Positions 1 to 64,000 of a stretch of DNA of 64,000 nucleotides are shown piece by piece (position 1 is the first letter of the stretch; each line of letters begins with the position of its first letter). The notes under the pieces are model-generated. The model was not told where the DNA came from. It worked only from the letters and a program-made list of their open reading frames with translations, and searched no databases. A program made the translations under genes and the position numbers. Source of the stretch: Ostrea edulis (taxonomy: Eukaryota); assembly GCF_947568905.1 (NCBI RefSeq), contig NC_079172.1, positions 51,894,001 through 51,958,000 on the forward strand. Reading direction: 5' to 3'.

Positions 1-202
1 TGAAACAACTCCAGACTACCCAGCTTCCCAGAGGCGTATTCCAGGAAGACAAAGAATTCCGTGAGGTAAGGGTCGTGTGTTGAGACATTGTTGACGGGAA
101 CCTGCACCTTAAGACCTGTTACATTTTTGGGTCCATCGAATGACACTTCGTACCAGTTCTCCTCCGTCAAATTACTAGGGCACCACGCAGCAAATAACTG
201 TT
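1..202 (-). CDS. Gene 1 exon, core of F5/8 type C domain (truncated by window edge)
   Basis: ctttcatcag|AACAG acceptor; open frame EQLFAAWCP...NWYEVSF...VTGLKVQ...YLTEFFV to position 1. Confidence 0.85.
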
Positions 203-298
203 CTGATGAAAGCATACGGACAGAGATGAATGCACTGGTTAGATAATACATACAATATACATTGAATTACATGATATTCCCTCAAAAACTCTCAAACT

Positions 299-362
<64 letters not shown>

Positions 363-1408
363 ATATGTTTGGGGAGAGGGGGGCTGATAAAACATGTACG
401 TTGAGGACAATTGAGCCATTTGACCTGCGTTGTGGGGACAGAAGAGCACAGCGAGGACAAAAATTGTCATATACTGTAACATTACCATAGACGTAACCCA
501 CAGAGAGTGAAAGGTTACAAGATATTAAATTAGTGGGGACAAGTTATGTGGGGACATATCCCTACTGATATTCTCTCTCAAAACCATTTTTCACAATTCA
601 ATAGAGAGCATTGAATAAACTTAACTTATATGTGCGTATTCTCTTCTAGACATTGTGAGGACGACTTCACTAAACGCATTTCGTCGGAGAGAGAGAGAGA
701 GGGGGGGGGGGGGGGAGAAAGATCCAATTAACCACGTATACGTTTGATTAATCGGGCATGTGTTGTAAAATTAAACAAACAAACAATAAACAACAAACAT
801 TTAGATTATCATAGAGATACTGTATGTAGAAATAAGACACATTTAGATTATTATATAGATACTGTATGTAGAAATAAGACACATTTAGATTATTATATAG
901 ATACTGTATGTAGAAATAAGACACATTTAGATTATTATATAGATACTGTATGTAGAAATAAGACACATTTAGATTATTATATAGATAATGTATGTAGAAA
1001 TAAGACACATTTAGATTATTATATAGATAATGTATGTAGAAATAAGACACATTTAGATTATTATATAGATACTGTATGTAGAAATAAGACACATTTAGAT
1101 TATTATAGAGATACTGTATGTAGAAATAAGACACATTTAGATTATTATAGAGATACTGTATGTAGAAATAAGACACATTTAGATTATTATATAGATACTG
1201 TATGTAGAAATAAGACACATTTAGATTATTATATAGATACTGTATGTAGAAATAAGACACATTTAGATTAGTATATAGATACTGTATGTAGAAATAGTCC
1301 TGTTTTGTTGTCGCTGTTATATTTTTCCACGTATGATTTACTTCTTCCGAGGATGGGGCGGGTGGTCCGAAAATTTCTCGATATTGGGCTGCTGTACTAT
1401 AGAATTTC

Positions 1409-1452
<44 letters not shown>

Positions 1453-4400
1453 TGTTGCGTGTGTATGTTAAGGTTATATTGCAGCATACCACTTTAGTAT
1501 GAAAATAACAATTACTTACTTCAAAGATAGGTAAATATTTTGTATTTTCAGTAAGACACATTTTCAATGCCGGCCTACACACATATATGTATAGAAATTC
1601 TCTTCTAACCCTAAGCTTCATATCTCTTTAAATACGACGCTTCTGTAGATACGGTGACAGCACTAACGAGCATCGCTTCAAGTTGACTATATTCGAATTG
1701 AATGGTCTATAATCAGTGTTAAAATACAGGATTACATCTGCATTCCTGTCGTTTATGTACCGGTGTAATGAATTCATCTTTTTTTTTTTTTTTTTTTTTT
1801 GTATTACATGTACCTACCTGAACAACAATTGTAACGCCCATATTCTTTATCTAGATCCGCCCGTGTGTTGGAAGATTTCAGCTGCTCTCTTTTAACTTCT
1901 CCTGACTCTAGACCAAGCGCCTGGTCACAGACTGTAAATTAGACAAACAACCAATTATAGATTAAGCAAAGAAACGTTTCTAAACCAACCAACCCCCCAC
2001 CTTTTCATTACCGATACTGAGGCAGTTTCATCAAAACACTTCAACTATGAATGAAAGGTTACATTTGGTGTAATTCGAGGGTTGCAAACCTCTATGTGGA
2101 GCAGAAAAGATATTAAACCTAAGGTTACAACCCTTGGATTTTTTTAATACCCACACTCTTCAAAACTAATGCAATGCCGTTGCAAAAAGTAGATACAATA
2201 AGCTTTGAATTCATCTCAAAAATGTAGACAGTGCAGCTTTTCTCAGTGTCTCCGTCATTTTTTAACTATTCGAACACTGTAGTATTTGCATATTACACCT
2301 ATACTTTAAAAAAAAAACCCAACACATGTACACTACAATTCACACCAACATTGTATAATAGAATGAATTGTAAAATGTGTGTATAAATTTTGACCGACGT
2401 AGACCTCATTTTTGCAGTTCTAATGACTGCTTTACAAAGTCTGCAAACGCTGACAAAAGTTCCGATTCTGGATCTAAAATCTGTTGTGTTTTATAGAGTG
2501 TCTCATGTCTTTAAAAACTTACAATTTTAATTTCCAGTTTTAGCGAATAGTTAAGAGCTTGTCTACGAGAAAACCATGCAAATATATAAAAATGAAGGAA
2601 ATGGTGGTCATCAATATCATTTCTAATCATTTATATCATTGGAGTATATGGTTGGAATAATTATAATTTGAGGTCAATTTATTGATAGGTCGTTTCTATT
2701 TTTAGTAACAGCACATTCTGTATTTACACATGTATTAGTCTTTGAACACAAGAAAAATCCTTAAATATTAGGGTTTTATTTTTTCAAAAATGCAAATCAA
2801 TTCTGAAGACTTATGAAAAGAATGGATTTTTTATGATATTTCCATGTAAACCACTTATGGAGAAATCATGTTTGACATCATAAGTGTCCATATAGAGATT
2901 ACACGGAGCCTGTAATTTGGCATTGTGCCAAACTTTTTCATTTTGTGTTATATGGTCAATTTTGAAATAGGTGTTGCTGCAAAAGTAACGCTTAAATTTC
3001 TTTAAAAGTGTATAATACTTAAATATCAAATCCTTGTCTGTAAAATATAAAAAATTGTACTTTGGACTTTTGGCCGTTCATTTGCAATTAAAATTTAAAA
3101 ACTGACAAAAATGAATATTTTCAAGCATTTAAAATTATCTTTTAAAAGTGTAACGTGCGAGACCCGAGCGATCTCCTTGGGATCGTACTTGGTTTGCCCA
3201 AGTCTTATAAGGATAATAACGAATGCAAAATATACAGATAATGGACACTTGTCTAGTGTAAAACAAATTCTAATATACAGATATGCTTGTGTCACTTGCC
3301 TAGTGCTATAATTAACAAAGAGAACTCACTTATGCCTATTTTAATCAAGGTGCTGCCTCTTGGCTACCCACACCACTTGGCAGCTTGCCACTTGGTCACC
3401 CGCACTTGCCACTGGGCTTATGCAAACAATGTATGGCCACACGACCCGTAGTCAACTTGGCTCTCTGTGATCACTTGGTCACCCGCACTTGCCACTTGGC
3501 TTATGCAAACACACCACTTGGCAGCTTGCCACTTGGTCACCCGCACTTGCCACTTGGCTTATGCAAACAATGTATGGCCACACGACCCGTAGTCAACTTG
3601 GCTCTCTGTGATCACTTGGTCACTTGCCACTTGTCAAACAGTAGTATACCTAAGATAACTACTTACACTAGTTCTGACTCTCACGACTATGGTCTCTAGT
3701 TTGTAATTAAGCCTGACAACAATCCGTCGTCCTGCAAGTTGAACACATCAATTCACCTCAGCCACCCGGCCTTTTTCCTACATAAATAATCTTTACGTCA
3801 ATAAGCATAATTTTCTATAGGCAAGAATCCGATTTTTGAGCTTACTTTGCTCATCTGAACCAAGCATTTATTTTCATCTTATTTATATACATACAACATT
3901 CATTCTTGTAATTTCTTTTAATCAATTAACACGTTAATTAAATTATATACAATGATTTCTTGATTTACAAAATACTGCAAAGGGGAATAACTCTCAACCG
4001 CTTCAAAAGATTAAAGATTTAAAATTTGTGATATTAGATGCATAAATTGTTTGGAAATTTAATTTTATTTTTAGATTTAACATTTTCTAATAAATAAATC
4101 CCAGTAATCTACTATTTTATATGAAAAAGGGGGTCTTTTAATGAAATAGACCTGTTGCTGGAATTACCTCCCCTTTGATGCACTCTTCATACGTAGAAGG
4201 TACAAAATGATAGCAATATTATGGAATGTTATGATTCCAACTTGAAATGGGATTTGAGAATTTGTACATCATGTTTATGTGATATCAGTGAAAGAAATAA
4301 CAGTATCTGTGAATGTAATCCAGAAATTTCTAAATATTGGCAGGGTTTAAAAAGTATCCGGTACTTCGTCCTGTTATACTGCAAACTAGTACCAGTGCAT

Positions 4401-7400
4401 GATCAGGCATTTTGTCATTGAAGAATTGAAAGCGTCCTTTCCTTGATAATTCATGCATTAACCGAGAATGCTAAGATGTTATATGGAGGAAATCAAAGAA
4501 AATATGCATCTATAGTCAGTCCAGATGGAGCATGTGAGGATCTAGTGCAACCCCCCCCCCCCCCCCCCCCCCCGAATTTGCAAAATGTATTTACCATCAT
4601 GATTGATGAAAAAAAAAGTTATTAGTTTACATATATGCACTAAGTAATGAGGACAGGACAAAATAACTAAAGTGTGAAATAAAAATGCATAACGTGTTCT
4701 CAATTAAGAATGTATACTGTAACAGTTTGCTCGGTATCTTTCTTTCTTCTTCAGTACTCAATGTAACAGTAAGACATACTCAATGTTTAATCATAGGTTA
4801 GGATTCAACATGCAAAATTTACACCTTTCTCTATGTTACCAACAACAAATATATAGATATTGTAAACTGGTGGTATTACGTATATGTACATGCTAATGTA
4901 GTTTCTTAAAGTCATTGATGTAGGTAGAGTGTGGATCGTCACTATACTTTGTTCATCATGAGAAATTGATCGGGGAAAAAATTGGAAAAATCATTTATCT
5001 GACAGGGAAACCGAAGATTATTTCGATCAGGTCTTTTTAGCTAAATCAGCCCCCCTCCCTCTTCTTTTTTATGGCAATCAATAAACAATTGAAATGGAAG
5101 CTTGAACTGATGAATTAAATCCTTAGACCCCCCCCCCCCCCTTATTATCATTATCAAGGATTTTGAGCTTCGGGTTGTGTTAAAAGTAATTTTTAGGGAG
5201 GTTGGGGGGTTCTATAAAAAATTTGCCACCCACCCACACCCTCCGCCCTGGTGACGAGTGCCAACTACGGGGCCTCTCCACCTGAGCTACACTGTATGTG
5301 TTTAGACAGGACAGACTATACCAGTCGGGTCAGGTATAAACAATACATTTCATGACAAATTATATTTCCAATTATTACAAGCGAACTTCTTTACTTTTGT
5401 GCGAATTCGGACATTATTATTATCTGACTTTCATCTTCAGTGCAATTTATGTGATTACTGGCAGTTAGTATTTAAGCTATATTTCATTTGTACGTGTAAT
5501 GGTGTTAGGAGTGGAGTGCGAATGCAAAGAATATTTCTGTATTTAGATATATTCAACATTATTGATTATTTTATGATTTTAACAAGATCATTCACTATCT
5601 AAGAGCATTTTACCATTACCACCCCTCTCCTCTCAATGTAATGTTTATAATCATTAATTTCCGGTATTGAATATGGCTGCTTCGAACCCTTTTGCATGGA
5701 TTTAGAATGTAGAATAATGTAAATAATACGCTACATGTAAGAATAAAAAACAAAAGAAAGACAAGAAAAGAACATGCACATTCCTTTTAGCTCACCGGGA
5801 CGACTATCCGGAGAGCTACATGTATTGTAATGACCCCAGTGTTGGCGTCGACGCCACTTTAAGGAAACACTTTAACCTGGGTTATATCTTCTAAACCAAG
5901 GGGGTAGGGTTTTGATATATCCCTTATTGATTCCCCATGAAGAGACCTTTGATGTGGTACCAAGACTTTCGACCTTGTGACCTTGACCTATTTCTTTTAA
6001 AAAACTTCAACCTGGGCTATGTCTTTTGAACCAATAGGGATAAGGCTTTGATATATTACATATATAGATGCCTCATGAAGAGACCTTTGTTTTGGTTTGA
6101 CCTAACGACCTTTGCCTTGAACTTTGACGTACTGTTCAAAAACTTTATCTTGGTTATATCTTTTGAACCAAGAGTGATAGATCTTTGATGTTTCAAACAT
6201 AGATGCCATTTCTTTTGTTACCAGAACTATCAACGTCGACCTTGGACTTTGACCTATTTTTCAAAAACTTTTAACCTTTTGAACAAACGGTTAGGTACAG
6301 TCATCTGACAACTCTTGTTTATATGTCAATATTGTGACTCTCATACAACTTTTCAAAAGTTACATTGCTGTGTGGCTTAGTATTTGCGATTGAGTTTGAT
6401 TATTTCAGAATGTTTTCAATAACCAGTCAGATTTTTAAAAAATAGATTTATCCTTATCGTATCCATGGGAAAAGCAAATCTATGAAGAAATATGATCCAA
6501 TTGCTTGTGGTATATTTAAATCTCTGAAGGACCACAATGTAAACTAGTCATTTGTACCAATCGTGCTATCCTGTCTAAATAAAGAATTCATTATATATAG
6601 CATAATATAAATTGGCATGAAATTTGTTTTTAAAAATTGCATCTTAAAAGTACACATATATCAATTTTGTTAAATTACAACTATTCATACGATGCATATT
6701 ATTTTTTTAAAAACGTTATTTTTTCAAATTTTGCAATCTGTCACCATGGCAACCAGGACCCATAGCAACAAAAAATGATTGATACATACTTCTGGTCATC
6801 TGATGTGAAATCATAAAATTATATAGGACTTAATAAGATAACAAGGACCATGCATGGCAAACAGGTTTAGGTGGCTACCAGAATAAAAGCTCTACAAGCA
6901 GGAAAAAATGCCCAACTTGAAGTATTAATATATTTACTATAATCGAGAGTCCAAAGACAGATTTTTGATATATCGTAAATATACTTCTTTTCTATAAGAT
7001 GAAAGTAATTTTGAATAAATCAAAGCGTTACTTTTTGACTACTAGTTGATTAAAAAATTATCATTTTCTGCAATTTATCAAAATCTGGAATCGTGCCAAA
7101 TTTGTGACCTTTGTGCACTTAAACGGAAGTAAAATTTTAGAGTCCCACTAAACAATATGAATATGTATATCCAGTTGTTTTACAAACTGTGTCAATTTTT
7201 AAAAATCCATTTTCAATAACCTGTTAGAATTTTTAAATAGAAAGGGTAAAATATACATAATTTTACCCTTTTGTCAGAACAAAAGTGCTATTTTTAGCAA
7301 CATGGCTGCAAACCCCTGTCCAATGACTACACCCCCGAAAAAAAATATGCCAAAGTATTTGATATTGATGTACTTTATTACACTCAAAATATGTTGTTGA

Positions 7401-7707
7401 TCCGACAACCTTGCTTCCATCACATTTTGCATGGTTTTCTCGTGGACAAGCTCTTAATTCATTGAAAGGACTATTTTTTCTGACCCCATTAAATATATAA
7501 TTGTGAGACGATCAGTTCAGAGGTATTTAAAACTGGTTTCATAAGGCACAATTTCCCATACTAGGACACCCAAACAATATAAGATCGCTTGACTTTAAAA
7601 AGTAAAAAAAAAACTTATGTTTGGGAAATTTTTCAATGTTTGCGTCAGCTACTGTCGCTACGACAGGGCAAATAAACTTCAATTGGGCTGCTGTACTATA
7701 AAACTTC

Positions 7708-7755
<48 letters not shown>

Positions 7756-10700
7756 TAATAAACTATTAACTATTATTAAACGAGGATTGTCCCGAAAAAT
7801 CAAGGACAACGCGTTTTTAATGAAACATAAAGCGCGCAATTTAAGTGTATGAGTATTTATATAAAAAATATTTTGGATAAAATATTGACAAAAATGATGA
7901 TTTTGTTATACTTTGGTACATGTATGTATATATGGTATGGTCCTACTGTTCACGAGACAAAACAAAATATTTGGTTTCGTGGGAGAATACACTAGTAATA
8001 TTTCATAATAACAAGAGGCCCACAGGCCTTATCGGTCACCTGAGAGTTATTTACAGGTATCACTAGTCCCAAGGCCAATGAAATCAATTTAAAAATCTGT
8101 TTTGAATACTATATTCTACAAAAGTACACATTTATAAGTTTTCAGATTACACCTTTCTTTTAAATGCCCTCGAAAGTGCCTGTAGTGATGAAAAGCTTTA
8201 CAAAATATAATATATGTAACATTAACACAATACGACTAATTTGGACACATCCTATAAAGTCAACACCCTCGGATTGCAAACTTCACAAGTTTGGTATATG
8301 TACATCTTTCTCTGCTTTTCCTAAATATGCATTTCGTTTTATACCACATTAGGAAACTTCAAGAAGTATTTCAAATGATAAAGAATATACATGTATACTA
8401 GTAATCACTATTATAATAACTTTGACTCGACCCTGGAATCAAACCCTTACTCCCTAGGATCATGAAATTTACAATTCTGGTAAAGGACTAACTACTCCTT
8501 CTAAATATATATTTAGTTTCAATTTAGTATCAATAACATTAAAAAGGTGTTATCTAGATGTTTTAGCCATACCATGTCTATACACTTATATATATACCAA
8601 GTTTGGCCCGCTCTGGGACCAGAACCGCTACCCCGGGGATCAGGAAATGTACAATTTTGGTAGAGGTCCTCCTGCTATATACATCACTATGCATTTAGTT
8701 TTTCTTACACATGTGTGGTTCTAGAGAAGAAGATTTTTGAAAAATATGTTAAGTTTGGGCAATTTTGCTCTGCCACTTAGACCCCAGGGGTGCAGGAGTC
8801 CTGAAATTTACAATGATGCTTCATATCAAATTTGAAAATAATTGGAATAGTAGTTATCAAGAAGTTAAGAATGTTCAGTTGTTAACGCACGACGACGGAT
8901 GACAACCAATTGCAATAGCAATAGAATATTCATAATTTATGTCACTATCTATCAAAACCTCAATTTGAGAATTTCAAGGCATTTACTCCATTATTTGTCG
9001 CTTCTCGAGCATTCGAAATCCAATAGTGGTAAACAGGACTAACGGAAAATGGCGACGTTTGATGACGTTACGGAGCACCTGAGAGCAACTCAGTTGTGTG
9101 TAGATTTAGGAATGATGCCTCAGCAGACTTTTTAAACGACTACAGACGACGAAAACGTATTGGAATATCAACTATATCTTTATTTTTCACATTTTTAAAG
9201 CAGAAGACCAAACCATACGCATATATAGTCCGAAATATCTTACGTTTTCCTGGCTTTTTTATGATTTTGATATATACCGTGCCAGGAAAACGTCAGAACC
9301 GTCGCCATTACGTAAACTGGAAATTCGCCGCCTCCAGCTGGAGGCGGCATTCTCGGGCCGATTTTAAATACTTGCGAGCCGAATTTAATGTTAAACTCAT
9401 AATTAATCAATAAAACGATGCTTCTTGTACTTACTAATATCGATTAAAAGAAAATATCATTCCGAAATTCGATAACATAAGCACACAATTGTAGTCAACC
9501 GAATTTTCGCTGTCATTTGAGCGAACGAGTCGCGTGACTCAAAACAGCTCGACTGTTTGTTAAAATGTTTTCATGGGGCTATTTATGTGATTAAAGAACA
9601 CATAAAATCGATATTAGTAAGCACAAGAAGCATCGTTTTATTGATTAATTATGAGTTTAACATTAAATTCGGCTCGCAAGTATTTAAAATCGGCCCGAGA
9701 ATTTTAATGCCGCCTCGCCTCCAGCTGGAGGCGGCGAATTTCCAGTTTATGTAATGGCGCCGGTTCTGACGTTTTCCTGGCACGGTAAATATCAAAATCA
9801 TAAAAAAGCCAGGAAAACGTAAGATATTTCGGACTAACGGATATACTGCTATTGACAGCAGTGATTGACGCAATAAACGCAAACCGTCGCTTACCACATA
9901 AACGTACATAACTTCAGAATGCCCCGCGTGTGTGCAAGAGCTTAGGGTGGCTCAACAGGTAGCTTGTATGCGTGCATCAGTGATATTCATGAATCAAATT
10001 AGGGCTGATCCAAATTTTCTTAGCAAAATCACCGTAACAGATTTGACTTATTCACGAAATTAATTTCATTTTTGAGAAATATACGTCCAGCGTGAAGCGT
10101 TGCTTTTCATTCATTCGCGTATTTTCAAAAACGAAATTCATTTATTATATTTACATTCTATTTTCATCCCTGTCGAAGAATTCCCAACCGTTAGAACAGT
10201 GAATAGTCATACTATATTTACCCAGATTCATACGCACATCGTTCACATTCATGTGGGGAAATACCTATAATTTCAATTGGTAAAAATATCGAAGGCAAAA
10301 ACATTGGAAATGTAAATTAATTTAAACATATATCTATTTGAAATTCGCCATGCATATTGAAGAATAGTGTAGAAAAATTTCAGAACAGCGTGAGAGCGTT
10401 GATTATTATTATTTGTTTTATTTTAGATATTACCATGCAACTCTCATTCATGTCAGAGCATTGTACCCAGTATCTGTATACATGACAATTCATGGTGTAT
10501 ATATGTCATACGTCTTTCGAAAATTACATGTTTGTTTTGGTTTCCAGTTGTATATTTGCCTACCTACTTGACAACACCCGTAAACCAGTTCCATTCACAA
10601 AACAAGGCTTGTTCCGCATTATCTATAGCACTGCTAAAGTGCAGCGAACTTGATGCGTCGCGTAGACACTTACGTTGTTTTCATATACATGTTTGCTTAC

Positions 10701-11734
10701 GCATAATATAGGGGCGGACGGGGAGTTGTTCTCACTTCCTTCCACCACTATCTCTCAACGCATTAACCGTCTTTCTGCATCCCTGCTACCCTAACAGACT
10801 TAATTTCCCCCACACCGGTCTGATTAAGACATTATGACAATTGTAAGTTTGCTTCTCAATACTTTCCCTAAAGATTGTGTTATATGTGGATATATTATGC
10901 TACACACGAGTGTTTAAAGTAAGACAGTCCCGATCACACGATTTATCTGTTCTACTTTTTATATGACACACACTGACTCTCGCTGATGTGTTGAAGTGAG
11001 AATTTCACATCAAGCACACAGTGTGGTTGATGTGAACGTATGTATCTTTCTGTTGAAGGTTGTCGAATAGTAGTTGGGGGGGGGGGGGGGGTAGTAGTAA
11101 GGGGTGAAGTCTTCTATTATGATAAATCTGTTGACAATGAAATAGCCTTATACAATGCATGTACATGTAATGATTTTAAAAGATCGTTTATAAAACATCC
11201 CTGATATGATAAAATCGCAGGGTAACGAATTATAACCTAAATATAGTGGGAGGATCACGATTTCCTATTAAGAGGTCGAACCTCGAGACTTTTAAACTAC
11301 TTTATATGCATAAATTGCAAAAAAATTAAATATGTCTCAGGTTCATTTTGACGTCAATTTAACGCATCACAACAATGATGATAAATTTTTTAACGCAGTT
11401 GGGGTGTAGGAAGTTATCCGCTTCATCGAATCGAAAAATAATTTATCTAAAAAATAAATAAATAACTGTACAACTTTATCAGTCCCGTGTGTACTAAAGC
11501 ACCTCTAGCATGTACTTTTACGTAACACGTTTAAATGGTACCTAATTAGGGAAGGGGTATACCATTTTTTTTAATTTTTTTTTTGGTAGGGAGATGTCTT
11601 CTAAACGAATTCATGCTAACTGACATTGACTTATCCAATCAGGAATTTTGCTTTATCGGGTAAATGTGAAGTTACATATGTCATTTCATATCTAAGATAG
11701 TTCGTGAGGGAGAAAATAAGTACATTAGACTCAC

Positions 11735-11778
<44 letters not shown>

Positions 11779-12994
11779 AACGGCGAATCTCCATAACCTT
11801 TGCATTATTAGATATCCATCGAAATATCTGTCTAAACGCAGTAAAAAGATTCTATTTAAAATTGTCCCTGTTCAGTGTCGTCACCGTGGGCGTGAAGAGG
11901 CTTTTTAAAACCAGTTCCCAAAGGATCCTGCAATGTATGACGTAAACTGCACGGCAGTGGAATGTGTGTTGAATTTTTGGAACACACGCCCAATTCAAAA
12001 GTTTCCCCTTGCAGGTTATATGATTTATTCAGTCTCAATATGAATGTACTGAAAAGATTTTTTATTCCGAGTAGATTATTGACATCTTTTGACAAGTGAG
12101 CGTTTATGATTTGCTAATCTCCTTTAGACAGGATTTTCGAGTCAGCCAAATTTACCATGCATATGTAACTAACTATAAAAAAGGGGGGATGCCTTTTCAT
12201 GGTTATTATGCAATATGATGCAGTGTATAGAAACTATGGTTGAATGTGGGGGGGGGGGGGGGGTATTTCTTGTTTGTTTGGGATTTTGTGTGTGTAGGTT
12301 CTAAAATTATTATCATTCAATACTTGTTAAACCCCAAGCATTTCTAACTCAAATTTCATACACGCAGTTAAGATTGACGTCCTTGGACCCAAACTCATTT
12401 GAAAATATTTGCACAGGTTGAAATCAAGAGTTTTTGAAACGCTAAATTAAATCGCGCGTACATAGAAACTATTGTACATATACATGTCTAACACTATCTA
12501 ATTATTTGAAATTATCTCGAGATAATTATAGAGTCTGGAAACTCCCCTTCTTGTTTATTGACCAAATATCTTCTGTAGAATACTACTATACGATTTATAT
12601 TATAAAGATAGCTTTAAAAACTCATTGATTGGAGATTTTTTTCATTAGAGATCAGCTACGCAATCAGAGAGAGTGCGTAATTGTTTAATTAAAGGTACAC
12701 GAGGAGAGTTCCATTGTGTGACGGGAATATGATCCGGTGTATCCTAGTATGTAAAATGATGTCGATCTGCTGTGTTGTGACCTTGTCTTTGTACAAAAAA
12801 AAAAAAAGACAGGTAGGTGCTTAAGCACCGAAACCCATCCGCCAGTTCAACCAGATTAACCTTTCGCTAAGAGTTGGACGTGTTAACAATTTACATGTAT
12901 TATCAATACTTCAATCAACCAACCGTTTCTTTGTCTATTTGGTGACCCTTATTTGTAACCTTTGTTTATACCAGCCTATATATATAATAATAAT

Positions 12995-13069
<75 letters not shown>

Positions 13070-14240
13070 TATATCTGGTAAATGTGAATCTAATTTTAAT
13101 TAGATTCTAAAATACAAATAAGCACGAGTATCATAAAATACCAGCTTTATCAAACGATTTCAGTCTTTGTCCTGTACATATGAATATAAAAATTCTGAAA
13201 CTATCTGTACAATATTACTTCCATAATATACCCCGGTACATGTTAGAGCGTCAAACATCATCTCATTACCCTGGATGTTAGAGCGTCAAACACATCATCT
13301 CGTTATCCCGGTACATGTTAGAGCGTCAAACACATCATCTCGTTACCCCGGTACATATTAGAGCGGCAACACATCATCTCATTACCCCGGTACATATTAG
13401 AGCGGCAACACATCATCTCGTTACCCCGGTACATGTTAGTGCGGCAACACATCATCTCATTACCCCGGTACATGTTAGAGCGGCAACACATCATCTCGTT
13501 ACCCCGGTACATGTTAGAGCGGCAACACATCATCTCATTACCCCGATACATATTAGAGCGGCAACACATCATCTCGTTACCCCGGTACATATTAGAGCGG
13601 TAACACATCATCTCGTTACCCCGGTACATGTTAGAACGGCAACACATCATCTCATTACCCCGATACATATTAGAGCGGCAACACATCATCTCGTTACCCC
13701 GGTACATATTAGAGCGGTAACACATCATCTCGTTACCCCGGTACATATTAGAGCGGTAACACATCATCTCGTTACCCCGGTACATGTTAGAGCGGTAACA
13801 CATCATCTCATTACCCCAGTACATGTTAGAGCGTCAAACACATAATTTTGTAGAAGTAACACTTAATTGTATACAACAACACCACGAGAGCTTGATAGCA
13901 GTGCGGGTGGGGTGGGAGTGGGGTGTCATGGGCGGAATATCGGGGATTGGTACCAGGCCAGATCAACTATGATGCTTCGTAGATTGCGATTTTCCCCCTC
14001 GGAAACAGAGGTGTATGTATGAGAATAAAGACTATAAAAATGTCACATTTTACTATATAAGTAATAAAGTCCCACCCTAGCACCAGTCAAAGCTGATCCA
14101 GGGGGCAAGAATTTAAACATGTTACTGGAGGCCTCCCCCTCATCATTATTTTGTTCCCAATGTCCACAAGTAAGTAAAAGGTTTAAAACGAAAATGACTG
14201 TCATAAATCATACGTTTTGTAACAACTCTGAAGATGAAAG

Positions 14241-14313
<73 letters not shown>

Positions 14314-27099: not shown

Positions 27100-29290
27100 T
27101 AGAACATAGACTGAACTCTATGATTATGGATGTTGCCAATCACAGGCTCTTTAAACCACCACGGGTCATGCCGCTAGTTCCTTAAGCTCAAATTTTCAAA
27201 GGAATAGATGCCGTCAACATAAGCAACATTCTTCTTCATAAAAAAGTTCAGTCGTGTATTCCAACTTATTTCAAGTTCAAGTCTACACCACGTATTCCCT
27301 ACAAATATACTTCTACTATTGCATACAAACTTTCTAATTATAAACAAACTTTGCAGTGCCTAGATATAGACCATCTTATACGTAATCCACCTACGTGTTC
27401 TTGTTCTTCATTTTCTTTCAACTATAGTCCAGCTGGACATGTCATTACTGGTGATGTTGATATAGTTGAAAGTGAGGACCTCAAATCACTTATTCTAAAA
27501 GGCCCTAAATACAGAGAACCCCGGTCTTTCAATTGGCGACAGAACTTCATTTCTATTATGAATTCTGTCGAGGATTATGCCAGACAGTGGGCTAAATATG
27601 AAAAATAAGAACTTGATACATTGTCAGAATGGATTCAAAGTATAAGAGAAATATTCAAATCCCGCATTAGACATATGAAAACAAAAGTACGTACCATCTA
27701 TCCTTCTGTGTTTAGTAAACCAGAAGTGATAAAAAGAATTAGATAGGTTACACGAGGAATATGTTTTGGTTCCAGCTGACAAAGCTTGTAGCAACATTGT
27801 CTTTGTAAGGCTCATTATTACAATTGTATTTTAAACGAACTTGGCATTACTTCCACTTGGGTAATCGTACCTATACTCTAACTGCCATTTCAGAAGACGA
27901 AATTCTTCGAAACCATGCTTCAGTTTTAGACACATTTAATATCCCAGTTAATGGGTCAGATGAATATGATTGTCCGTACTTATATTGTATTCCTAAACTA
28001 CATGAAAACCCTTACAACCAAAGATACATTGCTGGATCCAGTAAATGTTCTACCAAGGTCCTCACGAAAATATTAACAGCTGTGAAGGACAAACTTCAAA
28101 CGTACTCTGCGACTGCATATGCTAGAAGTGATGTTAATCAAATGTGGATTCTAAAATTTTTTAAAGAACTTTTAGTAAACTTGAAATCACAAAACTTTTC
28201 TCAAATCAACAACATCAAAATGTATGACTTTTCAACTCTTTACACGACGATTTCTCACGATAAATTAAAGACTAGACTTTGTGACATCATAGACAGTTGC
28301 TTCTTCAGCAAAAATGGAAAACGTAAATATTCCTATCTTGTGATCAGTCATCCAAAAATTACTTTGTTAAGCGCCACTCTGATTCCACGATACTCTGAAG
28401 TTAAAATAAAGAATATGCTGGAGTTCCTCAGTTCCTTCGTGGTCTTTGGTGATCAGGACTTCCAACAGTATGTTGGAATACCCATGGACACAAATTGTGC
28501 TCCTTTGTTAGCTGACCTGTTTTTATATTCCTATGAATCATACTTTATTAAAAAACTTCTACGTGAGAAGTAAAAATCTCGTGCTGTGGCCTTCAATTCG
28601 ACATTTAGATATATCGACGATGTATTATCTATTGACAATAATAATTTGCATTCATATGTCGATTCAATATATCCCAGTAAACTCGAAATAAAAGACACCG
28701 CACAGTCGTCCACATCTGCTTCATACTTAGATATTTTGTTGAAAGTAGATATTAACGGCAAACAACTCAACTTTATGACAAACGGGATGATTTCAACTTC
28801 TCCACCGTCAACTTCCCATATTTATGTAGAAATATTCCATTATCGCCTCCATATGGTGTTTACATCTCTCAACTGATTCGATACGCAAGAGCTTGTACTG
28901 CGTATGACCAGTTTTTAAATCGAAGCAGGCTACTGACAAATAAGTTGATGGTGCAGAGGTTCCAACAGTCTCGTTTTAAAATAAGCATTTCGCAAATTCT
29001 ATGGTCGTTATAACGATCTGGTCTGCCAACACAACCTATCATTGGGTCAAATGCTGTCTGACATGTTGATTGTTAGGCTGTTCTTGGCACACTGATTTTG
29101 ACTACGGGTAAATCCGTTTGCCTGATCAAGATATAGGGCTCACGATGAGTGTGACAGGGGATGCTTACTCCTCCTAGGCACCTGATCCCACCTCTGGTAT
29201 ATCCAGGGGTCCGTTTTTGCCCAACTCTCTAGTTTGAATTGCTTATAAGAGTTATGAGATTGATCACTGTTCATTGTCTTCGCCTTTCAT
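27100..29290 (+). mobile_element. Penelope-like retroelement, 5'-truncated, frameshifted RT pseudogene with 3' terminal repeat
   Basis: ORF pieces with YCIPKLHENP, MYDFSTLYTTISHD, VGIPMDTNCAPLLADLFLYSYE, FRYIDDVLS; tail GGGGATGCTTACTCCTCCTAGGCACCTGATCCCACC...TTCAT shared with several fragments in the window. Clade (possibly Naiad/Chlamys) is an inference. Confidence 0.85.
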
Positions 29291-30336
29291 GAATGGAAAT
29301 GGAAAATTTATACATGACATGTAATCAAAAGTAGTTTTAAATCTAGAGATGTTTTTCTGTTGTTCATGACAGAATAGAATATTTGGGGGGAAAGCATATG
29401 CTATACAATGTAAAACGCTTCTATTCTTCAAAACCTTAACCCATAATTTTTCGAAGATGTTTCGAAATTGATATTCAAGTTTATATGGAAAAGGGACAAT
29501 ATAAGAACACATCGATTGGACGTGTAGAGGAGGGAGGTGTGAATAATGTGGATAAAGCTCCATCGGTTAAAGGAATACCCAATAGCTCATGTCTAACACA
29601 TAATAGTTTAAAAGAGATGATTAAAATTTTCATCTATCCATGTTTGATATGATGAAAACAACAGGCTGTAACTTTTAAGGATATAGAATTTTGTAAATAG
29701 ATTCAGTTTCCACATTTTTTCTCTAGTTTTTTTTAAACATGTGAAAATGGTAAACACTTTACAATTTAAAGAAAGATGAAATCTTATTAGAATTTAAACT
29801 CTTTATTCAAATTCAAAGAGAAAAAGCATGTTTTGAAAACTGGATTCGAGATAATATTCCAGACGGTGTTTTATATTAGAGAAACATTTTGATAAGAGAA
29901 GAAATACGCAAGATATTTCATATTTTTCTTAAAAAAGAAAATTTTGAGCGAGTATTCATACTAGATAGGCTATGAAAGTCCATCTTGATGTATTTGATTT
30001 TTCAGAGACTGAGTACTTCCTCTTTACAGGAAATATAATAAGGACACTACATTGGCTAAAAGCGACTTTTATAATACAATAGATATAAAATTCCAAAGAC
30101 CGTTATTCGAATAAAAATGGAAACATTTTTCATCTTGAATTCGACGCAAATGATAAGACCACTGTATGGAAATGATGCCGCGGAGTTTAATTACAGCTCT
30201 ATTTCATGGCCATTTTGAATAATGATTGCAAATGGAATGCAGATTTATCTTCAATGTCCATTTGTTTTAAAACACTCAACACCTTTTATTGGAGTGTGAT
30301 CTTGTAAAACATATGTAACGCGCCAAACATAAACTA

Positions 30337-31166
30337 TGGCCATCCCTTTTACTATTCATTCGAAAAACAAGATATATCTCTCTTTCACTTAGTCACTCTT
30401 TGATCGTTGAAAAAGAGATATCTCTCTAAGAGAAAGAGGTATCTCTTCCCAAATTGTTTTTATTAGTTTGAATACTTAAGGAATTCTCCCTAAACCAGAA
30501 GCCCGCCAATGCCAACTTACCATGATGGTTGCAATCTTGGGCGAAGATTTTGCGTTTACTGCATGTGAAGTTGTGTACAGGTAACAAAAACGAAGACAAT
30601 AAATTGATAAAATATGTGAGCTAGACTGGATTTAGATTTATTTTATCCAAACCACCTCTTCAACCTTTCCCCCTTTTTACACTAGAAGTATTTTGATTGG
30701 TTAGAAAATAGGGTTACATCATATTAATGGCGATGCAACAGCTAGAAATCATTATGATCACCGGGAAAAAACATCTGTTTGATTTAAATTTAAATAGATA
30801 TCTGTTTTTGAATATTTAAAGAGATATCTTTCTAACTTAAAAAGATATATCTTTTTACATTGATAAAGATATATCTCTTTAAGTTAGAGAGATATCTCTT
30901 TGTCGTTGAGAGATATCTCTCTAGCTTTAAGAGATACCTCTCAAAGAGAATGATATATCTCCCTAATGTAAAGATATGTCTCTTTTGGTTAAAGAAATAT
31001 ATTTTTTAGTTTGGTTACAGCGATATCTCCCTATCGTAGAAAGATATCTCTCTAACTTACAGATATATCTCTACAACCAATAGATATATCTCTCTGGTGT
31101 AAAGAGATATTTCTCTTATTTAAAGTGATATCTTATTTTACGAATAAATTGTAAAAGGACTTGCCA
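30337..31166. mobile_element. MITE with about 38-bp TIRs, TA flanks and internal AGATAT(A)TCT arrays
   Basis: TGGCCATCCCTTTTACTATTCATTCGAAAAACAAGATAT vs reverse complement of right end TGGCAAGTCCTTTTACAATTTATTCGTAAAATAAGATAT. Confidence 0.75.
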
Positions 31167-31254
31167 TATATAACGTCAACAGACGCATCAAAATATTAAG
31201 GCGTGAAAGCGGACTTCTCGTTTGCCACGTGTTTCACTAAAACCGTGTTTGAAC

Positions 31255-31480
31255 AATGTAAAACTTACACAGTACCAATTTTGATGCACCAGATGCGCAT
31301 TTCGACAACTAATGTCTCTTCAGTGATGCTAAACCGAAATGTTTAAAATCCGAAATAATGATAAACTTGCTAAAGCTACTTTAGGGAAAAACAGTCTGCC
31401 AAAAAGTGAAGTCAAATTCATCTAAGGATAAGAGCTTTGCATGAGAGAGATAATCCTTAAATTTGAAATGAATTTCTATG
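31255..31480 (-). mobile_element. Partial retrozyme-like unit
   Basis: Homologous to the first about 220 bp of the 56455-56927 repeat, includes one hammerhead. Confidence 0.7.
31286..31329 (-). ncRNA. Minimal type I hammerhead ribozyme (intact core, solitary)
   Basis: GCATCA CTGAAGA GACA TTAGT TGTC GAAA TGCGC ATC TGGTGC; only loop II differs. Confidence 0.8.
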
Positions 31481-32017
31481 TAAATAAAAAACAATTTACA
31501 GTGTTATCGAGGAGTCTTGGAGCATTTTTATATTGTCAAAGATAAATTTCCCTATCGTCAATCAGTTGCGTCAAACTTCTGGGTTGTATACGTACTGGTG
31601 TGGGATTCTTTTTAAAATGAAAACAAGTCAGTAATACTGTTCAATAAAACTGTACAAATGATGTAAACTATACATTTTGAAGTCGTTTTTTTCCACATAT
31701 TTTGCACAGAAATCACAAAATATCGTTCCGTCATATCTGAGGACGACAATTTTTCTTCCTTTTTTTTCTCAGTTTTGAAGGAAAATACGTTTTGCATACA
31801 AAAACGGGAACGAAGTGGAAAATAAATAATCCACTGCGAGTTTTAGATAACATGGTCATAACAGGATTTTATGGATTGTTGTTGTTGATAATGTAAACAT
31901 AGGTGTGTCACCTTACACCTCTTTCAAATGTCAATCAAGTCGGGCAAGAATATACTATGGTTCAATATACTGTAGGTAAATGATGATATTATCAACAAGG
32001 TGTCTCTGACAGGTATT

Positions 32018-32135
32018 ATTGAAAGGTGAAGGTAGCGAACAGAGATCAATCTCGTAACTCCTATAAGGAATACAAAATAGAGAGTTGGGCAAACACGGGC
32101 CCTGGATATACCAGAGATGAGATCAGGTGTATAAG
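32018..32135 (-). mobile_element. Penelope-like 3' tail fragment
   Basis: Reverse complement of the 29170-29290 tail. Confidence 0.7.
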
Positions 32136-34134
32136 TAACTTTTTAAAGGTAGGTTCTCTGCATAATGTAATCGTCGACTATCAGTGGAATATCAGATATC
32201 TGAAGTTGTTATTTCATGCTATTTTAAAAGTGCATACCCGAGGATGAGTGGACATTTTTCAATCTGCTAACACAAACTCGCTAGAATTCGATATTGTAAA
32301 TCAAAAGGACGCTGTTCACTTGATTTTACAATGAACTCATGGTGACCTTATATATCGCATAATACAGATATTTTATAAATGATATAATATGTTGTTATTT
32401 TATCATTAACGAAACGCGGAATCTAGAATACCAGTAGTGTATTCATTTGATAAATGATTAAAAAAAAATCTAAAGTGAATTTTTTTAAAAATTAAAATCT
32501 TACATAGGTATATCCTTCTATCTGTGCTTCTTACTAATGGTTATATAGTTCATGTTTTATATGAATATAGATATACATTCTAATTTTTCTCTGATTATGT
32601 TGAAGGAGCTAGATGAACTAAGAAATGGACATTTTGGAGTCAGTGACAGAAAACGTAGACTAAACTTTGTGGACAAAAAGTTTTCGCGTTCATAATTCTA
32701 AAACCTTGTCAGTAAATAGAAGGAAAACTTTACAAAACTTAACAGTATACCGATACTGTAAACAATTTCACCTAAGGAAGGTCTTTGCTTGGCTCGTCAC
32801 ATATATAGGTAAAAATAAACAACTTTGCATTGTGATCTGAATTGGAAGAGTATCATGCATGATAATTTTAACAAGAACAACTAAAAAGGAAAAACGAAAA
32901 CAATCATAATGAATGCTTTTATATATTTTATTTGTTTTACTATATGCAAATGTAAAATGAAATTTAGCTTGGATAATGAATTGGAAAGAAAATTGGTTAT
33001 GTAAGATGAAAAACAGTCACCGTGTTAGATTGCAAAATGATACATGTTTTTTAAAACTCATAAATAAATAAATGTCGACATTAAGATAATTTGTATAATA
33101 ATTTGGGAAGGCAGTTACATAAAAAATATATATGATGACCTATGTGCACTTTGTTATGCAATGTTGTTAATTAATATGATTTTGAATAAAAGAGAAAAGA
33201 AAGTACTACATGAGGACCATGTCGAAGTTGTCGAAATAGGGAGCTGCAACTACACTCATTGGGTGATATTTTAATCTTTCTGAAAACGACACACATATTC
33301 TTATAACTTTTCAGTTAATACTTATTTCCGAGAATTTCCATTATTCTGGATGTGTACATTTTTGTCTCTGATGAATAAATAGAACATCTTTTGAATGAAA
33401 AAAAAAATCGTTAAGCAAGTTTCTAAAATTTCTTCTGCCCCAAAATATAGTACCTTTGTTGAGCAATACATTTCCAAATATTTATTAAAAATCGTATATT
33501 AAGGAGCAAAAACTCTATTATGCTGAAACAAACTTCTGATATACACAGTACAATTAATCAGACCTACAAATGTTGTGCAAATTTCAGGCCGTGTATCTTT
33601 AAGATATCAAACACAATATTTGTCAATAATAATGAAAAATAATCAACCGGATAATGTACAACAACTGTAAGTTTACATGTATTAATCTAGTTCATCATAC
33701 ACTTATCAGATGGCCATGAAAATGTATATCACATATACAAAAACTATCTTGCAAAAGGTGATGGTTCTTATACATGTCGGTGAATTATTTGAAAAACTGT
33801 TATAATCACGATAGACAATATGGCAATTCATAATTAAGCACACCGTAAATATTTCCATCTGCAACAAACTCATTTACAAAACAATTCTCCGAGGATTTTG
33901 TGTCTTTTATATTTTTGGTCGTCAAGGCAGATACCACATATGCATTTGCAGTGTATAAGGAATATGATAAGTTCAATATGATGTTATGTTGCTTCAGTTT
34001 TTGGGCAATACCAGAATTTGAGCTTGCACCAGGTCTGATATTTTCAACAAATGATTGATTAATACAACATGTAGTTATGGGCTTTACATTACATATACAT
34101 GTATAAAAGGATGTCTCAAACTATATAAAATATG

Positions 34135-34195
<61 letters not shown>

Positions 34196-34858
34196 CGAAA
34201 AGGGCACGACACTGTTGGTTATTTAAATATCCGACACTTTAAGAAAATAGGGTGTTGTTGGGTTTTTGTGCTTATATATATATATATATATCACTGCAAG
34301 ACATATTGCGAACAGACACCACAAGATGCAAGACCTATTGCAAACAGTCGGAATTAGGAGTTAAATGAATTCATAAATTGTAGGATGTTTTGTCTCTGAA
34401 TTACTTTTTATATGAACTGCTACTTCAATTTTTACAAAATCACTTTTGAATGATGATTTAAGAATCACTCAGAAAAATATGAACTTAATATTGCAGTTGA
34501 TGTATGTTGGGAGAGGGCTAAAATAGGCTGTGCCATTCATTTTGTGAATAAAATATTGTTTAAATAGATGTTGTGTGGCTTTTGGTAGATCATAGTCTTC
34601 TAATGTGCTGTGGGCTGGAATCTCTGCGGACCTTTCTACAGCTTCTCATGTGTTGTGGGTTGGAGCTGTTCGTCTGTCCGCCATTTGCCTCGGTAGCTAC
34701 AATAACGTTCGTCTTCATTAAATTACTCTCTTTTTAGATAATATGTCCTCCCTTTCTCAAATATATACAACATGTACATACCACATGCAAGACACATTGT
34801 ATTCATACTAAAATATCATTAACATTTCAAACTGTATGTAAATCTGAAATCTCCAAGT

Positions 34859-34889
34859 TCATGTTGTCGTACTGATGTCCCCGAACAAT
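34859..34889 (-). CDS. Gene 2 putative terminal coding exon
   Basis: tttgatcacag|ATTG acceptor; in phase 2 reads LFGDISTTT*. Frame/identity uncertain. Confidence 0.45.
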
Positions 34890-37800
34890 CTGTGATCAAA
34901 TGTAATTACGATTGTAATTTATACAGAAACATGTCTTACTGCCCGATAACAAAGAAAATTATTTACTAAATTATCTAAATGAATACCTGTAAATACGTCC
35001 TAACTTCCTAACTTCCGAGGAATTATCTTTGGAAAAAGAAGTTTCTACACAATCTTCTTTTTGAACCGACTCAGGTATAGCATAAGCCTTGTGGTCAAAA
35101 GAGCCCAGTAACGTGGAATCGTGCTCCGTCAAGTATTCTTTTGTTCCGGAAGCTTGTAGTCTAGATTATGAAAATGAATCATCTTAGATTTTGTACAAAT
35201 GAGCAAGGATTCTTCAACCTTACTATTAAGATAATTCAGATCAATGTTACAAAAATATTGTTAACAATTACCGATAAACTACTCCGGGTTTGGATATTGT
35301 TGAACTTTCAATGCCAAACGATTGCTCTGTAGCATTATGATCCGTTGTCACAAATGCTGACTTCCCATTAGTTTCATAGATAATTTGAGATGGTTCTAAT
35401 TGGACCTGCCTAACATCAAGAAATTCATTTCACAGAAATATGTTGCTACACATTTAATAAAGAAATACATGTTATGAATTACGGATGTAGATGTATTATA
35501 CCTGACGATAAACCATGTGAACCGACTGTTACATGTGTTATTCATGTGCGAGATTTACGAGCATCTTTTTCTTATGTGACTTTGAATGGAATATGAGAGA
35601 AAGTCATTCACAATTTTATAGGTATACCTGTAAACACGACTTGATTTCACAGCTTCCAAGGATCCGTCCCTGAATAAGGTACCTCCACTTTCCTTGGTCT
35701 GAACTGACTCAAATATTTCATCCGTCTTTTGGCTAATAGTGGTTTGCAATCTAGAATCTTGCTCCGTTAAATATTCTCTTGTTCCGTCTGCTTTTAATCT
35801 GAATTATATATAGATAATCATCTGATTATTTCTAGTCAAAGAAGAATGATGACTCGTACAACTAATATACTTTACTTAATCATTATGCATGCATGTTTCA
35901 ATTCCTCAAATTTTCAAATATCAAAAATATCTTTCAAAATGTATTTACTTGTACACTACTCCTCCGGGTTTGTAAAATATGACACCTTCGACACCAGTTG
36001 AGGCATTTTTATCATCATCATCATGAGATAGAAAGCCCGATTTCCCATACACTTCTTGTTTAATTTTTTGTGACTCTAATTCGACCTGCCTAATGTGCAT
36101 AATATATTTATGGCACGATATTCAAAAAATCAATGTGAGCATCACAAATTATGTCCAGATCTATGCACTTTGAAAAAATATTACAAAATGTAGTAATCCG
36201 TATTCAAAATCAGTATGTAAAGAACGGTCTTGAACCCAGTGTTTTACATTCACTTTTCTGATTCTCTGATATAAATACTTATTAGAATACTAGTATAAAC
36301 TGCACCTGTACACAACCCCTGGTTTGTAAAATATTGCACTTTCATCATCACCAAAATGAACGGTCGCCTCACCACCATTTGCTGCCATAAATGCTGAATT
36401 ACCACGAGGAACATGTTTCATTTGTGATTTATCCAATTCCACCTGTCTAATATGCATAAAAAGGATACAATACCATTCTCAAATGATATGAAAAGCTGAT
36501 TGTGAAGTAAAAGTTGAAACGTGACGTAATCATTGTCGTATTAATTATATGGACTTTGATTTGCTTGAAAGGAAATCATACTTGGAAACATTTCTTAACA
36601 CTGTACATTTACATGTATACCTGTAATTAAGTCCTGATTTTTCAACATATGAGGACTTGTCTGTCGATAAAATAGAGCCTTTGCCCTCTACATTCCAATC
36701 TGATTCAACTTTAGCTTTCGAATTGTAGTGAATATAGGGACCCTGCTCAGTTGAATTTTCTGTTCTTCCAGATGCTTCAACCCTAGGTTTGAAACGTACT
36801 GATATCTATTTAATCTGTTAATCTGACATACTTCTACACATGTACATTATTTGATTAATGAGAATTTTCGAAACTATTTACATAATGCATAACTGTACCT
36901 GTCTACGAAATCTCCAGACCTGTGAAATGTTGTACGTTCGATGCCTACAACATGAGTTTTCTCGCTACCATTTGTTGACACTAGTACCGGACTTCCAGTA
37001 CCTGCGTAATTCATATTTGGTGGCTCCAAATCCGACGGCTTTAGATCTACTAAACTTTGTTGTTTACCTCCTAATTGGTTATGTCTATTAAGCACTAGTT
37101 TCTGTTCCTTCTCTTCCAAGAAATCCAGACTCTTTCGTGTGCTTTCCACACTTTTCGACATTTGATGTTTAGTTAATTTAGTACTTGATTCTTCGTTGAC
37201 TTCCCCTTGTTTATCGTAAACAAAGCATTCGTCTGCTCTCTCAGATATATGAGGAATTGTATGGGTTTGTTTTGTATCGTCTTCTTTGAATATAATACAA
37301 TCGTTTTGTTTTCCATCTGAAATTTGCTCTTTGATCAGGTGATCTCTCTTCTGGTCTCTTTCACGTGGAAGCCATTCGGATCTGATTTCATAGCTGTTCT
37401 CACCACTTCTCTTGGAATCTGTTTCGCTCTTTTTCAGATGACCCTCCACATTTGATATCGTGTCATGTAGGATCAAAGACGATCCACCTACATGAGGATT
37501 TCTTGAATCCTGTTTCACTTCTGTATGGTAGATATAAGCAGATCTATCATCTGAGTCCTGTTGTTTAATCGGAACAGTTCCTTTCTGATCCCTTTCATCT
37601 GGGAGCCAAATTGTTTTAATTTCATATACCTGGTCTCTGCTTTTCTTTGGTTCTACCTCTTTCTTTATCATGGTAGGTACTACCTCTGTTGAACTTAGCC
37701 AAACAGTTGCACATTTTTCACTCTGATCCTCATCACTGTCATTTTGTAGCCACAAGGTTTCTTCTTGTACTTCAAAGCCAAGACTATCTCCAATTATTTT

Positions 37801-40800
37801 GTCTTTTGAGATATTTGTCACACTGGTCTGCTGTATCTCGGACGTAATGTTTGATCCACCATTCATATAACCAAAAACATTATCTCGCCTCATTTCTTCT
37901 CCACAACTGACACTAACTGTGCTTTGCGTGCCTTTCTCTTTCATCCCCTTATGAAGCCACTCAGTATTTTCATAACCTTCATTAGTATATGCATGTGTGT
38001 TCATTTGATCATCTGTGAAGTGCATGATACTACTTTGTGTATTTAGTGAGGGTTTATCAACGAAATCTGTCTGAGAACTACTATGAACTGATTTCTGATC
38101 TCTTCTTGAGGCATAACCAACAACCACAGTCTGAGCTACTTTATCATTGGCTGTGCAGTACGGACAAACCATTTGATTTCCTACTGACCGATGAACAGCC
38201 AATGAATCCTTATTGGCTTGTATGCCAGAAGCACTCCACTCAGATCTTCCAGATGCTACATTATTAATTGTAGTGACGCCCCCACTTTTTAATTCAAAAT
38301 TACCATTTTCTATTGAATTTTCTGATAGCAATCTTAGAGAAGAGGAATTCACAGCATGATGTTTCTGTTTATTTGATGAAGCCTGGTAAACAGCAATATC
38401 TGGTTCATCGCTTTCGACTGGAACCCAAACTGTCGTTTTCTTTGACCTATTCCCAACAAAGGAATTTTCCTTACCATCCGCTCGTTGGTTGGATAGCGTA
38501 TTGTGGACCTTGTATTGTGCAGTTTCATATTTTTTGATTCCAGAGACTCCGCTAGCAGATGCTTTTTTACTAGACTCATTGTATTTCATGTTTTCATGAA
38601 TAATACGGTTTGGGTCTGAACTTGTGGCCTGATGTTTAATTTGGGATATCTGTTCTGACTGGTTTATCATTGGATTTGATACTGCCTCTTCACGATATCT
38701 TCTGGTGTATGCTCTGTTTTCATTTATCATTGGTGGCATAAAGTATTGAGACTCATATGCTTCATACCTTAGAAATAAACGATATGGTAAATAACCAATT
38801 AATGTATATTTTATTTTGCCTATTATACTTCACTGTAATGCTTTAATTTATGGAATTAAGATAATTAAGATGAAAATGAACATCCACACTACCTGTTCAC
38901 CTGCCACCTTGGTTCCTGGTACACAGAGTAATATCTGTAAGCAGGTGCTCTACCCTGGTGCCAGTAAACTGGATTCAACACAGTTTTTTTGAAGGCTCTG
39001 TTCGTATCTTCATAGTCAGTACTTGAATCCAAGGTTTCTAAACGTACAAAACGTTTCTTTTTCTTTCGTCGTCTGCACCTGTGGAAAAACAAGAGTCTCA
39101 TAGGCCTTATCAATCACCTGAGTATTAGTTAAAAGTACCACTAACTCCAACGGCTATGAAAGATTTTCTTGTTCTGTCCATCTTAGCGAAATTCTAATAT
39201 TAAGCAGCAGTATACAACAAGATGTGTTCTTAAAGGTACATGTGTACTAATAATTACATTTTTGTTTCTAAACTAACATGGATAATATATCTATAATGGC
39301 GATATATAGTAACTCGTGCAACGTAAACTGTTTAAACACAGAAGGGTAGTTAGACACAGATCCAAGAATTGCCGTTGAAATAGCACGTAGTCACGTGATC
39401 AGAAATAGATTCGTTTAGGAGAGACAGACCGTTTTTTAGAACTAAAAATTATTTTCATTTGTATCTCAACAACCGTAGTTTTTTGTATGCATATTTAATA
39501 CTTTTTAGTTTCACATTCATAGAATACCGTAGTGATATCTTTTATTCAAACCTACCATAAAATTTGGAAGATATGTACCTTTAAAACACAAAGCACCTGA
39601 AAGTGTCGATATTGATAAAAGACTTTACATACTATAATATACTGTATATAACATTAACACTATATGACTATTTTGGACTCGCTCTAGAGACAAAACATTT
39701 ACTTTTAGGAAATTCACAATTTTGGTGCATTCCTTTCAACTCTTCTTAATTATGGATCTAGTTTTTATACAGTATCAGTAAATTAAAGAAGGCTTTCTTA
39801 TGATAGAGACAATGATAACTATGTTAATTTTGGTCACACCCTGGAACTAAAACCCTTACCCCTGGGATCATAAAACTTACAATTATAAGAAAGGGCAACC
39901 TACTCCATTTAAACATATATTTTGTTTCAATTTACTATCAATATATCAATAGTCTTCAGTCCCGTGGGAATGCGGGTTAGAATAGGTCCTCAGTACCCTC
40001 TTGCTTGTCGTAGGAGGCGACTTAATGGGATGGTCCTTTGTATGAAACCGCAAAAACATGCCCAAAGACCATAAGCGCCGAGCATAAGCCAAAATTTTTG
40101 CAGCCCTTCACTGTCAATAGCGACGTTTCCATGTGAGTGAAAAAATTCTCGAGAGGGATAATTAACAATATACAATCAATCATCAATCAATAGCATAAAT
40201 GTAATTGAAATTTCTTACACATAAACGCTACATGTACAGTGTATATATCAAGTTTGGCAAGGTAGTTATGAAAAAGAAATTAACAATGTTGAATTCTTAA
40301 CACACGAAGGACGACGATGGATGTAGACCGATAGCAAAAGGTCATCTGATTGGCCTACGTGACCTAAAATTGGATATTACCTTATTGACATATCATCATA
40401 GGATAACTAGGATGAAAAATCAATAAAAAAAAACTTGCTTGTAAAAGACAGTACATGTTTGTTTTTGAAAAACGAATTACAGATGTGATAATAATTATTT
40501 CTCCATTTGGCAATATGTTCAGACTTACCCTATCAATAAACATATGAAAATAACGGCACTGAACAATGATCCGGATACCACTGATATAGAAATGATCGCA
40601 GCATCCGTTCTCAAAAGTGACGCCTCTTTGCATTGTGGGACGAATGGAGGTACTGTAGTTGTTGGTTCTGATAGACATAAATAAGATCAGTTTAAAGAAT
40701 CACACCAAGTACATAATGTGGATAAGAAAGACTGAGATTTGATATAATTGTTCCATAAATCTGATTTGCTAATATATCATTATGATAAAGATATGAAGAT

Positions 40801-43800
40801 CTTTACATACACAAATAGAACCTACCAACTATGTTAAGGATTAACAGTAAAGGCAGCAAATGATTGTTAGAATATTCACACAAAAATAGTTTAATAGACA
40901 CATTTTTAAAATTTCAGTTATAAAACAGCATTAGGCCCAGTTATATAGGGATTAGATGCATGCGTAAGGCATTTTCAATTCTATCGAATTGTTTCCTATT
41001 GTATAATAATTGTCATTATATCACTGAATCTTCAATGTTTTTTCAACAATTATGGGGGATAGAAGGTCATATGCCTTCGAAGTAGATAAATAACATCTGG
41101 TTTTTTCACATGGTGAACCAAAGTCAATGAGGAATTGCCTAATTGATATAATTGGGTATTATCTTTGGTTGTCCATTGAACATTCTGGAATCAAGATGCA
41201 ATTCAACTGTAACAAAAGATGACCGACCGCGTATCGCTTTGTAGACTCTTGCAGCCAGTTTGGATGTTTTAAATTATTCAATCTTAAAACAAAACAAGTA
41301 CTGGCATTTTCTCCATAAATATACGGGTTTGTGTATCCTTAAAGTACCATATTATACGCAAGAGCTTGTTCTGTATATGATCAGTTTTTAATTCGATGAA
41401 GGCTTTTGACAAACAAGTTAATAGTGCAGGGGTTTCAACAGTCTCGATTAAAATCTCCATTTTCCATATTCTATGGTCGTTATAACGATCTAGTTTGTCA
41501 ATACAACCTATCATTGAGTCATATGCTGTCTGACGTGTTTCAAACCGATTGTTAGGCCGTTCTTTACACGCTGATGTTGACTACGGATTACTGTTTACCT
41601 GAACAAGGTATACATGTAGGGCTTACGGCGGGTGTGACTGGTTGACAGGGGATGCTTTCTCCTCCTAAACATTAACCTTGCTCATAACTTTTAAATTGGG
41701 TTTAATATATCTTTCATGTATCTTTTCCTCGTGACAAAACCTTCGTTTTGGAACCAATATTTTTGACTTTGTAACTTTGATCTTGGAGTTTGACCTACTT
41801 TTAAGAAAAATCAACCTAGACAATAATCTCCATTTTCCATATGCTATGGTCGTTATAACGATCTAGTTTGCCAATACAATTGCAACCTATCATTGGGCCA
41901 AATGTTGTCTGACATGTATGATGTTGATTGTTAGGCTGTTCTTGGCACACTGATTTTGGCTACGGATAATTCCGTTTACCTGATCAAGATATAGGGCTCA
42001 CGACGAGTGTGACCGGTCGATAGGGGATGTTTACCCATTCTAGGCACCTGATCCCATATCTGGTATATCCAGGGTCCGTGTTTGCCCAACTCCCAATTTT
42101 GTATTGCTTATAGGAGTTACGAGACTGATCACTGTTCGCTATCTTCACCTCTCACTTCTCAGGTAGTGAAAACATTGAAATAACCTCAAAATGTCAATGA
42201 CTGTATATCAAGATATAATGAAATATTGAATGAAATGGAACTATTTCTTAACTCTTAAGATGTCAGAAATATATTATATATCTTTCTTCACTAGTACAGT
42301 AATACAATAATCAAATTTTAAACCACATGCTATGTCACGGAGCGCTAAGAAAATGAATAGATTTGTAGTATTTCAATTCTTATGTCTCAATCTGTGTAAA
42401 AATCTCGAAAGGATATGTTATAATAACAGAAAGACTGGAACCCGAGTAGAACTTAATTGCATGTCTTTTGTTAGTTAAGAATAATTTTAAAGCGACTAAT
42501 GAATTTTGATGATTTGGTCTGACTGTCATTACCTCTGATATTGAATCCAGTGCTGTTTATGATGTCAGTAAATGCGCACACAAATGCGAAAGATTCTATC
42601 GCCATCTGACACTTTCCATCTTTCTTTGAAGATCCACCGATCACAAAGTCTTTGAAAACTGTATAATTGGATGCAGGTCGAGGAATGCACTTCTTGCTAG
42701 AAACCTTTACATTCTCGTCAATGTTTAACTGTAATCCATTTTGAAGACTCCAGGACATTTCCACATGTATGAACTTCTCCACCTCGACAGAAGTGGAAAC
42801 AGCCCACTCATTTTCTGAGTTGCTGACGCTTGCATGCAGTTTATCATTTCCAAACCACATAACATAACCATAATTTGACGCTTCTTCACCTCCATTACTG
42901 AACACATAACAATTAGAGATGTTTGCCGTCAACTTAACATTAAATGTAATTGTGATACCAAAGGTACTTTTTTCTACATCACCAAAACAAGCACCTGTTA
43001 GGTCCCCTAAGGAGAGATACTGATTTCCATCCAAGACGACAGCCTTTTCTCCAGATAAACCAGTGATCAACGTCGGAGTTCCAGTACCTCCTATGCTGAC
43101 ACTGTGCTTCTTGGTTATTAATGTTTGGCCGGAAATACTTTGGAAGATGTAAGTTCTTGTTTGTATGTTTTCAACTAGAAATAAAACAGACAAAACGTTT
43201 TCATTTGTACTAAATATAGACATAGTATAATTTTGACGCCGAGAATATTCAGCGGATGTTTTTCAAAAAAGGAAGCATAAAAAGTTAGCTTTTTAACTTT
43301 TGACAAAATTTTGATTAAATGCAAATTTTACCTGTAATTTAGACGACTGGATATTTTGACAATTTTTTCTAGCATGAGACATGTTATTTTTCTAGTACGT
43401 TGCTTTAATGTGTTGCAGGATACGTAGTAAACATACAGTCTTTATTTGCATGGTGTACACACAAATAAGCGACATGCATCAATTATGGTGGGACGACGGG
43501 GGAATCCACATCTCCCACTCTTACCCCTATATTTCCTTCTATAGCATATTGACTTTATTTTCCAATTCTCTCATTCTTCCTTTCCTTTCTCCCTTTTCCT
43601 CTATCATCTCTATCACTTCTCATATGAGTGAAAAATTCACAGCCACAAGCATAACACACAACTATACCTTTATACTATATAGCCAATACTGTAATATGAG
43701 AGGAGGTTAACAACCACACTTTATTTTTCTTTTCTTACCTTGTAATGTTGACCACTGACACTTGGAACGTGTTATATCACACACCTCTGACACATTGAAA

Positions 43801-46800
43801 GGATTGAAAAATCCACTTACAAAACAATTTCCTCCTATTTCACATATATCACTCTGAAAAAGTACATGCACATGTATACAAGTACACAGATAAATATGTT
43901 TTTTTCATTTGTAGTCATCTATCTTATTCTGTGCAATAGTAAATGCACATGTATAAAAGTACACAGATAAATATGTTTTTTTCATTTGTAGCCATCTATC
44001 TTATTCTGCGCAATAGTAAATGCACATGTATACAAGTACACAGATAAATATGTTTTTTTCATTTGTATTAATCTATCTTATTCTGCGCAATAGTAAATGT
44101 ACATGTATACAAGTACACAAATAATTATGTTTTTTTCATTTGTAGTCATCTATCTTATTCTGCGCAATAGAATGCTAGATTACTCGTAGTACAGAAAGCT
44201 ACATTAATCCAAAAGAAAATGTGACATGTTTTATGTAAAGAAAATAAACTTATTCCAATTCAAGTGATCTAGCAATGCATAAAGGATATGATGCAATCTC
44301 GAGTTACACTCTTGTGATTTCTGAGTATTTCTTTTTTCATGTTTGACAATTCACTTTTCATTTTACACACTAGTAAACATGGAGGTGTTTAGACATCGCA
44401 ATATGCCAATATTTTACCCTTCTTCTACAGCCAGTTTCATTACATCTGTCACAGTAACTATTATAGGAGATGTAGATTTTGTATACACTGGTGGTTTCTC
44501 CGTCATTGCTGACGGCCACTTCGTATAAACCATTAACAGAGATCAGGCACGTGACAGTCTGACTATTGAAGAATTCGGCCTTGTTTGTTGTCACCTCTGG
44601 TACTGATTCAAGGTTTACCTGCAACAGTGACAAATGCAAATGTTTTGCAGCATAGAAAATGGAATGAGAACTAGTTTTCACTTTCATTACCTACCCCCCC
44701 CCCCCCCCCAATATTATATGTAGAATTTCCATTAATATAAATGACATATATAAATCAAGTGAAATTTACTCTTGTGGCAACTAAGGACAGGCATAAGCAG
44801 AATGGCAATGCAACCGTCTTATGTTACATTTGTCGTGAAAAGAAATAATGATTATTAGGAAGTTATCATGTGGAAATTATCTATTTTTTCTGTGTCCATT
44901 GTAATAATCTTTTAACTATATATTGAATACTTCATAAAGAATTCAATGAATACTACAATATAAAAAGCTTGTTAAAGTTGAAAGAGTTTCCATACAAGGC
45001 AAATAAAGTAACGTTTGTTTTCCTGAATAGTTTACCTACTGAATGAAACTGTTTTTGAAATTAGCAATATATTAATTTACATTATGTGATCTGTAGTGAC
45101 AGGTTAAATTCTCAGTATCAGCAAAATTCTCGCCGTATAGCTGTAAAAGGGTGCAGTTCGAACAGATGGAGTCGCATGGTTCTCCCGTTCCAACTTGATA
45201 GAGTTGAGGTGGAGCTGTACGGTTGACAGAGCAGTCATCTCCTATCCAAGGTTCTGCACACACACAGAATCCTGTAAAGGAAACAAGTTAAACTGAATGT
45301 TCATCTAAGCTTACAGAGTAAAAAACTTACACTCCCAATTCAAGATATACATGTACATATTTCTGTTTTAGTCCCGTGGGGTTCCGGGTTAGAATAGGTC
45401 TTTAGTACCCCTTGCTTGTGGTAAGAGGCGAATAAATGTGTTGGTCCTTCGGATGAGACCGTAAAACCCAAGTCCCCGTGTCACAGCAGGTGTGGCACGA
45501 TAAAGATCCCTCCCTGCTCAAAGGTCGTAAGCGCGGAGCACAGGCCTAAATTTTGCAGCACTTCATTAGCAATGATGACGTCTCCATATGAGGGAAACAT
45601 AGTCGAATGGGACGTGAAGCAACATACAATCAACCAATCAAGATTTCTGGTTTAAGCTTTAATTTCTTCCATCAAGTATTTATAAAAAGAAGAGATAAAA
45701 TTTTGAGAAATTGATTATTTCAAGTTTTCATCCTTTTCCGAGTTTAATAATAGTTTTTAAATGGCAAGCTTAAGATTTGAGTCTCACAAGAGTCCTACCC
45801 CCGTTGCAGTTTCCGTTGTCTGTACAGCTGTTGGGACAAATGTTTCCTACAATATCAGGTGGAGGGATCGTGTCTCCTGTTTTAGCATCAACAGTCCATT
45901 TTTCTGTGTCGCTTTCCACGATGGTAGTACATTCTTGTAGTAAATTATCGAGGCTTTCCTTTGCCCAATCGGTACCGTCAGTAAGCTGCATTTCAAATAC
46001 AAAAAACCCCATAAACATAATATTAAGGTGGTCATGGGATTATACAATGAATATAAGCAAAATCTTACAGGAGACACCACTCTATGTAAAAGATAACATA
46101 TAAATATGCCTGAATATCATTGATACAGCCTTGTAAAATAGGGGCAAAGTCAAGCCCCGGAAGGTTCTTGCATTTCCCCCCCGATTCTTTGGCTTCCATG
46201 AAGTCGTGACAAAGTTTTAGTGCAATGTCTTCCGTGATGTTGCTCGGTGTGGGCCACTGCGGATCCTGTATATTTATTTCAAAACAAAAGAATGTCTGTA
46301 AATATACTAAGAAACATTTATCTGTAAATAAGGAGTCGGGGAAAACCATCAATAGTTTTCACATATATAATTTTAATATTCTATTTTGCTGTAATATATC
46401 AATGAAAACTAAAACAAAATGTATATATACCGGTTGTCTATATTCTGGTTCATGTTGGAATTGTTCTGGGGGGCGAATAGATTCACAGCGGGTCGGAGGT
46501 GATTCTGCATCTCTGATGAGGTCTTCAGTAACACGTTTACGTCCTGCAATTGCAAGTATACTAAATGATTAACATCTATTATCTCTTCATTCCATGTCAT
46601 TTTGAATAAGCAAATAAGCATACCCATAAAATTAAACAAATATGAGGCAGAATTCATTAAAAAACTTTACAAGAGAAGTAAAAATCTCTAGCTGTGTATC
46701 ATCATATCATGAGTCAAGGTAGCCTACTGCCAAATAAGTTGATTCTATAGGGCTTTCAACAGTCTCGTTTAAAGTCAGCATTTCACAATTTAGATGGTTG

Positions 46801-49800
46801 ATATAATAACAAGTTTGTAAATACAACGTATCATTTTCAGTATATGTTTGCATTTGAATATGTTTATCAACCTGCATTTTTTAAAAAATATATGTGCTAG
46901 ATAAAGCTTAAAATATAAGTAAACCTATCAACAAGGGATGCTTACTCGTCCTAGGGACCTGTTCCCACCTCTGGTGTGTCCAGGGACCCGTGTTGCCCCT
47001 TTTATGAATTTCATATTCTTGATAGGATTTAAGAGATTAAAACTAGCTCTAAGGGCCTACACGTTTACTGTTATTTCGGATTTCAAAAATTTCGGTTGAG
47101 CATTACTGAAGATACATCATTTGTCGAAATGCGCATCTGGTGCATCAAAATTGCTACCGGAAAATTTTTACATTATGATCCCTGGGTCGAGGCTTCTGTT
47201 GGTGGACTTTTAGTCCCCGAGGGTCTCTACAGCGCAGTAGCTAAGTATTTTGTTACTAGCTTGAAAATACGAATGTATATTTAATTGCTGTGATTAAATT
47301 TAGAAATTCATTTCAAAATTAAGGATTATCTCCCTCGTGCTCTTATCCTTAGACGAATTTGGCTCCACTTTTTTGGCACTGTTTTTCCCTAAAATAGCTC
47401 TACAAGTTTACTGTTATTTCGGATTTCAAAAATTTCGGTTGAGCATCACTGAAGAGACATTATTTGTCAAAATGCGCATCTGGTGCATCAAAATTGGTAC
47501 CGTATAAGTTTTACTTTAAAACCTAGTATCACTTTTGTTATGGAAACTTCTGCCTCAGTTCGATAAACTGTAATGGAATTCATTTTAATAATATTCATTC
47601 TCGAGAATATCATCTGCATGTACTGTTTTGGCTCTGAGAGTTATTCCCTATGATTGTAAATTTCAAAATATGTATAGTGGAATGTCATGTTAGAAAATGT
47701 TTGTGTATGGCATCTGTGTTGCTAAGTTTTCATTCTTGTTTAAGGGGTGTTTTCCAATTTTTTTCATTTCGTATTATAAAAGGTTTTGACGCAAAACCAT
47801 GTTCTTGACTTTAACATTGCAATTAAGACCGGTTACATAAACATCAGTTACAAACATTACACAAATTGTTAAAGGAAGGAGATGAAAATAAAATATACAG
47901 TAATATGCACAGTTGGTTTAAAAATGAAAGGTGAAGATAACGAACAATGACCAATCTCATAACTCCTATAAGCAATACAAAATAGAGAGTTAAGCAAACA
48001 CGGAGCCCTGCATATACCAGAAGTAAGACCAGGTCCCTAGGAGGAGTAAGCATCACTTGTCAACCGGTCACGCCCGCCGTGAGCCCTATATCTTTAGTCA
48101 AAATCAGTGTGTCAAGAGCGGTCTAATAATCGGTATGTAACACGTCAGACAGCATTTGACCCCAAAACAGGTTATATTGATAATGTAGAACGTTTCAACG
48201 ACCATAGATTTTGAGTAATGCTGAGCACAAATGAAACTGTTGAAACCCCTGTAACATAAACTTGTTTGTCAGTAGCCTACCTCGATTTGAAAATTGACCA
48301 TACACAGAGGTAGCTCTTGCGTGTCGAATCAGTTGAGAGGTATAAACACCACATGCAGGTTATAATGGAATAATGCTACATACATATATATGGGAAGTTG
48401 AAGATAGAGAAGCCGAAATCATCCATTTTGTCATAAAGTTGAGTTGTTAGTTTGCCGTTAATATTTATTTTCAATAAAATATCTAAATACGAAGCAGATA
48501 TGGAGGACTCTGTGGTGTTCTTTATTGCGAGTTCAACATATGAATGAAAATGACCATTGTTAATAGATAAAACGGCGTCGATATATCTAAATATCGAGTT
48601 GAAGAAGGCCACAGCAAAAGATGGTTTTTCTCTTGGAGCTTTGAATAAACTCTGATTTTGAATAAGCATGCAGTTTATTCTAATAGTTATAACAAACCTC
48701 TCTGTGCATCCAACAGTCCTCTCCTCTTCTCAATTTCTACACACGACATTAGGTCCATTCCCTCCTGACACATGGTTGTTTCTCCCTCCATACAGTCACA
48801 GTACCTCTCTACCTTATAACTGCCATCAGTTGTCACGCAATACCCTCTATATAAGGATTCATCCTCAGATACCCTTAACCAATATATAGACAGGCATCAT
48901 TTATGACCGTCAAGAGTACTTTCAAACAGCTTGAAAAGAGCTATATATGATAAAGGTATAAGCCCCAAAACTTGTAAGAATTCATGTGAAATCATTAACA
49001 TTTAAATATATCTTTCTAAGTACTTCAATTCTTGCGAGACAATTGCATCCTAATATCTAAAGACAGTCTTGCACCTTTTCTTGTATTTCATAGTGACATT
49101 AAAATTTTTCAACCGATACCGTCATTTTTAGTATTTTTCTATCGAATGTTAATCATCTATAAGCCATACATGTAGTAACAGTATGAATCATGTTCTTAAT
49201 CTTTATTTGGCAAAATATGGTTTCAAAATGTGTACTTTTTCATCAAAATTTCAAATTGGTAGAAAATTGTGCATTCGTAGTGTTCTTGGAAGTTTTAGAA
49301 TTCTTCTATGAATTACACAAAAACTCTTCATTAAGATAAAACAAAAAATAAGAAACCTGAAAATTCATTTTAAGGGGCCAAACTAGTTATACAGCATACA
49401 GTCCTTTAAATTGATAGAAAACGATTAAATGAATGCATGTATACATAGGTGTGAACATCATTTATTCCAAAATGTAGCATATGAAATGTTTAAACATGAT
49501 ACATCCTCGTGATAAAATATCAAATAAGTAAAATATGCATGCCTGAATGATACATGTACATGCATATAATTTGGAAAATACAAAATCATGCCAATCTTAC
49601 CTCCATGATAAAGAGAATTCATTAGGTTGTTTTCCACCTTTCACATAAACAGTTCCGTCTCTTTTAGTGAAATCATTGTTTCTATTACCATCAAAAGTAC
49701 CACACAATCCTACAATATAAGTTATACCACACAATCCTACAATATAAGTTATACCACACAATCCTACAATATAAGTTATACCACACAATCCTATAATATA

Positions 49801-52521
49801 AGTTATACCACACAATCCTATAATATAAGTTATACCACACAATCCTACAATATAAGTTATACCACACAATCCTATAATATAAGTTATACCACACAATCCT
49901 ACAATATAATTTATACCACACAATCCTACAGTATAAGTTATACCACACAATCCTACAATATAAGTTATACCACACAATCCTACAATATAAGTTATACCAC
50001 ACAATCCTACAATATAAGTTATACCACACAATCCTACAATATAAGTTATACCTCACACAATCCTACAATATAAGTTATACCTCACACAATCCTACAATAT
50101 AAGTTGTACCTCACACAATCCTACAATATAAGTTATACCTCACACAATCCTACAATATAAGTTATACCTCACACAATCCTACAATATAAGTTATACCACA
50201 CAATCCTACAATATAAGTTATACCACACAATCCTACAATATAAGTTATACCTCACACAATCCTACAGTAGAAGTTATACCACACAACCCTACAATATAAG
50301 TTATACCACACAATCCTACAATATAAGTTATACCTCACACAATCCTATAATATAAGTTATACCACACAACCCTACAATATAAGTTATACCACACAATCCT
50401 ACAATATAAGTTATACCTCACACAATCCTATAATATAAGTTATACCACACAATCCTACAATATAAGTTATACCACACAATCCTATAATATAAGTTATACC
50501 ACACAATCCTACAATATAAGTTATACCACACAACCCTACACTATAAGTTATACCACAGAATCCTACAATATAAGTTATATCTCACACAATCCTACAGTAT
50601 AAGTTGTACCTCACACAATCCTGTTATACCACACAATCCTACAATATAAGTTATACCTCACAATCCTACAATATAAGTTATACCACACAATCCTACAATA
50701 TAAGTTATACCACACAATCCTATAATATAAGTTATACCACACAATCCTGTAATATAAGTTATACCTCACACAATCCTACAGTAGAAGTTATACCTCCCAC
50801 AATCATACAATATAAGTTATACCACACAACCCTACAGTATAATTTATACCACACAACCCTATAATAAAAGTTAATATAGTATCATTTCCTGTAAATGGTA
50901 ATAAACTCTCTGATTCAGGTTAAAGTACATTAAATATCTAAAAACCAGCTGATCACAGGGTGATTTTCTGAGGATTTCGACCATGTGAGACTATACTACA
51001 CCTCTTACAGATTATCAAAGTCGTGATATTGTAAACATGCCACATAGGACTTCTTCATATTAGGAGTGTGCAGCTATAGGGTAGTTAGGAATCATTAATA
51101 GCTGATATACACAAATTTAGAGAGAGAGAGTCCTTTAACAGCTGATCTACCAAGATGTAGAGAGGATTATTTTACAGCTGATCTACACAGATGTAGAGAG
51201 GATTATTTTACAGCTGATCTACACAGATTTAGAGAGAGTTCTTCTAGCGCTGTTCTATCCAGTTGTAGAGAGGATTATTTTACAGCTGATCTACATAGTT
51301 GTAGAGAGAGTCCTTTAACAGCTGATCTACACAGTTGTAGAGAGGGTTCTTTTTACAGATTATCTACACAATTGTAGAGATGGTTCTTCTATGCTCCATG
51401 TCTATATTAAGGGCGTAGTTCATACGGCCCTTCCTATAATTTTATCTTTACACGGAAGTGAGGACTCAGATTTCTAGTTACTAAGCCACACTGCCTTCAC
51501 TTTCTATCTATTGAATCTAGAATTGATTGAAGCAAACGATATTTATACTAGGAATTTCAACGGGTACTCAACTATCACACGGTCATACTGATAATTGACT
51601 AAATAATAACGAAGGAGAGGTCTTTCTTTTTTTTTAAAAATTGGGTATTACATAGTATGAATATAAAACTTAAATGATACCAATTTTGATATAAAATTTC
51701 TTAAGAATGCGTTTGTCTGCTTTATTTCTTAAAGGGACTGGTTCACGATTTTTGAAAAAAATATTTTTCATTTTTGATGTTAAACATTAAAAATATAACT
51801 CATTTAATGTTGACAGCCAAAATTTTGACCTTTTGAATGCAATAATAAAAGCAATATTTTAGCCTTAAATCTGTGTTTGTAAACAAAGACTCCAGTCTTT
51901 TAATGTATACAAACAAGCCAGTGAAATATTAATTTTATGATATAAAGCATCTTAATTTTGCAGTCACAACTTTTAACTTTTAGATGACATATTTTACCCA
52001 AAGAATGATTGAAGTGTGAAAGATATAATAAACTTAGATCAATATCCATTCTTTTGAAAATTTCGTAATCTTTGTTTACCAAACAAATAATAAATTCTCT
52101 AAAATGAGCTTCTGTGATAATGTATAACCTTAAATTTTATGCGAAATCTTTTAAACACATTAGACAGTGATTTTGATCATTAAAAGTGAAAAACAAAATT
52201 ATGGGGAAAATCGTGAATCAGTCCTTTTAAGGCATCAGTGTTTCCCAAAGATAAAACCAAACATATTTAATTCATTGTCCATAGGAAATCATATGTATGC
52301 TGATATTCAGTTGACAAGTATGCTTTCAAAATCTGTTATATGGTCATGATATTTCAAATGTCTTTGCCTTCGATATCTTTACCAACTTTAATGATAACCT
52401 TATGATTGCGATGTACACAATGTACATATGAATCTTGAGAGATATAGTACTTATTTTTGACGGTTAGCCCACTTAATGATGTATGCTCGCGTAAAGATTT
52501 GCAGTTCATGCCCTCATGTAC

Positions 52522-52568
<47 letters not shown>

Positions 52569-55500
52569 CAGAATGTGATAAAACGTCTGGTGGAATAGCG
52601 CAGATTTATTAAAGATATACTGCTTGACCAAAATATACAATAAAGCTATTTAAGTCTGCTTCTTAAGGACCACGAGTGGGAAACGATTTCCTGACCGATT
52701 TTCATTGGCTATGCACGTCACGTGATCCTCTGCAATAAAGCCATTTTTCTGCAATTTGTGTTTGACAATTGTTACGTACTGCGACGTCATATCTAACAAG
52801 AAATCTTGTTAAATAAAATTCTGCCAATTTTGTAAACATTTCAGATGGTTTTAGTCGATAGGTGAACGTGTGATATAATGGTAAAACAACATTATTATTT
52901 TTTTCTCTATGATTACTTACATTTCAATATGGAGAAAATAAAGTTGAATGCCAAAATAGTTATTGACAGTAGTTTCAAACAATGAATGTTTTGTTTGACC
53001 CTCGAACGGATCTGTTATATGGCAAAAGACTTTCGTGGATTTAACTTCACGTAATTTGAGAAAAAAACACCTTTTCTTTACTTTACCTTCAGTGTTGTTG
53101 TAATCAAGCGTAGAAGCCACAACTTTGACATTTAGAAACCGTCTCCCTAAAATCACCCAGCCATTCATTACAATCACCTTTGCTCCGGTGGGTAAAATTA
53201 TCTACAAAAAAGGATATTAGACTTAGTAACAACAAGTTCAAACTTTCAGTTCTATCAATACTCTAATGTAGCTTCATTCTACACTACATTTAATCAAAGT
53301 ACTGATAAGTGCTAACCTGACATTGTACACCACATTTATAGAAGACAATCTAGGTCGCTTCAACAATTTAAAATAAAAAAGTAAATATAAACCTCATATG
53401 TCTTTCCTCCAGACATTCGAATAACTTCTGTGCCTGGCGTTAAGTCCCCATTTAGATACATCTTCAATGTATAGGGTGTCCGTTTGGATGATTGCCCCAT
53501 AGAAGGTCCGCACACATCCACTAGAATGACGTCATTTCCGGAGCGAACTACTACAGCACAGTTACAGGCTGCACGTCTATTACACTTTCTGTAAAATGTC
53601 CGTACCTGGAAAATATTATTTTACAACAAAAATATCATTAAATATATACATGTATAACATATACCATCTTTAGTCATTAATTGCAAACTTTGACATTTGA
53701 AATTCTACTTAAAGCAAGTTTGAATGAAGCTTGTTTGGTGACAGTTAATTGAAAATGCGACTGATTCCATTAACGTTTGAGTAACCTTATTCAAATGAAA
53801 CTATTTTAAACATTGCTCAAAGAAGTCAACAAGATATGCAAGAGGATTCTTAGGCTCCTAACGAATGAGTTAAAATTGAAATATTGTGTTGTATTTTACT
53901 CTGATGAAATGCTCCTAAACAGAATAAAACAGTTTGATATTTTGTTTAATTGTTACATAAAATCAAATAGGAAATTTGTTACATGTACATGTCTAATACA
54001 TATGGCGTGATGTTTGGGACATACATGTATTTGCCAAATAATTCAAATAAAATCATAACACACAATGTGTTCAAGGAATACCTCATAGGGCAGTGATTTG
54101 TGTCTGTAAAGAATAAATTCTCCTTCCAAGTAGTTGTCATAATACCTAAGAATATAAAAGTGAAATACCAATTAATGCGTGAACATTACATGTAGTTCTT
54201 TCTCATTAACAAACAGTTGACATCCATTGCGAAAATGAATACTACACTAGTTAATATCTCTTAACCTGGGAAGAATGATCTCATTATATTCTGTGGTGTA
54301 CAACATTGAATAGATGAAGATGACCATCACCGTGTGATTTATGTCATGAAAACATTACATACGTAGTATATTTATATATTTGGTTTCGTAGTACACACTA
54401 TATAAAGACTATTGTTTTATATGTAAATTCTTCCTTACATTCTATCAAATGTTGTCATATGAGGATCGTAGTACACACTATATAAAGACTATTGTGTTAT
54501 ATATAAATTCTTCCTTATATTCTATCAAATGTTGTCATATGAGGATCGTTGTACACACTATATAAAGACTATTGTTTTATATGTAAACTCTTCCTTACTT
54601 TCTATCAAATGTTGTCATATGAGGATCGTTGATAGAAGAGCACACTGCTATTTTGTCTCCATCCACTACTGTCACCTGATGTAGATTGTACAACTATCAA
54701 CATTTCTTGTTTATGAAAAGCCACTCTTAAATATACTACAGTTACACCAGACATGACTTTGCCAAGCTACATTTCTGAATTATTACATTGGGCTGTGGAT
54801 GAGTATTTTCGCTGTTAAGGTTTTTGTAAAGGATACTGAATATTGATTACGAAAATCCTGTTTTAATCACAGTTTTAGTATCCAATGAACTTCTCGTTTA
54901 CAAATAAACTTAGTGAAATAAAGATGAATTATTAATCAAAAGAAAAAATAAAATAAACTTCCAATGGTTTACATTTATTTATTCACTTGCCTTCACAGTG
55001 GAGAACTGCTTAGTTGTGTTCGGTGTTGTGACATACAATTGGATGTTTCTTGTTTGGTCCCTATCCTTCAGACTGTCAATTGAAGCCTTCACTGGAATCA
55101 AAATTCCCGTGTGCCAGGTATCCATAGTAATTGGATAGTAACATGGTTTATGGTGAAATGAGTTGACGCCAAACACAACTTGACTAACAGGCATGCGAGA
55201 ACCTGGGCATTTTGTTTCTCTTCCTGTAAAGCAAATTCAAATGAGTGAGAAAGAGAGATTTGGTTCTTTGCTCTTTATGTCCTAGCCGATATTGTTTCAT
55301 TTACTCGTATATTGAAATGTCACTAGTTGTCGGCAAAGTGTCATAAATTTTGGCGATCAAGCTGTGAGGGTTCATTATTGTGTAAATGCCCACAGAGACA
55401 AGGAACTGCCTTTTTAAAGGCCTAATCCAAAATATCTCTGACTTTTGAGTCTTATATCGGGAACTTAGCGAAGAACAATCACTGCTTATTTTTGAAGTAG

Positions 55501-57129
55501 CTTTGGCACACCCAGGTTTGAACTCACAATCTTCTGGTTGCAAAGTGGAGGCACAAATCACTGGGATGCAGCAACCAGTCACCCGATTAATGGAGAGAGA
55601 TAAGGAAAGCTATTTGGACCATTAAATACAACTTCTGGATAAAATATAGATTGTGCAATAGTCCTAAACTACTGCATTCTGTAGCATGCAAGATTAGCAT
55701 ATAATTATACCCTGATTATTCCAAATATCATAGTCCTGCAGTAGACTTCACAACTTACCCTTTACAAGCTCGACAAATACAGTAACATTACATTGGTTAT
55801 TCTGATGTGCTTTGTCACAGAAAAGTCTCGGTGGCACAGTACTAGTAACATTGATATATACAGGTCCTGATCGTTCATATGTGGTTATATGTGTTTCACC
55901 AACAACCTGTAATAAAACAGTATTATGTAATATTGATCAGTATTTTGTAACAATATTTATAGGTAGGAAAACTCAGTACTGATGTGTCCAAATCTTGCGA
56001 CAATGTGTAGTATATGTTGACTTCCCTTTACTGGTCTGTGAACTCTTATTGTGTAAACAAGTCAATATCATGTAACATTGATCAACATCATGCAACACTA
56101 CTTGAATAGGTAGGGAAAATCAAAAGTGATGTGTTCAAAACTCGATGCCAAAAGGCAATATATACTGATTTCCCTTTAATAGTTTGTTAGCTCTTATTTT
56201 TCGTCATTTGCTATATCTAATAAATGATATTTTGATTCTCATTCAGGTTGTCTTGTTATAAATCATTTCAAGCAATAACAAGCTTCGGTGAGCTGTTTTA
56301 TTGAAGAAAAACAGGCTAAGACGTGAAATTGCCTTTGAGCTAATTCAGAAACCATCATATATATCGAGTTATCTAATTAATGTAGATATCACTCTTGTTA
56401 GGAGTTAAGAGAGGGTCAACCTATTTTCCTATTTTTCTCTTCTTTTGCCCTTTATGTAAAACTTATATGGTACAAATTTTGATCCACCAGATGCGCATTT
56501 CGACAAATAATGTCTCTTCAGTGATGCTCGACCGAAATCTTTGAAATCCGAAATAACAATAAACTTGCTAGAGCTATTATAGGGAAAAACAGAGTGCCAA
56601 AAAAAATGGAGTCAAATTTGTGTAAGGATAAGAGCTATGTATGGGTGATAATCCTTAATTTTGAAATGAATTTCTAAATTTTATCACAGCAATTAAATAT
56701 ACATCCGTATTTTCAAGCCAGTAACGAAGTACTTATGTACTGGGCTGTAGAGACCCTCGGGGACTAACAGTCCACCAGCAGAGGCCTCGACCCAGGGGTC
56801 ATAATGTAAAAATTATACGGTAGCAATTTTGATGCACCAGATGCGCATTTCGACAAATAATGTCTCTTCAGTGATGCTCAACCGAAATGTTTGAAATCCG
56901 AAATAACAATTAACTTGCTAGAGCTATTATTGCTCTCTTTCCCATCCCTCTCTACCTTTTTGCCCCTCCCCATCTCTCCTGCACACTTTCTTTCTTTCAT
57001 TTCCTACTCCCCATCTTTCCATCTTCTCACCGTTTTATTTCACTCTCCATTGCCCATCTTTTCCTCCACCTACCTCTTATCTTCCCCCCCTTTCCGTCCC
57101 TTTCTCTTCTCCCTAGCAGGCTCATTTAT

Positions 57130-57193
<64 letters not shown>

Positions 57194-60100
57194 CCCCTTT
57201 TCCTTCATTCTTCTTCCCCATCTATCCCTCCTACCATCCCGTTTTCCCATCTACCCCTTTCATTCATTTTCCAACCCTTTCCTTGACTTCATTTATATTC
57301 TTTCTGGTACCACCCATTTCCTTCATTTTACGCTCCCAATATCTCCCTACCCCCACCCACTTTCCTTCTCTTACCCATATTTCTTCGTTTTCCCCTCCCT
57401 ATTACTTTTCCTTCCCTTCCCACCTTCTTTCTCCCTCTTTTTGACATTTGTCCATTTCATTTGCTAATTAATGCAACTCTAATTGAAATTTTATGTAATT
57501 TTACTTTTGCATAATAACAATGTGATATTCGCAAAAAAGAAATGTTCAACATACATATATCATAATGATAATCTAATAATTAATGTATTTTTTCATGCAA
57601 TAAGCAGAAAATATTTGTTTTCTTAACCTTTTAATGAAAAAAGAACAATTTCATTGTAAACTGGGTATTTCAAAACGTTTTGTTAAAGATTTTTAGCATC
57701 TTTCATAGTTTTTACACTATCTGACACAGAGAGAAAGATATAAATGAATAAATTTGTCCAGGACTGCCACGCTTCATCAAAAGATTCCATTTTTTCAATT
57801 TTTATCGTTGTGTTTGGAAGATAACAATTCATTCGTAGAATTACATGTATTGTTTGCCCATTTGATATATGCTCATGCTATAAATAGAATACTTAATTTG
57901 CATAGCAAGAACACTGACTTAAAATGACATCCAAGTATAGAATATTTTTCAAAATATATAGCATAATATGGATCTTATCACAGCAGAAAATAACAAAATC
58001 ATCTGGCTAGTTATGCACTATTTCATATTATCATGAAAAAAGGAAGATAACGAACAGTTATCAATGATATAACACTTTTAAAAAATACGAAATATAGATA
58101 GGAACAAACACGGATACCTGGATATACCAGATGTGGGATCAGGTGCCATGGAGGAGTAAGCATTATTCGTAGTCAAACACATTGTGCGAAGAGCGGCCCA
58201 ACAATCGATATGATAAACATCAGACAACATTTGACCCAAAGATAGGTTGTATTGGCAAACTAAATCATTATAACGACATAACATTTGTGAAACACTGACT
58301 ATAAACGGGACTGTTGAAACTCCAGCAACATTAATTTGTTTGTTAGTAGTCTGCCTTGATTTAAAAACTGATCATACGCAGAACAATCTTTTGAAATCAC
58401 CCTGTTTGTCATAAAGTTGAGTTGTTAGTTTGCCGTTAATATTCATTTTCATTAAAATATCTAAGTAAGAAACAGGTATGGAGGACTGTGGTGTCTTTTA
58501 TCACGAGTTCATTGGGGTATATATAATCAACGTATGAATGAAAATGATTATTGCTAATAGATAAAACGTCGTCGATATATCTAAATGTCAAGTTGAAGGC
58601 CAGAACAAGATTATTTTTCTTCTCGTGTAGAAAGTTTTTGAAAAAAAACTCTGCTTCATATGAATATAAAAACAGGTCAACTAACAAAGGAGCACAATTC
58701 GTGCCTATGGGAATTCCAACTGTTGGAAGACCTGATAACCAAAGACTACGAAAATATCGTCAATGAGAAACTCCAGCATATTTCTATTTCAATTTCAGAG
58801 TTTTTGTGCCTGGAATCGATCACTAGATATAGATATTTCTTTTTCTATTTTTCTTAAAGAAGCAACTGTATATGATGCCAAAAAGTCTAGTCTTTAATTT
58901 ATCGTGAGGAATGGTCGTGTAAAGTGTTGAAAAGTCATGCGTTGATGTTGTTAATCTGAGTGAAGTTTTTCAATTTCAAATTTACTAAAAGTTTTTAATT
59001 TCTTAAGAAGCCTTATTTCATTTACAACACTTCTGGCGTATAATGTGGCACAGTATGTTTGAAGTATCTCCTTCACAGCTGTTGATATTTTTACGAGGAG
59101 CGACGATAGGAGCTTGGTAGGACATTTACTCGATCCAGGAATGTATCTTTGTTTGTAGGGTTTTTTGTGAAGTTTAGGAATCCAGTATAGGTACGGTAAC
59201 TCATTAATGAAAGGTAAAGAAAACTAACAGTGATCAATCTCGTAACTCCTATAATCAGTACAAAATAAAGAGTTGGGCAAACACGGACCCCTGGAGATAC
59301 CATCCATCCATCCCAATGACTGCGATATTAAATATGTTTAAATCTGAAGCATGATTTTGAAGATTTTCATCTTTTGAAAGGGTAGTTGGAGTATAAGTAC
59401 GATTACCAGATGTGGAATCCATGCCAAGTTTGATTCGTTTAAGTTTCATTATCACAGAATGTAAATCAATTTGTATCTTTTATTTCAGTTAATGTAAAAA
59501 AAAAAAGAAGATTTTTTTAAATTCATGATTTATTCGAAACTCAAACAATTGAACTCTATCTTTAGTGAAATGATGAGGTAGAGTAAAGTATTCATTACAC
59601 AAATTGAAGATTCCATTCCAACGGGCTTTTTTGGTGATTCTTCTTTGTTATCTTTTATAATTTCTTTGAAGTTTTATGCACTCAGTTGAGAAAAAACGTT
59701 GCATATTTTCTCTAAAAGATTTTTCTGTCGTTTGATATTAATATGAAGGTCTGCACTTGCAAACTATATCAAGGCATCCAAACTTGCATCTAGAGACTTC
59801 ACTACTACCTGCATGTTTCATCTGCTTCCATAAAAAAAACATTGTCATTAGGTTTCTGAAATGTGCCTCCGTGGCCGAGTGGTTAGAGCATTGCGCTCAA
59901 AATCACACGGCCTCTCACCTCTGTCGGCGCGGGTTCGAATCCAGCTCGTGCCGGTAAGTGAGAAAGTTTCCCAGTTTACTTTCGGAAGGTCGGTGGTCTC
60001 TTCCCAGGTACATTGTATCTGGGTTCTCTCTTCCACCAATAAAAACTGGGCGCCACCAGATAACTGAAAAATTGTTGAGTGTGGCGGAAAACATCAATCA

Positions 60101-61346
60101 ATCTGAAATGTGCACATCCAGATTAACCTATGATGTAATATCCGATATTTATATAAAACTACCTTATCAAAATTGTATGGAACAACCGGAAATGCATCGT
60201 CGGAATTCACGGGCTTTCTCTCAGTGTATTATAACACAGACAAAACTGGTGAGTTTGCACGATACTGAAATTAAAGAAGAATTTACAAATACAACTTATT
60301 ATTGCATCAATTGTTGTTTACCGTGTTGTAAGGCCGCTCTTTACGAAAACTCGATCAAGATATAAGGCTCACGGCGGATTTGACCGGACAACAGGGGAAG
60401 GTTACTCTTCCCAGGCACCTGATCCCACATCTAGTGTTTCAAGGAGTCCGTTTTGTCGGACTCTAAATTTTGTATTCTTTATCGAATTTATGAATCTGAT
60501 TTTGCTGTTCTTTTCATTTTTAAATGAATGACCATGCTGATGAATCAAAAGCCTTTTCAAAGTCAATAAGGAGGAGATTTGGAATATTCTTCTCTTCTGT
60601 AATTTACATGTCATTAATACAGTGTAGTTCTAATATTTTCAGCAAGATTTCTACCATTTATAAATCCTGATGGTAAATTATTTGGTATAATTAGCTGGTG
60701 TTTTTTATTCTAAGCATGTGCAATAGTGCTTGAAGCAATTCTTTATACAGTATTCAACAAACCGTTTCCATCATACCTGGACTTTTGCAATGAATGCTTC
60801 ACTGTCTCTACTTGAACCTCTCATAGCGGAACAGTTTCCGGGCAGACAGGGAGTCACGGAACATTTGATCTGAAATTTATGTTTTGTTCTGATTTCATTT
60901 GGTTGACTATATTTTCATATGAAAAGTGAGTAGATTGTGCTTTTATTCTATCGCACAACATCACGATCCATCCAAATAATTGTGACCCAGTTATATAAAA
61001 GTTTAGTATATCTGACAGTTAACTTGACATGAACTAATTTATACGGTATAAACACTGTTAACTACAAGTAGACCCTAGCTGTCAATTCAAGAGCGCCATG
61101 TATGATATGGGTCTAATTTTGTTTCAATGAAGAGTTAAATGTTTAGAGATTTGAAATGTTTTTCTTTCAAATTCTAATTCACGTGTAAAAAAAAAAAACC
61201 ATGAAAAATATTCAACCGATTTGTTTCAGTTTGAAGTAAAAGAAAAGAAGAAGAAGAAACCTCTTCTGATTCAATTGACAACGTTACTAGAGCTTGTTTT
61301 TCCTTTTTCAAATATTCAGTACATTGCAATTGGTTTAATATAAAAT
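34859..61346 (-). CDS. VWDE: Gene 2 (spliced, 5' end outside window): von Willebrand factor D and EGF domain-containing (VWDE-like) type I membrane protein with LamG/ConA-like domain and long cytoplasmic tail
   Basis: 26 exons chain in frame with consistent phases. VWD hallmarks CSSINDPHMTTFD, CNRRAACNCAV, GLCGTFDGNRNNDF, SWRV; WPTPSNITE and CINDIQ; EGF CPNSCTDNGNCNGGFCVCAEPWIGDDC; LamG-like exon; TM helix then CRRRKKKKR stop-transfer. Symbol is family-level only, orthology not shown. Confidence 0.88.
34987..35160 (-). CDS. Gene 2 cytoplasmic repeat exon, type B2
   Basis: 174 nt phase 2-2; LQASGTKEYLTEHDSTL...ESVQ...GRIYR. Confidence 0.8.
35272..35409 (-). CDS. Gene 2 cytoplasmic repeat exon, type A3
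   Basis: 138 nt phase 2-2; QVQLEPSQIIYETNGKSAFV...ISKPGVVYR. Confidence 0.8.
35628..35798 (-). CDS. Gene 2 cytoplasmic repeat exon, type B1
   Basis: 171 nt phase 2-2; LKADGTREYLTEQDSRL...ESVQ...SRVYR. Confidence 0.8.
35949..36089 (-). CDS. Gene 2 cytoplasmic repeat exon, type A2
   Basis: 141 nt phase 2-2; QVELESQKIKQEVYGKSGFL...VIFYKPGGVVY. Confidence 0.8.
36306..36446 (-). CDS. Gene 2 cytoplasmic repeat exon, type A1
   Basis: 141 nt phase 2-2; QVELDKSQMKHV...SAIFYKPGVVYR. Confidence 0.8.
36899..38767 (-). CDS. Gene 2 large cytoplasmic exon (low complexity, S/E/K/Q-rich)
   Basis: ttatttctaag|GTAT, CAG|GTACAG; 1869 nt phase 2-2; corresponds to track ORF 36874..38739. Confidence 0.85.
38893..39078 (-). 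CDS. Gene 2 exon, juxtamembrane cytoplasmic
   Basis: gtttttccacag|GTG, CAG|GTAGTG; CRRRKKKKRFVRL...LNPVYW...; 186 nt phase 2-2. Confidence 0.85.
39088..40369 (+). mobile_element. HINE-like element with nested MITE (39234-39580) and SINE (39959-40190)
   Basis: AACAAGAG...CACCTGAG start; GGACGACG...AGGTCATCTG...GTGACCTAAAA end. Confidence 0.7.
39959..40190 (+). mobile_element. SINE-like dispersed repeat with (AATC)n tail, copy 1
   Basis: Shares CCCGTGGG...GGGTTAGAATAGGTC...GTCGTAAGAGGCGAC with 45371 and 61941 copies. Confidence 0.75.
40529..40667 (-). CDS. Gene 2 exon, stalk and transmembrane helix
   Basis: atgtctatcag|AAC, AGG|GTAAGT; EPTTTVPPFVPQCKEASLLRTDAAIISISVVSGSLFSAVIFICLLIG. Confidence 0.88.
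41225..42152 (+). mobile_element. Two tandem Penelope-like 3' fragments (about 41225-41670 and 41820-42152) separated by a Helentron-like piece
   Basis: Near-identity to 28870-29290 (CTATGGTCGTTATAACGATCT..., GGGCTCACG..., GGCACCTGATCCCA). Confidence 0.8.
42533..43174 (-). CDS. Gene 2 exon, laminin G / concanavalin A-like domain
   Basis: ttttatttctag|TTG, GAG|GTAATG; 642 nt phase 1-1; AVVLDGNQYLSLG...ACFGDVEKSTFGITITF...FSNGG...GYVMWF...W...HVEMSWSLQNGLQLNID...FVIGG. Confidence 0.88.
43739..43853 (-). CDS. Gene 2 exon
   Basis: actttttcag|AGT, AAG|GTAAGA; SDICEIGGNCFVSGFFNPFNVSEVCDITRSKCQWSTLQ. Confidence 0.9.
43867..44170. repeat. 77-bp tandem repeat x4 abutting an exon acceptor
   Basis: Starts at 43867, 43944, 44021, 44098. 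Confidence 0.9.
44418..44618 (-). CDS. Gene 2 exon
   Basis: ctgttgcag|GTA, AGG|GTAAAA; VNLESVPEVTTNKAEFFNSQTVTCLI...AVSNDG...YNSYCDRCNETGCRRR. Confidence 0.9.
45081..45271 (-). CDS. Gene 2 exon, second half of EGF-like domain
   Basis: cctttacag|GAT, AAT|GTAAAT; GFCVCAEPWIGDDCS...PCD...GENFADTENLTCHY. Confidence 0.9.
45371..45640 (+). mobile_element. SINE-like dispersed repeat, copy 2
   Basis: Same start motif, GATAAAGATCCCTCCCTGCTCAAAGG, AATC tail. Confidence 0.75.
45799..45985 (-). CDS. Gene 2 exon, first half of EGF-like domain
   Basis: gaaatgcag|CTT, GGG|GTAGGA; LTDGTDWAKESLDNLLQEC...ICPNSCTDNGNCNG. Confidence 0.9.
46110..46265 (-). CDS. Gene 2 exon (probable GC donor)
   Basis: aatatacag|GAT, CAG|GCATAT; DPQWPTPSNITEDIALKLCHDF...CINDIQ. 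Confidence 0.85.
46431..46543 (-). CDS. Gene 2 exon
   Basis: attgcag|GAC, CCG|GTATAT; GRKRVTEDLIRDAESPPTRCESIRPPEQFQHEPEYRQP. Confidence 0.8.
46720..47035 (+). mobile_element. Degenerate Penelope-like 3' fragment
   Basis: CAACAGTCTCGTTTAAAGTCAGCATT..., GGGATGCTTACTCGTCCTAGGGACCTGTTCCCACC. Confidence 0.7.
47100..47143 (+). ncRNA. Hammerhead ribozyme motif, helix II closing pair mutated
   Basis: GCATTA CTGAAGA TACATCATTTGTC GAAA TGCGC ATC TGGTGC; G10.1 replaced by T. Confidence 0.7.
47443..47486 (+). ncRNA. Hammerhead ribozyme motif, catalytic G12 mutated
   Basis: GCATCA CTGAAGA GACATTATTTGTC AAAA TGCGC ATC TGGTGC; GAAA box changed to AAAA. Confidence 0.7.
47922..48662 (-). mobile_element. 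Penelope-like RT C-terminus plus 3' tail
   Basis: Track ORF 48376..48669 FRYIDAVLSINNGHFHSYV...; tail at 47922-48130. Confidence 0.8.
48698..48873 (-). CDS. Gene 2 exon
   Basis: attggttaag|GGTA, GAG|GTTTGT; VSEDESLYRGYCVTTDGSYKVERYCDCMEGETTMCQEGMDLMSC...DAQR. Confidence 0.85.
49601..49709 (-). CDS. Gene 2 exon, end of VWD domain (acceptor embedded in 27-bp minisatellite)
   Basis: ttatattgtag|GATTG, GAG|GTAAGA; GLCGTFDGNRNNDFTKRDGTVYVKGGKQPNEFSLSWR. Confidence 0.9.
49700..50872. repeat. 27-bp (with 29-bp variants) minisatellite derived from the intron/exon junction, about 43 copies
   Basis: Minus-strand unit TATAACTTATATTGTAG|GATTGTGTGG equals the acceptor plus first 10 nt of exon 49601-49709. 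Confidence 0.95.
51098..51390. repeat. 36-bp minisatellite, about 8 diverged copies
   Basis: Unit ACAGCTGATCTACACAGATGTAGAGAGGATTATTTT. Confidence 0.85.
51733..52226. mobile_element. Kolobok-type MITE, TTAA target duplication
   Basis: TIR AGGGACTGGTTCACGATTTT / AAAATCGTGAATCAGTCCTT, TTAA at 51729-51732 and 52227-52230. Confidence 0.8.
53087..53201 (-). CDS. Gene 2 exon, VWD domain
   Basis: ccttttttgtag|ATA, AAG|GTAAAG; IILPTGAKVIVMNGWVILGRRFLNVKVVASTLDYNNTE. Confidence 0.9.
53393..53605 (-). CDS. Gene 2 exon, VWD domain
   Basis: attttccag|GTA, GAG|GTTTAT; VRTFYRKCNRRAACNCAVVVRSGNDVILVDVC...GTEVIRMSGGKTYE. Confidence 0.9.
54082..54145 (-). CDS. Gene 2 exon, VWD domain
   Basis: ttatattcttag|GTAT, GAG|GTATTC; YYDNYLEGEFILYRHKSLPYE. 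Confidence 0.9.
54387..54629. repeat. 80-bp tandem triplication of exon 3' end plus donor site
   Basis: Units start 54387, 54467, 54547; each holds ATCCTCATATGACAACATTTGATAGAA + (G/A)TAAGG on minus strand. Confidence 0.95.
54599..54675 (-). CDS. Gene 2 exon, start of VWD domain
   Basis: ctacatcag|GTG, AAA|GTAAGG; VTVVDGDKIAVCSSINDPHMTTFDR. Confidence 0.9.
54991..55223 (-). CDS. Gene 2 exon (GC donor)
   Basis: gctttacag|GAA, ends AAG|GCAAGT; GRETKCPGSRMPVSQVVF...SIDSLKDRDQTRNIQLYVTTPNTTKQFSTVK. Confidence 0.85.
55759..55906 (-). CDS. Gene 2 exon
   Basis: ttttattacag|GTT, AGG|GTAAGT; VVGETHITTYERSGPVYINVTSTVPPRLFCDKAHQNNQCNVTVFVELVK. Confidence 0.85.
56484..56527 (-). ncRNA. Minimal type I hammerhead ribozyme (intact core), 350 nt downstream of the 56834-56877 copy
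   Basis: Same motif; only the terminal helix I pair is mismatched (TGGTGG). Confidence 0.85.
56834..56877 (-). ncRNA. Minimal type I hammerhead ribozyme (intact core)
   Basis: Minus strand GCATCA CTGAAGA GACA TTATT TGTC GAAA TGCGC ATC/TGGTGC: helix I GCATCA:TGGTGC, CUGANGA and GAAA boxes, 4-bp helix II, palindromic helix III ATGCGCAT, AUC cleavage triplet. Confidence 0.85.
56930..57440. repeat. About 500-bp polypyrimidine/polypurine low-complexity tract
   Basis: Almost G-free C/T-rich plus strand containing (CT)n. Confidence 0.85.
58035..59445 (-). mobile_element. Rearranged Penelope-like RT fragments and two 3' tails
   Basis: GIPIGTNCAPLLVDLFLYSYE, FRYIDDVLS, HDFSTLYTTIPHD, GNRTYTPTTLSKDE; tails at about 58035-58200 and 59205-59300. 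Confidence 0.8.
59865..60101 (+). mobile_element. Full-length tRNA-derived SINE with (ATCA)n tail and target-site duplication
   Basis: A box TGGCCGAGTGG, B box GGTTCGAATCC, V/Meta-like central domain (GGTCGGTGGT...TTCCACCAATAAAAACTG), TSD TCTGAAATGT at 59855-59864 and 60102-60111. Confidence 0.85.
60355..60500 (+). mobile_element. Penelope-like 3' tail fragment
   Basis: GATCAAGATATAAGGCTCACGGCGG...GGCACCTGATCCCAC. Confidence 0.7.
60777..60869 (-). CDS. Gene 2 exon
   Basis: aaatttcag|ATC acceptor, CAG|GTATGA donor, IKCSVTPCLPGNCSAMRGSSRDSEAFIAKVQ, phase 0-0. Confidence 0.8.
61261..61346 (-). CDS. Gene 2 exon (most 5' found in window)
   Basis: tatcttttacag|ATTTT acceptor, GAG|GTTTCT donor, phase 1-0, DFILNQLQCTEYLKKEKQALVTLSIESEE; frame fits next exon but no diagnostic motif. 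Confidence 0.5.
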
Positions 61347-61940
61347 CTGTAAAAGATACATACTTGCAATTTAATAACAAAATAAATCATGTTCTCCAAT
61401 GCAAAAAGAAAAGAATATGGGTTAAGTTGTGCTTCTTTGATATTAATCGTAGTATCATATAAATTGTCATATTAGTAACATACATCTGAAAGTTGTATAT
61501 TCATTCTTCATCAAAATAAACTTTGCAGAAAAATTCTAGTTCTCAAATTAAGCCCTTTCTAAACATAGTTCTTCAACTAACTTTTGCTACTTGGTCTAAA
61601 ACAAACAATGCATTTGAGAACAGAAAAGGCCGAGTCGCTTTAAAATATGTTATCTATCATATAGACAGCAGTACATGGATCCAGATGAAATGAAAATAAA
61701 CTGAAGTATTTGTGGTAGAAAATCAGTTATGTAACGCGTTTAGGAAGTCTCTCCCCAGGGTGTCTCATATTTTCGTATGTATTTATAATAAAGACATACT
61801 GTACATGTATCATGTAGATAACCTTTTTACAAAACATACCGGAAAAATCACATATCAAATGTAGAATTTAAAAAACCCAGAAATACTTTTAAAATGTCAC
61901 ATGTACATGTATATATATTCAATGTTTTCATAACAAATAT

Positions 61941-62135
61941 CCTGTGGGGATCCGGGTAAGAATAGGTCTTCAATACCCCTTATCTCGTAAGGGGCGACTA
62001 AATGGGCAGTTCCTTCGAATGAGACCGCAAAAACAAAGGCCCCGTGTCACAGCTGTTGTAGCATGATAAAGATCCCTCCCTGCTCAAAGGCCGTCAGCGC
62101 CGAGCATATGCCTAAATTATGCAGCGCTTTACAGG
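61941..62135 (+). mobile_element. SINE-like dispersed repeat, copy 3 (3'-truncated)
   Basis: Same start motif and GATAAAGATCCCTCCCTGCTCAAAGG. Confidence 0.7.
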
Positions 62136-62365
62136 TGTAACGACAAAAAGTAACCCCCGTAACTCCCGTAGAATATTGACCGGGGTCATTCTTCTACGAA
62201 GATATTTGACTCCCTGGTCAATATTCTACCCACTTTTTTGTAGAAAGTATAGCCTAAGGGTCATTTTTCTCCGTGTGGATTGTAGAAAAATGACTCCGTA
62301 GAATAATTACTCTGTGTGATTTTTGAAAAACCAAAAAAAAAAACAACAAAAAACAAAAACAAAAA

Positions 62366-62367
<2 letters not shown>

Positions 62368-62402
<35 letters not shown>

Positions 62403-64000: not shown

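What the first reader, a model, noticed from the sequence alone, without database searches (positions are those of the whole stretch)
56484..56877. Intact tandem hammerhead ribozyme pair on the sense strand of a VWDE-like intron
Seen: two 44-nt type I hammerhead motifs exactly 350 nt apart on the minus strand, both with complete CUGAAGA/GAAA cores, helix I GCAUCA:UGGUG, 4-bp helix II and a palindromic helix III (AUGCGCAU) before an AUC triplet. Established: minimal hammerheads with short palindromic helix III occur in Penelope-like elements and metazoan non-LTR retrozymes and cleave as dimers, releasing monomers that can circularise. Inference: they sit in the gene 2 intron 55907-60776 in pre-mRNA orientation, so host transcription could cut after 56840 and 56490, release a 350-nt RNA (56839 to 56490), and sever the intron co-transcriptionally, linking a retrozyme life cycle to host-gene processing.
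Basis: partly seen in the sequence, partly recalled or inferred. Interest (0 to 1): 0.75.

Follow-up and report, generated by a model that had tools for sequence, protein, structure and literature searches.

The report
Ordinary intronic hammerhead retrozyme copy
The two self-cutting hammerhead RNA motifs are real, but they belong to one ordinary copy of a small non-coding mobile repeat present thousands of times in this bivalve genome, and nothing ties it to the gene whose intron it landed in.

Summary
Two complete minimal type I hammerhead motifs lie 350 nt apart on the minus strand, with cut sites after 56840 and 56490. They are not a special pair. Both belong to one 477-nt insertion (56454-56930, 1.37 units) of a 350-nt non-coding repeat. 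That repeat carries about 10,000 exact-core hammerhead motifs across this 895-Mb genome, and this window alone holds three insertions, in both orientations. Copies have a fixed 3' end 34-40 nt past the cut site, truncated or preferred 5' ends, no poly(A) and no coding capacity. This fits a Penelope-dependent non-LTR retrozyme, a kind already described in mussel, coral and amphibians. The sense-strand position in an intron of a VWD-domain gene is supported. However, the nearest tandem paralogue (exons 94-96% identical) has a 686-nt intron that lacks the whole 4.2-kb block holding the element. The insertion is therefore late and paralogue-specific, with no sign of host use. Read-through transcription followed by ribozyme cutting is the published general model, not a new link. 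Rfam models do not detect the motif. This scan had already met the same family in other windows of this genome. Low interest.

The parts
56454..56930 (-). Whole retrozyme insertion, 477 nt, equal to 1.37 units of a 350-nt repeat. It is 3.6% diverged from the family majority sequence.
   Evidence: The 3' end ...TTTTACAT at 56454 is the family's fixed end. The 5' end at 56930 falls in the family's preferred 5' cluster.
56834..56877 (-). Upstream minimal type I hammerhead. Predicted cut between 56840 and 56839. Helix I has 6 bp.
56484..56527 (-). Downstream minimal type I hammerhead. Predicted cut between 56490 and 56489. Helix I has 5 bp because of a private C-to-G change at 56484.
56490..56839 (-). 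Predicted 350-nt monomer released by the two cuts. GC content is 37.7% and there is no open frame longer than 65 codons, even in a 3-unit concatemer.
56804..56930 (-). Upstream 127-nt direct repeat (pseudo-LTR-like overlap) holding hammerhead 1.
   Evidence: 94% identical to 56454-56580. All 8 differences are private to one arm.
56454..56580 (-). Downstream 127-nt direct repeat holding hammerhead 2 and the fixed 3' terminus.
55907..60776 (-). Host intron (4,870 nt) of a VWD-domain gene. The element lies in it in sense orientation.
   Evidence: Splice sites. The flanking exons 60869-60777 and 55906-55757 are conserved in two paralogues. A VWD exon lies at 49740-49600.
56406..60579 (.). 4.17-kb block absent from the nearest paralogue's intron, where only 31 nt lie between the aligned ends. 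It holds the retrozyme, a unique purine-rich stretch and old RT-bearing repeat fragments.
47057..47518 (+). Second insertion of the same family, about 1.3 units, antisense to the gene. One exact-core hammerhead at 47106-47137.
31255..31478 (-). Third insertion of the same family, a 5'-truncated 0.64 unit. One exact-core hammerhead at 31292-31323.

Best explanation
This is one ordinary, fairly young insertion of a high-copy, non-coding, 350-nt non-LTR retrozyme of a bivalve genome, that is, a non-autonomous Penelope-like-element (PLE) dependent repeat. It landed by chance in sense orientation in an intron of one paralogue of a VWD-domain gene.

Shown here: the motif, the family, its insertion anatomy (fixed 3' end, 5' truncation, copies longer than one unit that regenerate two hammerheads), the intronic setting, and its absence from the paralogue.

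Inferred from published work on the class: when RNA polymerase reads through the copy, the two hammerheads pair through their AUGCGCAU palindromes and cut after C17. [quoted passage not shown] A host RtcB-type ligase can circularise it, and a PLE reverse transcriptase copies such RNA into new sites.

None of 28 copies ends at a cut site, and the 3' end always lies 34-40 nt beyond it. The template that gets reverse-transcribed is therefore not the cut linear monomer. It is either a circle read for more than one round or an uncut RNA longer than one unit. For the host gene the element is most likely neutral cargo.
For: Motif.

Family size: 5,067 + 5,003 exact-core motifs in the genome against 0 for the reversed pattern, and 5,359 first-look candidates for the 477-nt query.

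Anatomy in 28 independent loci: every 3' end lies at unit position 124-130 (...TTTTACAT, sometimes with T, TA or TAT added). 5' ends are scattered, lengths are 455-856 nt, there is no poly(A), and flanks are unrelated. 5' ends cluster at unit positions 339-351 in 8 of 28 loci (p 6e-6). ACAT is enriched 4.5-fold at the 5' junction (11 observed against 2.4 expected, p 5e-5), which suggests priming by microhomology with the element's 3' end.

Composition: GC 37.7% and no ORF.

Co-resident PLEs: the genome holds canonical PLEs with intact RT plus C-terminal GIY-YIG ORFs of 787 and 973 aa. A hammerhead-like motif with a palindromic helix III lies tens of nt before their 3' ends, which is the same end architecture.

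Dimer mode: a two-motif cofold forms the 8-bp intermolecular helix III at -25.3 kcal/mol. Enforcing it in cis within the 477-nt RNA costs only 0.5 kcal/mol.

Late insertion: the paralogue's intron is 686 nt and aligns with both ends of the window's intron, leaving out 56406-60579. The 8 differences between the two 127-nt arms are all private to one arm.

Published class description: PMC7229834 (mussel, about 5,000 hammerheads in 350-390-bp repeats, abundant circRNA), PMC7761336, PMC8557442, bioRxiv 10.64898/2026.07.22.740005.
Against: No RNA evidence of any kind was obtained, so cleavage and circularisation are not shown for the family in this species or for this copy.

No Rfam hammerhead model matches.

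The 350-nt RNA is not predicted to be unusually structured (z = -0.03), unlike the 'highly self-paired' circles described for published retrozymes.

The autonomous partner was not identified. The two intact PLE families examined share no sequence with the element and insert into (TA)n, which the retrozyme does not.

The locus sample came from the best matches to a 477-nt query, so it is biased towards copies longer than one unit.
Confidence: 0.88

Rival explanations
1. One reading: the sense-strand pair is functionally coupled to the host gene. Cutting of the nascent intron at 56840 and 56490 would modulate splicing or expression of this VWD gene, and the host gene would be a dedicated driver of the retrozyme.
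For: The element lies in sense orientation inside a supported intron. Both cores are intact. Published retrozymes appear to lack their own promoters and are thought to rely on read-through transcription (PMC7761336).
Against: The nearest paralogue lacks the whole 4.17-kb block, so the element is not a conserved part of the gene. The family has about 10,000 motifs, and the same gene region also carries an antisense copy. Only 1 substitution falls in the 86 hammerhead positions where about 3 are expected, which is not significant. In Xenopus, retrozymes are depleted from introns, which suggests cost rather than use (bioRxiv 10.64898/2026.07.22.740005). From general knowledge, untested here: ribozyme-cut introns can still be spliced because exons stay tethered to the polymerase.
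Confidence: 0.04
2. Passive by-product: whenever the host gene is transcribed, this copy is cut out of the pre-mRNA and adds a little 350-nt linear or circular RNA to the family pool, without consequence for the gene.
For: Same as above for orientation and motif integrity. The cis-dimer helix III is energetically accessible in the 477-nt RNA. This is the general model in PMC7761336.
Against: In free folds of the 477-nt RNA the helix I strands pair elsewhere. Minimal motifs of this type cleave poorly as monomers (PMC7229834). Expression of the host gene is unknown.
Confidence: 0.35
3. The pair is the pseudo-LTR or 3' end of the RT-bearing repeat that lies just upstream on the same strand (RT-like fragments at 59479-58026), not a separate non-autonomous element.
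For: RT-like fragments lie 1.15 kb upstream in the same orientation. The same RT family is seen within 1.5 kb of 13 of 27 other retrozyme loci, with direct junctions at L064:6763 and at window 47020/47057.
Against: That RT family has its own fixed 3' end (...CACCTTTCAT), reached near 58030. The 770 nt between it and the retrozyme are unique in the genome. Most retrozyme copies have unrelated flanks. The RT family is extremely abundant (at least 26,385 first-look candidates), so much of the adjacency is expected by chance. Its copies are old (63-76% protein identity) while the retrozyme family is young (about 96-98% to majority).
Confidence: 0.04
4. A DNA-level tandem duplication or satellite that only happens to contain hammerhead-like strings, with no RNA-mediated mobility.
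For: Head-to-tail repeats, with some loci holding 2-3 units. No target-site duplication beyond chance.
Against: Thousands of dispersed copies on all chromosomes have one precise 3' end and variable 5' ends. The full catalytic core and all three helices are kept. The reversed-pattern control gives 0.
Confidence: 0.02

Closest known systems
Metazoan non-LTR retrozymes (Cervera and de la Pena 2020, PMC7229834), especially the Mytilus galloprovincialis family
   Same: Type I hammerhead in head-to-tail repeats of about 350 bp. Thousands of copies (about 5,000 motifs in mussel, about 10,000 here). Low GC and non-coding. Co-resident PLEs.
   Different: The hammerhead here is the minimal, palindromic-helix-III type that should need dimers, as in amphibian retrozymes and PLEs, whereas invertebrate retrozymes were reported to cleave as monomers. 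The predicted RNA is not unusually self-paired. Most sampled copies are 1.3-2.4 units with a fixed 3' end rather than long arrays. circRNA has not been shown here.
Penelope-like element pseudo-LTRs with minimal hammerheads (Cervera and de la Pena 2014 and Lunse et al. 2017, as cited in PMC7761336; Craig et al. 2021, PMC8557442)
   Same: Minimal type I motif. Partial tandem arrangement giving terminal direct repeats. 5' truncation and a fixed 3' end. The hammerhead lies tens of nt before the 3' terminus, as in this genome's own 787-aa PLE.
   Different: No RT or endonuclease ORF. No sequence similarity to the two intact PLE families examined. Flanks are not (TA)n.
Non-autonomous PLE derivatives in vertebrates (bioRxiv 10.64898/2026.07.22.740005)
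   Same: Retrozymes interpreted as non-autonomous PLE sequences, with monomer, dimer and multimer copies dispersed in the genome.
   Different: That work found similarity between retrozymes and the pLTRs of specific PLEs. Here such a partner was looked for and not found.
Conserved intronic hammerheads of amniotes (HH9/HH10; de la Pena and Garcia-Robles 2010, cited in PMC7761336)
   Same: A hammerhead on the sense strand of an intron of a protein-coding gene.
   Different: Those are single-copy and conserved across orthologues. This one is a repeat copy absent from the nearest paralogue.

Membership tests
Hammerhead ribozyme, type I (minimal, PLE-type variant) | Catalytic core C3-U4-G5-A6-N7-G8-A9 and G12-A13-A14 in the right order around three helices, with a cleavage triplet N-U-H | tested here: met
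   CUGAAGA ... GAA ... AUC in both motifs. The pattern gives 4 hits against 0 in 100 shuffles.
Hammerhead ribozyme, type I (minimal, PLE-type variant) | Helices I and II formed by Watson-Crick or GU pairs, with helix I open (type I) | tested here: met
   Helix I has 6 bp (upstream motif) and 5 bp (downstream motif). Helix II has 4 bp closed by UUAUU. Both are kept in the MFE of the isolated motifs.
Hammerhead ribozyme, type I (minimal, PLE-type variant) | Helix III: a stable hairpin in canonical motifs, or a short palindrome that pairs between two motifs in minimal variants | tested here: met
   AUGCGCAU is not paired as helix III in the monomer MFE. The cofold of the two motifs forms the 8-bp helix at -25.3 kcal/mol. 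This meets the criterion for the minimal, dimer-type variant only.
Hammerhead ribozyme, type I (minimal, PLE-type variant) | Match to a curated Rfam hammerhead covariance model | tested here: not met
   No hammerhead family at gathering score or at E<=10 on 56300-57100.
Hammerhead ribozyme, type I (minimal, PLE-type variant) | Site-specific self-cleavage | not testable with these tools
   Needs in vitro transcription or RNA end mapping.
Metazoan non-LTR retrozyme | Type I hammerhead within head-to-tail repeats of about 150-400 bp, dispersed in many copies | tested here: met
   350-nt unit, 1.3-2.4 units per sampled locus, about 10,000 motifs.
Metazoan non-LTR retrozyme | Non-coding, GC below 50%, with no LTR, PBS or PPT and no poly(A) | tested here: met
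   GC 37.7% and longest stop-free stretch 65 codons. 3' ends lack poly(A). PBS and PPT were not specifically searched.
Metazoan non-LTR retrozyme | Expressed as linear and circular RNA of unit length | not testable with these tools
Metazoan non-LTR retrozyme | Stable, highly self-paired predicted RNA | tested here: not met
   MFE is -73.3 kcal/mol against a shuffle mean of -73.1, z = -0.03.
Metazoan non-LTR retrozyme | Co-occurrence with autonomous PLEs | tested here: met
   At least 1,102 GIY-YIG candidates. Intact ORFs of 787 and 973 aa carry RT plus a C-terminal GIY-YIG domain.
Non-autonomous Penelope-like element | Fixed 3' end, frequent 5' truncation, and partial tandems giving pseudo-LTRs | tested here: met
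   28 of 28 loci end at unit position 124-130, 5' ends are scattered with a cluster at 339-351, and terminal direct repeats are present.
Non-autonomous Penelope-like element | 3' region shared with an autonomous PLE of the same genome | tested here: not met
   No similarity to the 35 GIY-YIG-centred loci beyond three incidental retrozyme copies. Only two PLE families were examined in detail, so the test is incomplete.
Conserved host intronic hammerhead (HH9/HH10-like) | Retained at the same intronic position in related genes | tested here: not met
   The paralogue at +57 kb has a 686-nt intron collinear with both intron ends and lacks 56406-60579. The second paralogue's intron is 199 nt.

The most novel reading that the evidence does not exclude
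The sense-strand pair makes this one paralogue's intron self-cleaving. Its splicing or output would then differ from the retrozyme-free paralogue 57 kb away, giving a natural paired test of whether a retrozyme insertion alters host-gene processing.
Probability: 0.04. Interest if true: 0.55.

Novelty: new member of a known kind. Interest (0 to 1): 0.15.

Why it matters
It matters little as a discovery. The element is one more copy of a known class, the family had already been met elsewhere in this genome by the scan, and the proposed link to the host gene is the standard read-through model.

Two things are modestly useful.

First, the family's insertion anatomy constrains the template. The 3' end always lies 34-40 nt past the cut site, there is a preferred 5' end about 105 nt before the upstream cut, and no copy ends at a cut site. 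The cut linear monomer is therefore not the template that is reverse-transcribed, which bears on how Penelope-type enzymes might copy circles.

Second, the retrozyme-bearing and retrozyme-free paralogues sit side by side. They would be a clean natural pair for anyone wishing to measure what an intronic sense-strand retrozyme does to a host transcript.

Tried and rejected
- Rfam scans gave no hammerhead hit, only chance snoRNA-like matches at E above 1.
No reads were laid and no other route was tried.
- Extra constraint on the hammerhead across copies: 97.8% against 96.1% majority identity inside and outside the motif. The difference is too small to argue selection.
- Viroid-like stability of the 350-nt RNA: z = -0.03, rejected.
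- Target-site duplications: the longest flank matches are no better than mismatched-locus controls. Only the short ACAT microhomology stands out.
- Autonomous partner via GIY-YIG (PF01541) loci. Two intact canonical PLE families were characterised. Neither shares sequence with the retrozyme and both target (TA)n, so the partner is left open.
- The hyper-abundant old RT repeat as partner. It is enriched near retrozyme loci and shows a few direct junctions. However, its abundance explains much of this and its copies are far older, so no conclusion was drawn.
I did not try to obtain those letters another way.
- From the first 100 listed motifs, about one locus in ten shows two or more exact-core motifs spaced about 350 nt apart. 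This is a hand count, so only a rough figure.

Full report
OBSERVATION

Reading 57100-56300 on the minus strand shows the same 44-nt layout twice, at 56877-56834 and at 56527-56484. The layout is: helix I 5' strand GCAUCA, core CUGAAGA, a 4-bp helix II (GACA/UGUC) closed by UUAUU, GAA, the palindrome AUGCGCAU, C17, and helix I 3' strand UGGUGC. In the downstream copy the 3' strand reads UGGUGG, which costs the outermost pair. C17 falls at 56840 and 56490, so the cuts would release 56839-56490, exactly 350 nt. A pattern made of the core plus helix III finds four matches in the window and none in 100 shuffles.

Rfam 15 gives no hammerhead match at gathering score nor at E<=10 on the local 801 nt. 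The reason is visible in the fold. The isolated motif keeps helices I and II but has no stable helix III, and a closed helix III is what the curated models expect. That last point rests on my own knowledge of those models.

WHAT IT BELONGS TO

The two motifs sit in two 127-nt direct repeats (56804-56930 and 56454-56580, 94% identical, spacing 350). The locus is therefore 1.37 units of a 350-nt repeat, spanning 56454-56930.

The 477-nt stretch has 5,359 first-look candidates in the window's own genome (895 Mb, 52 contigs). The 40 candidates scored are 92-95% identical and lie on all large contigs. The exact-core motif occurs 5,067 times forward and 5,003 times reverse, against 0 for the reversed pattern.

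The window itself holds three insertions:
- 56454-56930 (-), the reported copy.
- 47057-47518 (+), about 1.3 units.
- 31255-31478 (-), 0.64 unit.

Eighty unit-length alignments show copies about 96-98% identical to the majority base, at 97.8% inside the motif and 96.1% outside. This is a young, homogeneous family with no clear extra constraint on the ribozyme. The window copy differs from the majority at 17 of 477 positions (3.6%). Only one of these touches a hammerhead, at 56484 on the edge of helix I. The eight differences between its two arms are each private to one arm, as expected if the arms were identical at insertion. The unit has 37.7% GC and no open frame above 65 codons.

INSERTION ANATOMY

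I examined 28 independent loci.
- Every copy ends at unit position 124-130 (...TTTTACAT, sometimes with T, TA or TAT added), 34-40 nt past the cut site. Unrelated sequence follows, with no poly(A).
- 5' ends are scattered over the unit, and lengths run from 455 to 856 nt.
- Eight of 28 5' ends fall at unit positions 339-351 (p 6e-6). The window copy is one of these. A preferred 'full-length' form of 477-491 nt with two hammerheads therefore exists.
- Target-site duplications are no longer than in mismatched controls.
- ACAT, the element's own 3' end, is 4.5-fold enriched at the 5' junction (11 observed against 2.4 expected, p 5e-5). This suggests microhomology at priming.

A fixed 3' end, 5' truncation and partial tandems are the signature of Penelope-like elements (PMC8557442). 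No copy begins or ends at a cut site. The ribozyme-cut linear monomer is therefore not what gets reverse-transcribed. The template must be a circle read for more than one round, or an uncut RNA longer than one unit. This is inference. The sample is also biased towards long copies, because it came from the best matches to a 477-nt query.

PENELOPE-LIKE ELEMENTS IN THE SAME GENOME

A GIY-YIG search finds at least 1,102 candidates. Two canonical families were examined.
[quoted passage not shown] Its copies are near-identical and occur in tandems of period 3,717 and in inverted pairs. A hammerhead-like motif with an AGCGCU palindrome lies about 150 nt after the ORF and about 55 nt before the 3' end. 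The element inserts into (TA)n and has an optional tail of about 45 nt.
- The other has a 973-aa ORF and also ends in (TA)n.

The end architecture (hammerhead, then tens of nt, then the 3' terminus) is the same as in the retrozyme. There is no sequence similarity, though, and the retrozyme's flanks are not (TA)n. The mobilising partner remains unidentified.

HOW THE RIBOZYMES WOULD WORK

Cofolding the two motifs gives the 8-bp intermolecular helix III at -25.3 kcal/mol. In the whole 477-nt RNA, enforcing that helix in cis costs 0.5 kcal/mol relative to the free optimum. In those folds, however, the helix I strands pair elsewhere. The 350-nt RNA is not unusually stable (z = -0.03).

The literature says that minimal type I motifs with a weak helix III cleave as dimers. 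It also says retrozymes seem to lack promoters, are read through by host polymerases, self-cut co-transcriptionally, and are circularised by a host ligase (PMC7761336, PMC7229834).

HOST GENE

On the minus strand there is a canonical acceptor at 55907/55906 and a donor at 60777/60776. An exon at 49740-49600 matches the end of the VWD domain (PF00094, E 9.5e-5, above the curated cut-off).

Both exons flanking the intron are conserved, in the same order and strand, in two tandem paralogues on the same contig:
- One lies 57 kb away, with exons 94-96% identical and an intron of 686 nt.
- One lies 120 kb away on the other side, with exons 51-55% identical and an intron of 199 nt.

The 686-nt intron aligns with window 55907-56405 (83% identity) and with about 60580-60776 (80% identity), leaving 31 nt in between. 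Window 56406-60579 (4.17 kb) is therefore specific to this paralogue. That block holds the retrozyme at its very edge, a 770-nt stretch unique in the genome, and old RT-bearing repeat fragments. The hammerhead pair is not a conserved feature of the gene.

An antisense copy of the same family lies in another intron-like interval of the same gene region. In Xenopus, retrozymes are depleted from introns (bioRxiv 10.64898/2026.07.22.740005), which points to cost rather than use.

WHAT COULD NOT BE DONE

Expression, cleavage ends and circles are therefore untested, and I did not look for another route.

COMPARISON AND VERDICT

The element meets the defining features of a metazoan non-LTR retrozyme and of a non-autonomous Penelope-like element wherever these could be tested. 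The exceptions are a curated-model hit, predicted high self-pairing, and an identified partner.

It differs from the published invertebrate examples in using the dimer-type minimal hammerhead, and in occurring mostly as 1.3-2.4-unit copies with a fixed 3' end. I found no paper describing this family in this species group.

Other windows of this genome had already yielded the same family to this scan, and my independent tests agree with those notes.

The finding is a correct observation of an ordinary thing: a new member of a known kind, of low interest.

Noticed in passing
window 59479-58026 (-), 48729-47980 (-); 3' modules at 29154-29219 (+), 46925-47020 (+), 60388-60450 (+): A hyper-abundant, old RT-bearing repeat with at least 26,385 first-look candidates and copies 63-76% identical at protein level. 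It has a precise 3' end ...CACCTTTCAT. The Atlas neighbours carry RVT_1 and HTH_animal and are mostly molluscan. Its class (Penelope-like or other) was not settled.
   Followed up: partly
window 47020/47057; L064:6763; L002 and L012 3' flanks: There are direct junctions between that RT repeat and retrozyme copies. In some the repeat runs straight into a 5'-truncated retrozyme. In others an inverted repeat 3' end lies 5-12 nt from the retrozyme 3' end. The repeat is present within 1.5 kb of 13 of 27 retrozyme loci. This could reflect template switching or a shared target preference, but part of it is expected from the repeat's abundance.
   Followed up: partly
L061-L063, L065 (own genome, contigs C1, C2, C10, C9): A canonical Penelope-like family with an intact 787-aa RT plus C-terminal GIY-YIG ORF. 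Copies are near-identical and occur in tandems of period 3,717 and in inverted pairs. It inserts into (TA)n, has an optional tail of about 45 nt, and carries a hammerhead-like core with an AGCGCU palindrome but a poor helix II. It looks recently active.
   Followed up: partly
window 56931-57700: A 770-nt purine-rich stretch (minus strand) between the retrozyme and the RT repeat, with degenerate 21-33-nt repeats and a (CT)n run at 57174-57191. It has no other copy in the genome.
   Followed up: partly
own genome C9:51829207-51829645 and C9:52007118-52008046 (window is C9:51894001-51958000): Two tandem paralogues of the VWD-domain gene. The intron homologous to window 55907-60776 (4,870 nt) is 199 nt and 686 nt in them. 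This gives a side-by-side pair of the gene with and without the repeat load.
   Followed up: partly
own genome C9:68.87-69.64 Mb (L002, L003 and listed hits): Retrozyme copies, GIY-YIG hits and another repeat recur with identical flanks at spacings of about 147-179 kb. This indicates a large tandem segmental repeat of at least five units.
   Followed up: no
window 56599-56606 (minus-strand sense): A run of eight T inside the unit on the sense strand (seven in the family majority). It would act as a Pol III terminator, so full-unit transcripts are unlikely to come from Pol III.
   Followed up: no
window 55959-56198: Two roughly 147-nt-spaced direct repeats in the intron belong to another dispersed repeat family. 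One part of that family forms a long array of about 20-nt period on C2:64.62 Mb.
   Followed up: no
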